A program made the position numbers and the translations under genes. A model generated the notes under the pieces. That model ran no database searches, was not told the origin of the DNA, and saw only the letters and a program-made list of their open reading frames with translations. A stretch of 64,000 nucleotides of DNA from Candidatus Eiseniibacteriota bacterium (GTDB taxonomy: Bacteria > Eisenbacteria > RBG-16-71-46 > JABDJR01). Below, piece after piece: positions 1-64,000 of this stretch (positions within the stretch are counted from its first letter, which is position 1; each line of letters opens with the position of its first letter). The stretch spans positions 960,001 through 1,024,000 of the forward strand of contig CAWANH010000028.1 of assembly GCA_963783375.1 (NCBI GenBank). The letters are read 5' to 3'.

Positions 1-867
1 ACCTACGCCGACATCCCCTTCACCCCGATCTGGGACGACGAGGTCCTGGGCGGCGATCTCTCCAAGTACGACTGGCTCCATCTCCATCACGAGGACTTCA
101 CCGGCCAGTACGGGAAGTTCTACGCCACCTTCCGGGGCGCCGACTGGTACCGCGCCCAGGTGGCGCAGCTGGAGGCCGAGGCCCACAAGCTGGGCTACAA
201 GAAGGTGAGCGAGGAGAAGAAGGCGGTGGCGGAGACCATCAAGGACTGGGTGGCCCGGGGAGGGTTCCTCTTCGCCATGTGCAGCGCCACCGACACCTTC
301 GACATCGCCCTCGCCGCCCACGGGGTCGACATCTGCGCCCCGGAGTTCGACGGGGATCCCATGGACCCCGACGCCGACCGGAAGCTGGACTTCTCCCGTA
401 CCCTGGCTTTCCAGAATTTCCACCTGGTCACCAACCCGTACGAGTACGAGTTCTCGAACATCGACATGACCAACCAGGTGGCCCGGGCGCGGGGAGAGCA
501 GAACGACTACTTCACCCTCTTCGAGTTCTCGGCCAAGCAGGACCCGGTGCCCACCATGCTCACCCAGGACCACACCAACGTGGTGAAGGGCTTCCTCGGC
601 CAGACCACCAGCTTCAACAAGAAGCTCCTGAAGGACGGCGTCCTGGTCCTGGGGGAGCCGGAGGGGTGGCCGGACGTCCGCTACATCCACGGGGACTTCG
701 GCAAGGGGACCTGGACATTCCTGGGCGGGCACGACCCCGAGGACTGGGAGCACCGGGTGGGGGATCCTCCCACCGATCTATCCCTCCACAAGAACTCTCC
801 GGGATACCGGTTGATCCTGGACAACGTGCTCTTCCCGGCCGCGGAGCGGAAGAAGCAGAAGACGTGA
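1..867 (+). CDS. 5'-partial conserved protein of the FCB-group family commonly labelled 'asparagine synthetase B' (glutamine amidotransferase-like; function unverified)
   Basis: Frame is open from base 1 (TYADIPF...DWLHLHHEDFTGQYGKFY); motifs FAMCSATD, GGHDPED, SPGYRLIL; stop at 865-867. Confidence 0.7.
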   Translation, partial: TYADIPFTPIWDDEVLGGDLSKYDWLHLHHEDFTGQYGKFYATFRGADWYRAQVAQLEAEAHKLGYKKVSEEKKAVAETIKDWVARGGFLFAMCSATDTFDIALAAHGVDICAPEFDGDPMDPDADRKLDFSRTLAFQNFHLVTNPYEYEFSNIDMTNQVARARGEQNDYFTLFEFSAKQDPVPTMLTQDHTNVVKGFLGQTTSFNKKLLKDGVLVLGEPEGWPDVRYIHGDFGKGTWTFLGGHDPEDWEHRVGDPPTDLSLHKNSPGYRLILDNVLFPAAERKKQKT

Positions 868-1079
868 GCCCGGGGGCCGGCCCCGAACCCTGGATCCGGC
901 CTCTCCGCCGACGGTTACCGGGGCCCGGGGAGCCGGGCCGGGGGCAGGTTCGCCCTTGACGGGCGCCTAAACCGGCGGGAAACTACAGGTTGCGTCGTTC
1001 CCCGTGCATCCCGCAGCGGTCCTGGCATGTCGGTTCCGGCATGGGGTGGAATATCCTGAGTAGGGATGGGAGGTAGTCG

Positions 1080-1280
1080 ATGTCGCTCGAAGACCGAGGG
1101 TTCCCGGACTGTTTGAAATGTAATAACGGCCTGCTTCTTCCGCTCTCCGACTACGGCCGCGACGGGGCGCCGATCCGGTACAAGGCCTGGGTCTGCTCGA
1201 ATCCCAACTGCGGATTCAACGTCCGGATCGACAACGGGGAGATTTCCATCGGAAGGACCATCGGCACCTCGGTGAAGTAA
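1080..1280 (+). CDS. Small zinc-ribbon hypothetical protein (66 aa)
   Basis: GGAGG RBS upstream; CxxC (CLKC) and Cx4C (CSNPNC) pairs. Confidence 0.75.
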   Translation: MSLEDRGFPDCLKCNNGLLLPLSDYGRDGAPIRYKAWVCSNPNCGFNVRIDNGEISIGRTIGTSVK

Positions 1281-1329
1281 CCCCGCCGCTTCCTTCGTTC
1301 GCGACCGCCCGTCGAAAGGAGCCCTGCCT

Positions 1330-2070
1330 GTGATCCGCGCGGTCATCTTCGACCTCGACAACACGCTCACCGATTTCATGCGTGTGAAGGAGGTCGCGAT
1401 CGAGTCCGCGGCCGACAACATGCTGGACGCCGGGCTCGACGCCCGGTTGCCGCGCTCGGAAGGGGAATCGGCCCGCGACCGGACGATGCGACGAATCCGG
1501 GAGATCTACGACCGGGAGGGGATCGAATACCAGAAGGTGTTCAACACCTTCCTCCAGGAGGAGCTGGGGGAGGTGGATTACAAGTTCCTGGCCTCGGCCA
1601 TCGTCGGCTACCGCCGCGCGCGCGATTCCGCCCTGGTTCCCTATCCCCATGTGCTTCTCACCCTTCACCAGCTCATGCGACGGGGGCTCAAGCTCGGGGT
1701 GGTGAGCGACGCCCCGCGCGAAGGCGCCTGGCTTCGCCTGGTCTCCCTCAACCTGCACCACGTCTTCGACCAGGTGGTGACCTTCGAGGACACCGGCGTT
1801 CGCAAACCCGACCCCGCTCCCTTCCGCCTGGCCTTGAGCCGCCTGGGAGTCGCCGCCGAGGCGGCGCTCATGGTGGGGGACTGGCCGGACCGGGACATGG
1901 CCGGAGCCAAGGCGCTGGGTATGCACACGGTGTTCGCTCACTACGGGTTCTCGTGGTCCAAGGACCGGGACCCCATCGACATGCATCCTGCGGATCACGC
2001 GATCCACGACGTTCTGGAGCTGGTGGACATCGTGGACGGACTGAACCGGGAGGGAGAGGCCGCGTCCTGA
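1330..2070 (+). CDS. HAD-superfamily hydrolase, subfamily IA (TIGR02253-like)
   Basis: Motif I FDLDNTL, motif II VVSD, KPDP, motif IV GDWPDRD; AAGGAG RBS. Confidence 0.85.
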   Translation: MIRAVIFDLDNTLTDFMRVKEVAIESAADNMLDAGLDARLPRSEGESARDRTMRRIREIYDREGIEYQKVFNTFLQEELGEVDYKFLASAIVGYRRARDSALVPYPHVLLTLHQLMRRGLKLGVVSDAPREGAWLRLVSLNLHHVFDQVVTFEDTGVRKPDPAPFRLALSRLGVAAEAALMVGDWPDRDMAGAKALGMHTVFAHYGFSWSKDRDPIDMHPADHAIHDVLELVDIVDGLNREGEAAS

Positions 2071-2121
2071 CCGGGGGCGTTACGGTAGGGTTGCGCCCAC
2101 GCCCGAACCTCGAGGAGACGA

Positions 2122-2493
2122 ATGTCCCCCACTAGCGACTGGGAATTCGCCATCGGCGTGGACATCGCCGAGGTGGTCCGGATCCGGGCCGCGGTGCGCC
2201 GCTGGGGGGACCGGTTCCTGAAGCGCCACTTCACCGATCAGGAGATCGCCTACTGCCGGGGAAAGGCGCGTCCGGCGGAATCCCTGGCCGCCCGGTTCGC
2301 GGCCAAGGAAGCGTTCGCCAAGGCCTATCCCGGCCCGGAAACCCTGGCCTGGAAGGACGTGGAGGTGGTTCGCGCCGGAAGGAAGCCCATGTACCGGCTT
2401 CACGGCCCCGCCGCCCGGTGCGAGGCCAAGCTCTCCCTCTCCCACACCCACGCCCACGCGGTGGCGGTGGCCATGGTGCGTTGGAAATCGTAA
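2122..2493 (+). CDS. acpS: Holo-[acyl-carrier-protein] synthase
   Basis: IGVDI, AARFAAKEAFAKA, LSLSH motifs; GAGGAG RBS. Confidence 0.92.
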   Translation: MSPTSDWEFAIGVDIAEVVRIRAAVRRWGDRFLKRHFTDQEIAYCRGKARPAESLAARFAAKEAFAKAYPGPETLAWKDVEVVRAGRKPMYRLHGPAARCEAKLSLSHTHAHAVAVAMVRWKS

Positions 2494-2515
2494 GACCCTG
2501 AACAGCGAGGCATTC

Positions 2516-4102
2516 ATGCGACGACTGGTGACTTCGGAAGAAATGAAAGGGATGGACCGGGAGGCGATCGAGGACCGGCAGATCCCGGGCTACGACCTCA
2601 TGGAGCGGGCCGGACGCGGGGTTGCCGAATCCATCCTGGCCAACTTCAGCGACCTGGAAGACGCCCGGGTGGTGGTCCTGGCCGGCCCCGGAAACAACGG
2701 TGGCGACGGGTTCGTGGTGGCGCGGGTCCTGGACGACGCCGACATGCGGCCGGTGGTGATCCTGGTGGGCACCGAGCCGGACCGGCTCGCCGGGGACGCG
2801 GCCCGGGCCTACGCGGACTGGGCCAAGGCGGGGGGGGAGACCCTGGCCGCTCCGGATGAAGCGGCCTGGAAAGAGGCGCGGGACGAGCTGGCCGAGGCCG
2901 ACCTGGTGGTGGATGCGCTTCTGGGGACCGGGACCAAAGGGGCTCCGCGCGGCCTCATCGGCGAGGTGGTGGTGGAGCTGGAGGACATCGGGGCCCCCAT
3001 CGTGGCGGTGGACGTTCCCACCGGGGTGGACGCCGACGACGGCCGGGTGGAGGGGGCCTGCGTGAACGCGGATCTCACCGTGACCATGGCCCTACCCAAG
3101 CGCGGGCACTTCTTCTTCCCGGGACGCGCGTTCGCGGGGGCGCTGGAGTGGGTGGACATCGGCATCCCCGAGGACATCCTGGAACGGGGCGAGGGGCTCC
3201 GGGCCTACGTGATCGAAGCCGAGGACGTCATGGAGCGGCTTCCCGACCGCGAACCCGAGATGCACAAGGGGAACCGCGGGCGGCTCCTGGTGGTGGGGGG
3301 AAGCGCCGGGCTCACCGGGGCGGTGACCCTCTCCTCCCGGGCCGCGGTACGGGCGGGGGCGGGCCTGGTGACCGCCGGGGTGCCCCTGAGCCTGAACGAC
3401 GTCCTGGAGTTGAAGCTCACCGAGGTCATGACGCTTCCCCTCCCCGAGCTGGAAGTCCGGGCGCTGAGCCGCGAGGCGTTCGACTCCATCGCCCTCTTCC
3501 AGCCGGGACGGCTCACCGCGCTGGCGGTGGGACCGGGGGCGGGACGGCACCCCAGCACCCGGGCCCTGATCCAACGCATCATCCGGGAGATCGACCTCCC
3601 CACCGTGCTCGACGCCGACGGGCTGAACGCCTTCGCCGGAGAGGCGGACCTGCTTCGCCTGAGCGCGGCGGGAAGCCGGCTGGTCCTCACCCCGCACCCG
3701 GGGGAGTTCGCGGCGTTGACCGGGGAGGATCCGGGGACCATCCCCGAGCGCCGGATGGAGACGGCCTCGAAGTGGGCGCGGCGTCTCGGGGTGGTGATCG
3801 TGCTCAAGGGGGCGCCCACGGTGATCGCCGACCCCGAGAGCGACACCGTCTATGTGAACCCCACCGGCTCCGAGGCCCTGGCCACGGGGGGGACCGGCGA
3901 CGTGCTGACCGGCCTCATCTCCGGATTCATGGCCCAGGGCCTGGATTCGCTGGACGCCGCGGTGGGCGGCGTGTTTCTCCACGGCTACACCGCGGACTAC
4001 GTGGTGGAGGACTGGGGCTCGATCTACGGCTTCCAGGCCGGGGACCTCGTGGACTGGTTCCCCATGGCCATGGGCTATTTCCTGAACCCGCCGGAGCTGT
4101 AG
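2516..4102 (+). CDS. nnr: Bifunctional NAD(P)H-hydrate epimerase/dehydratase (YjeF)
   Basis: GPGNNGGDG, DALLGTG, AVDVPTG, HKG.RG, LDADGLN, LTPHPGEF, LATGGTGDVL; follows acpS. Confidence 0.93.
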   Translation: MRRLVTSEEMKGMDREAIEDRQIPGYDLMERAGRGVAESILANFSDLEDARVVVLAGPGNNGGDGFVVARVLDDADMRPVVILVGTEPDRLAGDAARAYADWAKAGGETLAAPDEAAWKEARDELAEADLVVDALLGTGTKGAPRGLIGEVVVELEDIGAPIVAVDVPTGVDADDGRVEGACVNADLTVTMALPKRGHFFFPGRAFAGALEWVDIGIPEDILERGEGLRAYVIEAEDVMERLPDREPEMHKGNRGRLLVVGGSAGLTGAVTLSSRAAVRAGAGLVTAGVPLSLNDVLELKLTEVMTLPLPELEVRALSREAFDSIALFQPGRLTALAVGPGAGRHPSTRALIQRIIREIDLPTVLDADGLNAFAGEADLLRLSAAGSRLVLTPHPGEFAALTGEDPGTIPERRMETASKWARRLGVVIVLKGAPTVIADPESDTVYVNPTGSEALATGGTGDVLTGLISGFMAQGLDSLDAAVGGVFLHGYTADYVVEDWGSIYGFQAGDLVDWFPMAMGYFLNPPEL

Positions 4103-4167
4103 ACGGGGACGGGGCAGGATGTCTTCCCCCCGGCGATCGGGGGTCAGGCGTAACCCGGGGGGCGAAC

Positions 4168-6675
4168 ATGATCGTGAAGAGGGCGATGACGAGAACGGCG
4201 GGGATCCGGCTGGCGGCCATGGCGATACTTCTCGCCGCGGCCGCCGGCGCCGCGGCGGCGGCGGAATGGGTCCCCCCCTACGAGCACTCCTTCTACCGCT
4301 TCGCGGCCGAGACCCAGGACGGGGCCTCGACCTTCCTGAACCCCGCCGGCCTGGCCGGTGGGGTGGGCACCAACCTCCTCCTGGAGCTCTCCGGGAACCA
4401 GGACGTCCTGGACGAGTTCGTGGGCGCCATGCAGGGGGGGCCGTGGGGTTTCGCCTACCGGCACCGGGACCTGACCGACGTTCCCCGTTCCAGCATCGAG
4501 GGTGACGCCGTCGTCGCCGACCCCTCCGACGCCGACCTCGACACCTACACCTTCGGGGCGGCGGTGGGCCCGCCGTTGATGAGGATCGGCGTCGCCCGGG
4601 TGTGGGGGAACGTGGACCGCCCGGGGAACGATCTCAGGACCTGGTCCTTCGGTCTCCAGTCGCGCCCCCTCCGCCAGCTCGCGTTCGGCCTCACGGTGGA
4701 GAACCCCGGCCATCCCCGCTACCTCGACGCCCGGCTCGATCCCCGCTACACCTACGGGGCGGCGATACGGCCGCTTCCCGGCTCCCCCGAGCTCCTCACC
4801 CTGAACGTGCAGGGAAGTCACGCCGACGGCTCGAGCCGGATCGACATGGCCTACGGGGCGCGGGTCCTGGCCCCCCGGGGGATCGAGGTGGCCCTGGCCG
4901 TCCACGACCGGAACGGGTTCTCCCCGGAGTTCGGCCTCTCGGTGACCGGGCATTTCGGAAACGGAGCGGCCTCGGCCCGGTCACGGAGCGTGAAGGGAAC
5001 CGGCGAGGACGTCCGGGGCTCGGTGGCGATCCAGGTCTACGACGAGTTCTGGCGGCGGTCGATGGCCGCGAAGCGGAGCGTGGCGGTTCTGCGACTCGAC
5101 GGAACCTACGAGGACACCGCCAGCGGCTTCGTGCTCCTGGGAGGGGAGACCCACGGCGCTCTCGACGTGATCCGCCGCATCCACGACGCGGCCGAGGATC
5201 CCGACGTGAGCGCTCTGGCCCTTCGGATCGGGAACGTCTCCGGGTCGTTCCTGGGCCCGGTGAGCGCCCAGACCGAGGAAATCCGCCATGCCCTGGTCGA
5301 CTTTCGCGGGAGCGGAAAGCCGGTCGTCGCCTACCTGGAGAACGTGGGGGGCGCCCCGGAGATGTACCTGGCCTCGGCCGCCGACCGCATCGTGATGCCC
5401 CCGCTGACCGGGGTCCAGGGAATCGGCGTGTCGGTGCACCTCACCCGCATGAAGCGGATGTTCGAGAAGATCGGGGTGGAGTGGGACGCCGACACCGCCG
5501 GGGTCTACAAGTCCACCTTCCACACCTGGTACACCGACTCCACCTCGGCCGCCCAGCGCGAGGAGATCGAGTCCCTGGTGGACGCGTCCTACCGTCACCT
5601 GATCGACACCATCCAGTCCGCGCGGGGGATAGCCGACCGGGACATGGCGGACATCGGGTCCGGCCGGATCGTCTTCCCCGAGGACTGCGTGCGGATGAAG
5701 CTGGTGGACCGGCTCGGCTGGTGGGACGACGCGCTCACCGAAGCGGGGGAACTCGCGGGCGGCCCCCCCGAAAAGAAGCCTCCGGCCATGCGGCTCCCCG
5801 ACCGCACCTATTGGAGCGAGCGATGGGTCCCGCCCCCCGCGGTGGCCCTGGTCCCGGTCTACGGGGACATCGCCTCGGGGAAGAGCGGCCGGAACTGGCT
5901 CCAGGGAGGTCGCACCATGGGCTCGGATACCGTGGTGGGGCAGCTTCGGGCCGCCGCCGCCTCCCCCGCGGTCCGGGCCGTCGTCCTGCGGGTGGACTCC
6001 GGCGGGGGGGCGGTTCTGGCCTCGGAGGAGATGCGGAAGGAGATCCGGCGGATCAAGAAGGAACGGAAGATCCCGATTCTGGTCTCCATGGGATCGGTGG
6101 CGGCGAGCGGCGGTTACTGGATCTCCATGGACGCCGACACCATCCTGGCCGACGCCATGACGGTGACCGGGAGCATCGGGGTGGTGTGGTCCCTGCCCGT
6201 GCTCCAGAACCTCTACGAAAGGGCCGGCCTGACCTCGGAGACCTTCAAGCGGGGGGAGCACACCGACATGTTCTCCTGGTATCGCCACTACACCCCCGAG
6301 GAAAAGCAGATGCTGGACGCCTCCCTCGACTACCTCTACGACGCCTTCGTCAAGGGGGTGGCGGAGGGCCGGGGCCTTCCCGAGGCCCGGGTCAGGGAGA
6401 TCGCCCAGGGGCGGGTGTACTTCGGGGATCGGGCCCGGGAACTCGGCTTGATCGACGGCATCGGGACGCTCGGGGACGCGGAGAGGGTGGCGGCGGCCAA
6501 GGCGGGGATCGCCGGCGACTATCGGGTGCTCACCTTCGGAGCGCCGGCGCGGACCGGCTTCCTGACCCGGATCCTGGCCCGGGCGGGGCTTCGTTCGCCC
6601 TTCCCCGAAGGTCTCCGGCTGCCGCTCTTCGCCGGCGGAACGGAACCGGCCCCCTCCCTCCCGCGGCTCCAGTAG
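4168..6675 (+). CDS. sppA: Signal peptide peptidase SppA (S49, tandem domains) with N-terminal signal peptide and beta-barrel-like domain
   Basis: AGVYKS (Lys), LRVDSGGG, SMGSVAASGGYWIS (Ser), TGSIGV; N-terminal FLNPAGL and beta-strand pattern; start is ATG 4168 or 4186, not 3148. Confidence 0.85.
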   Translation: MIVKRAMTRTAGIRLAAMAILLAAAAGAAAAAEWVPPYEHSFYRFAAETQDGASTFLNPAGLAGGVGTNLLLELSGNQDVLDEFVGAMQGGPWGFAYRHRDLTDVPRSSIEGDAVVADPSDADLDTYTFGAAVGPPLMRIGVARVWGNVDRPGNDLRTWSFGLQSRPLRQLAFGLTVENPGHPRYLDARLDPRYTYGAAIRPLPGSPELLTLNVQGSHADGSSRIDMAYGARVLAPRGIEVALAVHDRNGFSPEFGLSVTGHFGNGAASARSRSVKGTGEDVRGSVAIQVYDEFWRRSMAAKRSVAVLRLDGTYEDTASGFVLLGGETHGALDVIRRIHDAAEDPDVSALALRIGNVSGSFLGPVSAQTEEIRHALVDFRGSGKPVVAYLENVGGAPEMYLASAADRIVMPPLTGVQGIGVSVHLTRMKRMFEKIGVEWDADTAGVYKSTFHTWYTDSTSAAQREEIESLVDASYRHLIDTIQSARGIADRDMADIGSGRIVFPEDCVRMKLVDRLGWWDDALTEAGELAGGPPEKKPPAMRLPDRTYWSERWVPPPAVALVPVYGDIASGKSGRNWLQGGRTMGSDTVVGQLRAAAASPAVRAVVLRVDSGGGAVLASEEMRKEIRRIKKERKIPILVSMGSVAASGGYWISMDADTILADAMTVTGSIGVVWSLPVLQNLYERAGLTSETFKRGEHTDMFSWYRHYTPEEKQMLDASLDYLYDAFVKGVAEGRGLPEARVREIAQGRVYFGDRARELGLIDGIGTLGDAERVAAAKAGIAGDYRVLTFGAPARTGFLTRILARAGLRSPFPEGLRLPLFAGGTEPAPSLPRLQ

Positions 6676-6709
6676 CCGCCGGCGGGGACGCCGCCTCCGG
6701 CGGACGGGG

Positions 6710-7300
6710 CTACCGGAAGCGGAATCGCGCCTCGGGACCGTCCTCCTCGAACATGCCCAGGCTCGCCGCCCGCATGCGGGTGCGCGTCTCGTGCTCCAGG
6801 AGCTGGGTCTTGACGTCGAGCCCGTAGGCGTAGCCTCCCAACCGTCCCCCCGAGCCCACGACCCGGTGACAGGGAACGATGATGGGAATCGGGTTGGCCC
6901 CGTTGGCCCCGCCCACCGCCCGCACCGCCGAGGGCTGGCCGATGGACTGGGCGATCTCCTTGTAGGTCACGGTCTGGCCGTAGGGGATGTCGCGCAGGGC
7001 GTTCCAGACCCGGCGCTGGAAGGGGGTTCCCTGCTCCATGTCCAGGGGAAGCCGGAAGACGAGGCGATGGCCGGCGAAGTATTCCTCGAGCTGCTGCTTG
7101 ACCTCGGTGAACGGGGCCATGGCTTCGCGTCCCACCGAGCCATAGGTGCGCTCCACCTGGAACGGGAACCAGGCCGGATCCACCTTCAGGAAGACGGCGG
7201 CCAGGTGCTCCCCCCGGGCGACCAGACCCAGGGGCCCCAACGGGCTCTTCACCACGGTCCGCGTCAACGAAGGCTGGCTGAAATCGGCGGACAAACTCAT
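6710..7300 (-). CDS. ogt: Methylated-DNA-protein-cysteine methyltransferase
   Basis: GTPFQRRVW, IPYGQTVTY, RAVGGANGANP, active site PCHRV; GGAGG RBS before ATG 7300. Confidence 0.92.
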   Translation of the reverse strand: MSLSADFSQPSLTRTVVKSPLGPLGLVARGEHLAAVFLKVDPAWFPFQVERTYGSVGREAMAPFTEVKQQLEEYFAGHRLVFRLPLDMEQGTPFQRRVWNALRDIPYGQTVTYKEIAQSIGQPSAVRAVGGANGANPIPIIVPCHRVVGSGGRLGGYAYGLDVKTQLLEHETRTRMRAASLGMFEEDGPEARFRFR

Positions 7301-7502
7301 TACAATGCCTCCTAAAGTGACTTTCGAATGCATTATGAACCCATCCGGAAGGCAAACCAAGGACAAATCACCGTCCGGGAACCGGTTGACGGACCGCGGG
7401 TCCGGGGTCACCCTCTTGGTACTCCGCCGCGACCTCTTCGGTTCCCCCCCCCGGGACCCGCCGGGGACGTTCCGCGGAGCACCCCCTGGAGGATCGCGCT
7501 TC

Positions 7503-8301
7503 ATGCCCGCCCCCACGCGCTCGGACCTGATCGTCGCGCTCATCGCCGCCGGCCGGCGCCTCGACGCCCTGGGCCTGGTTCCGGCCCGGGACGGCAACCT
7601 CTCCGCGCGGCTTCCCCGCGGGGAGGGGACCCGGCGATCGCCTCCTCGTCACCGCCACCGGCCGGCGTAAGCGGGCGCTCACCGAAGCCGACTTCGTGGA
7701 GACGGACCTCGACGGCCGGGTTCACGGGCCGGGCCGCCCGAGCACCGAGATCGGCATGCATCTCGCCGTCTACCGCCTGCGTCCCGACGTGGGGGCGGTG
7801 GTCCATGCCCATCCCCCGGTGGCCGTCGGCTTCGCCAGCGCGGGCCTGGGCCTCACCGAGTGCCTCATGCCCGAGGTGGCGGTGAGCCTGGGCGCGGTTC
7901 CCCTCACCCCCTACGCCACTCCCGGCACTCCCGAGATCGAAGCGGCGATCGCCGAAACCGCCCGGGGCCACGAGGCCTTTCTCCTGGCCAACCACGGCGC
8001 GGTCACCCTCGGGGCCTCGGTGGACGAAGCGTTGGACCGCATGGAGACCCTGGAGCACTTCGCCCGCATCGCCCTGGTCACCCGTCTGCTGGGTGGGCCC
8101 AAGCCCTTGGGACGGGCGGACGTGGAGGCGCTGGAGGCCCTGCGCCGCCGGGCCGGCGACCTCCGGCCGGTGACCTGCGACCCGGCCGAGGGCCCCCGAG
8201 CCGCCTCCCCGATCCCCTCCGACCTCCCCTCCGATCTGGCCCTGACCGTGGCTGAGTCCGTTCGCGCAATCCTTGGCGAGTCGGTCCCGGATCGCGGTTA
8301 A
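7503..8301 (+). CDS. Class II aldolase/adducin family protein, frameshifted near 7620-7632
   Basis: N-terminal DGNLSAR in one frame; LLVTATG..K, PSTEIGMH, VVHAHP, LLANHG in the next; the break falls in G/C runs. Confidence 0.8.
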
Positions 8302-8358
8302 CCTCCAGCCCCGCCCGCCGATAACAACCTTCGGGACAAGAGGGTTCGTTTCAAGGCC

Positions 8359-10467
8359 TTGAGCACAGACAGGAAGACCGCCGTGGGTGATAGATTGCCC
8401 CTCGAGGAGGAGGGGAAGGACAGACTGTCCCTCGATTCCGGGGACCCGGCCTCCCGGCCGGAAGTGGACATCTTTCCCGCCGTCGAGAGCGGCGGTGACG
8501 GCTACGCCCTTGCCCCCGAGCTGCCCCCGATCGAACGGGGCGGCGTTCCCCAAGCCGGCTGGGGGGAGGGGGACGACGGGTTCTCTCCGGTGACCGAAGC
8601 GCGTCCCGCCGGCGATGCCGAGGAGCGCGAGGCCTACGGCCGGAGCCTGACCGGCTCCGCCGACGAGGCGCCGGCGACGGAGAGCGTGCTCAGCGACCAC
8701 ATCCTGGGTCTGGACGAGGACGAGACGGAGGAGGAGTCGCCGGGCGAGTCCACTCCCGAGGTCGCCCAGGTTCGCAAGCTCGCCCGCTCCCTCTCCAAGG
8801 CGGTCAAGGCGGTCCGGCTCTATCCGGTGGAGAACCCCATGTGCCGCCGGTTCGCCGATGATCTCGCCGATCGTATCACCGAGACCTTCAAGCTCATGGA
8901 TGCGCTCCGGCTCACCGTCGGGAAGACCAAGCTCTTCTTCACCGGCGAGACGGTTCTCCAGGAGGAAGGCCGCGACGACTCCGTTCCCGCGCGCCTCTTC
9001 TGGGACGGCATCCGGGAGATCTCCTTCCACGTGGGGATCACCCGTCAGGAAGTGCTCGACTTCCTGACCTTGTTCCGCAAGAGCGCGCTCAAGGTGGTGG
9101 ATGGGGAGGACGACTTCGTCACCCTCCTCTGGGAAGGGCGGTTCGAGCACATCACCTACATCGCCATCGACGACATTCTCGATTTCAACAACGCCGAGGA
9201 CCCGATTCCCGAGGAATTCGGGAAGGAGTACATGAACTACGTCGACCTGGAGATGCACAACCTCGAGGACGACGAGGAGACCGAGCGGGCGGCCAACGAA
9301 ATCGCCGAGCAGATCCGGGCCAAGATCCTGGCCGAGGACGATCCCGAGCTGTTCGGAATCAGCCGACAGGAGCGGGAGGCCCTCCTGGAGGAGATCGCCG
9401 AGGAGGAGTCCCCGCGCATCCTGGGCGACATCGTCCGTCTCATCTGCGAGACCCTCTTCCTGGAGAAGGACGAGGCCTCGTTCGTGAGCCTGGTTCAGGT
9501 TCTCTCCGGGGCCATGCTGGGGCTCATCGGGGAAGGGCGGCTCCGCGAGGCCGCCGAGATCATCAACATGCTGCGTGAAATCGGCGCGGACCGGGAGGAT
9601 CTCACCGCCGGCATGTCCACCGTGATCGAGGCCGGGCTCCGGGCCGCCTGGGACGACACCCGCTGCGAATCACTGGCCCGCCATCTCGACGCCGGTCGAA
9701 CCTCGGCCCTGGCTCCCCTGGAGCGCTTCATCCGGGTCCTCCCGGAGGAGGCCATCGGTTCGCTCTGCGAGGTGATGGGCCGGCTGGAGAGTCCCCGGGC
9801 CCGGCGGCGGCTCATCGCCGCCCTGATCGAGAAGGCGGAGGGCAACGTGGTTCCCTTCCTCCCGTTCCTGAAGGACGAGCGCTGGTTCCTGGTCCGGAAC
9901 GTGGCGATCATCCTGGGGGCGATGAAGAGCGATCAGGCGGTGACCCCTTTGAAGGAACTGCTGCGCCACCCCGATTTCCGGGTCCGGCGGGAGGCGCTCA
10001 GCGCCCTGAGCCAGGTCGGACGGGGACGGGCGATGGACGTCCTGGTGGAGTGCCTCTTCGACCCGGATCAGCGAATCCGGGCCGGGGCGGCGCGGAACCT
10101 CGCTCTGAGCGGGCGCCGTGCCGTGCCCAACCTCCTCCTCGTCGTCGAGGAAAAGGATTTCGACCAGCGCGACTTGAGCGAGAAGCGCGCGTTCTTCGAG
10201 GCCCTGGGCTTCGCGGGGGGGAAGGACTTGCTTCCCCTCATGCGCGACGTCCTCGGCCGGAGGAGCCTGTTCCGCCGGACCCAGACCGACGAGCTTCGGG
10301 CCTGCGCCTGTGAATCGTTGGGCTGGATCGGCGGCCCCGAAGCTCAGGAACTCCTCTCCCGGCACCTGGAAGACCGATCCATCCTTGTCCGCACCGCCGC
10401 CCAGTCCGGGCTCCGTCGGATCGCCAAGGGAAGCGGCGGGGAATCGATCGTCAAGGAGGCGGCCTGA
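8359..10467 (+). CDS. HEAT-repeat protein with acidic N-terminal extension
   Basis: Repeats DERWFLVRNVAIILG, HPDFRVRREALSAL, DPDQRIRAGAARNL, DRSILVRTAA; start uncertain (8359 TTG or 8383 GTG). Confidence 0.82.
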   Translation: MSTDRKTAVGDRLPLEEEGKDRLSLDSGDPASRPEVDIFPAVESGGDGYALAPELPPIERGGVPQAGWGEGDDGFSPVTEARPAGDAEEREAYGRSLTGSADEAPATESVLSDHILGLDEDETEEESPGESTPEVAQVRKLARSLSKAVKAVRLYPVENPMCRRFADDLADRITETFKLMDALRLTVGKTKLFFTGETVLQEEGRDDSVPARLFWDGIREISFHVGITRQEVLDFLTLFRKSALKVVDGEDDFVTLLWEGRFEHITYIAIDDILDFNNAEDPIPEEFGKEYMNYVDLEMHNLEDDEETERAANEIAEQIRAKILAEDDPELFGISRQEREALLEEIAEEESPRILGDIVRLICETLFLEKDEASFVSLVQVLSGAMLGLIGEGRLREAAEIINMLREIGADREDLTAGMSTVIEAGLRAAWDDTRCESLARHLDAGRTSALAPLERFIRVLPEEAIGSLCEVMGRLESPRARRRLIAALIEKAEGNVVPFLPFLKDERWFLVRNVAIILGAMKSDQAVTPLKELLRHPDFRVRREALSALSQVGRGRAMDVLVECLFDPDQRIRAGAARNLALSGRRAVPNLLLVVEEKDFDQRDLSEKRAFFEALGFAGGKDLLPLMRDVLGRRSLFRRTQTDELRACACESLGWIGGPEAQELLSRHLEDRSILVRTAAQSGLRRIAKGSGGESIVKEAA

Positions 10468-11921
10468 TGGCTCTGGGCGAACACCTCTCCGCGAGCCTGT
10501 CCGAGGACCCCCAGACCCTGGGCCGGGAACTGGTGCGGGCGTTCCAGGTGGCGCTCCGCACCGCCCGCACCCACGGCTGGAACAACGAGGCCAGCCTGGC
10601 CGCGATGGAGGCCCTGGTCACCGCGGTCAACAACGTGGTCGCGGCCCGCGGGGATTTCGGACTCCACGTGGCCAGCGATTTCCTGTATCTCGACGACGCG
10701 CGGCTCCGCGTGGACACGGCCGGCTACGGGTTCATGGAGGTCCTGATCGGCGAGCTGACCACCCGGGGAGTGGGGAGTCTGTTCATCTCGAGTCGGACCA
10801 CCGCGGACCAGGTCCGCCAGCTGGTGGACGTCCTGAACGAGCAGTCGGTGGGAGACGAGGAGACCGCCGCCCTCATCAACCAGAAACTGGACTCGTTCGA
10901 GTCGCCGTTCGCGGTGGGTCCGGTCCGGGAGATGAACGATCTCCTGAGCCTCGAGACCCAGCAGGTGGACCGGCGGGAGCGGTGCAAGAAGGCGTTCTTC
11001 AAGGCGGTCACCGTGACCAAGGCGATCATGGCCCAGGCCCATCTGGGAAAGCGGCTGGAGCTCCGGCACGCCAAGCGGGTGGTGCAGGACATGGTCGATC
11101 TCATGATGGACGAGGAGTTCACCCTGCTCGGCCTCACCACCCTGAAATCCCACGACAACTACACGTTCTATCACTCGGTGAACGTCTGCATCTACTCCCT
11201 GGCCCTGGCCAAGCGGGCCGGCTTCACCCGCACCCAGCTGGCCGAGCTGGGGGTGGCCGCGCTCTTCCACGATCTCGGCAAGTCCAAGATCCCCCTCGAA
11301 ATCCTGCGCAAGCCGGGGGCGTTCACCGCCGGGGAGTGGGACGTCATGAAGACCCATCCCGAGATGGGGGTGAAGGAGCTGGTCCGGATGCGGGGGCTGT
11401 CCGCCCTGGCCTTCAAGTCCATGCTGGCCTGCTTCGAGCATCACCTGAACTACAATCAGGCTCCCGGGGGCTACCCCCGGTTGCGCAAGCCCTATCGTCC
11501 CCATCCCATCGGTCGGATCGTGGCCGTGGCTGACGCCTTCGACGCCATGACCACCAAGCGGGTCTACGTCAAGAAGGCCACCCCGCGGGACAAGGCGCTC
11601 TCGTACATGATGAGCCAGGCGGGGAGCAAGTTCGATCCGGTACTCATGCGGCTCTTCGCCAACATGATCGGGGTCTTCCCGGTGGGGACCGCGGTCCGGC
11701 TCAAGAGCGGCCGCTTGGCCGTGGTGCTCGCGGTGGCCGAAGACTCGAACCTCTGCCACCGGCCGGTGGTGCGGCCGGTCACCGACGAGAACGGAATCCA
11801 GCGGGAGTACCCGGAAATCGACCTCTCCAAGAAGGGCGCCGAAGGCGCCTATCCGGACGAGGTCCAGGCCACCGTGGACGCGGAGGCCCTCGGGCTCGAC
11901 ATCTCCAAGTATTTCATCTAA
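10467..11921 (+). CDS. HD-GYP domain phosphodiesterase
   Basis: HSVNV, HDLGK, HP..G, EHH...GGYP, ADAFDAMT; TGATG overlap with the HEAT gene. Confidence 0.88.
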   Translation: MALGEHLSASLSEDPQTLGRELVRAFQVALRTARTHGWNNEASLAAMEALVTAVNNVVAARGDFGLHVASDFLYLDDARLRVDTAGYGFMEVLIGELTTRGVGSLFISSRTTADQVRQLVDVLNEQSVGDEETAALINQKLDSFESPFAVGPVREMNDLLSLETQQVDRRERCKKAFFKAVTVTKAIMAQAHLGKRLELRHAKRVVQDMVDLMMDEEFTLLGLTTLKSHDNYTFYHSVNVCIYSLALAKRAGFTRTQLAELGVAALFHDLGKSKIPLEILRKPGAFTAGEWDVMKTHPEMGVKELVRMRGLSALAFKSMLACFEHHLNYNQAPGGYPRLRKPYRPHPIGRIVAVADAFDAMTTKRVYVKKATPRDKALSYMMSQAGSKFDPVLMRLFANMIGVFPVGTAVRLKSGRLAVVLAVAEDSNLCHRPVVRPVTDENGIQREYPEIDLSKKGAEGAYPDEVQATVDAEALGLDISKYFI

Positions 11922-11943
11922 TTGGAATCCTGGTCGACTTTGC

Positions 11944-11974
11944 GGGGAGGGGGGGCGCCGGGCCTCCCTCCCCC
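11944..11974 (+). terminator. GC-rich stem-loop after the HD-GYP gene (no U-tract)
   Basis: GGGGAGGGG...CCTCCCTCCCC imperfect inverted repeat. Confidence 0.35.
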
Positions 11975-11996
11975 TAATGCATCCTCCTCCCTCAGC

Positions 11997-12025
11997 TTGA
12001 CAGCTTCTCCCCCCTCCCCTATCCT
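11997..12025 (+). promoter_or_regulatory. Sigma70-type promoter for the lipoprotein/barrel pair
   Basis: TTGACA (11997-12002), 17-nt spacer, TATCCT (12020-12025). Confidence 0.65.
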
Positions 12026-12119
12026 TCGCAGTCGCTTTCGCTCTCCCCCTCTCAGGCTGCCGAGGCAGTTCTCTTTATTCCTCACAGTTCCATGACGACG
12101 ATCCAGGGAGGATCTCCTG

Positions 12120-12593
12120 GTGCACATACGGCGAACGGCCATCGGATTCCTGGCCTCGATGCTGGTCCTGGCGGCGGCCGGATGCACGAAGCTGGTGCCG
12201 GCGTCCATCAGCGACTTCGGAGCGGAGAAGACCGTGGTGGTCACCCTGCGGGATGGCGAGACCATCAAGGGGCACCTGGCTCGGGGAGAGCAAGTGACCT
12301 TCACCACCTTCGGCCGGGTCTACCGCGCCACCGTCGAGGAGGCGGACGAAACCGGTATCGTATTGTCCAAGCCGTACATCCAGGAGGAGTACGAGCGCTA
12401 CCGCATCCAGCGCGAACGGATGGAGGGCGCGGCGCTCCATATCCGCGACGAGACCGAACGCATCACCATTCCCGCCTACAAGATCGTCAAGGTGGACGAG
12501 GTGGCGATCGACAAGATGAAGTCCGCCCGGGCCGGGGGGTTCTGGGGGTTCACCGTCTTCGTCTTGGCCAAGATCATGAGTGCTCGGCTCTAA
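12120..12593 (+). CDS. Putative lipoprotein, hypothetical
   Basis: GTG start after GGGAGG; basic n-region, hydrophobic h-region, AAAG-C lipobox; hydrophobic C-terminal helix. Confidence 0.72.
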   Translation: MHIRRTAIGFLASMLVLAAAGCTKLVPASISDFGAEKTVVVTLRDGETIKGHLARGEQVTFTTFGRVYRATVEEADETGIVLSKPYIQEEYERYRIQRERMEGAALHIRDETERITIPAYKIVKVDEVAIDKMKSARAGGFWGFTVFVLAKIMSARL

Positions 12594-12627
12594 CGGGCTT
12601 CGTGACCGCCGAGTGGAGGGTCCTGCC

Positions 12628-14229
12628 TTGAAGTCATTCGCGCGTTTTCTGATTTCGGCCCTGGCCGGGGTGTCGATCCTCGCCGCCGCGCCGCCGGCGC
12701 GAGCCCAAACCGGGAGCAGTGCTTCCACCGACACGTTGAGCGTGGTCGGTCGGTCCTCCTGGGAGGCCGGTTTCCTCTCCATCTTCAATTTCGACCGGGT
12801 TCCGGTGGGCGCGCGGATGACGTCCATGGGGGGGGCCGGGATGGCGCTGGCCGGCGGGCCGGAGTACATGAGCCTGAACCCCGCCGCGCTTCTGGGAGTG
12901 GAGCGGCCCCAGCTGGAGTCCTCGGCCGTTTTCTATTCGGGCGGCACCTCGATCCAGGCCTTCCCCGAACTTCTCGACATCGGGCGGGCCCAGTTCCTGC
13001 AGAGCAAGGACTACCGGGTGAGCCCGTCCACCAAGCTGAACTACAACAACCTCTCCCTGGGCCTGCCCATGGTGATTCTGGGCGGCCGGGGAGGGCTGGG
13101 ACTGACCTACCGGCGCGAAGCCCGGACCGGCGAGGGATCCGAAGTCCGCGCCGTCCTCAAGGGGCCGTTCGCCGCGGGCCAGGAAGTGAACTTCGGCCGG
13201 GGGGACAAACCCGACGACGGCGTGGACGCCATCAGCCTGGGGGCGGCGCGATCGTTCGGGGGTTCCTTCGACCTGGGACTCGCCCTGAACTGGCAGACCG
13301 GCACCCTGCATCGCTCCGAGTCGTACGGGCTCTCCCAGTTCGGATTCGAATTCCTGAACGGAGGCTACAACTTCAGCCAGGACGTCTCCGGCTTCAACGT
13401 CGACCTGGGGGGGCGCGCGCACCTGGGACGGCTGCTCCTGGCCGGATCGATCCAGACGGCCCACGACCTGAACTTCAAGAACGGGTTTGCGAGGGTGGTC
13501 CCGGTACCCAACGATCTCGTGGAAACCAAGATCCTCGCCTACACCACCCTTCTCGATCACACGCTCTCGATTCCCACCGTCCTGGGGTTCGGCTCGGCTC
13601 TGGATCTCAGCGATCGGCTGACCCTGGTCGGCGACTACTGGATCCGCCCCTGGAGCAAGGTGGACGTCACCCGCCAGGAGATCACTCCGGAGATCGGCTT
13701 CTCCAACCCGCAGGACTCCACCAGCTACTTCATCAAGCTCGCGAACGGCAGCGGGACGGAAACCTTCAGCGCGGGGTTGGGGGACGCCAACAGCCTTCGC
13801 CTGGGCCTGGAGTACGCTCTGCATCGCTCGGCCCGGGTCCAGATCCCGATTCGTTTCGGATACCGTACGGAAAAGCTGGCCCTCAGCAACACCGTGATCC
13901 CCGGGAGCTATCAGTACTACACCGCAATGATCCGACGCTATTTCGACGGTGACGCCGCGGTGGGAGATTCCCTCCTCTACGTGGCTGAATTCTCCAACCT
14001 GGCGTTCCGGGGGAGCCCGGTCAAGGCCTCCGCTATCACCTTCGGGCTCGGGGTGGATATCGACGATTTCAGCGCCTCCCTCTCGGTGGAGCGGAAGAGC
14101 TACGACATCAACAACTTCTACCTCTACGGGTTCAACCCCGATCCGAAATACAATGCGAGCTTCCCCGCGGTCACCTCCGAGACCCGGCACATCCTCACCA
14201 TCGGTCTCACCTCCCGCATGCGGTTCTGA
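12628..14229 (+). CDS. Outer-membrane beta-barrel, FadL/PorV-like
   Basis: TTG start after GGAGG; signal peptide; VGARMTSMGGAGMA...LNPAAL signature; amphipathic strands; C-terminal Phe. Confidence 0.75.
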   Translation: MKSFARFLISALAGVSILAAAPPARAQTGSSASTDTLSVVGRSSWEAGFLSIFNFDRVPVGARMTSMGGAGMALAGGPEYMSLNPAALLGVERPQLESSAVFYSGGTSIQAFPELLDIGRAQFLQSKDYRVSPSTKLNYNNLSLGLPMVILGGRGGLGLTYRREARTGEGSEVRAVLKGPFAAGQEVNFGRGDKPDDGVDAISLGAARSFGGSFDLGLALNWQTGTLHRSESYGLSQFGFEFLNGGYNFSQDVSGFNVDLGGRAHLGRLLLAGSIQTAHDLNFKNGFARVVPVPNDLVETKILAYTTLLDHTLSIPTVLGFGSALDLSDRLTLVGDYWIRPWSKVDVTRQEITPEIGFSNPQDSTSYFIKLANGSGTETFSAGLGDANSLRLGLEYALHRSARVQIPIRFGYRTEKLALSNTVIPGSYQYYTAMIRRYFDGDAAVGDSLLYVAEFSNLAFRGSPVKASAITFGLGVDIDDFSASLSVERKSYDINNFYLYGFNPDPKYNASFPAVTSETRHILTIGLTSRMRF

Positions 14230-14410
14230 CCTTCGGTCACCAACCGGTCCCACGCTCCCGCGTCCCGCGCCGGGGCTCGGGCGAGCCGGACCCCGGGGAA
14301 CCGGTCCCCGCCCTGTCGAGCCGTGGGGCTAAAGCCGAGTTCCCATGAGGTCGAAAACGACATCAGGCCACCCGCCCCGCCCCGGGATGGGGTGCCTAGC
14401 CTGTATGTCT

Positions 14411-15538
14411 ATGAAAGAAAACACCTTAACTACCACCCAGGATCAACCGCGGGCGGCCGGGCGCCCCGTCAGGGAGCGCGAGGACGTTTACCAGCGCCTC
14501 GCTCATCACGAGCGGAGCCTGTGGCTTACCACGATCGCCATCGTGATCATGAGCGCGGCCACCCTGGCCATCCTCACCGTGGGCAGCGCCATGGCCGGGG
14601 TCTTCGCCGGCCCCTCCCGGGGGTTCGTGCTGGCCGGGGCCAGCTTCCTCTTCCTGGGATTCTTCATCGCCTACATCGGGGCCCAGCGGGACACCATCGA
14701 GCAGAACCGGGTCCGCATCTTCCGGGAGCTGGAGAGCCGCTCCTACCAGCTGGTTCAAGCCAATCAGGCGCTCAAGGAGGCCATGCGGACCCGCGACATC
14801 TTCCTCAATACCGTGTCCCATGAGCTCAAGACCCCGCTCACCTGCATCATCGCCTATGCGGAGTACCTGGCCGAGGAGACCCTGGAGCCGGGGGAGGTGC
14901 GAGGCCATTCCCGCACCATTCACGGCGAGGGACGAAACCTTCTCCGCCTGATCGATCAGGTGATGGACGTGACCCGGTTCCGCTCCGGGACCATGGTGCT
15001 GGAGCGACAACCGCTGGACCTGAACCGGATGGTCGCCCGGCTGGTGGACCAGAGGGCGGAGGAGGCGCGGGCCCGGGGGATCGATCTGGCCGGGGAGTTC
15101 AGTCAGGAACCGCTGTGCGCGCGGCTCGACCCGGGACGCATGGAAGAAGCCTTGGGAGCTATTCTCCATCGTTCCATCACCGCCAGCCCGTCCGGGACGC
15201 GGGTGACCGTCCACTGTCGCTACCTGGATGGAGGATGGGCCGAGGTCAGGGTCGTCGACAGTTCGCCCCGGATGAGTGAGGCGGACCGCGAGGCCCTGTT
15301 CCAGCCCTTCGCCCAGATGGAGCCCGAACCCACCGGCCGGAGCGGCGACCTGGGACTCGCCTTCCCCCTGGTGAAGCGGTTCGTGGTGGCTCATGGAGGG
15401 ATCATCGAGGTGGCGGACCACCAACCCTCCGGACTCGTCTACCGCATCCAGCTTCCCTTGATCGCCGCTTCCGAGGCCTCGGCGGACGATGCGGACGCGC
15501 CGGACGGAGCCGACGTGCCCCTCGACCAGGCGAGCTGA
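14411..15538 (+). CDS. Membrane sensor histidine kinase-like protein with degenerate HATPase domain
   Basis: Two TM helices; HisKA VSHELKTPLT; degenerate N/G1/G2 boxes; start may be 14345, 14405 or 14411. Confidence 0.8.
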   Translation: MKENTLTTTQDQPRAAGRPVREREDVYQRLAHHERSLWLTTIAIVIMSAATLAILTVGSAMAGVFAGPSRGFVLAGASFLFLGFFIAYIGAQRDTIEQNRVRIFRELESRSYQLVQANQALKEAMRTRDIFLNTVSHELKTPLTCIIAYAEYLAEETLEPGEVRGHSRTIHGEGRNLLRLIDQVMDVTRFRSGTMVLERQPLDLNRMVARLVDQRAEEARARGIDLAGEFSQEPLCARLDPGRMEEALGAILHRSITASPSGTRVTVHCRYLDGGWAEVRVVDSSPRMSEADREALFQPFAQMEPEPTGRSGDLGLAFPLVKRFVVAHGGIIEVADHQPSGLVYRIQLPLIAASEASADDADAPDGADVPLDQAS

Positions 15539-15665
15539 TACCCCTCCGCCGTCAATCCGCCCCCCCGACCCCGACCTCGCCCCCCTGAGCCGGAAACAGC
15601 CGTTTTTAGTTGTGCGTCACGCAATCGTCACCCGATCCCCGCCCGGCGCCCGGCGACCCGTCTCA

Positions 15666-15681
15666 ATACTAGATATTGTGG
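15666..15681. promoter_or_regulatory. NrdR box upstream of nrdJ
   Basis: ATACTAGATATTGTGG matches the acaCwAtATaTwGtgt consensus; weak second copy near 15697-15712. Confidence 0.75.
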
Positions 15682-15798
15682 CTTGCGGTACAATCAACTA
15701 CAGGAATTGGTGTTTTTCGCCTTGACGCTTGCCGGGGACCGGGCATAAACAGGTAGGCACCTCTTGACGTACCTTTTTTACTGGAGGGTGTACGACCT

Positions 15799-18645
15799 AT
15801 GGCCAAACGAACCAGCAAGACCAACCCCGAAGGCGGAGCCGCGCCGCGGCCGTCCGGGCGGCGTCGGAAGGGGGCCAACCTGGAGGGTGGCCTTCGTTTC
15901 GAGCGGCGCTTCACCCGGCCCGGCGTGGATCCCATGAGTGAGATCGAGTGGGAGACCCGCAACGCCCTGATCGTCAACGAGCGGGGCGAAACCGTCTTTG
16001 AACAGAAGAACGTGGAGATTCCCAAGCCCTGGTCCATGACCGCCACCAACGTGGTGGTCTCCAAGTACTTTCGGGGGAACCTGGGAACCCCCGAGCGCGA
16101 GCGCAGCGTCCGCCAGCTCCTCTCCCGGGTGGCGGACACGATCACCGGTTGGGGCGAGGATGGAGGGTACTTCGCCTCGACCGGGGACCGCGACGTCTTC
16201 CACGACGAGCTCATGCACCTGATGCTGAACCAGAAGATGGCCTTCAACAGCCCGGTGTGGTTCAACGTCGGCGTGGTGGAGAAGCCCCAGTGCTCGGCCT
16301 GCTTCATCAACTCGGTGGAAGACTCCATGGACTCGATCCTGGAGCTGGCCAAGACCGAGGGCATGCTCTTCAAGTGGGGGTCGGGGACCGGAAGCAACCT
16401 GTCCAAGATCCGCTCTTCCCGGGAGAAGCTCCGGGGGGGCGGCACCGCTTCGGGACCGGTCTCGTTCATGAAGGGCTACGACGCCTTCGCCGGGGTGATC
16501 AAGTCGGGGGGGAAGACCCGGCGCGCGGCCAAGATGGTGATCCTGGACGTGAAGCACCCCGACGTCATGGAGTTCATCCGCTCCAAGGAGGTCGAGGAGA
16601 AGAAGGCCTGGGCGCTGATCGAAGCGGGCTACGACGGCGGCTTCAACGTCCCCGGCGGGGCCTACGACTCGGTCTTCTATCAGAACGCCAACCACAGCGT
16701 GCGGGTGACCGACGAGTTCATGGACTCGGTGGAGCGGGACGGCGACTGGAGCACCCGGAGCGTGCTTGACGGAGACCCCACCGACACCTATCGGGCCCGG
16801 GACGTGCTTCGGGCCATCGCCGAAGCCACCCACGTCTGCGGCGATCCCGGCATGCAGTTCGACACCACGATCAATCGCTGGCACACCTGCAAGAACACCG
16901 ACCGCATCTACGCCTCGAACCCGTGCAGCGAGTACATGTTTCTTGACGACACCGCCTGCAACCTGGCGTCGTTGAACCTGAAGCAGTTCGTGGATCCCGG
17001 GGGGCGGTTCGACGTGGCCGGATTCGGGCACGCGGTGGACGTGACCATCACCGCCATGGAGATCCTGGTCGGGAGCGCTTCCTATCCCACCCCCAGGATC
17101 GCCGAGAACAGCCGCCGCTTCCGGCCCCTGGGCCTGGGCTACGCCAACCTGGGCGCCCTGCTCATGAGCTGGGGCATTCCCTACGACAGCGATCAGGGGC
17201 GGGCGGTGGCCGCCGCGCTCACCGCGCTCATGTGCGGCCAGGCGTATGCGACGTCGGCCCGGGTGGCCGCCCAGCTCGGTCCCTTCGATGATTACGGATC
17301 GAACGAGGCCCCCATGCTCGAGGTGATCGACATGCACCGCCGGGCGGTGGAGGACATCGACCCCAAGCCGGTTCCCGCCGAGATCCTGTCCGCGGCCCGC
17401 GAGTCCTGGACCCGCGCCCGGACCCTGGGCGGGGAGTACGGTTTCCGGAACAGCCAGGCCACCGTGCTCGCGCCCACCGGGACCATCGGGTTCCTCATGG
17501 ACTGCGACACCACCGGGGTGGAGCCGGAGCTGGCCCTGGTGAAGTACAAGAAGCTGGTGGGCGGCGGGGTGATGAAGATCGTGAACCAGACCGTGGAGTC
17601 CGCCCTGGAGCGGCTCGGCTACACTCCCGCCGAGCGGAGCCGGATTCTCGAGGCCATCGAGGAGACCGGGACCATCGAGGGGGCCCCGGGGTTGCGCGAC
17701 GAGCACCTGCCGGTCTTCGACTGTTCCTTCACCCCCGCCGGCGGCGCCCGCTCCATCCATTACACGGGGCATCTCCGGATGATGGCCGCGGTCCAGCCGT
17801 TCCTCTCCGGGGCCATTTCCAAGACCATCAACATGCCCTCCCCGGTCACCGTCGAGGAGATCACCGACGCCTACCTGGCCGCCTGGAAGCTGGGGCTGAA
17901 GGCGGTGGCGCTCTATCGCGACGGCTCCAAGCGCACCCAGCCCCTCTCCACCCGGAAGGACACGGGCAAGACGGCCGAGGCCTCGGCGGCCGGCGCTCCG
18001 GCCGACGTCACCCCTCGCGCCTATCGCCGGCGACTGCCCGACGAGCGGCAGGCCATCACCCACAAGTTCTCCATCGGCGGCCACGAAGGCTACCTCACGG
18101 TGGGGATGTACGAGGATGGGACCCCCGGCGAGATCTTCGTGGTGATGTCCAAGGAAGGGAGCGTGGTGAGCGGGCTCATGGACGGCTTCGCCACCGCCAT
18201 CTCCATGGCCCTCCAGTACGGGGTGCCCCTGCACGTCCTGGTCAACAAGTTCAGCCACATGCGCTTCGAGCCCTCCGGCTTCACCAACAACCAGGAAATC
18301 CCGATTGCAAAGTCGATCTTGGATTACATCTTCCGGTGGTTGGCCAGCCGGTTCCTCTCGGACGCCGATCAGGCCCAGGTGGGGATCCAGAAGCAGGACT
18401 GGGGAGCCGGGGAGACCGAGGAGGCGGCGCCCGGGACCGCCGGACCGGAGGCGGGAACCGCGCCCAACGGAAACGGACACGGGCAAATCGGTGGGAACGG
18501 GCACGTGAAGGGGGTGGGCGAGAGCACCTTCGCCTTCGTCCTGCAGGAAGACGCCCCACCGTGCCACGAATGCGGTACGATCATGGTCCGAGGCGGTTCC
18601 TGCTACAAGTGCCTGAACTGCGGAGCCACCAGCGGCTGCAGTTGA
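15799..18645 (+). CDS. nrdJ: Class II vitamin B12-dependent ribonucleotide reductase (single chain, C-terminal TSCPD and Zn-finger)
   Basis: FNSPVWFN, QCSACFI, SNPCSEY, ACNLASLNL, APTGTIG; C-terminal CHEC...CYKCLNCGATSGCS. Confidence 0.95.
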   Translation: MAKRTSKTNPEGGAAPRPSGRRRKGANLEGGLRFERRFTRPGVDPMSEIEWETRNALIVNERGETVFEQKNVEIPKPWSMTATNVVVSKYFRGNLGTPERERSVRQLLSRVADTITGWGEDGGYFASTGDRDVFHDELMHLMLNQKMAFNSPVWFNVGVVEKPQCSACFINSVEDSMDSILELAKTEGMLFKWGSGTGSNLSKIRSSREKLRGGGTASGPVSFMKGYDAFAGVIKSGGKTRRAAKMVILDVKHPDVMEFIRSKEVEEKKAWALIEAGYDGGFNVPGGAYDSVFYQNANHSVRVTDEFMDSVERDGDWSTRSVLDGDPTDTYRARDVLRAIAEATHVCGDPGMQFDTTINRWHTCKNTDRIYASNPCSEYMFLDDTACNLASLNLKQFVDPGGRFDVAGFGHAVDVTITAMEILVGSASYPTPRIAENSRRFRPLGLGYANLGALLMSWGIPYDSDQGRAVAAALTALMCGQAYATSARVAAQLGPFDDYGSNEAPMLEVIDMHRRAVEDIDPKPVPAEILSAARESWTRARTLGGEYGFRNSQATVLAPTGTIGFLMDCDTTGVEPELALVKYKKLVGGGVMKIVNQTVESALERLGYTPAERSRILEAIEETGTIEGAPGLRDEHLPVFDCSFTPAGGARSIHYTGHLRMMAAVQPFLSGAISKTINMPSPVTVEEITDAYLAAWKLGLKAVALYRDGSKRTQPLSTRKDTGKTAEASAAGAPADVTPRAYRRRLPDERQAITHKFSIGGHEGYLTVGMYEDGTPGEIFVVMSKEGSVVSGLMDGFATAISMALQYGVPLHVLVNKFSHMRFEPSGFTNNQEIPIAKSILDYIFRWLASRFLSDADQAQVGIQKQDWGAGETEEAAPGTAGPEAGTAPNGNGHGQIGGNGHVKGVGESTFAFVLQEDAPPCHECGTIMVRGGSCYKCLNCGATSGCS

Positions 18646-18743
18646 GGCCATCGGGTTTCCGGACCGAGGACTTTCGGGTCATTGCGTAGCGGAAGCCCGC
18701 GACGATTGCGGAAGCGGAGGCCCCTTGAGCCCGCCTCTCGGGT

Positions 18744-21071
18744 TCAGGGGGCCGAAGCTTTGAGCCGGGAAGCGAGCTCCGGATCCCCGGTCCGCTCGAG
18801 CCCCTCGCGCCACGTCCGCCGGGCCTCCCGGTCCTTGCCTTCGGCGGCGAGGACGTCCCCCAGGGCGGCGTACCCCTCCCCAAGGTCCGGACGCCGCGCC
18901 ACCAGTTCCCGGAGGACGGTTTCGGCCTCGGCCCGCTCATCCAGGCGCATGGCCGCCTCCGCGGCATAGAGCGCCGGCCGCGGATCCCGGCGCTCCAGCT
19001 CCATCGCCCTTCGGAAGTAGCGCGCCGCCTCCTCCCACTTCCCCTCCCCGCGGAAGATCCTTCCCACGATGTACTGGGCGTCCCAGCGATCGGGGAGGAG
19101 GGCGGCGGCGCGAAGGAATCGCTTCCGCGCCTCGGCGGAACGGCCGAGGTCGGAGAGCGCCGTGGCGGCGGTGAGCTCCAGGTCGCCGTCGTCGGGATGG
19201 GCGTCGAGGCCTCGTTCCGCCACCTCGAGGGCCTCGGCGAGGTGGCCGGTCCGGCGGAGGAGCTCGGCCTGGAGGAGATCGTCGGCCGGGTTGCCCGGAT
19301 CCAGGTCCCGGGCCCGATCGATGGCCGCCCGGGCCCCGGTGGGACGGCCCGCCGCGGTGAGCCCCCCGGCCAGCTCCCGCCAGCGATCCGGGTTCCGGGG
19401 ATCCGCGCGGGCGGCCCGGCGGGCGAAGGCCTCCCCGGCCTCGGCGTTTCGGGCGAGGATCAGCCAGTTGGGTTCGGGGAGGGGCCTCGAGGTTCCCGCC
19501 GGGGCCCGTTCCGGCGCCGGTTTCCGCGCGAAGAATCCCCCCGCCCAGGTGGTGTCGAGGGCGGCGAAGCCGGCGCGGTAGGTCCAGAGGCTGTCGGCAT
19601 GGAGCCGGGGGAGGGTGAGATCGGGAGCCGGGGAGGGGGCGTAATGAGAATCCCAGAAGAGGAGCGCGCCGGGAGCGGCGTTGCCGACCCCGGCCAGGGC
19701 GGGAAATCGCGTCCGGTCGTGGGGGTCGGCGCCGAGGAAGTAGGCGAGAAGGGGGTGGGCGGCATACACCGGTGCCCCCGCTCCGGCGTCCCGAAGCCAC
19801 CCCGCCGCGGTCCCGACCGCCCGTTCCTCAGCGGTGGGGGCCAGATGGAGGGTCGGTCCGTGGTACCGCGCGAGCCCGGCGGCGGCCAGGGCCAGGACGA
19901 GGGCCGGCGCCCATCTTCGTCCCGCGACGGGAAGGGCGAAGAGCGCGAGCCAGAGGGCGGCCGCTCCGGCGGGAAGCCAGATGGCGCGGGTCAGGCGAAG
20001 GTAGTCCCCGAGGTAGGGGTGGTTCCAGAGGAGCACCGACCCCGCGGCGTAGAGGACGAGGGCGGCGGCGGCGGGAGAGCGTCGGGCGCGGAGCCGCTCG
20101 AGCCCCGCGGCGGCCAGGATCGCGGCGGCGGGGGCGGCCAGAGCGAGGTAGCGGAGGTTCCCCCCGGTGGCCGGCACCCCGCCGGCCAGGACGGTGTAGA
20201 TGGCCAGAAGCGCCAGGGCGGTGACCGCCGCCGCCGTCTCGGCCCGGGCGCGGAGATCGCCCCGGCTTCCCGGGAGCCGCCGGCCGGGGAAAACGCCGTC
20301 CCCGAGCCGCCCCAGGAGACCCAGAAGCACCGGGAACGATGCGCCGAGGCCCAGCACCCAGACCAGGCTCCTCACATAGTGGAGCGGCTCGCGGAGGGCG
20401 TAGGCCGGACCCTCGGTCTGGTGCAGGAGCCAGAGGGGGTCGGCATGGACCGCCCCCCCCAGGATCCCCCAGACGATCACGCCCAGGGGGAGGACCCCTC
20501 CGAGCCCCCGGCGACCGTCCCGCCAGAGGGAGATCCCCACCAGCGGCCAGAGCGCCACGGTCTCGGGACGAACCAGCGGAAGCAGGGCGCCGACCGCGGC
20601 CAGGAGCCCGGCGCGCCGTTCCGCCACCGCGAGGAGCCCGAAGGCCAGGAGCGCCGCGGCCAAAGGCTCGGTCATCACGGTCCCGGAGAGGGCGAGGTAG
20701 AAGGGCTGGACGAGGAGAAGGACCGGGACCCATCCGGCCCCGAGCCACCCCGCCCGGGTGACGAGGCGGGCGACCGCCCAGGCGGCGGTCCCGGTGGCCA
20801 GCGCGGCGGCGAGCCGGGCCCCCAGGAGGCCGGCCTGGGCCGGAAGCGCGTAGAAGAGGGTGGGGAGGGGGCGCCCGGCGAAGCTCAGGAGATCTCCGGG
20901 GTGGGCGAAGGCGAAGCGGGCGAGCAGGAAGTGCACCGCCTCCTCATCCCCGGCCAGCCCGCGGGCGGCCAGGGCGAGGACCGCGGCGACCAGGAAGGCG
21001 ATTGCGGCGGCGGCGGCCGGGATCGCGGGCCGGGACCCGGATCCGGGCACGGGTGGAGAGGGATCGATCAC
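18744..21071 (-). CDS. Multi-TM membrane protein (GT-C glycosyltransferase-like) with C-terminal TPR repeats
   Basis: About ten hydrophobic segments; DEE loop after TM1; TEPL and RPE motifs; several TPR-like helical repeats; GTG start inferred. Confidence 0.62.
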   Translation of the reverse strand: MIDPSPPVPGSGSRPAIPAAAAAIAFLVAAVLALAARGLAGDEEAVHFLLARFAFAHPGDLLSFAGRPLPTLFYALPAQAGLLGARLAAALATGTAAWAVARLVTRAGWLGAGWVPVLLLVQPFYLALSGTVMTEPLAAALLAFGLLAVAERRAGLLAAVGALLPLVRPETVALWPLVGISLWRDGRRGLGGVLPLGVIVWGILGGAVHADPLWLLHQTEGPAYALREPLHYVRSLVWVLGLGASFPVLLGLLGRLGDGVFPGRRLPGSRGDLRARAETAAAVTALALLAIYTVLAGGVPATGGNLRYLALAAPAAAILAAAGLERLRARRSPAAAALVLYAAGSVLLWNHPYLGDYLRLTRAIWLPAGAAALWLALFALPVAGRRWAPALVLALAAAGLARYHGPTLHLAPTAEERAVGTAAGWLRDAGAGAPVYAAHPLLAYFLGADPHDRTRFPALAGVGNAAPGALLFWDSHYAPSPAPDLTLPRLHADSLWTYRAGFAALDTTWAGGFFARKPAPERAPAGTSRPLPEPNWLILARNAEAGEAFARRAARADPRNPDRWRELAGGLTAAGRPTGARAAIDRARDLDPGNPADDLLQAELLRRTGHLAEALEVAERGLDAHPDDGDLELTAATALSDLGRSAEARKRFLRAAALLPDRWDAQYIVGRIFRGEGKWEEAARYFRRAMELERRDPRPALYAAEAAMRLDERAEAETVLRELVARRPDLGEGYAALGDVLAAEGKDREARRTWREGLERTGDPELASRLKASAP

Positions 21072-21288
21072 GGGGAGGATTGTAGCGAGCCCCGGCCCGG
21101 AGGTCACCGAGGCGGTTTCTCTCCGGACGGCGGGCGAATCCTGACCGGAGCGCTTCACCAATTGATAACCCAATGAACCAAAACAGATTAGAAAATCGTA
21201 CCAGGACATGAGTTCCGGGAGACGGCCTTGACGGGAGCTGTGCTAAACTCGACCCGAACCCCCAGGTTTCCAAGGTGGGAAAAACGAC

Positions 21289-21768
21289 ATGAACTTCTCG
21301 ATTACGCGTCGCGGCGACTACGGACTGATCTCCATTCTCTACCTGGCGCGGAAGAAGCCCGGTGAGCTGACCCAGATCCACGAGGTGGCCACCCATTGCC
21401 GGCTACCCGAACCGTTCCTGGCTCAAATCCTGCGCCTCCTGGTGCGGGGTGGGCTCGTGCAGTCGAAGAAGGGGGTCCGAGGCGGCTTCTCGCTGGCCCG
21501 CAAGCCCGAGGAAATCAGCTTCCTTGAGGTGCTGGAAGCTCTCGAGGGCCCGGTGGCGGTGAACCGCTGTCAGAGCCCGGTTGTGCACTGCGATCACGAG
21601 GGAAGCTGCGCCATGGAGTTCATCTGGACCCGCGCCCAGGACGCGCTGGTCAAGGTGCTCAGCGAATCGAATCTGACCGAGGCCTATTGCCCCGGCCATT
21701 TCCCGTTCGTTCCCGCGAGCGGCAAGCTTTCCGAATCGGCCGACGAGGAGATCACCGCCCGTTCCTGA
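21289..21768 (+). CDS. Rrf2-family regulator (IscR/NsrR-like, three Cys)
   Basis: DYGL, FLAQIL..L...GLVQS.KG..GGF.LA, EVLEALEG, Cx6Cx5C. Confidence 0.9.
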   Translation: MNFSITRRGDYGLISILYLARKKPGELTQIHEVATHCRLPEPFLAQILRLLVRGGLVQSKKGVRGGFSLARKPEEISFLEVLEALEGPVAVNRCQSPVVHCDHEGSCAMEFIWTRAQDALVKVLSESNLTEAYCPGHFPFVPASGKLSESADEEITARS

Positions 21769-21786
21769 TTCGGTCCTCGAGGCCGG

Positions 21787-22944
21787 ATGACGCGAACCAT
21801 CTACCTGGACCACCACGCCACCACCCCGCTCGATCCGCGGGCCCTGGAGGCGATGATGCCGTATTTGACCGCGGAATTCGGAAACCCCGCCAGCGCCACT
21901 CATGAATTCGGGCGTCGCGCCCGCGCCGCGACGGAGGAAGCCCGGGCCTCGGTGGCCCGGCTCCTCGGCGCCCGCCCCGAAGAAATCACCTTCACCGCCG
22001 GCGCCACCGAGGCCAACAACCTCGCGCTGAAGGGGGCGGCCCGCCGCGCCCGGAAGCGCGGCGGGGGATCGCATCTCGTGACCACTTCCCTGGAGCACGA
22101 GTCGGTGGCCTACTCCATGCGCGCGCTCGAGGAGGAGGGCTTCACGCTCACCGTGGCGGCGCCGGAACCCGACGGCATCGTGAGCGCGGCGGCGGTGGAG
22201 CGCGCGATCCGTCCCGACACCGTGATCCTCTCGGCATGCTGGGTGAACGGGGAGATCGGCACCGTCCAACCGGTGGCCGGCCTGGCCGCCCTCTGCCGCG
22301 AGCGCGGCATCCTCTTCCACACCGACGCCACCCAGGGGATCGGCAAGCTTCCCCTCGACGTTCATGCCGCGGGGATCCATCTCCTGTCCCTGAGCGCCCA
22401 CAAGTTCTACGGCCCCAAGGGCGTGGGTGCGCTCTTCCACGAGGACGGCGTGGACCTGGAGCCTCTGTTCTCCGGAGGGGGGCAGGAGGGGGGGCTCCGG
22501 CCCGGAACCCTGAACGTGCCCGGGATCGTGGGGCTGGGAGCGATCGCCGCCATTCGTTCTGCCGAGATGGCCGAGGAGGCGGAGCGGCTCACCGCCCTCC
22601 GGAACGCGCTCTGGGCGGGTATCCGCGAGCGCGTTCCCGATGCCCGGCTGAACGGCGACCCCGAGCGCCGCCTTCCCGGGAATCTCAACGTCTCCTTCCC
22701 CGGCATCTCCGGCGAGGAGCTGCTCCGCGCCCTCGACCGGTTCGCGCTCTCCACCGGCTCAGCCTGCCGGAGCGCCGAGCGCGCGCCGTCGGAGATCCTG
22801 GGGGCGCTGGGCCTGGACTACGATCTCGCCGCCTCGACCGTGCGCTTCGGCCTCGGTCGCGCCACCACCCCCGAACAGGTGGAGCGCCTCCTCGCCGATC
22901 TCGGCGAGGCGGTCCGTCGCCTCCGCCCCCGGATCGCACCATGA
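21787..22944 (+). CDS. iscS: Cysteine desulfurase (IscS/NifS type)
   Basis: YLDHHATTP, FGNPAS, SAHKFYGPKG (PLP Lys), GGGQE, STGSAC (catalytic Cys). Confidence 0.9.
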   Translation: MTRTIYLDHHATTPLDPRALEAMMPYLTAEFGNPASATHEFGRRARAATEEARASVARLLGARPEEITFTAGATEANNLALKGAARRARKRGGGSHLVTTSLEHESVAYSMRALEEEGFTLTVAAPEPDGIVSAAAVERAIRPDTVILSACWVNGEIGTVQPVAGLAALCRERGILFHTDATQGIGKLPLDVHAAGIHLLSLSAHKFYGPKGVGALFHEDGVDLEPLFSGGGQEGGLRPGTLNVPGIVGLGAIAAIRSAEMAEEAERLTALRNALWAGIRERVPDARLNGDPERRLPGNLNVSFPGISGEELLRALDRFALSTGSACRSAERAPSEILGALGLDYDLAASTVRFGLGRATTPEQVERLLADLGEAVRRLRPRIAP

Positions 22945-25142
22945 AACAGCTATCGGTTCCGGCCGCCGCCGCCCTCATTCTGGTCTTTCTGCCGCTTCTC
23001 TCCGGAGCGGCGCCCGACGCGCCTCCCGGACTGGCCCCCGTGGTCCGATCGCACCTCGATGAGGCGCGGAGCCTCGGGCTCTACCGCGCCCCCGCCCCGG
23101 ATCGAGTCCACCCCTATCTGGCCCGAATCGCCGCCTCCCGCCCCGCCGAACCGGTCCTGGCCTGGGTGTTCTTCACCGACAAGGGGGTGGGGACGCGCGC
23201 GGGCTTCGACCGGGCGCTCGGGGAGGTCCGCCGGGGCCTCGTGCCCCACGCGCTCCGGCGCCGGGAAGCCCTGGGACCCTCTCTGGGACTCGACTTCCGC
23301 GACCTCCCGGTGAATGCGGACTACGTCGCCCGGCTTCGCGCGGCGGGGTTCACCGTACGGCGGGTGAGCCGGTGGGTGAATGCGGCCAGCATCGAGACCG
23401 GAGCGGGCCGGCTCCCGGGGCTCGCGCGATTTCCCTTCGTGCGCGAGGTGACCCCGGTGCGGGTGCGGACCGGTTTCGGGGAGCCCCTCCCTGAACCCGA
23501 ACCCGCCCGGGGGCCCGGCTCCGCCGCCCCCGGCGTCCTCTCCACCGCCGCCGCGCCCCCCGACACCAGCGAGGCCGCCTTCTACGGGGCGTCGCTGAAG
23601 CAACTCGACCAGATCCAGGCCCTGGATCTCCAGCGCCTGGGGTACTCGGGCGCCGGGGTGCGGGTGATGATGATCGACACCGGATTCCACAAGACCCATC
23701 CCGCCTTTGCGGTCGCGGACCTCGTGGCCGAGTACGATTTCATCCAGGAGGACGGCGACACCCACGACGGGCCGGGAGACGTGGCCGGGCAGGAGTACCA
23801 CGGCACCGGGACCTGGGGAACCCTGGGGGGCTACGCCCCCGGGAACCTCATCGGCCCCGCCTTCGCCGCGCAGTTCGTGCTGGCCAAGACCGAGGACATC
23901 TCCCAGGAAGTGCACGCCGAGGAGGACAACTACGTGGCCGCCCTGGAGTGGGGGGACAGCCTGGGGGTGGACGTCACCAGCGCGAGCCTCGGCTACTGGA
24001 CCTTCGACGATTCGACCGGATACGGGCCCGCGGACATGGACGGGAACACCGGGGTGATCACCATCGCGGTGGACGTCGCGGTGGCCAAGGGGATCTGCTG
24101 CGTGAACGCGGCGGGAAACACCGGCCCCGGCGCCACCACCATCGGCACCCCCGCCGACGCGGACAGCGTGATCTCGGTGGGGGCGGTGGACTCCACCGGG
24201 GTCATCCAGGGCTTCTCCAGCCGGGGACCGACCGCCGACGGCCGCATCAAACCCGAAATCTGCGCCCGGGGGCGGAACACGGTCTGGGCGCAGGCCTGGA
24301 GCCTGGGTTACGGCGCCGCCAACGGCACCAGCCTGGCTACTCCGCTGGTGGGCGGCCTGGCTGCGCTGGTGAAGGAGGCGCACCCGGAGTGGACGGGCTG
24401 GGACATCCGGCAGGCCCTGGTCGCCACCGGCACCCAAACCGCGACCCCGGACAACGCCTACGGCTACGGGATCGCCCGGGGACTCGCCGCGGTCGGGTAC
24501 ACCGGTAACGGCGGCCTGGGATCGGCCCCCCCGCGGATGACCCTGCCCTTCGCGCTTATCGCTCCCGCCGACAGCGCGGTCGTCGGCGCGTGGCCCCCGG
24601 TCCTCACCTGGAGCGCCTCGACCGCGGCCCAACCCGGGGACGCCGCCCACTACACGGTGTTCACGGCCACCAGCGCCGACTTCGCCGGAGCCTCGAGCTT
24701 CGATGCGGGAACCGACACCAGCTACGCCCTCACCGGCGCCCTCACTCCCGGCCAGACCTATTGGTGGAAGGTCGAGGCGGTGGGGGACTCGGGCTACGTC
24801 CGGAGAAGCCGGAACAACCGTCTCTTCACCCTCGCCGCCACCGTCGCGGTGGGACCGATCCCGAAGCCCGGCACGATCGCCCTGACCGCCCTTCCCAATC
24901 CCATGCGGGGTTCGGCGGAGCTGGGTTTCCGGCTTCCCGCCGGGGAGGCGGGAGCGATCGAGGTGTTCTCGGTGACCGGACGGCGCATCCGCCGGTTCGA
25001 AGTCCTCGGCTCGGGGGCCGGGGCCACGGTGCGCTGGGACGGACGTGATGCGGCGGGGCGCGAGGTTTCCTCCGGCGTCTACTTCGTGCGCCTCGGCTCG
25101 GCACCGGGTTCCGTGGTGCGGCGGCTGGTGCGGCTCCCCTGA
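22941..25142 (+). CDS. Secreted S8 subtilase with C-terminal FlgD-Ig domain
   Basis: Signal peptide; triad motifs IDTG, HGTG, GTSLATP; AAGN; PNP...WDGRDAAG..VSSGVYFVRL; ATGA overlap with iscS. Confidence 0.88.
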   Translation: MKQLSVPAAAALILVFLPLLSGAAPDAPPGLAPVVRSHLDEARSLGLYRAPAPDRVHPYLARIAASRPAEPVLAWVFFTDKGVGTRAGFDRALGEVRRGLVPHALRRREALGPSLGLDFRDLPVNADYVARLRAAGFTVRRVSRWVNAASIETGAGRLPGLARFPFVREVTPVRVRTGFGEPLPEPEPARGPGSAAPGVLSTAAAPPDTSEAAFYGASLKQLDQIQALDLQRLGYSGAGVRVMMIDTGFHKTHPAFAVADLVAEYDFIQEDGDTHDGPGDVAGQEYHGTGTWGTLGGYAPGNLIGPAFAAQFVLAKTEDISQEVHAEEDNYVAALEWGDSLGVDVTSASLGYWTFDDSTGYGPADMDGNTGVITIAVDVAVAKGICCVNAAGNTGPGATTIGTPADADSVISVGAVDSTGVIQGFSSRGPTADGRIKPEICARGRNTVWAQAWSLGYGAANGTSLATPLVGGLAALVKEAHPEWTGWDIRQALVATGTQTATPDNAYGYGIARGLAAVGYTGNGGLGSAPPRMTLPFALIAPADSAVVGAWPPVLTWSASTAAQPGDAAHYTVFTATSADFAGASSFDAGTDTSYALTGALTPGQTYWWKVEAVGDSGYVRRSRNNRLFTLAATVAVGPIPKPGTIALTALPNPMRGSAELGFRLPAGEAGAIEVFSVTGRRIRRFEVLGSGAGATVRWDGRDAAGREVSSGVYFVRLGSAPGSVVRRLVRLP

Positions 25143-25212
25143 TCGCGCCGGGTGGTCCGGATCGGCGACGAGGCGGATACAGGCCGCCCGGCCCGGTCCG
25201 CCGTCCGGGCGG

Positions 25213-27825
25213 TCAGCTCTCCGACCGCACCCCGCCCAGAGCCTCGCGCACCCTGGCGGTGAGGGCCGCCGGGGTGAACGGCTTCTGCAGGAAGCCCACC
25301 CCGGGAGGGAAGTCCTCCTGGTCCACGATGGCGGCGTCGGTGTAGCCCGAGGTGAACAGGATCCTGAGATCCGGCCGGTCCGCGGTCAGCCGTTCCACCA
25401 GCTCGGGTCCGCCCATCCCCGGCATGATCACGTCGGTGAGCAGAAGGTGGATGGGTCCCGGGTGCTCCTGTCCCATGCGGAGCGCGTCCTTGGCCGACGC
25501 CGCGGCCAGCACCCGGTAGCCGGCCTCCTCCAGGAGCTTCTGGATCAGGGTGCGCACCCCATCCTCGTCCTCGGCGAGGAGGATCGTCTCCGCCCCCGGG
25601 GCCTTGGCGATCGCCGCCCGAGGCTCCGGCTTCCCCCTGACTGCGGCATCCACCCGGGGGAGGTAGACCCGGAACTCCGTTCCTTTTCCGGCCTCGCTGG
25701 TGACGCTCACGTGGCCGCCGCTCTGGCGCACGATGCCGTAGACCGTGGAAAGCCCCAGGCCGGTTCCCTTCCCCACTTCCTTGGTGGTGAAGAACGGCTC
25801 GAATACCCGGGCCCGGGTTTCCTCGTCCATCCCCGCTCCGCTGTCGGAGACCGTGAGCATCACGTACGGGCCGGGGACGAGATCCGGGTGGAGCTGGGCA
25901 AAGCGGGCGCCCAGATCCACGTTGCCGGTCTCCAGAATGACCCGTCCGCCTTCGGGCATGGCGTCCCGCGCGTTGACCGCGAGGTTCATGACCACCTGCT
26001 CCACCTGGCCCCGGTCGGCGCGCACCGCTCCCAGGTCGCGGGCCAGCCGGGCCTCCAGAGCGATGTTCTCCGGGATGAGCCGCGCCAGCATGTTCTTCAT
26101 GTCCTCGACCACCGCGTTCAGATCGAGCACCTCGGGTTGGAGAACCTGGCGCCGGCTGAAAGCGAGGAGCTGCTCGGTGAGGATCGCCGCGCGCTCCCCC
26201 GCCTTGCGGATCTCCTCGACGTCGCCCCGGGCCGGATGATCCTCGTCCAACGACTCGAGCACCAGGGCGCTGTAGCCGTTGATGGCGGTGAGGAGGTTGT
26301 TGAAATCGTGCGCGATCCCTCCGGCCAGCCGGCCCACCGCTTCCATCTTCTGGGACTGGCGGAGGCTCGTCTCCAGTCGGCGCCGTTCGGTGACGTCGCG
26401 GAAGCTCCAGACCCGGCCCACCGTCCGCCCGCCCACCTTCTGCGGCCTCGAGTAACGCTCCACGATGCGGCCGTCCACGAATTCCAGGAGGTCGTCGCTC
26501 TCGGCGTCGGGGCTCCGGTAGAGCTCGGCGACCCGGCGCTCGAAGGTGTCGGGGTCCTTGAGCTGGGGGCGGACGAAGGCCAGGGCCTCGGCGTCGATCC
26601 CCTCCGCGTCCACCATCTCGGGAGGGATGCTCCAGAGGTCGAGAAAGCGTCGGTTGTAGCTCACGATCTTCCCGTCCAGGTCCACCACCAGGATGCCGTC
26701 GGTGGTGGATTCCAGGGTGGCGCGGAGGAGGGAGAGCGACGCATCGCTCCGTCGCTCCGACTGCTTGAGCCGGGTGACGTCGGCCAGGTACTCGACCCGC
26801 CCCCCGGCGAAGGTGCCGGTACGGACGGGTTGGCTCCAGTATTCGAGCCATCGCTCCGCGCGCCCGGGGCCGGAGAGGACGTGGAGTTCCAGGGAACGCG
26901 TCGCTTCCCCGGTCTCGTACCCGGCCAGGAGGCGTTCCACCGCGCGGTTTCCGTTCTCCAGGAGATGCGGACCGAGGCGACGGGCGACGACCCGCATGTC
27001 GCGGTTCAGGACCTCGGCCCGCTTCCAGCCCAGGAAGCGCTCGGCCGCCTCGTTCATCCAGACCACGAGGAACCCGGCGTCGAGGACCAGGGTGCCGACG
27101 TCGGAACCCTCCAGCACGTCGTGGGTCAACGATCGATAGCGCCCCTCGCTGGCCTCGAGCGCGGACCGGGTGTCTTCCAGGTCGCGCTGGGCGGACGCGT
27201 AGGCCCGATGGAGAAGGAGGATGGCGAGAGGGATCAGGATGATCACGATGAAGGCGCAGGCCGCCGCCCAGGGGGCCGCCTTGGCCCGCACCTCGGCGGC
27301 TACCTGGCGGGCGGGCAGGTGCACCGCCACCAGGCCGTCCAGCGACTGAAGGTAGGCGTAGGCCACGACCTGATCCATCCCGCTCGCGCTCCGGTTCCGG
27401 CCCACCCAGTTCCGTTTGCCCTCGATCAGCTGTTTCACGGTGGCCGGGGCCCCCCGGCCCACCGGTCCGCTCCAGACCGTTTCCACCGACCGGCCGACCA
27501 GGGAGGAATCGGCGGTGTGGGCGAGGATCGTTCCGCGGTGGTCGATGATGCAGAGAAAGCTCCCCGAGTACCGGGTGCCGGTCGAGCTCCACGAACGCTC
27601 GACCCGCCGGATCGCCGACTCCATGCCCTCGGCGCGGGCGGAGACGTCCGCCTGGCCGGCCAGGGCGCGGGCCAGGGTCAGGTTGTCCTCGTAGATCGTC
27701 TGCAGGAGATCGTCGCGGCTGGTCCGGTAGGCGTAGCCGGCCACGACGGCGCCGGCCGCCAGCGCCAGGGCGCCGACCGCCAGTGCGGTCCAGGCCAGTC
27801 GGAGGGAGCGCGTGGGGGGAATCAT
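25213..27825 (-). CDS. Hybrid sensor kinase (TM-Cache-TM-PAS-PAS-HisKA-HATPase-REC), CckA-like
   Basis: [37 protein letters not shown]; REC LAEDE...LLLTDVIMP...LQKPF. Confidence 0.92.
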
Positions 27826-28022
27826 CGAACCTCATGCTCCTGGCCGTGGCCCCGTCCCGGTAGGGGGGGCATGGTGTCGACCCCCGGTTGCGGACTCACC
27901 GTGCCGGGTCCGACCGGAATCGGGAGGGGCCGAGCGCCTCACCCAAAACGTGAATGGATTCTAATCGAAATCCAAAGCATCGGATAGCCCGGGCGCCGGC
28001 CAAGCCGTCCGGGGCCCGGCAA

Positions 28023-29108
28023 TCAGTCCCAGACCCCGGGGATCCGGGCTCCGCACCCGGGGCAGGCGCCGCCGGGTCCGAGCTCGTTCACCAGGATCCG
28101 GAACCCCTGCCGGCGGATCACCGCGCGGCCGCAGGCGTGGCAGCGGGTGTCCTCCCAGGCGTTCACCCGTCCGGGGAGGTTCCCGGCGTAGACGTACTTG
28201 AGCCCGGACGCCGCCCCGATCTCCGCCGCCCGGATCAGCCCCTCGACCCGCGTGTCCCGGTTCCCGCTCATCCTGTAGTCGGCGTGGAAGGCGGTGACGT
28301 GCCAGGGGGTCAGGGGATCGAGGCCGGCCAGCCAACCGGTGAGATCACGGAGTTCCCGGTCGGAGTCGTTGAACCCGGGGACGAGCAGCGTCACCACCTC
28401 CACCCAGAACCCGCGCGCCTTCAGCGCCTCCAGGGTGTCGAGCACGTTTCCGAGCATCGTCCCCAGGGAGCGGTAGGCGCGGTCGGTGAATCCCTTGAGG
28501 TCCACCTTGTAGAGATCGGTGACCGGGCGGAGGAAGTCGAGAACCTCGGGGGTGGCGTTCCCGTTGGAGACGTACCCGGTCCGAAGCCCCTCGCGCCGGG
28601 CGAGCTCGAACACCGCCCGGGCCCATTCCGAAGTGATGAGGGGCTCGTTGTAGGTGCTCACCACCGTCCGCGAGTCCGACTCCACCGCGGCGCGAACCAA
28701 CGCCTCGGCGTTGGTGTCCCTGGGGGGAGCCACGGCGGCGGGATCGCGGAGCGCCTGGCTGGTGATCCAGTTCTGGCAGTACCCGCAATGGAGATCGCAC
28801 CCCAGCATGCCGAAGCTCAGGGCGGTCGAGCCGGGAAGGACGTGAAAGAAGGGCTTCTTCTCGATCGGGTCCACGGCGAGGGCGGCGACGTAGTCGAAGG
28901 GGACGCGGAGCTCACCGTTTCGGTTCGCGCGTACCTTGCAGATCCCCGGCCGCCCCGGGGGGATGCGGCACCGGTGTCCACAGGCGAGGCACCGGAGCCA
29001 GCCGTCCTTTCCCTCCACCGCCCGGACGAGATCGGGCGGGGCGGAAACGGTCCGCGTCCCGAGCGCCTCCTCGAGAGTGGAGGCGGCTTTGGTTGCGTCC
29101 TGGTTCAT
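28023..29108 (-). CDS. amrS: AmmeMemoRadiSam system radical SAM enzyme
   Basis: N-terminal CxxCxxxC...C, DPIEKKP, GCDLHCGYCQN, TYNEP, YVYAGN, C-terminal CxxC pairs. Confidence 0.9.
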   Translation of the reverse strand: MNQDATKAASTLEEALGTRTVSAPPDLVRAVEGKDGWLRCLACGHRCRIPPGRPGICKVRANRNGELRVPFDYVAALAVDPIEKKPFFHVLPGSTALSFGMLGCDLHCGYCQNWITSQALRDPAAVAPPRDTNAEALVRAAVESDSRTVVSTYNEPLITSEWARAVFELARREGLRTGYVSNGNATPEVLDFLRPVTDLYKVDLKGFTDRAYRSLGTMLGNVLDTLEALKARGFWVEVVTLLVPGFNDSDRELRDLTGWLAGLDPLTPWHVTAFHADYRMSGNRDTRVEGLIRAAEIGAASGLKYVYAGNLPGRVNAWEDTRCHACGRAVIRRQGFRILVNELGPGGACPGCGARIPGVWD

Positions 29109-29281
29109 CACCGTCACCTCGATCCGGGCCCGCCAGGGGCCAATTCCAGCTCGTCCATCCAGTGTGTCACTCCGGCCGGCGCGGCGCCAGCCGGGGGGGC
29201 GGTCCGGGGCCGAGGCGTCCGCGAATCGCCCGGACCGGCCCCGGGGGGCCACCCCACCCCCGCTCTGGTATGCTGCCCGCC

Positions 29282-30175
29282 ATGGTGCGGAATCTCCCCG
29301 CTTTGGGGCCCTATCTGGAGCGGTTGGCCGGGGGCTACGGCCCGGATTACCTCCGGACCGATCCCCTGGGGGAAGTGCGCCGCTTCACCGCTCCCGCCGA
29401 TCTCGAGGTGGCGGCCTTTCTCGCCGCCGGGCTCGCCTTCGGCCGGGTGGATCTCATTCTCGCCCACCTTCGCGATCTCTGGGAACGCCTCGATCATGCC
29501 CCCGCCCGGATCGTCGACGGCTGGCGGCCCGCCGACCGGCGCCGCCTCGACGGGTTCGTCCATCGCTGGGTGGGTCCCGACGACCTGGCCCTGGTGCTGG
29601 CCGCCCTCGGTCGGGCCCGCCGGACCCACGGCTCCCTCCGGGCGCTCTTCCTGGAGGGCTACGACCCCGCCGAACCCGACCTGGGTCCCTCGCTCTCGCG
29701 CTTCGTGCGCGCCCTACAAGACCACCTCCGGCGACCCGGCGCCCGCCGGGCCCCGCGCGTGGAGGATCTCCCTCAGGGGATCCGCACATTCTTCGCCGAC
29801 CCCGCCCGCGGGGGGGCGTGCAAGCGATTGAACCTCTACCTCCGATGGATGGTGCGGGCCGACGACGGGGTGGACCTCGGGCTCTTCGCCCCGGTCCGTC
29901 CCGACCAGCTGGTGATCCCCCTCGACACCCACGTGGCCCGGATCAGCCGCTACCTCGGCCTCTCCGGGCGACGGACGCCGGATTGGAAGATGGCCGCCGA
30001 GGTGACGGCGAGCCTCAAGCGCTGGGACGCCGGGGATCCGGTCCGCTTCGACTTTGCGATCTCGCGGTTGGGGATCCTGGGCGATTGCCCGCGGCGGGTC
30101 GATCCGGAGAAGTGCGCGGCCTGCGCCCTGGTCCCGGTCTGCACCCTGGGAAGGAGTCAGCATGGCCGATCCTGA
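29282..30175 (+). CDS. TIGR02757/DUF2400 family protein with C-terminal Cys cluster
   Basis: ACKRLNLYLRWMVR, DLG, IPLDTHV, DPVRFDFAI; Cx8CxxCx5C tail. Confidence 0.88.
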   Translation: MVRNLPALGPYLERLAGGYGPDYLRTDPLGEVRRFTAPADLEVAAFLAAGLAFGRVDLILAHLRDLWERLDHAPARIVDGWRPADRRRLDGFVHRWVGPDDLALVLAALGRARRTHGSLRALFLEGYDPAEPDLGPSLSRFVRALQDHLRRPGARRAPRVEDLPQGIRTFFADPARGGACKRLNLYLRWMVRADDGVDLGLFAPVRPDQLVIPLDTHVARISRYLGLSGRRTPDWKMAAEVTASLKRWDAGDPVRFDFAISRLGILGDCPRRVDPEKCAACALVPVCTLGRSQHGRS

Positions 30176-30980
30176 GCTCATTCCGGTGGAGGACCGCCCC
30201 GCGGTCCTGGTGGTGGCCGGCCTCGATCCATCCGGCGGCGCGGGGATCCTCACCGACGCCGCGGTGATCCGGGCCTTCGATCTCCATCCGGTGACCGTGC
30301 TCACCGCGGTGGCGGCGCAGAATACCGCCCGCCTGGGACGCCGATTCGATCTCCCCCCCGCCGTGCTCCAGGATCAGCTCACCCTTCTGAGCGAGGAGTT
30401 CCTTCTGGGGGCGGTGAAGACCGGCATGCTCGCCACCGCGGCCACCGTCGAGGTGCTGGCCGCCTGGCTCGCCGGGCGGCCCCGGCTCCCCCTGGTCCTC
30501 GATCCGGTGCTTCGCACCACCAGCGGCGGCGCCCTGGGGGAGCCCGCGCTTCTGGACGCGGTGAAGCGCGCGCTTCTTCCCCGGGCCCGAGTGGTCACCC
30601 CGAACCTGGAGGAGGCCTCGGCCCTGACCGGAACCCCGGTGGCCGACCGCGATCGCATCCCCGACCAGGCCCGGGCGATCCGGGACCTGGGCCCGGAGTG
30701 GGTGCTGATCAAGGGGGGGCATCTTCCCCGGGGTCGCGCCTCGGACTACCTGGCCGGACCCGACGTCGCGCTGTGGCTGGAAGAGGATCGTTCCGGTCGT
30801 TCGGTGCGGGGGACGGGATGCGCCCTGGCTTCGGCCCTGGCCGCCGGCCTGGCCCGGGGGGAGGGCGTCGCCGACGCCGCCCGTGGGGCCAAGACCCTGG
30901 TGGTCCGCGCCATCGAGGCCTCCTACGTGGCGGGCCAGGGACGCTATCTCAACCTCGAAAGCCGAAACCGGACGGAATGA
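30162..30980 (+). CDS. thiD: Hydroxymethylpyrimidine/phosphomethylpyrimidine kinase-like (ThiD/PdxK family)
   Basis: AGLDPSGGAGI..D, AVKTGML, LDPV, TPNLEEA, IKGGH, RGTGC. Confidence 0.82.
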   Translation: MADPELIPVEDRPAVLVVAGLDPSGGAGILTDAAVIRAFDLHPVTVLTAVAAQNTARLGRRFDLPPAVLQDQLTLLSEEFLLGAVKTGMLATAATVEVLAAWLAGRPRLPLVLDPVLRTTSGGALGEPALLDAVKRALLPRARVVTPNLEEASALTGTPVADRDRIPDQARAIRDLGPEWVLIKGGHLPRGRASDYLAGPDVALWLEEDRSGRSVRGTGCALASALAAGLARGEGVADAARGAKTLVVRAIEASYVAGQGRYLNLESRNRTE

Positions 30981-32176
30981 GGTCCCGGGCCCTTCCGCCG
31001 CTCGCCCGGCTCTGCATCGCCGCCTTCCTCGCCGACATGGCCCTCTACCTCACCATGACCGGCGCCCCCTACAAGGCTCTCGCCCTGGGGGCGGGTCCGC
31101 TGGTTCTGGGACTCCTCCCCGCCGCCCGCGCCCTTCCCTACAGCCTGAGCACGGTGTGGGCGGGGGGCCTAACCGAGGGCCGGGAGCGGCTCCGCCTGGC
31201 CCGTTGGAGCCTGGTGGTCGGGGGGTTGGCGGTGGCCGCGTTGATCCTCGCCCCGGGAATCGGCCCCCTCTTCGCGGTGCTGGCGGTCCTGGGAACGGCC
31301 TTGGCCTTCTTCTGGCCCGCGGTCCAGGCCACCCTGGCCGACATCGCCGACCGCGAGACCGTGCACGGGCATCTCGGCTGGTTCAACGTGGCCTGGAGCC
31401 TGGGGAAGGGGTGCGGGTTCCTGGCCGGGGGGTTCCTCCTGGCCGGGCTCGGCTTCGCCGCCGTCTTCGCCGCCTCGGCGGGGGCGTTGTTGGTGGTGGC
31501 GGCCCTGGTCACCACGCTCCGGGTCCGCCCCCTCACGGCCTCGGCGCGCGCCCACCCCGAGGCCCCGGCGCCGGCCACGGCCGGCGGGGGCGATCGCGAG
31601 GTGTCCCCCGCCCGCGCCCGACGGTTCCGGCTCGCGGCCTGGACGGCCAACGGCATCGCCTTCGGGGTGGTGGCCGTGCTCAACACCCACTACCCCAACT
31701 GGCTCGAGGTGATCGGGCGGGGGGAGAGTGTGTTCGGCGCCTTCCTCGGCCTCATCTTCTTCTCCCAGACCGCGGTGTTCGGGATCCTCATGCGGTTCTC
31801 GGGCTGGCGCTACCGGGCGGGACCGCTCCTCTGGTCCCAGGTCCCCCTGATCGGGACCCTGGCTGTTCTCCCGTGGATCCGGAATCCGGCGGTCATCCTG
31901 GCCACCGCCCCCCTCATCGGGATGGGGTTGGGGACGGCCTACTTCGCCAGCCTCTTCTACTCGGTGGACGAGCCCGGCCGGAGGGGGCGCTACGCGGGGG
32001 TCCATGAGATGCTCCTGGGACTGGGTTCCCTGGCCCTTCCCATCCTGGGGGGGTGGGCGGCGGAGGCCACCGGGCGGCTCCAGGCCCCCTATCTCTTTGC
32101 CGCGGCAGTGGCTATCGTATCGGTGGTGTTCCAGGCGGCGCTCCTGGGGGCGGTTCCGGGGCGGCGGGCGGCGTGA
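30977..32176 (+). CDS. MFS transporter
   Basis: About 12 TM segments in a 6+6 arrangement with a central loop; ATGA overlap with thiD. Confidence 0.82.
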   Translation: MRSRALPPLARLCIAAFLADMALYLTMTGAPYKALALGAGPLVLGLLPAARALPYSLSTVWAGGLTEGRERLRLARWSLVVGGLAVAALILAPGIGPLFAVLAVLGTALAFFWPAVQATLADIADRETVHGHLGWFNVAWSLGKGCGFLAGGFLLAGLGFAAVFAASAGALLVVAALVTTLRVRPLTASARAHPEAPAPATAGGGDREVSPARARRFRLAAWTANGIAFGVVAVLNTHYPNWLEVIGRGESVFGAFLGLIFFSQTAVFGILMRFSGWRYRAGPLLWSQVPLIGTLAVLPWIRNPAVILATAPLIGMGLGTAYFASLFYSVDEPGRRGRYAGVHEMLLGLGSLALPILGGWAAEATGRLQAPYLFAAAVAIVSVVFQAALLGAVPGRRAA

Positions 32177-32262
32177 GGCCGCGCCCGCCGGAACAGGGGG
32201 CGCCGGGCGGGGTATCAAGGGCAGAGGATATGGGCCGAGCACATCGTGTGGAGGGAGGTCTC

Positions 32263-32685
32263 ATGCGGCGACTGATGCGGCTTTGGCGGCCGGTGGCGTT
32301 TCTGGCCGCGGCGTTTCTGGGCGGGATGGCCGGTTCGGCGCTCCTCCGGCCGGAAGCCCCCCAGGCCGGGATGGTGGAGTTCGGCGGGGGGAGCGACAAG
32401 CCCGGGCTGGTGGGCACGTTCGGGGTGGGTGGGGTGATGACCTGGGAAGGGGATCTCTGGCAGTACCGCCCGGACAAGAAGAGCTGGGTCACCCTGGACG
32501 AGTCCTTTGCCCTCGAGGGCCAGCCCACCAAGGTGGTGCCTCTCCCGGTCAAACCCGCGGAGATCCGGAACATGGAGACCTTCGGGTTCCTGGTCACGCG
32601 GGACGACGAGTGCTGGCTCTACGACATCGACCAGCAGCGCTGGGAGGACGTCGGGAAGCCCCCCTTCCACGCGCGAGGGCGATGA
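32263..32685 (+). CDS. Hypothetical exported protein (140 aa) with duplicated beta-hairpin motif
   Basis: GGAGG RBS; signal-like N-terminus; GDLWQYRPDKKSW and DECWLYDIDQQRW. Confidence 0.7.
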   Translation: MRRLMRLWRPVAFLAAAFLGGMAGSALLRPEAPQAGMVEFGGGSDKPGLVGTFGVGGVMTWEGDLWQYRPDKKSWVTLDESFALEGQPTKVVPLPVKPAEIRNMETFGFLVTRDDECWLYDIDQQRWEDVGKPPFHARGR

Positions 32686-32798
32686 GCGGAGCTCCGGGAC
32701 GCCGGATGCGATATACTGACCTTGAGGCGGTCCCGCTACACGAGCGGGAACGCGGCACGGATTCGGGGCCGATCCCAAGCAGCTGAGGAGGTGTCCTC

Positions 32799-33838
32799 AT
32801 GAGACACGCACTATTCCTGTTCGGGCTGGTCATCACGACCGCGCTCGCGGCGGCGGCCCCCGCCCGGGCGGTCACCGTGGACGACGTCAAGGGCCTGGCC
32901 CGCGCCGGGGCCAGCGAGAAGATCATTCTGGCCAAGATCGACGCCGACGGCACGGTCTTCCATCTCACCGTGGACGAGATCCTGGCCCTCCGCCAGGCCG
33001 GGGTGAGCGATCCGGTGATCACCTACATGATCAACACCGGCAAGGGGAGCGCCGCCGAAGAGCCCGCTCCCGCGGCCGTCCAGGACCAAGGGACCTACGA
33101 CCAGAACGCGTCCGGCGATTACTCGACCGGCGGGTACGCGGACGGCGGCTACGACACGGGGTATCAGAGCGGGTTGGACAGCCGGTACCGCGGAAACGTC
33201 TCGGTCTCGTTCGGCTACTACTACCCGCACTGGCCGGGCTACGCCTACTCGTACTACTACGACCCGTTCTGGTGGCCCAGCATGTCCTACTACTACTGCT
33301 ACTGGCAGCCGTACCCGTACTCCTACTGGTACTACGACCCGTGGTACCGCTGGAACGCCGGGGTCTCCTGGTACTGGTATCCCCGCGACCGCGACCGCTA
33401 CGGCCGGGGTCACCACGACTACTACGCCCGGGCCGAAAAGGGCCGGCACGTCGGGGACCGGGGGGGAGCTCGGGCTATGGCCGGGCCTACAAGAACGGAA
33501 ACCGGTCCGGGAATCCGCCGGTCTACAACGGGAACCGGCGGGTGTTGAAGACCCCCACGCCGGACCGGCGGGCGCCGGTCGTGCGCGGACGCGTGACGAA
33601 GCCGTCACGCCCCTCGGTGCAGGGCGGGAACCGTCTCCGCACACCGGATCAACCCGTTCGCCAGGTGAAGCCGACCCCCAAGCCCAGCCAATCGAATCCC
33701 GGTCGCGAGGTGAAGCCCGGGCGGGGATCGGAGCGGCGGTACGAGCCCGCCCCCCGTCCCTCCCGGAGCCGGGAGTCCGGCCGGGGTTCGGCGCGGCCGA
33801 GCCCATCCCGGCAGAGCCGAAGCCGGAAGTCCGGGTAA
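32799..33838 (+). CDS. Exported Tyr/Trp-rich low-complexity protein with Arg/Pro/Ser tail, frameshifted at G7 33460-33466
   Basis: GAGGAGG RBS; signal peptide; two helical repeats (L.RAGASE, LRQAGVSD); adding one G joins ORF 32799 to the tail ending at TAA 33838. Confidence 0.68.
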
Positions 33839-34056
33839 ACGAAGCACTTCGGGAGCCGGGGTTCACCTTGACCCCGGAAATGCAGGACAATGCGAAGCCG
33901 ATCGGAGCCATTCTTCGATCGGCCTCGTTTTGAGTCGAGGCCGGGGCCGTGCCGGCGCGCGGGAGCGCCCAGCGCCCCGGGCCTTCATCGGTGGAGCGAT
34001 GCCGGCGGCGATCCCGCCGCCCGCGCTCGGGGCCGACCCCGGCGGAGAGGAGACGG

Positions 34057-34842
34057 ATGGACGGCACGACGTCCGGACTGCGATTGAGCGCGGTGATCCC
34101 GGTTCACGACGAAAAGGACAACCTCGCTCCCCTGGTCGAGGAACTGATCCGCGAACTGGACCGGGTCGGGACCCCCTACGAGATCCTTCTGGTGGACGAC
34201 GGGAGCACCGACGGATCGGGTGAGGTCATGGACCAACTGGTCCGCGGGCGCCCCCAGCTTCGATGCCTCCATCTGGAGCGGAACCGCGGCCAGAGCGCCG
34301 CCCTGGGCGCCGGTTTCGAGGCGGCCGGCGGAGACTACATCGTCACCCTCGACGCCGATCTCCAGAACGATCCCGCCGACATCGCCCGGCTCATGGAGTG
34401 GATCCCCCAGTTCGACATGGTGGCCGGATTCCGGCGGAAGCGCCGCGACAACCGGCTTCGCCGGGTGAGCAGCGTGGTGGCCAACCGGGTCCGAAGCGCC
34501 ATCCTCGGCGACGGCATCCGCGATACCGGCTGCTCCCTGAAGCTCTTCCGACGCGACCTCACGCCGCGCATGCCGCGGCTGAACGGGATGCACCGCTTCA
34601 TGCCCCTCCTGATCCAGCTCCAGGGGGGGACGGTGACCCAGGTGCCGGTGAACCATCGCCCCCGGACGGCGGGAGAATCCAAGTACAACGTGAAGAACCG
34701 TCTCTTCCGGGGCATTCTGGATCTCTTCGGAATGTGGTGGGTGAAGCGCCGCTTCGTGAACTACGCGGTCAGCTACGAGGCCTCGGGCGCGGCTTCCGGC
34801 CGGCCCGGTCGCAAGTCGGGCGTCAGGGAGGACAACCCGTGA
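34057..34842 (+). CDS. GT2 polyprenol-phosphate glycosyltransferase (DPM1/ArnC-like)
   Basis: VIPVHDE, VDDGSTDGS, RNRGQSAAL, LDADLQNDP, DTGCSLK, MHRF. Confidence 0.9.
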   Translation: MDGTTSGLRLSAVIPVHDEKDNLAPLVEELIRELDRVGTPYEILLVDDGSTDGSGEVMDQLVRGRPQLRCLHLERNRGQSAALGAGFEAAGGDYIVTLDADLQNDPADIARLMEWIPQFDMVAGFRRKRRDNRLRRVSSVVANRVRSAILGDGIRDTGCSLKLFRRDLTPRMPRLNGMHRFMPLLIQLQGGTVTQVPVNHRPRTAGESKYNVKNRLFRGILDLFGMWWVKRRFVNYAVSYEASGAASGRPGRKSGVREDNP

Positions 34843-35120
34843 ACACCTGGATCGTCATCGGCTTTCTCGGACAGCTCTTCTTCTCCGCCCGGTTCCTGGT
34901 GCAGTGGATCGTCTCGGAGATGCGGCAGGAGAGCGTGATCCCCGGGGCCTTCTGGGTCCTGAGCCTGGGCGGGGGAGCCATCCTCACCGCCTACGCGATC
35001 TACCGGCAGGACCCGGTGTTCATCGTGGGCCAGGGAGCGGGACTCTTCGTCTACGTTCGGAACATCATGCTGATCCGCCGCAAGCGCCGGGCGGACAAAG
35101 CCGCCGCGCTCGTTGCCTGA
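34839..35120 (+). CDS. Lipid-A-disaccharide synthase N-terminal domain (LAB_N) protein
   Basis: GFLGQLFFSARFLVQWIVSE....SVIP..FW..S...YAIYRQDPVFI.GQ; GTGA overlap with GT2. Confidence 0.88.
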   Translation: MNTWIVIGFLGQLFFSARFLVQWIVSEMRQESVIPGAFWVLSLGGGAILTAYAIYRQDPVFIVGQGAGLFVYVRNIMLIRRKRRADKAAALVA

Positions 35121-36750
35121 ACTCCGCCCCCGATCCATCCTCCTGACCCTCCTCCTCCTCGGAGCGTTGATCTACGGTTTTCGGCCGGGGTTCCCGGACT
35201 TCTGGGGGAGCCACTGGGAGAGCCGGCGCGCGGGAATCGGCCGCGAGATGCTGGAAACCGGCGACTGGATGGTGCCGGTCGAGAACGGCCGGGTGGCCCT
35301 GGAGAAACCCCCTCTCTACTACTGGATGATCGCCGCGGCCATGGGGGTCACCGGCAATCACGCCGAGCTGGGGGCCCGGCTTCCATCGGTGGCGGCGGCG
35401 GTGGTCGGGTTGGCCGTGACCTGGCGCCTGGCCGTCCTTCTGGGAGGCGGCGGCTCCGGCCTCTTCGCGGTGCTTTTCCTCCTGGGAAATGTCGTCTACT
35501 TCGGCCACGCGCGCACCGCGGAGATGGACATGGTGCTTCTCGCCGTCGAGGGGGCGGCGGCCTGGGCGTTCCTGGAGGCGCGCGCGGGTAACGGGCGGCG
35601 ACTTCTCCCCCTGGTCGGCTGGGCCCTTCTGGCCGCGGGGTTCATGCTCAAGGGACCGGTGGGGATCGTGGTCCCGGTGGCCGTGCTCCTGGTCTTCCGC
35701 ATCGCCGGCCGGCGGGATTCCGGTCCGGCGGCCTCCGGGTGGGTGCGCCCCGGGCCGGGGTTCCTCCTGTTTCTTCTCCTCGCCCTTCCCTGGTACGCGT
35801 TCGTTCTCATTCGCTATTCCGACGCGCTCTCGATCTTCCTCCACCAGACCGTGGCCCGGATCGGAGAGCCCTACGATCATCAGGAACCCTTCTGGTACTA
35901 CCTGCCGGTTCTGGCGACGGCGTTCCTCCCCGGCGCCCTCTTCCTGCCGGTCTGGGCGCGGGAGGCCTGGGGACGGGGGGACGGGGATGCCCCGGAGGAG
36001 CCCCGTCGAAACCTCCGGCGGGTGGCGACGGCGGTTTTGGCCCTGGTCGTATTCTTCTCCCTCTCCGGCTCCAAGCGGGTGTATTACGTCCTTCCCCTCT
36101 GGCCGCTCCTGGCGGTGGGGGCGGGAATCGCGGTGGACCGTGCGTGGCGGGCCGGGCGCGTCCGGTGGATGGTCGCCCCGACCGCGGCGCTGACCGGGAT
36201 CCTTGCCGTGGCCGCGGTGGCGGCGGGCCTGGTCCCGGAGCTGGGCGGCCCGCCGTTCTTCGCGCGGACGGGCTTCGCCTTCGGGATGCTGGCGGTCATG
36301 GCCCTGGCCGGGGCCTGGGGGTTTCGCCTGGCGCTCCGTGGCCGTTGGATCCGAGGCCTCGCCTACGCGACCGCGGTACTCATCCTCGGAAATCTCTTCG
36401 TGGTGCAGGCGGTCGGCCCGGTGTCCAACGCCTATCGTTCCCGCGCCGACTTCGCGCGCGGGGTGGACGTCCGGGTGCGAATGGGGGAACCGCTCTTCAT
36501 CTACCGGAGCACCAACCTGGCTCTTCCGTTCTACGCCCATCGCGTGATGCCCTTCCTCCACGATCGCCGCGACCTGGAAGCGGTGCTGGACATCCAGCCC
36601 GCCATCGACCTCGTTCTCGATCCGAGGCAGATGAAGAGCCTCGTGGAGGACGGGTTCCGGGTGGATCCGCTCTACCAGGAATCCTGGTCTCCGCCGGGCC
36701 GACCGCGGGATGTCCGTTCCCTCATCCTGGCCCGGGTGGCGCGCGGATGA
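35113..36750 (+). CDS. ArnT/GT83-family lipid-linked glycosyltransferase
   Basis: ESR...REM..TGDW.VP..NG...EKPPLYYW, ARLPS, KGPVG, H.EPFWYY, SKR.YY.LP. Confidence 0.88.
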   Translation: MPELRPRSILLTLLLLGALIYGFRPGFPDFWGSHWESRRAGIGREMLETGDWMVPVENGRVALEKPPLYYWMIAAAMGVTGNHAELGARLPSVAAAVVGLAVTWRLAVLLGGGGSGLFAVLFLLGNVVYFGHARTAEMDMVLLAVEGAAAWAFLEARAGNGRRLLPLVGWALLAAGFMLKGPVGIVVPVAVLLVFRIAGRRDSGPAASGWVRPGPGFLLFLLLALPWYAFVLIRYSDALSIFLHQTVARIGEPYDHQEPFWYYLPVLATAFLPGALFLPVWAREAWGRGDGDAPEEPRRNLRRVATAVLALVVFFSLSGSKRVYYVLPLWPLLAVGAGIAVDRAWRAGRVRWMVAPTAALTGILAVAAVAAGLVPELGGPPFFARTGFAFGMLAVMALAGAWGFRLALRGRWIRGLAYATAVLILGNLFVVQAVGPVSNAYRSRADFARGVDVRVRMGEPLFIYRSTNLALPFYAHRVMPFLHDRRDLEAVLDIQPAIDLVLDPRQMKSLVEDGFRVDPLYQESWSPPGRPRDVRSLILARVARG

Positions 36751-36996
36751 AGGCGGCTCGCCGCCCGCGCCGCCGGTTCTGAAAAGCCGACCGGCCCCCT
36801 CACTTTTCTGGAATCCGCCACCGGCTGGGGGGTATTACCCATTGAACGGTTTGAGGCCGGACGGCGACTTCGAAGTCCACGGCCCCCCACGTTCGGGGTC
36901 GTCGCCCGGCGTTTTTTGGCGGAGACGGGAATCGAGGCGCCAGGATGGAGCCGGACGGCTTTTCCGGCTCGCTCCCGGTTCACTCGCGGCTCCGCA

Positions 36997-37078
36997 AGAG
37001 AAAAGCCCGAGGACTCTTAGCCGAACAGCTCTTTCCGTCCGGGGTGGTTCGGGTCAGGGTTCCTCGGGCTCTTTCTTT
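36997..37078. ncRNA. Long imperfect hairpin in a 690-nt intergenic region (candidate structured RNA or terminator)
   Basis: AGCCCGAGGA pairs with TCCTCGGGCT; CCGAAC pairs with GTTCGG; pyrimidine tract follows on either strand. Confidence 0.35.
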
Positions 37079-37162
37079 CCCCCCCGAGGCTCCTCCTCCT
37101 CTCCCACGTTCGGCGCGCGCACTTCCTCCGCAACCTCCCTCTTGGCATTGAACCCCGATGAT

Positions 37163-37179
37163 CTGGCCCTTCGCTTGCA
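37163..37179 (+). promoter_or_regulatory. Sigma54 (-24/-12) promoter upstream of the M6 protease
   Basis: CTGGCCCTTCGCTTGCA: GG-N10-GC, one mismatch to TGGCAC-N5-TTGC. Confidence 0.55.
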
Positions 37180-37437
37180 TAAGAGGGCGGGCAACGGCTG
37201 AACGGACCTGTCTCCCGCCCCGAAACCCGTTGTCCGGCATCATCTCCGGACGCGCAAGGGGGAGATCCGTGCCGGGAGGGATGCACGGGGATGCGGCAGC
37301 ATGCACGATCGGGAGATTCTCCAGAACGCATCGACTGGATCCGGTATAATTGGAGCGCACTTCGAGCTCTCGGGGGGTCGCCCCGTCACGAGCATCAGGA
37401 TCTGCATCCCAGGGTCATCGCCCGAAAGGACACTGCC

Positions 37438-40400
37438 ATGTCCCCCCGTCCGAGCGGAGCTGTGTCTTCCCCGCGATTCGGTCTACTCGTTTCCCCCCTG
37501 CTCGTGCCCCTCGCGGTTCTCGTCCTGCTCGGGGGCGTGGCGCGGGAGGTGGCGTCCCAGCCGGCTCCGCCGCATCCCGGGGTGCCGCTCCCGCCCGGCT
37601 ACTACGACCGCCTTGCCACGGATCGGGACGCCTTCCAGTTCAAGCACGCCTGGATCGCCCAGACCAAGCGCGTCCAGGAAAACCGCCGGCTCCTGGAGCT
37701 GGGGCTCATCTCCGGGGTGACCGAGGCGGCGGTCGGCGGCTTCCGGGTCGAGGGCACCCGAAGGGTCCCGGTTCTGGCCGGGAAGTTCTCCAACACCGGC
37801 AGCGACCCCTACAGCCCGGCCCAGCTCCAGCAGCAGCTCTTCGACGGCCCCAACCCCACCGGCACCATCACCGACTACTACACCGACATCTCGCGGGGGT
37901 ACCTGACCCTCACCGGGACGGTGTACGGCGCCCAGGGCGGCGGCCTCTTCCAGGTCTCCCAGGCCGACACCTATTACGAGGGACCGTCGGGGTGCAACGG
38001 TCTCTGCGCCAGCGCCAAGACCGGCGAGTACCTGAAGGAGCTTCTGGACGGCTCCGACTCCTGGGTCGATTTCTCCCAGTTCGACAACGACGGCCCCGAC
38101 GGGGTTCCCAATTCCGGCGACGACGACGGGTACGTGGACTTCGTCGCCTTCGTCCAGCCGGAGCGGGGCGGGGAGTGCGGGACCAACAACCTCTGGTCCC
38201 ATCGCTGGGTCTACGAGGGCTGGTGGGGCGCTCCGTACACCACCAACGACCCGGCGGCGGGTGGGGGCTTCATCAAGGTCAGCGACTACACCATCCAGCC
38301 CCTGGTGAGCTGCAACGGGAGCAGCCTGATCGAGATCGGGGTCTACACCCACGAGTTCGGCCACGCCTTCGGGCTTCCCGATCTCTACGACACCGACGGC
38401 AGCTCGGAGGGAATCGGGAACTGGGGCCTCATGGCCGCCGGCTCCTACGGGGGCGACGGCGCCCATCCCGCCACCCCGTCCCACATGTGCGCCTGGAGCA
38501 AGGAGCAGCTGGGATGGGTGGACCCGGTGGTTCTGTGCGACGACCAGACCGGATACCCCCTCTCCGCGGTGGAAACCGGCGGCGACGTGCTCAAGGTCTA
38601 TCCCCACGGGTTCCTGTCCAGCGAGTACTTCCTGGTCGAGAACCGGGTAAAGACCGGGTACGACACCTACCTCCCGGTCAGCGGGATCGCGGTCTGGCAC
38701 ATCGACAACGCGGTCTCCGGCAACACCAACGAGGCCCACAAGCTGGTGGATCTCGAGGAAGCGGACGGTTTGAACCAGCTCGACGCCGGTAACAACCGCG
38801 GGGATGCGGGGGACCTCTTCCCCGGCTCCACCAGCAAACAGCTCTTCAGCGACGCCACCAACCCCAACGCCAAGGACTACGCGGGAACCAACACCGGGTT
38901 CTCGGTGGGAACCTTCGGCGTCGCCTCGAACCCGCGCACCATGAACGTGACCGTCACTCCCTGCCAGCTGGCGGTGGGCGACGTCCAGGTGGACGACGCC
39001 TCGCTCGGCAACAACAACCAAACCCTGGACGGGAACGAGCGTGCCGCGCTCCACCTCGCCCTCCGGAACGACTTCGCCGACGACAAGACCGGGGTGGCGG
39101 GGGTGCTCACGAGCCTCACCGCCGGGGTCGACGTGCTCCAGGACAGCGTTTACTTCGGGACGGTGACCGGCGGGGCGCTGAACTACGGGTCATCCGACTT
39201 CGAGATCGAGGCCACCGGGCCGCTGGCCGACGGCGCCGCGGTGAGCTTCCAGCTTGCCCTCACCGGGGACAACGGGTACGCGTCCACCGCGTCGGTCCTG
39301 CTCCACGCCGGAAACTACGTGCTCCTGGTGGCGGACGACGCCGGCGCGGGCAACCAGGCCCTGTTCGAGAACGCCATCACCGGGGCGGGCCGGGCCTACG
39401 TGCTTCATGACGCGTCCGTCGACGGCCCCCCCACCCTCGGGAAGATGCAGGGGGCGCGGGCCGTGGTCTGGTACACCGGGGTGGAGTACGACAACACCTT
39501 CACCGCCGGCGAGCAGGCGGTGGTGGAAGCGTACCTCGACGGGGGGGGATCCCTCCTCGTGACCGGCCAGGACATCGGCTACGACCTGGTGGATCAGGGG
39601 AGCGCCGCCGACCAGACCTTCTACACCGGCTATCTCCACGCCAACTTCGTCTCCGACAGCTCCAGCGACAACACCCTGACCGGAACCAGCGGGGATCCGA
39701 TCGGAAACGGCATCTCGTTGAACCTGGCCGCGGGGGACGGGGCCGACAACTCGACCTATCCGTCGGTGGTAACCCCGGCGTCGGGGGCGTCGACGGTGTT
39801 CCTGTACTCCGTGGCCAAGCGCGGGGCGGTCCGCTACAGCACCGGCCACAAGCTGGTGTACTTCGCCTTCAACTTCGAGGCCATCAACGCCGCGGCCACC
39901 CGCACGTTGACCATGCAGCGGGTGCTGGACTGGCTCTATCCCTCCGACATAACCCCGCCGACGGCGACGCTCACCGCTCCCAACGGGGGCGAGGTGCTGG
40001 AATCCTGCGGAACGAGCCCCATCACCTGGAGCGCAAGCGACGCCAACGGGGTGACCGGGGTGGACCTGTACTGGACCGACGATCCCACCTTCGCCGTCTG
40101 GCAGACCATCGCCATCGGTCTCTCCAACACCGGGAGCCATGACTGGGTCCGAAGCGGCCTCGCCGCGGACAGCGTCTGGGTGAAGGTGATCGCCCGCGAT
40201 CCCTCCGATCTCCAGGGGGTGGACGTGAGCGACGCCGCGTTCTCGGTGGCGCCCACCACGCCCCCCGTGGCCCAGGTGACCGCGCCCAACGGCGGCCAGA
40301 CCTTCGGCTACGCGGACCCGGTCACCGTGACCTGGACCATGGCCGACACCTGCGTGGGGGTGGACTCGACCCGCGTGTTCTGGTCCCCGGACGGAGGCGG

Positions 40401-41475
40401 GAGCTGGGCCTACGTGGCCACCGTTCCGGCTCCGGACACGAGCTACGCCTGGACGACTCCCTCCGCCCCCACCGACTCCGGGCTGGTCCGGGTGGACGTG
40501 GTGAACGCGGCCGGTCTGGTGGGGAGCGACGCTTCCGACGCGCTCTTCTCGGTGGCGGACTCGGCGCCCCCCACGGTGACCCTGCTGGCCCCGAACGGGG
40601 GCGAGATCTACGGCACCGGCAACCCGGTCGTGGTGAGCTGGAATGCGACCGACGACGTGGGGATCGACCACCTCGATCTCTACTACTCGTCGGACGGCGG
40701 CGGTTCGTGGTCGGTGATCGATACCCTGGTGGCCGACACCTCGGCGGTGTGGGTCACCCCCGATCTTCCCTCGGTCCTCTACCTGGTCCGGGCGGTCGCC
40801 TTCGATGCCCAGGCGAACGGCGCCGCCGATACCTCGGACGCGGCGTTCGCGGTGGGGGACGACGATCAGCCCGCGGTGGCGATCTCCTATCCGGTGGGCG
40901 GCGAGCTGGTGAACGCCGGCGACGTGCTGAACATCCAGGCCGCGGTGGGGGACAACGTGGGGGTGGACTCGGTCTGCGTCTCCTACACCCTCGACGACGG
41001 CGGGAGCTGGACCCCGATCGCCTGCGGCGCGGTCGGCTTCCCCTATCCCTGGGCCACCCCGGCCACGGCCGGCGATTCCTGCCGGGTGCGGGTCGAGGCC
41101 TGGGACGCGGCCGGAAACACCGCCTCGGCCATGAGCGACAGCACCTTCTCCCTGATCGCGAGCACCGCCGTTCCGGGCGCGTTCGCGGGGATCACCCACC
41201 CGGTGCTGCTCCAGAGCCGCCCGAATCCCATGGGCGCGACGGGCGCGACCTTCGCGTTCTACCTCCCCGCCGATTCCCCGGTCACCCTCACGATCTACGA
41301 CATCTCCGGGAAGCGGGTGAAGACGGTGGCCTCGGGAAGCCTCTCCGGCGGCTACCACGAGATCCTCTGGGACGGCGGCTCGGACACCGGCGCCGCGGTG
41401 AGCCATGGGATCTACTTCTACGTGCTCCGGACCCCGGACCGGCGGGAGGTGCGGAAGCTGGTGAAGCTGGAGTAG
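37438..41475 (+). CDS. Secreted M6-family (immune inhibitor A-like) metalloprotease with Ig-like repeats and C-terminal FlgD-Ig
   Basis: HEFGHAFGLPDLYD, GLMAAGS, EYFLVENR, WHID; four (A/Y)P(N/V)GG(E/Q) Ig repeats; PNP...WDG.SD.G..VSHGIYFY. Confidence 0.9.
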   Translation: MSPRPSGAVSSPRFGLLVSPLLVPLAVLVLLGGVAREVASQPAPPHPGVPLPPGYYDRLATDRDAFQFKHAWIAQTKRVQENRRLLELGLISGVTEAAVGGFRVEGTRRVPVLAGKFSNTGSDPYSPAQLQQQLFDGPNPTGTITDYYTDISRGYLTLTGTVYGAQGGGLFQVSQADTYYEGPSGCNGLCASAKTGEYLKELLDGSDSWVDFSQFDNDGPDGVPNSGDDDGYVDFVAFVQPERGGECGTNNLWSHRWVYEGWWGAPYTTNDPAAGGGFIKVSDYTIQPLVSCNGSSLIEIGVYTHEFGHAFGLPDLYDTDGSSEGIGNWGLMAAGSYGGDGAHPATPSHMCAWSKEQLGWVDPVVLCDDQTGYPLSAVETGGDVLKVYPHGFLSSEYFLVENRVKTGYDTYLPVSGIAVWHIDNAVSGNTNEAHKLVDLEEADGLNQLDAGNNRGDAGDLFPGSTSKQLFSDATNPNAKDYAGTNTGFSVGTFGVASNPRTMNVTVTPCQLAVGDVQVDDASLGNNNQTLDGNERAALHLALRNDFADDKTGVAGVLTSLTAGVDVLQDSVYFGTVTGGALNYGSSDFEIEATGPLADGAAVSFQLALTGDNGYASTASVLLHAGNYVLLVADDAGAGNQALFENAITGAGRAYVLHDASVDGPPTLGKMQGARAVVWYTGVEYDNTFTAGEQAVVEAYLDGGGSLLVTGQDIGYDLVDQGSAADQTFYTGYLHANFVSDSSSDNTLTGTSGDPIGNGISLNLAAGDGADNSTYPSVVTPASGASTVFLYSVAKRGAVRYSTGHKLVYFAFNFEAINAAATRTLTMQRVLDWLYPSDITPPTATLTAPNGGEVLESCGTSPITWSASDANGVTGVDLYWTDDPTFAVWQTIAIGLSNTGSHDWVRSGLAADSVWVKVIARDPSDLQGVDVSDAAFSVAPTTPPVAQVTAPNGGQTFGYADPVTVTWTMADTCVGVDSTRVFWSPDGGGSWAYVATVPAPDTSYAWTTPSAPTDSGLVRVDVVNAAGLVGSDASDALFSVADSAPPTVTLLAPNGGEIYGTGNPVVVSWNATDDVGIDHLDLYYSSDGGGSWSVIDTLVADTSAVWVTPDLPSVLYLVRAVAFDAQANGAADTSDAAFAVGDDDQPAVAISYPVGGELVNAGDVLNIQAAVGDNVGVDSVCVSYTLDDGGSWTPIACGAVGFPYPWATPATAGDSCRVRVEAWDAAGNTASAMSDSTFSLIASTAVPGAFAGITHPVLLQSRPNPMGATGATFAFYLPADSPVTLTIYDISGKRVKTVASGSLSGGYHEILWDGGSDTGAAVSHGIYFYVLRTPDRREVRKLVKLE

Positions 41476-41548
41476 AGTGGTCCCGAAGCCGGCGCCGGGT
41501 CTCCCCGGCGGCCGGCCACGAGGACTCCGGGCCGAGGGAGCCGCTCCG

Positions 41549-42082
41549 ATGAAGGGGATTGCGCTCAGCTTCGTATTGCTTCTGATCTTCCTGGCGGGGG
41601 AGGCGTCCGGGGCCCCGCCGGTCCCGTTCCGGCCCGCGGTCGCCGAGTCGCTGGCCGTGCCCGTTCCCCTCCGGGGGCTCCCGGTATTGGAGGCTCCGGA
41701 CACCGTGCGGGTCGAGGCCCGTCGCTCCGCCCCCGCCGGCCCGGCCGGCGAGGAGGGACGCCGCTCCCTCACCCGGCGCGACGTGAAGCTCATCTTCCCG
41801 GGTCTTGGTCCCGCCCCCTCCGCCGCCGACTCCCTCGCGCCGCGCACCGACCGCCTCCTCCCGCCCCCGGCCACGGTCCGTCTCTCCCGTTTCGGCACCG
41901 CGGCCTACGGCGCCGACCGGGGGGCCAACGCCGGGCTCTGGCTCGGCGGTCTGGGCCACATCCTGGGCTTCTGGAGCGAAGCGGACGCGCTTCGCATGAC
42001 CGCGGCGGGGGCGGTTCTGGGCGCCTTCTGGGGAGGAACCGCCGGCGCCGCCGACGACGGCTTCCGGATCCGCGTCCGCTGA
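41549..42082 (+). CDS. Hypothetical exported protein with C-terminal glycine-zipper-like segment
   Basis: GAGGGAG RBS; signal peptide; GAxxGAxxG and GAVLGAFWGG. Confidence 0.6.
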   Translation: MKGIALSFVLLLIFLAGEASGAPPVPFRPAVAESLAVPVPLRGLPVLEAPDTVRVEARRSAPAGPAGEEGRRSLTRRDVKLIFPGLGPAPSAADSLAPRTDRLLPPPATVRLSRFGTAAYGADRGANAGLWLGGLGHILGFWSEADALRMTAAGAVLGAFWGGTAGAADDGFRIRVR

Positions 42083-42163
42083 ACGGAGCCGGCGCCGGGC
42101 GGGCTTCGCGCCGGTCGCGGGAACCGGTTGCGCTTCTCCGAACCCCGGTGTTTTGATCCCCGC

Positions 42164-43375
42164 ATGCGCGCCTTCCTGGAACCCTACGTCCTTTCCGTCT
42201 CCGGTCGCGACCGCCCCGGTCTCCTGGCCGCCCTGGCCGGCTCGCTCGACCGGGCGGAGATCGAGATCGTGGACATCGAGCAGGCCACCCTCCAGGGCTT
42301 TCTCGCCCTATCCTTCCTGCTCGATCTGGGGGGGGATCCCCTCAAGTCCTCCCGGTTGGCTCGGGACGTGATCCCCGAGGCCTCGGCCCTGGGGTTGGCG
42401 GTGGATGCGCGGGGCATCGACGCCGACCAGGTCCGCCTGCTGAAGGAAACCGAGCGGATGGTGGCCACGGTGGTTTCGGAGCGCCCCTCCACCCGGCTGG
42501 TGGCCGAGGTGGCCTCGACCGCCGCCGTCCACCGGGCCAACATCGTTTCCATCCGTCGCCTGGCTGAAGAGGATCTCCGGGCGGGGGAGTTCGTGCTCGA
42601 CGTGACCTCGGTGGGCGATCCCGCCGCCCTTCGGGCCGATATGCTCGCCCTGGGGAATCGCCTGGCCGTGGACATCGCCCTGGCCGGCGAGGATGTCTTC
42701 CGCGCCACGAAGCGGGTGGTGGTGTTCGACATGGACTCGACCCTGGTGGCCGCGGAGGTGATCGATCTCCTGGCGGAGCGCGCCGGAAAAGCCGGTGAGG
42801 TCTCGCGCATCACCCACGAGGCCATGGAGGGGCGGATGGACTTCGAGGCGTCGCTCCGCCGACGGGTGGCGCTTCTGCGCGGGCTCCCGGAGAGCGTGCT
42901 CGAGGAGGTCGCCGCCTCGCTCCCCCTCACCCCCGGCGCCGCCGAAGCGACCGTGGTCCTCAAGCGCCTGGGCTTCCGGCTGGCCATTCTGAGCGGAGGT
43001 TTCACGTACTTCGCCGAAGCCCTTCGCGCGCGGCTCGGCTTCCATCACGCCTTCGCCAACACGTTGGTGGTCCGGGACGGCCTGGTCACCGGCGAACTCG
43101 AGGATCCGATCCTGGACGCGGCGGGGAAGGCGGTGCGGCTGGCCGAGATCGCCGCTCTGGAGGGCGTGCCCCTGGAGCAGGTGGTGGGGGTCGGAGACGG
43201 GGCCAACGACATCCCCATGCTCCAGGCGGCGGGGCTGGGGATCGCGTTCCGGGCCCACGAGATCACCCGCCGATCCGCCGATGGGGCCATTCAGAGAAAC
43301 GACTTCACCGGCCTGCTCCATTTCCTGGGGGTGACCGGGCGCGACCTCGCGCGGGTTCGCGACCGGGCCCGGTAG
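42164..43375 (+). CDS. serB: Phosphoserine phosphatase with tandem ACT domains
   Basis: GRDRPG ACT start; FDMDSTL, EVID.LA, SGGF, GDGANDIPML. Confidence 0.93.
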   Translation: MRAFLEPYVLSVSGRDRPGLLAALAGSLDRAEIEIVDIEQATLQGFLALSFLLDLGGDPLKSSRLARDVIPEASALGLAVDARGIDADQVRLLKETERMVATVVSERPSTRLVAEVASTAAVHRANIVSIRRLAEEDLRAGEFVLDVTSVGDPAALRADMLALGNRLAVDIALAGEDVFRATKRVVVFDMDSTLVAAEVIDLLAERAGKAGEVSRITHEAMEGRMDFEASLRRRVALLRGLPESVLEEVAASLPLTPGAAEATVVLKRLGFRLAILSGGFTYFAEALRARLGFHHAFANTLVVRDGLVTGELEDPILDAAGKAVRLAEIAALEGVPLEQVVGVGDGANDIPMLQAAGLGIAFRAHEITRRSADGAIQRNDFTGLLHFLGVTGRDLARVRDRAR

Positions 43376-43434
43376 GTCACCCGAACCGGGAACCGCCGGG
43401 GCGGCCGGCATTCCAAGCTCGAACGGAGGACGAC

Positions 43435-44226
43435 ATGGATCTCGGAGTGAACGGAAGGACCGCGCTGGTGGCCGGCGCGTCGATGGGCTTGGGGTACGCG
43501 GTGGCCACCGCCCTCGCCGCCGAGGGCGCGCGGGTGGTGATGGCCTCCCGGGACCGGGAGCGCATCACCGAGGCCGCCGGCCGCGTCCATCGGGAGACCG
43601 GAGGTGAGACCCACGCCGTCGTGCTCGACGTCCGCGATCCGGACGCCGGGGGGCGGTTCGTGGAGGCCGCCCGAGAGGCCTTCGGTCCCCCCGCGATCCT
43701 GATCACCAACGCCGGGGGTCCGCCACCCGGCCCATTCGAGCGCTTCGACGTCCAGGACCTCGAGGAGGCGATCCAGCTCAGCTTCATGAGCGCGGTGCGT
43801 CTCACCAAGGCGGCGCTCCCCTCGATGAAGGAAGCGGGTTGGGGGAGGATCGTCCACATCACCTCCAGCACCGTTCCCGAACCCTCGGTCGGGCTCTTTC
43901 TCTCCTCCTCGGTCCGCCCGGCGGTGGCCGGCTTTTCGAAGGCCCTGGCCGCAGAGGTCGCGCCCCACGGCATCACCGTGAACATCGTCTGCCCGGGCCT
44001 GATCGCCACCCAGCGGCTCGGGGAACTGGCCCGCTACCGGGCCGGCGAGACCGGCCGGAGCCCGGAGGAGGAACTGGAGGCCATGGGAGGGCTGGTCCCG
44101 TCCGGCCGGCTGGGCCGCCCCGAGGAGCTGGGAGCGGCGGTGGCCTTCCTTTGCTCGGAGCCCGCGGCCTACATCACCGGGACCGCGCTAAGAGTGGATG
44201 GGGGAAAGGTGTCCTTTATCCTCTAA
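43435..44226 (+). CDS. SDR-family oxidoreductase (atypical, no YxxxK)
   Basis: GASMGLG, TNAGGPPPG, SSSVR in place of YxxxK, YITG..LRVDGG. Confidence 0.88.
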   Translation: MDLGVNGRTALVAGASMGLGYAVATALAAEGARVVMASRDRERITEAAGRVHRETGGETHAVVLDVRDPDAGGRFVEAAREAFGPPAILITNAGGPPPGPFERFDVQDLEEAIQLSFMSAVRLTKAALPSMKEAGWGRIVHITSSTVPEPSVGLFLSSSVRPAVAGFSKALAAEVAPHGITVNIVCPGLIATQRLGELARYRAGETGRSPEEELEAMGGLVPSGRLGRPEELGAAVAFLCSEPAAYITGTALRVDGGKVSFIL

Positions 44227-44469
44227 TCCATTGCCGGCCAGGGCGTTACCACCTTCTTCCTCCGGTCGGGCCCGCCGGGGTCTCGATATTTCAGGGAATA
44301 CTCGAACTGATTGAAGTGTAAAGGGATTCAAGGGCCGGCCGGAAAACCCGACAACTTTACTTGGGTATCCCGCGTCCGGTGCCCTATACTGGGTCCAGAC
44401 CCGTCCCAGGGGGTCGAACGCCTGCACAATCCATTCGGTGTCCCTTCCCGCTCCCCGAGGAGGATCTCC

Positions 44470-45129
44470 ATGCGCGTCTTTCGTTTGCTCTTCGCCCTCG
44501 GCCTGACCGTCGCCCTGGCCGGCGCGGTCTATGCCGGCTCCAACTGCGACAAGAATTCCGCCTCCGCGTCTTCGTGTACCGGCAAGGCCTCGATCCAGAA
44601 GGCCTCGGCCGAAGGATCCGGATGTTCCGCGGCTCAGGCCGCCACCTGCACCGCGGCCAAGGCCGCGACCTGCACCGCCGCCGAAAAGGCGGCCTGCGCC
44701 GGGCAGGGCTCCTGCAGCGCTCACGCCGACCACGCCTCGGCCTGCCCCTTCTGCGCCTTCACCAAGGAACTCGGCGCCAGCGCCGACAAGGTCAGCTTCA
44801 CCACCGTCGACACCAGGAACGGGGTCAGGGTGGTCTTCACCGCTACGGACAGGAACGACGTGGTCATGGCCCAGGCGGTGGCGTCCAAGGCCTATGCCCT
44901 GATGAATGCCCCGGCCCACTGCTCCTACTCGCGGGCCAACATGGAGTCCGAGGCCTGCAACGGCTGCAAGGAGGGCGTCGACGCCTTCGCCGGCGCCGAG
45001 GTGACCCTAGAGAACACCAACGACGGCGCCACGGCCGTGGTGGTCACCAAGGACGAGCAGAATATCGAGAAGCTCCAGGCGTTCTTCAAGAACCTCGAGA
45101 GCAAGGAGAAGGAAGCGGCCAAGGGCTGA
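44470..45129 (+). CDS. Exported Cys-rich protein with two CxxC-led internal repeats
   Basis: GAGGAGG RBS; signal peptide; 12 Cys; CPFC and CNGC each precede a beta-beta-alpha repeat. Confidence 0.75.
   Translation: MRVFRLLFALGLTVALAGAVYAGSNCDKNSASASSCTGKASIQKASAEGSGCSAAQAATCTAAKAATCTAAEKAACAGQGSCSAHADHASACPFCAFTKELGASADKVSFTTVDTRNGVRVVFTATDRNDVVMAQAVASKAYALMNAPAHCSYSRANMESEACNGCKEGVDAFAGAEVTLENTNDGATAVVVTKDEQNIEKLQAFFKNLESKEKEAAKG
44635..44700 (+). repeat. Coding tandem repeat, 24-nt unit (AATCTAAK-like, about 2.5 copies)
   Basis: gccgccacctgcaccgcggccaag / gccgcgacctgcaccgccgccgaa. Confidence 0.7.
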
Positions 45130-45154
45130 TCCTCTCCCGACCGATGCGGAAACG

Positions 45155-45189
45155 TCCCGGCGCTCCTCAGGGGGCGCCGGGATTTTTTT
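45155..45189 (+). terminator. Rho-independent terminator
   Basis: TCCCGGCGCTCC-TCAG-GGGGCGCCGGGA followed by T7. Confidence 0.88.
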
Positions 45190-45272
45190 GGGTCCGGCCG
45201 GGGGGCCGGGCGGCATATGATTCGACTCCCGCCGGTATCCCGGGCGGTTCCGATCCCAGTCCGAGGAGATCG

Positions 45273-46070
45273 ATGAAGGCGTTCCTGCGTTCGTGGCGGT
45301 TCAACGTCCTGCTCTTCGTCCTGACCTGCGCCAGCACCACCCTGGTGGGGGGGCCGGCCTACGCCGCCGTGCTCATGTCCATCCTCTTCTGTCACGAGAT
45401 GGGGCACTACCTCCAGGCCCGCCGCTACCGGGTCCCCGCCACCCTTCCCTACTTCATCCCCATTCCCCTCCCCCCGTTCGGGACCATGGGGGCGGTGATC
45501 CGGATGAACAACCTGGGGGCGGACCGGAAGGTGCTCTTCGACATCGGGGTGACCGGCCCCCTGGCCGGGCTCCTGATCGCCCTTCCCGCCACGTTCTGGG
45601 GGCTGGCCCACTCCCAGGTGGTGGCCGTCGCCGGCCTCACCGGCCCGAACATCCAGCTCGGCGACTCGCTCCTCTTCGCGGCCCTGTCGCGGCTGGTGGT
45701 GGGGCCGCTTCCCCCCGGCTACGACGTACTTCTCCACCCCATCGCCTTCGCGGGCTGGGCGGGCCTCTTCGTGACCGCCCTGAACCTGCTGCCCATCGGG
45801 CAGCTCGACGGCGGCCACGTGCTCTACGCGTTGCTGGGAAAGAAGAGCCACCTGGTGGCCATCGCGGTGGCGCTGGGGTTCGTGGCCACCGCGATCTTCG
45901 TGAACCCGGCCTGGACGTTGATGGTGGTCCTGGTATTCCTGATCGGGCTCCGCCATCCCCCCACCGCGAACGACCGCGCGCCCCTCGGACGGGTGCGCCT
46001 CTGGCTGGGGATCGCGTCGCTGGCGTTCTTCGTGCTCTCGTTCACCCCGGATCCGCTCCGGGTTCGCTAA
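45273..46070 (+). CDS. Site-2 protease (M50 family)
   Basis: HEMGH, PYFIP...GTMGAVI, GPLAG, NLLPIGQLDGGH. Confidence 0.92.
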   Translation: MKAFLRSWRFNVLLFVLTCASTTLVGGPAYAAVLMSILFCHEMGHYLQARRYRVPATLPYFIPIPLPPFGTMGAVIRMNNLGADRKVLFDIGVTGPLAGLLIALPATFWGLAHSQVVAVAGLTGPNIQLGDSLLFAALSRLVVGPLPPGYDVLLHPIAFAGWAGLFVTALNLLPIGQLDGGHVLYALLGKKSHLVAIAVALGFVATAIFVNPAWTLMVVLVFLIGLRHPPTANDRAPLGRVRLWLGIASLAFFVLSFTPDPLRVR

Positions 46071-46105
46071 TCCGCGGCTCGCCGGGGGCCGCGGTCCGAG
46101 GCATC

Positions 46106-46336
46106 ATGATCTACCCGTACAACAACGCCACGCAGACTCGCTGGACCCGTGGCGAGTTCAAGGTTCAGCTCAACCTGCCCGACAATTCGCGGCCCATGGG
46201 GTTCTGCGACGGCAGTCCCGAGGATGTCGCCGAGCTCTTCTCGATCGCCGAGGCCGAGGGAGCCGGCGATGTGAAGATCCACAAGAAGTACCTCAAGAGC
46301 GGACGCGAGATCTGGACCCTTGGTGGATCGGGGTGA
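46106..46336 (+). CDS. Small hypothetical protein (76 aa)
   Basis: GAGG RBS; strong GC3 codon bias; globular-looking composition. Confidence 0.7.
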   Translation: MIYPYNNATQTRWTRGEFKVQLNLPDNSRPMGFCDGSPEDVAELFSIAEAEGAGDVKIHKKYLKSGREIWTLGGSG

Positions 46337-46337
46337 T

Positions 46338-46454
46338 GAACCCGGTTGCGTGCCGGGTGAAGCGTTGGATCAGGATGGGGCCGCCCTCACCGACGAGGGG
46401 TGGGCCTATGGAAGCTTCATGGGTTGCCCGGCAACCCGGCACGACCGGCGGTTC
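46338..46454. ncRNA. Highly structured intergenic element between convergent genes
   Basis: Closing stem CGTGCCGGGT/ACCCGGCACG plus GAACC/GGTTC; inner stems GAAGC/GCTTC and a long terminal hairpin. Confidence 0.4.
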
Positions 46455-46498
46455 CCGCCGTCGACCTTGGCGCCTGTTCCGGAGCGCCCGCGCCGAAA

Positions 46499-49435
46499 TC
46501 AGGCCGCCCGGCCCGAGGCCTCCTCGCCGCGCAACCAGGCCTGGTAGGTTCTCTCGGCGTGGCCGTCCCGCGGGAAGACCCGTTGATCGACATCCAGGGG
46601 TTCGGCGCCCGCCCGCCGCCGCCATTTCTCCGAGAGTCGGCGGCTGATGCCATCGGGATTCCGATCCACTTCGGGAGACAGGACGACGTACGTCCCCGAC
46701 CGGGCCTCGGCCACGAGATCCACGTCCCGCTTCTCCCGGAGGATGAAGTCCCGGAGGTCCACGGGATCCTCGTTCCCACCGGTTCTGAGCCGGAAGCGGG
46801 TCAGAGCGAAGGCGTGGCCGTAGCGCCGGGACCGGAGCCATTCCTGGTGAACGAGCGCCTCCAGTTCCTTCGATCCCATGGCCGTGCGGGGATTGGGGAC
46901 CACAGGGTTCCCGCCCGCGGGTTCCGGCGCCGTCGCGATGTCCTCGCCGCCCCCGGCGGAGCAGACTTCGCTGATCTTGACCAGCACCTCGAGGAGCACC
47001 TGTGCGGGGACCTGGGCGGGGGAACCCACGGTCTCGTCGGGGGAGAAGAAGAGCAGGAGGACCCCCTCTGCATCGCCGCTGGCCGAGACTCCCACGTAGG
47101 GGGCGGGGCCCCGAGGGGCCTTGGCGTCCCAGCCCGCGGCGTCGGATCCGCCGGCCACCGCCCCCCGGTCTTGCACCAGCTCCGAAAGCAGGTCCAGGCT
47201 GGCTCGCGCCTCGGCCAGCAGGTTGGCAGAGCGGGCGGTGTGGGGTTCGCTGGTCACCGGGCGGGCGCCGTGGGGGGGAACCCAGATCGCCGCCTCGCCG
47301 GCCAGGAGCTGAACCGCCAGCTCCAGGGCGGCCCGGGTCCGGAGCACGGGCGGCAGGGGCAGCAGCTGAGGCGATTGGTCCGACACCCGCATCTTGAGCT
47401 GGTAGAGGAGTTCCTGGGCGTCGACCCCCTCCTCGACGCCGATGATCTCCTCCACGTGTTCGACGAGTCGGGTGAGGAGATCCATGATCTTTTCGGGCGA
47501 GGTCCCGGCCAGGGGCACGTTCTCCAGCACCACGAGGGCATGGGGGCGGGTGCTCTGGATGGGAAGGCAGATCATGGCCGCCCGTTCCTCGCGGCCATCC
47601 TCCGCCACGCCCAGGAGTCGCGGCGTTCCCTCCCGCACCGCCCAGCCGAGGAACCCCTTGTCCAGGGGCTGGCTCTTGGGGTGCCAGACCGCGGTGCCCC
47701 GCGGCGGGGTCAGGAGTTCCAGGCGCCGCCCCAGAGGGTCCACCACGAAGAAGTGAACGAAGTCGGCGGCGAGAGCGGCCCCGAGGGCGTCGCCCACCGC
47801 GTGGATGCGGGAGGGGAGGCTCTCCTGGAGGGCCATCAGCCGGTCGACCTGGCGCTGCAGGGCTTCCTGCCGCTGGGCGCCGTCCAGGCGTCGGAGGTCC
47901 AGCGCCTTGAGAATCGCGCCCGAGGCCTCCTTGGCGAACCGGGTGAGAAGGGACAGCGCCTTGTCGTCCAGGGTGAATCCCTCGGAGTCCACGTTGACGT
48001 TCAAGACGCCGATGGGGCGCCCATCGCTCAGGATCGGAACGCTGGCCGACTCGCGGTAGGCCCGGCCTTCGACGTGATCGACGGACTCCGGCGCGTGCCC
48101 GCGGACGATGCGGGCGGTTCCGCTCGCGAAGACCTGGCCTGCCACCCCTTTGCCCACTTTGCGGCGGGTGTTGGCCACGACCTCCGTGGAAAGGCCCTGG
48201 GCCTCGGCGATCCGCAGGTTTTCGCCGTCCTCATCGAGAAGCATGATGCTCCCGGACTGGCCGTGAGTGGCCCGCACCGCGAGCTGGAGTATCTCCCGAA
48301 GCAGCCGGTCTTCGTTCTCGTCAAGCGCCAGGGCGCCCAGCCGCTCGCGGAGATCGGCGCCGAGAAGCGTGCCGGCATCGAAGGCCGGTCCGCTCGGGGC
48401 CTCCGCCGCCGGCTCCGCGCTCGCCGCCACCGCGGTCGAGTCCACCGACCGGCGCGCCTCTCCGGACGGGATCACCATTCTCGGCGTCCACTGCCGGCTG
48501 TCCCTCTTCCGGACCGGCCCGTCGTCGTCGGAGGTTTCCTCAGCCGGCCGGTTCGCGGCCAGCGCATCCGCGGGCCCGTCGTCGGCAAGGTCTTCCTCCA
48601 CCGGCCGATCCGCCGCGGCGTCATCCTCCACCTCCGGGTCGGAGAGATCGACCTCCGCGACCTCCGCGCTGACCGGGTTGAATGCGGGGGCGGTGTCCGC
48701 CGTCTCCGTAGACCCGAGCGTTTCCGCCGGGTCGTCTTCGGCGGGCGGATCGCCCATGGGTCGATCCGTCGCGACGACTTCCGTCGGGTCCGCTTCCGGG
48801 TCCGCTTTCACCGGATCGCGGCGTGGAATGAAGGTTATTTCGTCCACCGCTCCCGGCCAGCGATTCGAAGCCCACCCGCCGGCATCCGGCTCAACTTCCG
48901 CGCCGGCTTCCACCTTGTCCACGCCATGGCCCGCTTCGACCGTGGAATTCACATCCACCCCGGGATCCGGTGCGGGCTGGGCCGAGGCCTCGGCGGGCTC
49001 GGGGTCGGTCCAGATGCCGTCATCGAGGGGAGCGGTGAACCGTTCGGCGTCACCGGGCTTCTCGCTCCGCGGAGACGCGGGCATGTCGCTGATCCCAAGG
49101 TCCCGGAGGGCGTCGACCACCGGGACCACCTCGACCGGGGTTTCCTCCAGGATTTCCCGTACCGTGGCCAGGAGGCTCATCGGCCGCTGCCCCACGATCA
49201 CCCGATCGCAGGACAGGAGCGACAGCCGATTGGCCGCGTCGAGCACCGGAACCTGAAGGATCTCCGCCATGCGAACGGCGTAGGAGTCGTAGACCTGGCT
49301 CACCACCAGAACGACATCCCAGTCCGGCAGTTGGGTATAGTGGCTGAAGACATCGAGGGCCTCGTCGGGAAGCTCGATGAACCCGACGTTGCGCTTGCGG
49401 CCGGAAGGGGCCGAGGGATCCTGACGACTGGACAT
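46499..49435 (-). CDS. Multidomain signalling protein: Rossmann-like, acidic linker, GAF(s), degenerate GGDEF
   Basis: GAF GSIMLLDE...GKGVAGQV...SVPI...IGVLNV; C-terminal EWLRSRRYGHAFAL...RDVDLV...FPRDG without GGDEF; start 49435 or 49471. Confidence 0.75.
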   Translation of the reverse strand: MSSRQDPSAPSGRKRNVGFIELPDEALDVFSHYTQLPDWDVVLVVSQVYDSYAVRMAEILQVPVLDAANRLSLLSCDRVIVGQRPMSLLATVREILEETPVEVVPVVDALRDLGISDMPASPRSEKPGDAERFTAPLDDGIWTDPEPAEASAQPAPDPGVDVNSTVEAGHGVDKVEAGAEVEPDAGGWASNRWPGAVDEITFIPRRDPVKADPEADPTEVVATDRPMGDPPAEDDPAETLGSTETADTAPAFNPVSAEVAEVDLSDPEVEDDAAADRPVEEDLADDGPADALAANRPAEETSDDDGPVRKRDSRQWTPRMVIPSGEARRSVDSTAVAASAEPAAEAPSGPAFDAGTLLGADLRERLGALALDENEDRLLREILQLAVRATHGQSGSIMLLDEDGENLRIAEAQGLSTEVVANTRRKVGKGVAGQVFASGTARIVRGHAPESVDHVEGRAYRESASVPILSDGRPIGVLNVNVDSEGFTLDDKALSLLTRFAKEASGAILKALDLRRLDGAQRQEALQRQVDRLMALQESLPSRIHAVGDALGAALAADFVHFFVVDPLGRRLELLTPPRGTAVWHPKSQPLDKGFLGWAVREGTPRLLGVAEDGREERAAMICLPIQSTRPHALVVLENVPLAGTSPEKIMDLLTRLVEHVEEIIGVEEGVDAQELLYQLKMRVSDQSPQLLPLPPVLRTRAALELAVQLLAGEAAIWVPPHGARPVTSEPHTARSANLLAEARASLDLLSELVQDRGAVAGGSDAAGWDAKAPRGPAPYVGVSASGDAEGVLLLFFSPDETVGSPAQVPAQVLLEVLVKISEVCSAGGGEDIATAPEPAGGNPVVPNPRTAMGSKELEALVHQEWLRSRRYGHAFALTRFRLRTGGNEDPVDLRDFILREKRDVDLVAEARSGTYVVLSPEVDRNPDGISRRLSEKWRRRAGAEPLDVDQRVFPRDGHAERTYQAWLRGEEASGRAA

Positions 49436-49642
49436 GACGTGCTTTCCCAAAGGTCCGGTTGAGGTTTCCATGATGGAGGGTATCCTCCGTGTTCCCCTAT
49501 GCTTATCGGAAGGAGTCCGGGTGGGATTTGACTTTTTGTGGGTCCGGGTCCCCGGTTCATGGATGACGGTCCTCCCGCCGATGGTAGGAGAGACCCCCGG
49601 GACGGCCGGTGGTCTTATAACCTATTACAGGATAACGATTTG

Positions 49643-51112
49643 ATGTCAGAGAGCAGGGTGTTGAACCGGGTTTCGGCGGAGTCCCGCATCGCCCCGGAGA
49701 ACCGCATCTACGTGAACCGGAACCTCCGGATGGGGAGTGTGCGGGCGATCGGCTTCGATCTCGATCACACCCTGGCCCACTATCGGGGTCCGGCGGTGGA
49801 GGAGCTGGCCTACCGCCTGACCCGGACCCGGCTGGTGGAGCGGTTCGGCTATCCGGAGGAACTCCTCACCGTCCCCTATGACCGGCGGTTCGTGATCCGG
49901 GGCCTGGTGATCGACAAGCGGCGGGGCAACATCCTCAAGATGGACTATCACAACTACGTGGCCCGGGGGTATCACGGCCTCCGCCAGCTCCGGCCCGAGG
50001 AGCGGAAGACCTCCTACCGGTCCGGCCGGGTCCGTCTTTCCAGCGAAACCTACGTCACCGTGGACACCCTCTTCCACCTTCCCGAGGCGTACCTCTACGT
50101 CGTCCTGGTCGACATCCTGTCCCGGAAGGGGCGGGGCGAGCGCCGCCCCTACACCAGGATCTACGACGACGTGCGTGAGAGCATCGACTCGGTGCACGGA
50201 GACGGGAGCCTCAAGAAGGAGATCCTGGGGAACCTCGACAAGTTCATCCGCAAGGATCCCCGCCTCCGTATCGCCCTCGACGAGTTCCGGCGGACGGGGA
50301 AGAAGCTCTTTCTCCTCACCAACAGCGAGTACTACTACTCGAGCGCACTCCTCCGGTATCTCCTGACCGGAGGGGAAGGGGCCCGGGTCGAGGATTGGCG
50401 GGAGATGTTCGACCTCATCGTGGCGGACGCGGGAAAGCCGGCGTTCTTCACCGATCTCGACCGACCCTGGGCTTCGGCCCTCCCCTCCGACGCCGAGTCG
50501 CCGTCCCCGATCTTCCACGCCGGAAACGCGCGGCTCCTGGAGCGGGAGCTGGGATTCAGCGGGGACCAGGTCCTCTACTTCGGGGACCACACCTACGGCG
50601 ACATCCTCCGGAGCAAGAAGAGCCTCAACTGGCGGACGGCCATGGTGGTGGAGGAGCTGCGCGACGAGATGGAGGTCACCCGGCGGATCCAGCCCCAGAT
50701 CGAGGAGCTGAACCACTGGAAGGCGCTCCGCGGAGTCCTGGAGTCCGATGTTTCCGCCCTGGAGCTGGAGCTCCGCAAGCTCGAGCGGAAGCTCGAGGGT
50801 CTGGACGGGGACGAGGCGGCGGCGGCCAAGGTGAGAAAGCGCATGGAGGGCACCGAAGTGCGCCTCGGAGACCGAAACGCCGAGCTCAAGGACGTCAAAC
50901 GCGTGACCGCCGACCTCGGAGAGACGGTCAACAAGAGCTACAACCCCAACTGGGGGCCGCTATTCCGCGAGGGACAGGAGACCAGCCGGTTCGGCCACCA
51001 GGTCAAGGACTTCGCCTGCCTCTACATGACCCGGGTGAGCAACTTCCTCTACTACGACCTGAATCACTACTTTCGCTCCGCCTCGGAGCGGATGGCTCAC
51101 GAAACCGAGTAG
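49643..51112 (+). CDS. HAD-IG family 5'-nucleotidase (cN-II-like)
   Basis: RIYVNRNL, GFDLDHTLAHY, LFLLTNS, GKPAFF, GDHTYGDI, WRT..VVEEL; coiled-coil insert; start approximate. Confidence 0.9.
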   Translation: MSESRVLNRVSAESRIAPENRIYVNRNLRMGSVRAIGFDLDHTLAHYRGPAVEELAYRLTRTRLVERFGYPEELLTVPYDRRFVIRGLVIDKRRGNILKMDYHNYVARGYHGLRQLRPEERKTSYRSGRVRLSSETYVTVDTLFHLPEAYLYVVLVDILSRKGRGERRPYTRIYDDVRESIDSVHGDGSLKKEILGNLDKFIRKDPRLRIALDEFRRTGKKLFLLTNSEYYYSSALLRYLLTGGEGARVEDWREMFDLIVADAGKPAFFTDLDRPWASALPSDAESPSPIFHAGNARLLERELGFSGDQVLYFGDHTYGDILRSKKSLNWRTAMVVEELRDEMEVTRRIQPQIEELNHWKALRGVLESDVSALELELRKLERKLEGLDGDEAAAAKVRKRMEGTEVRLGDRNAELKDVKRVTADLGETVNKSYNPNWGPLFREGQETSRFGHQVKDFACLYMTRVSNFLYYDLNHYFRSASERMAHETE

Positions 51113-51139
51113 GGCTTCAGCGGGGGAGCGGGGGTTCGG

Positions 51140-51706
51140 TCAGCGGCGCCTGGACCGGGGGGCGGCCTTGACCGCCTCGGCCGAGGGCTGGGCGTCGCCG
51201 GCGATCTCGCGGGCCGACTGCCACACCGGGCGTGCCCCCAGGATGTCGCCCGCGCCGTTCACCACCGCCACGAAGTCCATTCCCGGACAGCGCCCTTCAT
51301 CGGCGTGGATGGTGAGGGAGCCGTTGGTCCGGATCTGAACCGGCTCCACCGCGGCCGGGGTGGAGAGAAACGCGGAGACCTCGGGGTCGAAGGCCCGTGA
51401 TCGCCAGCGGGCGGGGCTTCCATGATCGCGCAGGAAAGCGGCGAGGCGCGGCACGTCGTCGGCGTTCTTCAGGAACACCGCGAAGAGCGTGGTGTCCGCC
51501 TTGGCCAGCGAGCGGAGACGGCCGTTGAGGTCGGCCAGGAGCTGGGCCTGGGGTGGCGTTCCCGCCGGGGTGGGCCAGGAAACGTGTCGGAAGAGCACGC
51601 TGGGGGGACCGGGTTCCCAGTCGATCCGGCCCGCAGCCCCGGCCCCGGCCGGGGCGAGCACGGCCACGAGGCCGACCAGCGCAATCCATATTCGAACCTT
51701 CGACAT
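51140..51706 (-). CDS. Hypothetical exported protein (188 aa)
   Basis: GGGGGA RBS; signal peptide MSKVRIWIALVGLVAVLAPAGAGA. Confidence 0.65.
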   Translation of the reverse strand: MSKVRIWIALVGLVAVLAPAGAGAAGRIDWEPGPPSVLFRHVSWPTPAGTPPQAQLLADLNGRLRSLAKADTTLFAVFLKNADDVPRLAAFLRDHGSPARWRSRAFDPEVSAFLSTPAAVEPVQIRTNGSLTIHADEGRCPGMDFVAVVNGAGDILGARPVWQSAREIAGDAQPSAEAVKAAPRSRRR

Positions 51707-51757
51707 CCGGGATCCCCCCTGGAGATTGTCGGCAAGAGCCACTTCGCTCACCTGTAA

Positions 51758-51774
51758 AGCATAAGCGGTGCCAA
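51758..51774 (-). promoter_or_regulatory. Sigma54 (-24/-12) promoter
   Basis: Minus strand TTGGCACCGCTTATGCT: TGGCAC with GG-N10-GC, about 50 nt upstream of ATG 51706. Confidence 0.65.
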
Positions 51775-51984
51775 GAGCCAAGTGATTGTCTTTCAAGCGG
51801 ATTTGGCGGCTCGAGCAGCGAAACCGATGGATACCGGGGTATCTGGGTGGATACTTTCTAGCCGGCTGGTTCCGGCGCGAGGCGACCGAGCACCGAGTGT
51901 ATCATGCTCGATTCCGGAGTTTAAAGGTCCGGATGGTCGCCCTCCGGGGGTGCGCGCCGGGGGGATCGACAGCCGGACCGATCC

Positions 51985-52893
51985 TCAGCTCGCGGCCATC
52001 CCCCGCTCCGGCCGGGGGACGGACCGGATCGCGTCGAAGGAGTACAGGGCCAATCCGGCCCAGATGAAGGCGAAGCTCACCAGGTGGGCCCGGGTGAAGG
52101 CCTCGTCGTACACCGCCACCGCCAACAGGAACTGCCCGGTCGGCGCCAGGTACTGGAGGAGCCCCACCGTGGCGTAGCGAAGCCGCCGGGCAGCGTTGGC
52201 GAACCACAGGAGAGGGAGCGCGGTCACCGCGCCCGCGGCCACGAGGAGGAGGTCGGTGCCCCGGTCATGGTGCGCGAACACCAGGTGGCCGCTGGCCCCC
52301 AGATAGGCCAGGTAGGCCAGCGCGGCGGGGAGGAGCATCACGGTTTCGGCGGTGAGACCGGTCATGCCGTCGGCGGCCACGGTCTTCCGGAGGAGGCCGT
52401 AGAAGCCGAAGCTCCCGGCCAGAAGGAGCGCGATGGTGGGGGGCTCGCCGAGCCCGACGCTCAACCAGACCACCCCCACCAGCGCCAGGGCCACCGCCAC
52501 CACCTGGGGCCGGCGGAGCCGCTCGCGAAGGAAGACCGTCCCCAGGGCCACGTTCAGGAGCGGGTTCACGAAGTAGCCGAGGCTGGCCTGGAGCACGTGG
52601 CCGTGGTTTACCGCCCAGATGAACACGAACCAGTTCACCGCCACCAGGGACATGCTTCCCATGAGGGTGAGCCGGGTGCGGCGATTCCGGAGCGCGGCGC
52701 CGAGGTCCGCCCGGCGACCCAGGGCAAGCATCAGCACCACCAGGAGCGCGGCCGACCAGAGGACCCGATGGGCGAGGACCTCCAGGGCGGGAACGTGGCT
52801 CACCGCCTTGAAGTACACCGGCCCGAATCCCCACCAGAGATAGGCGGCCAGCCCGTAGGCCACCCCGGCCCGCTCCGGTCCGCGGGCGGTCAT
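51985..52893 (-). CDS. rarD: EamA/RarD family transporter
   Basis: AYLWWG..P.YFK, EVLAHRVLWS, ASLGYFVNPL, SFGFYGLLRK, GLLQYLAPT. Confidence 0.92.
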   Translation of the reverse strand: MTARGPERAGVAYGLAAYLWWGFGPVYFKAVSHVPALEVLAHRVLWSAALLVVLMLALGRRADLGAALRNRRTRLTLMGSMSLVAVNWFVFIWAVNHGHVLQASLGYFVNPLLNVALGTVFLRERLRRPQVVAVALALVGVVWLSVGLGEPPTIALLLAGSFGFYGLLRKTVAADGMTGLTAETVMLLPAALAYLAYLGASGHLVFAHHDRGTDLLLVAAGAVTALPLLWFANAARRLRYATVGLLQYLAPTGQFLLAVAVYDEAFTRAHLVSFAFIWAGLALYSFDAIRSVPRPERGMAAS

Positions 52894-53171
52894 CGGTCGG
52901 GCTCCTTCAGAGCGGCTCGTGGAAGGCGGGAGTCCATCGAAGCGGTTCTCTCCGGGAAGTCGGGGCTGGATGGGCGGCGCCGGCGCGATCGTGGGCGGAC
53001 GGCCGGTCCCGGTCTTCCGTGAGGGAGAGACCGGACGAAGCAGAGAGTTTACCCGGGTCGCGCGACCGGCGTCATCGGGCCCGTGGAGGCCGGTGACCGC
53101 CCGGTGGGCGGTTTGCTAGAGTGTTCGGGCGCCACGCCGGCGCGGGCACCGGGAACGACGAGGAGGATGTC

Positions 53172-54356
<1,185 letters not shown>

Positions 54357-54617
54357 GTCCGCCCGGCGAGGCCCCGGCGCGCGGCGGGCGGGGGCTTTCG
54401 CCCGGGGTGGCCCGGAGGGCTCGGCCCCGGCCCGGTCCGAGGGTTCTGTTAACCCATTGTAATTAAATGGCTTGAGTGGGCGCTGAGCCGGATCGAAACC
54501 CCCGCCCGGGGTCCTGCGTATGATGGGGTGAGCCGGTTTCGGACCGGGTCCATCGCGCCCACGGCGAGTTTCGTGGCCCCTCGCGAACGGTCCGGGCTCG
54601 GGAAAGGGGAGAGAACG

Positions 54618-54875
54618 ATGCTCGAGCTGTTGTTTCTGATCTTCGCGATCTTCTTCGGAGTCTTCATCCTGAAGCTCGTCTTCGGGCTCCTGGGGATCGT
54701 CTTCCACATCGCGCTCATCCCGCTCAAGCTCGTGGCCGGACTCGTGCTTTTCGTCCTCTTCCTCCCGTTCCTGCTCCTCCTCCTCCCGGTGGTGGCGGTG
54801 GCGGCCATCGGCCTCGGGGTGTTCCTGATCGTGGCCTTCGTGGCCGCGGTGGCGGGGATCTTCTCCGCGCTCTAG
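54618..54875 (+). CDS. Small, extremely hydrophobic membrane protein (85 aa)
   Basis: GGGGAG RBS; almost entirely L/F/I/V/A/G with repeated LKLV. Confidence 0.72.
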   Translation: MLELLFLIFAIFFGVFILKLVFGLLGIVFHIALIPLKLVAGLVLFVLFLPFLLLLLPVVAVAAIGLGVFLIVAFVAAVAGIFSAL

Positions 54876-54942
54876 GCCCGCGGCGGGGACCCGGGCGGTT
54901 GGGCCGCGCCTTGCGCACCGGCCAGCCGGCGCGCGACCGGCG

Positions 54943-56595
54943 TCATCCCAGCAGGGACGGCTCGTAGCCCTCCGGCGGCTTGAACCCCATGAGCTCCAGC
55001 AGGGTGGCCGCGATGTTGGCCAGGCCGGCCTCGGGGAGATCGTTCCGGAACGCCACGGGTTCGCCGTCGAAGCGCGTCACCCAGAACCCCACCGGGTTCA
55101 GGCTGTGGCTGGTGCGGTTCTCGGGATCGCCGTCGGGCCGAAGCTTGGGGGTCCCGGTCTTGTCCCGCTCCACCATGTCGTCGGCGTTTCCGTGGTCGGC
55201 GGTCACGATCAGCGTGCCCTCGAGCTTCCGCATCACCGGGACCAGCCGCGAGAGGCAAAGGTCCACCGACTCCACCGCGATCACCGTGGGCTCGAACTTT
55301 CCGGTGTGCCCCACCATGTCGCCGTTGGCGTAGTTGACGCGGAGGAACCGGTAGCGGCCGGAGTTGAGCGCCTGGATGGTCTGGTCGGTGACCTCGGCCG
55401 CCTTCATCCAGGGGCGCTGGTCGAAGGGCACCCCGTCCGAGGCGATCTCCCGGTAGGTCTCGAGCGCGTCGTCGAACTTTCCGCCGCGGTTCCCGTTCCA
55501 GAAATAGGTGACGTGGCCGAACTTCTGGGCTTCGGCCAGGGCGAACTGGGTCACCCCGGCCGAGGCCAGGTACTCGCTCACCGTGCGGTCGATGTGGGGG
55601 GGCGTGACCAGGTAGTGCCCGGGGATCCCGTACTCGCCGTCGTAGAGGGTCATCCCCGCAAAGTAGAGATCGGGAATCCGGCCCCGGTCGAACTCGTCGA
55701 ACTCCGGGCCGCCGTCGAAGGCCCGGCTCACCTCCAGGGCCCGGTCGCCCCGGAAGTTGAAGAAGACGACGGCGTCCCCGTCCTTCATCGGCCCCACCGG
55801 TTTCCCGTCCTCGGCCACCACGAACGACGGGAGGTACTGGTCGATGATCCCCGGCTCCTCCTCGCGGAAGGTTTCGACGGCCTCGCGGGCGCTCGCGAAC
55901 GCGCGGCCCTCGCCGTGGACCTGGGCCTTCCACCCGCGCTCCACCATCCCCCAGTCGTTCTCGTAGCGGTCCATGGTGGTGGTCATGCGGCCACCCCCCG
56001 AGGCGATCCGGTAGCGGCGGCCGTCCTTGCCGTCGATCGTCTTCAGCACCGCTTCCAGGCGGTCCACGTAGGTGAGGGCCGAGGTCTCGGGGACGTCCCG
56101 GCCGTCGAGGAGGACGTGAACGTAGACGGCGGGAAAACCCTCCTGGTCCGCCTCGCGGATGAGCGCGTGGAGGTGGCGCTCGTGGCTGTGCACGTTGCCG
56201 TCGGAGAGAAGGCCGATGAGATGGAGGGCGCCGTGACCGTCCGCGCAGCGCTTCTGGATTTCACCCCAGACCTCCCCCTGGAAGATGGAGCCGGCCTCGA
56301 TCGCCTCGTTCGCCCGAAGGGCGCCCTGCCCGAAGACCCGGCCCGCCCCGATCGCGTTGTGGCCGACCTCGGAGTTCCCCATGTCCTCGTCCGAGGGAAG
56401 CCCCACCGCGGTTCCGTGGGCGCGGAGGGTGCGGAAGGCGCCCCGCTCCCGCAGGCGGTCCAGGGTCGGGGTGCGGGCCGCGGCCACCGCGTCCCCGGCG
56501 TCGCCCCGCCCCACGCCGACCCCGTCCATGATCACGATGAGGAGAGGGCCCTTCACCGGGCGCACGCGTTCCGAGGGTTCGAGTTCGAGCTTCAA
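54943..56595 (-). CDS. gpmI: 2,3-bisphosphoglycerate-independent phosphoglycerate mutase
   Basis: IMDGVG, MGNSEVGH, SDGNVHSH, NFRGDRA, HVTYFWNG, DMVGHTG, TADHGN; TTG start after GGAGG. Confidence 0.94.
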   Translation of the reverse strand: MKLELEPSERVRPVKGPLLIVIMDGVGVGRGDAGDAVAAARTPTLDRLRERGAFRTLRAHGTAVGLPSDEDMGNSEVGHNAIGAGRVFGQGALRANEAIEAGSIFQGEVWGEIQKRCADGHGALHLIGLLSDGNVHSHERHLHALIREADQEGFPAVYVHVLLDGRDVPETSALTYVDRLEAVLKTIDGKDGRRYRIASGGGRMTTTMDRYENDWGMVERGWKAQVHGEGRAFASAREAVETFREEEPGIIDQYLPSFVVAEDGKPVGPMKDGDAVVFFNFRGDRALEVSRAFDGGPEFDEFDRGRIPDLYFAGMTLYDGEYGIPGHYLVTPPHIDRTVSEYLASAGVTQFALAEAQKFGHVTYFWNGNRGGKFDDALETYREIASDGVPFDQRPWMKAAEVTDQTIQALNSGRYRFLRVNYANGDMVGHTGKFEPTVIAVESVDLCLSRLVPVMRKLEGTLIVTADHGNADDMVERDKTGTPKLRPDGDPENRTSHSLNPVGFWVTRFDGEPVAFRNDLPEAGLANIAATLLELMGFKPPEGYEPSLLG

Positions 56596-56704
56596 GCCGG
56601 CCTCCGTCCTGTGGTTGCGGAAATCTGGCCCGGGCAGGGCGCCCGAAGAGTGTAGCGCAGGGGGCGCGGGCGGGTCGCCGGCCCGCGGTCGCCGGCCGTG
56701 CCGG

Positions 56705-57498
56705 TCAGCGCGACCGCGATCGGCGCGCGGCGGCCAGGAAGTCGCAGAGCACGTCCTCGGAGTCCTTCCAGATCGGTCCCGGGGGGAGGGACTGCGGGTC
56801 GCCGCCGGCGAGCAGGAACCGTGTCTGGGCTCTCGCCGCCGCGACCCCGCCGGTGAGCGGGACCACCTCCCCCGCCGACGTGATGATGAGCGCCGCGGGG
56901 GGGAGGGCCACCGGGTGAGGGCCCGGAGTCGATCGACCACCTCGCGGGCCCGCTCGGGCTTGGTCGCTTCCTGGCGAATGAGAGCGGGATAGACGTTCCA
57001 CTCCTTCCCCCGGCCCTTCCTTCGGATGCGGATCTCCTCGTAGCCGGTGACCAGGGCCTCGTCCAGGAGATCGGAGGACTCGAGCACCGCCATGGCCGCG
57101 GCGGGACCCTTGGCCCGGAAGGCCGCCGCGCCGGCGACCAGGAGGCTGTCGATCTCGTCGTTGTAGATCGCGGCGGCATCGCGGAAGGTGGCGCCCTGCT
57201 TCATGAGCGACCGCACGCGGGGGATCTTCTGCAGGTCCGACGTGAGCTTGGGGTCGGGGGTGACGAGGTCGCCGCACCGCCGGAAGAGGCGAACCCCGTC
57301 GATGGTGAACTCCCCGTCGCCGTAGCGGCAGGCCAGCGACTCCGGCGGAGCTTCGACCCCGGCAACCCACGCCGCCTCGGCGGGGATCCGCACCGTCTCG
57401 ACCCAGGCGGTGTCGGCGGGGGCGCCGGCGCGAACCGGACCGGGGCCGACGGCGAGGACGCCCAGACCCAGGAGCGCCGCCTGCCGCCGCGATCTCAC
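56705..57498 (-). CDS. Hypothetical exported protein, paralog A, frameshifted at G7 56897-56903
   Basis: Signal peptide; adding one base restores PAALIITS...SLPPGPIW, colinear with the adjacent paralog. Confidence 0.7.
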
Positions 57499-57532
57499 CG
57501 CACCGACTCCGCGGCGTGGGCCTGGAGGCCGG

Positions 57533-58237
57533 TCATCGGGATCGCGACCGGCGGCCCGCGGCCTCGAAGTCGCGGATCAGGTCCCGCGAGTCCCTCCAGA
57601 TCGGGCCCGGAGGGAGGGAATCCGGATCGGATCCCGAGAGGAGAAAGTTCACCTGGCGTTCGGCGGCTCCCGCGTCGCCGGTCAGGGGGATGACCGTCCC
57701 CGAGGAAGTGATGATCAGGGCCGCGGGCCCGCGCGACCACCGCGCGACGGTTTCGAGCGCGGCCCGGGTCCGCTCGGCCTTGGCGAGGTCCTCCTCCCCC
57801 ACCAGCTCGCCGTGATTGTGAAGGATGTTGTCCGCGCCGGTGTCGTAGGAGAGGCCGTCGGACCGGGTGACCCGGAAGTCCCCGTCCTCCGAGACGACGA
57901 CCGTATCCACGAGGGCCGAGGCCGCAAACACCCGGCGGGCGGTGTCCGCGCCGCCGGCGCGAAACGCCCGGGCCGCCGCCAGCTCGAGGGCGTCGATTCC
58001 CTCCTGGCCGGGGAGCGAAGGCTTCACGAACATCGGAATCCCGTTGATGAGGAATCCCCGGGAGGAGAACGCGCAGACCAGGGGATCGGAGGCGGTCGCG
58101 ATTCCGGCGACCCACGCCTTCTCCGCGGCGACTCGAACCGTGTCCGCCCAGGCGGTGTCGGGATCGGCGAGCACGGCAACCGGATCGCGGGGCCCGGGGA
58201 GGAACCCGAGGACGAAGAGGAAGGTCATGATGGCCAT
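57533..58237 (-). CDS. Hypothetical exported protein, paralog B
   Basis: GGAG RBS; DTAWADTVRV..EKAWVAG, PAALIITS, SLPPGPIW shared with paralog A. Confidence 0.72.
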   Translation of the reverse strand: MAIMTFLFVLGFLPGPRDPVAVLADPDTAWADTVRVAAEKAWVAGIATASDPLVCAFSSRGFLINGIPMFVKPSLPGQEGIDALELAAARAFRAGGADTARRVFAASALVDTVVVSEDGDFRVTRSDGLSYDTGADNILHNHGELVGEEDLAKAERTRAALETVARWSRGPAALIITSSGTVIPLTGDAGAAERQVNFLLSGSDPDSLPPGPIWRDSRDLIRDFEAAGRRSRSR

Positions 58238-58412
58238 GGTGATCTCCGGGTGTGGGGTCCGGACGGTCCAGGGGCCGACGGACGCCGGGATCCTTCGATC
58301 GGACGGCGCCGCCACGCCTTGGTGATCCGTGACCCCCATTCTAGACAGACGCGGGCCATTCCGGAACCGGGGTTGCGGGGGGCCTCGGAGGGGCGGACCC
58401 TTGCGTCCTGGG

Positions 58413-58506
58413 GGACCAATCTACCCACACGAATGGACCAATTTTCCCCTTGAATCCCCCAATGTGGACTCGTTAAGCTTCATGAGGACCCAGCCAATGG
58501 ACCAAT
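58413..58506 (+). promoter_or_regulatory. Putative PdxR operator repeats flanking a sigma70 promoter
   Basis: AATGGACCAAT at 58432 and 58496; GGACCAAT also at 58413; TTGAAT (58450), 18 nt, TAAGCT (58474). Confidence 0.62.
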
Positions 58507-58510
58507 AAAT

Positions 58511-60064
58511 ATGCCAATTCTGAACGATCTGCAACTCGACAAGCGGGCCCCCGGGTCCCTGGTGGACCAGCTCCAGGAGGAGATCGTCCGCCGCGTTCGC
58601 GGGGGGGCGCTCCGCCCCGGCGACCGGCTCCCGCCCAGCCGCCAGCTCGCCGACGCCCTGGGGGTGAACCGGGGGACGGTGACCGCGGCCTACGAGGCGC
58701 TCCGCGAGCGCGGGATCCTGGACGGACAGGTGGGGCGCGGCACCTTCGTGGCCGGGAACCCCGCGCCGGCCGCCCCCGGCGTCACCTACCCCATGCCCCA
58801 CGATGAAGCCAGGGACGCCGGGCCCTCGCGCTTCCGCTGGCAGGACCACTTCGCCGGCTTCGAGCCGCCTCCCGAGGAGCATGCGCTCCGCGAGGCCGCG
58901 GCGGGCGCCGGCCGGGACGTGATCTCCTTCGCCGGAGGGGTGCCCGACCCGGGCCTCTTTCCCACCGACGCGTTCCGGAAGGCGTTGGACCGGGTGCTTC
59001 GCGAGGAGGGGAGCGCGCTTCTCGCCTACGGCGCGCCCGAGGGGCACCGTGGGTTCCTGGAGTTCCTGAAGAGATACCTGGCCGGACGCGGGGTGGCGAC
59101 TTCCGACGACGAGCTTCTGGTGGTGAACGGTTCCCAGCAGGCGGTGGATCTCCTCGCCCGGGCCTTTCTCCGGCCCGGAGACACGGTGGTGGTGGAGGAG
59201 CCGACCTACTACGGAGCGATCGAACTCTTCCAGGGTTACGGCGCGCGGCTGGTCGGGGTGCCGGTGGACGGCGAGGGGATCCGGGTGGACGCGGCCGAGG
59301 CGGTTCTCGCCCGCGAGCGGCCCAAGCTTCTCTACGTGATGCCGACCTTCCAGAACCCCACCGGCGGGTGCCTCTCCTCATCCCGTCGCGAGGCCCTGGT
59401 GCGCCTCTGCGCGCGGTTCGAGGTGCCGGTGGTGGAGGACGACTTCGACGGGGAACTCTATTTCGACGAACCCCCACCTCCCCCCTTGAAGAGCCTTCCG
59501 ATGAGCGACGGTGTGATCTACATCGGCACCCCCAGCAAGATGCTCTTTCCCGGGCTTCGGATCGGGTGGATCGCCGCGGCGTCGCCGGTGGTGAACCGCC
59601 TCGCCCGCATCCGCCGGCTGGCCGACCTCTCGGGTTCTCCGCTCCTGCAGGCTGCGCTGGCCGGGTTCGCGGACACCGGAGCTCTCGACCGGCATATGAA
59701 GGTGGTGCGGGAGGCCTACGGCCGGCGGGTGGAGCGCCTCACCGCCGCCCTGGCCCGCGCGATGCCCGAAGGGGTGACCTGGACCCGGCCCCGCGGGGGG
59801 CTCTCGCTCCTGGTCACCCTCCCGGAGGGTCTGGACAGCGGGTTGCTCCTCTCGGAGGCGGCCCGCGCCGGGGTGCTCTACTCCCCCGGCCGCATGTTCT
59901 TCGTGGGTGACGGCGCGCGTCACCTGCGACTGTCGTTCGGAAACGTGGCCACCGAGGACGTGGAGGAAGGCGCCCGGCGCCTGGCCGGCGTTCTCACCCA
60001 GGCCCTGGCTCGCGGAACCGGGCGCCCCCGCCGCATGGAGGGGATCGCGCTCCCGCCGGTATAA
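58511..60064 (+). CDS. pdxR: MocR/GabR-family regulator (GntR wHTH plus PLP aminotransferase domain), PdxR-like
   Basis: [55 protein letters not shown]; precedes pdxST. Confidence 0.85.
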
Positions 60065-60114
60065 CGTTGGAGGAAGGCGCCGGTGACACGGCGCCCGAAG
60101 AAGGAGATCGAGCG

Positions 60115-60999
60115 ATGAGCACCGAATACACGCCCCGGCTCAAGACCGGGCTGGCCGAGATGCTGAAGGGCGGGGTGATCATGGACGTCACCAACGCCGA
60201 CCAGGCGAAGATCGCGGAGGACGGGGGCGCGGTCGCGGTCATGGCCCTGGAGCGCGTCCCCGCGGACATCCGCCGGGAGGGCGGGGTGGTCCGCATGTCC
60301 TCGGTGGAGAAGATCCGCGAGATCATGGACACGGTCTCGATCCCGGTCATGGCCAAGTGCCGGATCGGCCATTTCGCCGAGGCCCAGATGCTGGAGCAGA
60401 TGGGAGTGGATTACATCGACGAGAGCGAGGTCCTGACCCCGGCCGACGAGGCCTTCCACGTGGACAAGTTCAAGTTCAAGACCCCCTTCGTCTGCGGTTG
60501 CACCAACCTTTCCGAGGCGCTTCGTCGGATCGGCGAGGGGGCGGCGCTCATCCGCTCCAAGGGCGAGGCGGGAACCGGGGACGTGGTCCAGGCGGTCCGC
60601 CACCTCCGAAACGCCCTCGGCCACATCAAGCGGCTGAGCGTGATGCCCGAGGAAGAGCTGATGACCGAGGCCAAGACCATGGGCGCCCCCTACGAGCTGG
60701 TGCGGATGGTGGCCAAGGCCGGAAAGCTCCCGGTGCCGCTCTTCTGCGCCGGCGGGCTCGCCACCCCGGCCGACGCATCGCTGGTGATGCAGCTCGGCGC
60801 GGAGTCGGTCTTCGTGGGAAGCGGCATCTTCAAGTCCGGGAACCCGGCCAAGCGGGCGCGGGCCATCGTCGAGGCGGTCACCCACTTCCGCGACCCCGAG
60901 GTCCTGGTCCGGGTGAGCGAGGGACTGGGCGAGGCCATGGTGGGGATCAGCGCCTCCCAGCTCGACGAGAAGGAACTGCTGGAGACCCGCGGGTGGTGA
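60115..60999 (+). CDS. pdxS: Pyridoxal 5'-phosphate synthase lyase subunit
   Basis: [50 protein letters not shown]. Confidence 0.96.
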
Positions 61000-61682
61000 C
61001 CGAGACCGCTCCCCACCGGCCGCGGGTCGGCGTTCTCGCGTTGCAAGGGGATTTCGCCCTCCACCGCCGGGCTCTCGAGGCGGTGGGGGCGGAGGTGGCG
61101 GAGGTCCGCGATCCCGAAGACCTCAAGGGCCTCGACGGCCTGGTGCTTCCCGGCGGCGAGACCACCACCATGCTCCGGCTCATGGACGGGACGGCCATGG
61201 AGGAGGCGATCCGGGGGTTCGTCCGCGACGGGGGCGCGGTGTTCGGCACCTGCGCCGGGCTGATCCTGTTGGCTCGGCGGGTCTCCCATCCCGATCAGCG
61301 CGCTCTGGGAATCCTGGACGCCGAGGTGGAGCGAAACGCCTACGGGCGCCAGATCGACTCCTTCGAGACCGACCTCCCCTGGACCGAGGGCACCGATCGC
61401 ATTCGCGGGGTGTTCATCCGGGCACCGAGGATCCGCGAGGTGGGCCCGGGGGTGCGCGTCCTGGCCGCGGTGGAGGGCGAGCCGGTGCTGGTCCGCGAAG
61501 GGCGCGTCCTCGCCGCCACCTTCCACCCCGAGCTCACCGACGACACCCGGGTGCACCGGTACTTCCTGGAGCAGGTGCTGAACGGCGGGGGGCGCTCACC
61601 GGAACCGGGGCGACCGGATGCCGAAGCATCGGGCGGCGTGACGCGGCCCGCGTGGGCGAAGTCCGGCGGAAACCCGGCGTGA
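60996..61682 (+). CDS. pdxT: PLP synthase glutaminase subunit
   Basis: GVLALQG, LPGGE.T, GTCAGLI, RNAYGRQ.DSF, FIRAP, FHPEL; GTGA overlap. Confidence 0.95.
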
Positions 61683-62548
61683 CGCGGGGCCGCGCCTGGC
61701 TGGCGCCCGCGCTCGCGATCGCCCTGGCCGCCGCGGCGGCCGCCCGCCCCGAGGCCAAGGGGACGCCCCTGAGCGAGCCGCGCCCGGACGGGCCGGTGGC
61801 TCCCGCCGCCTACGGCTGGCTCCTGGATCACTTCGTGGTGACGGTCGATCTTCCCGGCGGCGGCCACGAGAGCCGTTTCGACTACGCCGATCTCCTGGCC
61901 GAGACCGATCAGGCCGCGGTCCGCGGTCACGTCCGCGAGCGCTTCCTGGCCGTGGACGAGGGAGCGCTCGAGCCCGCCGCCCGCACCGCGTGGGCGATCA
62001 ACGCCTACAACTTCTTCGTGATCGACACCGTGCTCGACCACTACCTGGACGCGGCCGGCGACACCTTGAAGTCGATCTCGGACATCGGGTCCAAGCCCTT
62101 CGCGGTCTTCGACGAGCCGCTCATCCCGGTGGCCGGGACCACCTACAGCCTGAACCGGTTCGAGACCCACTTCCTGTTCCACGACGTGGACCGGAAGAGC
62201 GGCCGGGCTCCGGCCGGACTCGACCCGCGGATCCACTTCGCCCTGGTCTGCGCGGCCCGGGGCTGTCCGCCGCTCGCCGCCGAGCCCTATCGCGCCGAGA
62301 CCCTGGACGAGCAGCTCGACGAGGCGGTCGAGAACGCTCTCCGGAGTCCGCGCCAGCTTCGCCTGGAGGGGGACACCCTCCACGTCTCCCGGATCTTCGA
62401 CTGGTACGCGGTCGACTTCGGGGGGGCGGAGGGGGTGCGCGCGTACCTCGCCCGCTACGCACCGGCGCCGGCTCGCGAGAAGCTCGCCGCCGGCGCGGCC
62501 ATTCTCCCCGACCTCGAGTGGGACTGGTCGCTCAACCGGCCCCGGTGA
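61679..62548 (+). CDS. DUF547 domain exported protein
   Basis: AWAINAYN, DPRIHFALVCAARGCP, SRIFDWY..DF, DWSLN. Confidence 0.88.
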   Translation: MTRGRAWLAPALAIALAAAAAARPEAKGTPLSEPRPDGPVAPAAYGWLLDHFVVTVDLPGGGHESRFDYADLLAETDQAAVRGHVRERFLAVDEGALEPAARTAWAINAYNFFVIDTVLDHYLDAAGDTLKSISDIGSKPFAVFDEPLIPVAGTTYSLNRFETHFLFHDVDRKSGRAPAGLDPRIHFALVCAARGCPPLAAEPYRAETLDEQLDEAVENALRSPRQLRLEGDTLHVSRIFDWYAVDFGGAEGVRAYLARYAPAPAREKLAAGAAILPDLEWDWSLNRPR

Positions 62549-62573
62549 CCGCCTACCGGGAGGACTCTCGCCC

Positions 62574-63488
62574 ATGGATCCCCTGAAGTTCACCACCGTG
62601 GCCCACCGCGACCACCTCTACCTGAACCCCATCGGGGCGGAGACGATGGAGCGGGTGATGGCGCTCCTGGATCTCGCGCCGTCGGCGCGGGTGTTCGAGG
62701 CGGGGTGCGGGAAGGGGGAGCTCCTGGTGCGGCTGGTGGAGCGGTTCGGGTGCTCGGCGGTCGGAGTCGATGTGAACCCGGCGTTCCTCGACACGGCGCG
62801 GGAGAAGGCGCGATCGCGGGCGCCCCGGGCCGACCTCAGGTTCCTGGAGGCGAAGGCGCTGGAGTTCACCGCCGAGCCGCGGTCCTTCGACCTCGCCGTC
62901 GCCATCGGGGCGAGCCACGCCTACGGGGATTATGACCGGACGCTCACCGCGCTGGGCGGGCTGGTCCGCCCGGGAGGACGGGTGCTGATCGGCGAGGGAT
63001 ACTGGAAGCGGCCCCCCGATCCGGGCTACCTGACCGCTCTCGGGGCTTCGGCGGACGAACTCTGCGGCCACGAGGAGAACGTGACCCGGGCGGCGGCGAT
63101 GGGCTTCGTCCCGGTCTTCAGCACCGTGAGCGGCGACGCCGAGTGGGACGCCTACGAGGGGCTCTACCACCGGACGGTGGAGGACTACGTGGCCGCGCAT
63201 CCCGAGGACCCCGACGCGCCGGCCATGGCCGAGCGGATCCGCCGCTGGCGCGAGGCCTACCTCCGATGGGGGCGGGACACCCTGGGGTTCGGGCTCTACC
63301 TGTTCGAGACGGGCGGGTCCGGCCCAGGAACGGCGAGCCCCGGCCAGCGGCGGCGCGGACCAGTCCGACTTGTGGCCCGGGCCGGCTCGGCCCCCCGGGG
63401 CCTGTGGCCCGGGTCGGCGACCGGGTCTCGCGGCCCGGGCGGTCCGACTTGTGGCCCGGTCCGCCCCGCGCTAACGTCTGTCTGTTGA
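62574..63488 (+). CDS. Class I SAM-dependent methyltransferase (YjhP-like); C-terminal tail of about 55 aa is doubtful
   Basis: EAGCGKGE, GVD, FDLA..IGA, RPGG..LIGEGYW, EWD.YE. Confidence 0.85.
   Translation: MDPLKFTTVAHRDHLYLNPIGAETMERVMALLDLAPSARVFEAGCGKGELLVRLVERFGCSAVGVDVNPAFLDTAREKARSRAPRADLRFLEAKALEFTAEPRSFDLAVAIGASHAYGDYDRTLTALGGLVRPGGRVLIGEGYWKRPPDPGYLTALGASADELCGHEENVTRAAAMGFVPVFSTVSGDAEWDAYEGLYHRTVEDYVAAHPEDPDAPAMAERIRRWREAYLRWGRDTLGFGLYLFETGGSGPGTASPGQRRRGPVRLVARAGSAPRGLWPGSATGSRGPGGPTCGPVRPALTSVC
63363..63459 (+). repeat. 18-nt direct repeat pair with two degenerate internal copies
   Basis: GTCCGACTTGTGGCCCGG at 63363 and 63442; TGTGGCCCGGG at 63403; CGCGGCCCGGG at 63429. Confidence 0.65.
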
Positions 63489-63571
63489 GAACGCAAGATC
63501 AGACGAAGACCGAGTATCATTGAGCCCCCGGCGGGAAGCACGCGAGGGGGAAACGGAGAGGGGAGGACGTC

Positions 63572-63877
63572 ATGGGCGCTCACGAAGGACTTCACGAGGA
63601 TCCCAAGGACCTTTCGAACGAAACCAAGGATCTCCACCGCGCCATCGTCTCGCTCCAGGAGGAGCTGGAGGCGGTGGACTGGTACAACCAGCGGGTGGAT
63701 GCCTGCCACAACAAGGAGCTGAAGGCGATCCTCGCCCACAACCGGGACGAGGAGAAGGAGCACGCTTCGATGCTCCTGGAGTGGATCCGCCGGAACGACC
63801 CCCGCTTCGCCCACGAACTCCGTGATTATCTCTTCACCGAGAAGGACGTCGTGGAGAGCGAGGGGGGGAAGAAGTAG
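63572..63877 (+). CDS. Encapsulin-associated ferritin-like protein (EncFtn/Flp family)
   Basis: HRAI.SL.EELEAVDWY.QR...HNRDEEKEH..MLLEWIRR.D; GGAGG RBS. Confidence 0.9.
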   Translation: MGAHEGLHEDPKDLSNETKDLHRAIVSLQEELEAVDWYNQRVDACHNKELKAILAHNRDEEKEHASMLLEWIRRNDPRFAHELRDYLFTEKDVVESEGGKK

Positions 63878-63933
63878 CGCTTCGAGCCCCGGCGCGGCGC
63901 TCGGGATCGGCGCCCCATCGGCTCGGCACTCCG

Positions 63934-63974
63934 CGCTCGCTCGGAACGTCCACTGGACGTTCCATCGCTCGCTC
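63934..63974. repeat. REP-like palindrome
   Basis: GGAACGTCC-ACT-GGACGTTCC flanked on both sides by CGCTCGCTC. Confidence 0.6.
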
Positions 63975-64000
63975 TTCCGGCGCGATGGGACCCGCTTCGC

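Follow-up and report, generated by a model that had tools for sequence, protein, structure and literature searches.

HD-GYP enzymes are known to be controlled by fused sensor domains. In the window analysed here, i.e., a stretch of 64,000 nucleotides from Candidatus Eiseniibacteriota bacterium, an HD-GYP gene overlaps the end of a HEAT-repeat gene and both proteins begin with similar segments, raising the question whether the two proteins form one unit and whether the HEAT protein takes part in controlling the enzyme.

The overlapping genes and their shared domain

Both genes lie on the forward strand and comprise the following features:

8383..10467, + strand: HEAT-repeat gene, 694 aa from GTG 8383 (702 aa from TTG 8359)
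8383..8748, + strand: acidic N-terminal tail of the HEAT protein (27% D+E), poorly conserved, putatively disordered
8749..9183, + strand: shared N-domain, HEAT-type copy, residues ~131-275, with the motifs LYP, DGIREISF and DDFVTLLWE
9193..9408, + strand: acidic linker of the HEAT protein (36% D+E), kept in close relatives
9409..10428, + strand: helical solenoid of the HEAT protein (Pfam HEAT_2, E 4e-28, four stretches; HEAT_PBS)
10453..10469, + strand: ribosome-binding site AAGGAGG (10453-10459) within the end of the HEAT gene, and TGATG stop/start overlap (10465-10469)
10467..11921, + strand: HD-GYP gene, 484 aa
10500..10931, + strand: shared N-domain, HD-type copy, residues ~12-155
10950..11135, + strand: two long helices (162-192, 199-223, from the model) ahead of the catalytic domain, putative dimer helices
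11145..11666, + strand: HD-GYP catalytic domain with DNYTFYH (Tyr232), HD 268-269, KPG, EHHL...GGYP, D356 and RVYV 365-368
11667..11918, + strand: small C-terminal beta domain outside any Pfam family, retained by family members and fusions

The TGATG coupling named in a preliminary description of this locus is read directly from the overlap, all peptides quoted there are found in the two translations, and the AAGGAGG sits inside the stretch coding for the KEAA end of the HEAT protein. Both open reading frames are present in the sequence; instead of TTG 8359 the HEAT gene probably starts at GTG 8383, since AGGAAG is found 6 nt upstream and the database record (P0033) has 694 aa. The acidic, poorly conserved N-terminal tail is likely disordered. 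One named homologue, at 54% identity, points to Candidatus Eisenbacteria as the probable host. The only sigma-70-like site found lies downstream and not upstream of the pair, which is uninformative on its transcription. In the two proteins, the HEAT repeats and the HD domain are the sole parts with a Pfam or NCBIfam name.

The N-terminal ~140 residues of both proteins are homologous. Using deep alignments, hhalign gives a probability of 99.0% (E 7.5e-18, 131 columns), bearing out the colinear shared domain that had been proposed from the letters alone. This probability climbs with alignment depth, from 32.7% and 85.9% with narrow alignments to the final value, and a reversed control gave E 0.16; pairwise BLASTP of the HEAT against the HD-GYP protein left the N-terminal similarity undetected. 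Moreover, each N-domain profile compared with the 27,891 six-frame ORFs of the genome returned its own gene and the partner only (E 1.5e-6 and 3.5e-7). The domain was rightly called unnamed, as Pfam contains no matching family, and over 40 N-domain copies no Pfam family was common to more than one. A joint N-domain profile reaches 10,725 clusters (50% identity) at E<=0.001.

AlphaFold2 predicts a compact alpha/beta model for the HEAT-type N-domain (pLDDT 91, pTM 0.87) with the element order H-H-E-E-E-H-E-H-H-E, and the HD-type copy has nearly the same order in the model of the full enzyme. Foldseek returned nothing at E<=0.001 for the N-domain model, and a wide structural search with the HEAT-type model gave a best Z of 4.7 (rmsd 4.2, 75 aligned) and none with Z>=5. 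A PDB sequence search with the N-domain profile resulted in short repeats or chance rows only, and an atlas comparison gave unnamed clusters (0.89-0.91) next to a weak DUF3391 match (0.76), which is a lead only. The absence of a clear relative among solved folds does not prove a new fold.

The HD-GYP enzyme and its possible substrate

The metal ligands H236, H268, D269, H297, H325, H326 and D356 are all present in the HD-GYP protein, as stated in the preliminary description, and are conserved in 317-326 of 327 rows with exceptions that are mostly gaps. Unfused pairs furthermore conserve the Lys of KPG, the Tyr of GYP, Arg365 and Tyr367. In trinuclear HD-GYP enzymes a Glu/Asp is placed four residues before the first His (Galperin and Chou, 10.1101/2021.11.05.467447), as in PmGH; here this third-metal position is occupied by Tyr232, with Tyr in 308 of 327 relatives, and judged by these residues the window enzyme is of the binuclear type. 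The binuclear class usually stops at the linear product (Galperin and Chou, 10.1101/2021.11.05.467447). The HHExh(D/N)GxGYP motif retains HH and GYP, with Leu327 replacing the Glu and an insert of two residues. Across the 327 pairs the column of this Glu contains Met in 210 and Leu in 78 (288/327 together), and Glu lies outside the six commonest states.

The best PDB sequence matches of the enzyme are the HD-GYP phosphodiesterases 5Z7C and 4MCW. Its catalytic domain is like those of PmGH (4MCW, GAF-HD-GYP), V-cGAP3 (5Z7C) and RpfG (REC-HD-GYP) (E 3e-35 and 1e-38), whereas the window enzyme has neither GAF nor REC, carries Tyr at the third-metal position and continues HH with Leu/Met rather than Glu. 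Among 88 enzyme family members no REC or GAF Pfam family was found. DUF3391 hits occur in 21 of the 88, all below the cut-off (best E 0.0045); in the window enzyme the match scores 14.4 bits against a cut-off of 27.8 at residues 103-201, and these weak matches span the end of the N-domain and the following helices. The Bd1817 family (DUF3391-HD-GYP; PDB 3TM8, PA4108, VC2497) likewise places a cap that is neither REC nor GAF, along with long helices, before a cytoplasmic HD-GYP domain, and the complete window enzyme matches Bd1817 3TM8 in fold (E 1e-6). 3TM8 is absent among the matches listed for the N-domain model, which represents the HEAT-type copy alone. DUF3391 consists of four strands followed by two helices (Galperin and Chou, 10.1101/2021.11.05.467447), whereas the cap found here is a helix-first domain of 140 residues that stays below the DUF3391 cut-off and is also present on the HEAT partner; the main text of Galperin and Chou (10.1101/2021.11.05.467447) describes no partner gene for Bd1817. 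By sequence the enzyme thus looks like a Bd1817-type (DUF3391) architecture with a different cap. The earlier statement that the N-domain replaces the usual REC/GAF input is correct regarding the absence of these domains but loosely worded, as the DUF3391 hits put the enzyme nearer to Bd1817.

The RxY[K/R] motif reads RVYV in the window enzyme (Val368), which is the only one of the seven HD-GYPs of this genome without Lys/Arg at the fourth position, the other six having RxYR or RxYK. In the 327 pairs this position is Gln in 146, Arg in 62, Lys in 32, His in 25 and Asn in 11, i.e., K/R in 94/327 and Q/N in 157/327. Gln is read in 135/147 Gemmatimonadota pairs, and 50/125 pairs of the own phylum keep Arg, in families that also have a Hypr cyclase. 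Gln or Asn at the fourth Rxx(K/R) position selects cGAMP (Wright et al., 10.1101/600031), and Val368 lies outside these tested signatures. PmxA and Bd2325 (Wright et al., 10.1101/600031) share with the window enzyme the loss of the Rxx(K/R) Lys/Arg, and the window genome likewise has a Hypr-signature cyclase; the two carry RxxQ or RxxN where the window enzyme has Val368 and not quite half of its relatives have Gln/Asn. PmxA, whose specificity is switched by the exchange Q518R, is, unlike the window enzyme, a membrane Cache-HAMP protein (Wright et al., 10.1101/600031).

This cyclase is a GAF-GGDEF protein encoded at G000:C29:519566-520594, unlinked to the pair, in which the Tyr of the cross-dimer site, the Ser of the base-reading site and the GGDEF motif are present. 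Its Tyr and Ser are 44 residues apart, as are Y304 and S348 of GacA, the Hypr marks after Hallberg et al. Matches to it occur in 38 of the 41 phylum genomes, with the Ser in 30/30 loci read, and judged by these marks a putative Hypr-type cyclase is maintained across the phylum. Among the GGDEFs of four Gemmatimonadota genomes, 24/30 read have no Ser. Since the guanine-reading Lys/Arg is lost and a cyclase with the Hypr signature is kept across the phylum, cGAMP is a plausible substrate; that it is a main substrate of the window enzyme is somewhat less likely than not. A simple cGAMP reading is opposed by Val368, which is none of the tested signatures, by the own-phylum pairs that keep Arg next to a Hypr cyclase, and by the Gemmatimonadota GGDEFs lacking the Ser.

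Conservation, variants and possible contact of the two proteins

The preliminary description had proposed a survey of gene-pair conservation, and adjacency proved to be conserved. Among 41 genomes of the phylum 37 carry the domain, and of their 112 copies 110 are arranged as 55 tandem pairs, the other 2 being HEAT genes without partner. The order HEAT, then HD-GYP, was seen in locus checks of the own phylum (30/30 loci, 40/42 genes, 58/60 loci), of Gemmatimonadota (74/80 loci, the other 6 cut by contig ends; 75/75 in a further set) and of metagenomes (63/80 loci, the remaining 17 truncated), these loci being picked by best score and partly overlapping, with kin that are not independent and some genomes sampled twice. 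With 75 carriers among 101 Gemmatimonadota genomes next to the 37 of the own phylum, the domain is, on sequence counts, near-core in two little-studied phyla. A start codon occurs between -14 and +5 relative to the stop of the HEAT gene in 127/138 pairs. The pair was duplicated as a unit, with 2, 4 or 6 domain copies in 35/37 genomes, and pairing persists across phyla at 20-30% identity. The genes flanking the pair vary between lineages, and a functional tie to the neighbours (aldolase, MGMT, trpB/trpA) was rejected for this reason. Distances of HEAT and HD-GYP proteins correlate with r 0.77, which is unremarkable because any adjacent genes co-diverge, and the agreement of paralogue best matches is modest (80/119).

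Other architectures contain the domain as well. Lone HEAT copies were found four times in the own phylum, and in a divergent Gemmatimonadota N-HEAT class HD-GYP is absent at 17/17 loci, 2 of which precede a PAS-GGDEF gene. Single-chain N-HEAT-N-HD fusions number 14 among the top 150 representatives, a set enriched for two-copy proteins, in a count that leaves out P0071 (junction looks frameshifted) and P0096 (truncated); P0091 has the reverse order, and one cluster of fusions bears the name Deltaproteobacteria. In fusions GYP and RxY are lost, and the 10 of them that retain the metal ligands are without the Arg of RxY and may, by these residues, act differently. Furthermore, 7 of the top 150 representatives are GGDEF-AAA_16-N-N(-HEAT) proteins. 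The family of GGDEF-STAND ATPases, which combine two N-domains in tandem with HEAT, numbers 62 relatives; several of these have Gemmatimonadota names, and 59/59 long members keep the canonical Asp. Judged by these domain compositions, the N-domain accompanies proteins that make cyclic dinucleotides as well as proteins that break them. In a tree of 82 domain copies, built with a quick method only and with three long HD-type rows unresolved and one intended pair missing, all 35 HEAT-type copies are set apart by one branch (SH-aLRT 94), and every fusion has retained one copy of each type. By this tree the duplication into HEAT-type and HD-type is old and the types stay distinct, as expected for a heterodimer, but this is not proof of one.

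HEAT and HD-GYP proteins very probably represent one functional unit, and they probably form a stable complex; contact through the two N-domains is less likely than not. Coevolution between the N-domains in 327 pairs (Neff about 204, underpowered) gave a top z of 4.5 compared to 5.2-6.2 in the null. For the whole chains, likewise underpowered, the top z of 10.0 was reached by 10-15% of 40 permutations, and the N x N block contributed 2 of the top 50 coevolving pairs compared to 6-7 in the null. The power of this test is low, since the within-chain signal is weak too.

Explanations of the pair

We favour, with better than even chances, a reading in which the overlapping pair codes for both subunits of a cyclic-dinucleotide phosphodiesterase, the HD-GYP protein being the enzyme and the HEAT protein its predicted binding and controlling partner. 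Co-translation would yield about equal amounts of both proteins. The enzyme would dimerise via its long helices, which we take to be dimer helices by analogy with known HD-GYP structures, and the HEAT protein would bind this dimer, possibly via paired N-domains, its solenoid and acidic linker holding the enzyme and setting its activity or place. The enzyme would cut cGAMP and/or c-di-GMP; more weakly, the loss of Lys/Arg might relax or shift its specificity toward cGAMP made by the Hypr-type GAF-GGDEF of the phylum. A more far-reaching version, in which the N-domain has a new fold and serves cyclic-dinucleotide signalling as a pairing module, HEAT- and HD-type copies heterodimerise with the HEAT protein as dedicated regulatory subunit, the enzyme is the cGAMP eraser for the phylum-wide Hypr cyclase, and lone N-HEAT and GGDEF-STAND-N-N-HEAT proteins join by partner exchange, appears unlikely as a whole.

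Alternatively, the N-domain might be a sensor common to both proteins that recognises one and the same small ligand or partner, with the HEAT protein as a receptor or output that the enzyme serves locally, and not as a stable regulatory subunit. The recurrence of the domain on GGDEF-STAND and lone HEAT proteins, including those preceding PAS-GGDEF, and the absence of N x N coevolution would suit such loose coupling; yet the kept overlap and the fusions in both orders fit a stoichiometric partner better, and the few invariant residues of the HD-type copy argue against a common small-ligand pocket. We regard this alternative as rather unlikely. It is less probable still that the HD-GYP protein acts as a receptor for nucleotides, or that it hydrolyses pGpG or some other nucleotide, with the HEAT protein carrying the output: the rarity of the HHE Glu, the very variable fourth RxY position and the fusions losing GYP and RxY point in this direction, but the unfused pairs conserve all seven metal ligands together with the Lys, Arg and two Tyr named above, and an RxxS HD-GYP enzyme is active according to a personal communication in Galperin and Chou (10.1101/2021.11.05.467447). 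The two N-domains might also be remnants of an ancient duplication, in genes that co-travel without a joint function; this would agree with a distance correlation expected of any adjacent genes and with the absence of direct contact evidence, but is very improbable given pairing across phyla despite changing neighbours, repeated duplication as a unit and the fusions.

The two-subunit reading has partial counterparts in known systems. In Shewanella HnoD/HnoB a separate protein likewise tunes c-di-GMP hydrolysis; there an inactive HD-GYP protein regulates an EAL enzyme, whereas here a HEAT protein accompanies an HD-GYP enzyme keeping its metal site. The PBS-lyase HEAT proteins CpcE/CpcF and NblB share the repeat type with the window HEAT protein, but their NCBIfam models score 18-34 bits against cut-offs of 220-330, the window protein has the additional N-domain, and no phycobilisome context was found in the region of the window examined. 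No description of the HEAT/HD-GYP pair was found in the literature, the papers holding both terms concerning other subjects by title, and the shared N-domain is not described in the main text of Galperin and Chou (10.1101/2021.11.05.467447), tables and supplements apart.

As a summary, the pair is a real, widespread and uncharacterised variant of HD-GYP signalling. Testing of the two-subunit unit is made easier by the fusions found in nature and by the domain being small and well folded. If the favoured reading is true, HD-GYP enzymes would be controlled in a new manner, by a dedicated subunit that is encoded separately and has a domain family of its own, and the link to the Hypr-type cyclase would extend cGAMP signalling to the Eisenbacteria phylum.

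Copies of the shared domain outside the pair

The shared N-terminal domain also occurs in the following database proteins or cluster representatives (P) and loci (L):

P0073-P0078, P0082, P0083, P0086, P0097, P0130, P0173, P0174, P0091: fused forms of the pair
P0131, P0146, P0163, P0169, P0188, P0217; P0222-P0282: GGDEF-STAND-type ATPase proteins
L292, L294, L371-L385: divergent N-HEAT paralogues (shared domain plus HEAT repeats), Gemmatimonadota
L032, L033, L156, L157: lone HEAT paralogues, family f5

Ten fused forms retain the metal ligands, while RxY is gone and GYP mostly gone in these ten; several fused forms carry long, unassigned N-terminal extensions. The GGDEF-STAND-type proteins (about 1400 aa) contain two shared domains in tandem and HEAT repeats, and one has an additional SpoIIE phosphatase domain. 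The divergent paralogues lack the HD-GYP gene, stand as two tandem genes at three loci and are followed by a PAS-GGDEF gene in two. In family f5, the LYP motif is degenerate in two of the four lone paralogues; the same small repeat-like protein gene lies close to L032 and L033.

Frameshifted genes and neighboring genes

Three genes are frameshifted and may be either assembly errors or pseudogenes:

L004 (G027): HD-GYP gene
L061 (G055): HEAT gene
G000:C17:52564-53041: GGDEF gene

At L078:3745-8938 (Gemmatimonadota), the pair is flanked by trpA and a PALP-family gene, likely trpB. Further genes of the window are:

4141-6675: SppA-like S49 peptidase, its long N-terminal region without a Pfam family
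12120-14229: two proteins preceded by a sigma-70-like site (11997-12025), one small and LSM-like, its start signal-like, the other an outer-membrane barrel that matches BamG/PorV weakly

GGDEF genes and the Hypr signature

Asn occupies the base-reading position in the Gemmatimonadota GGDEFs L400, L401 and L403; RxYQ is the majority reading in the paired HD-GYP of this phylum. The window's own genome encodes:

G000:C29:519566-520594, minus strand: GAF-GGDEF gene with Hypr signature (loci L416/L417)

Its signature comprises Tyr and Ser spaced 44, with the GGDEF motif present. Matches occur in 38 of the 41 genomes of the phylum and the Ser in 30/30 loci read, and this GAF-GGDEF protein is a candidate phylum-wide cGAMP synthase.
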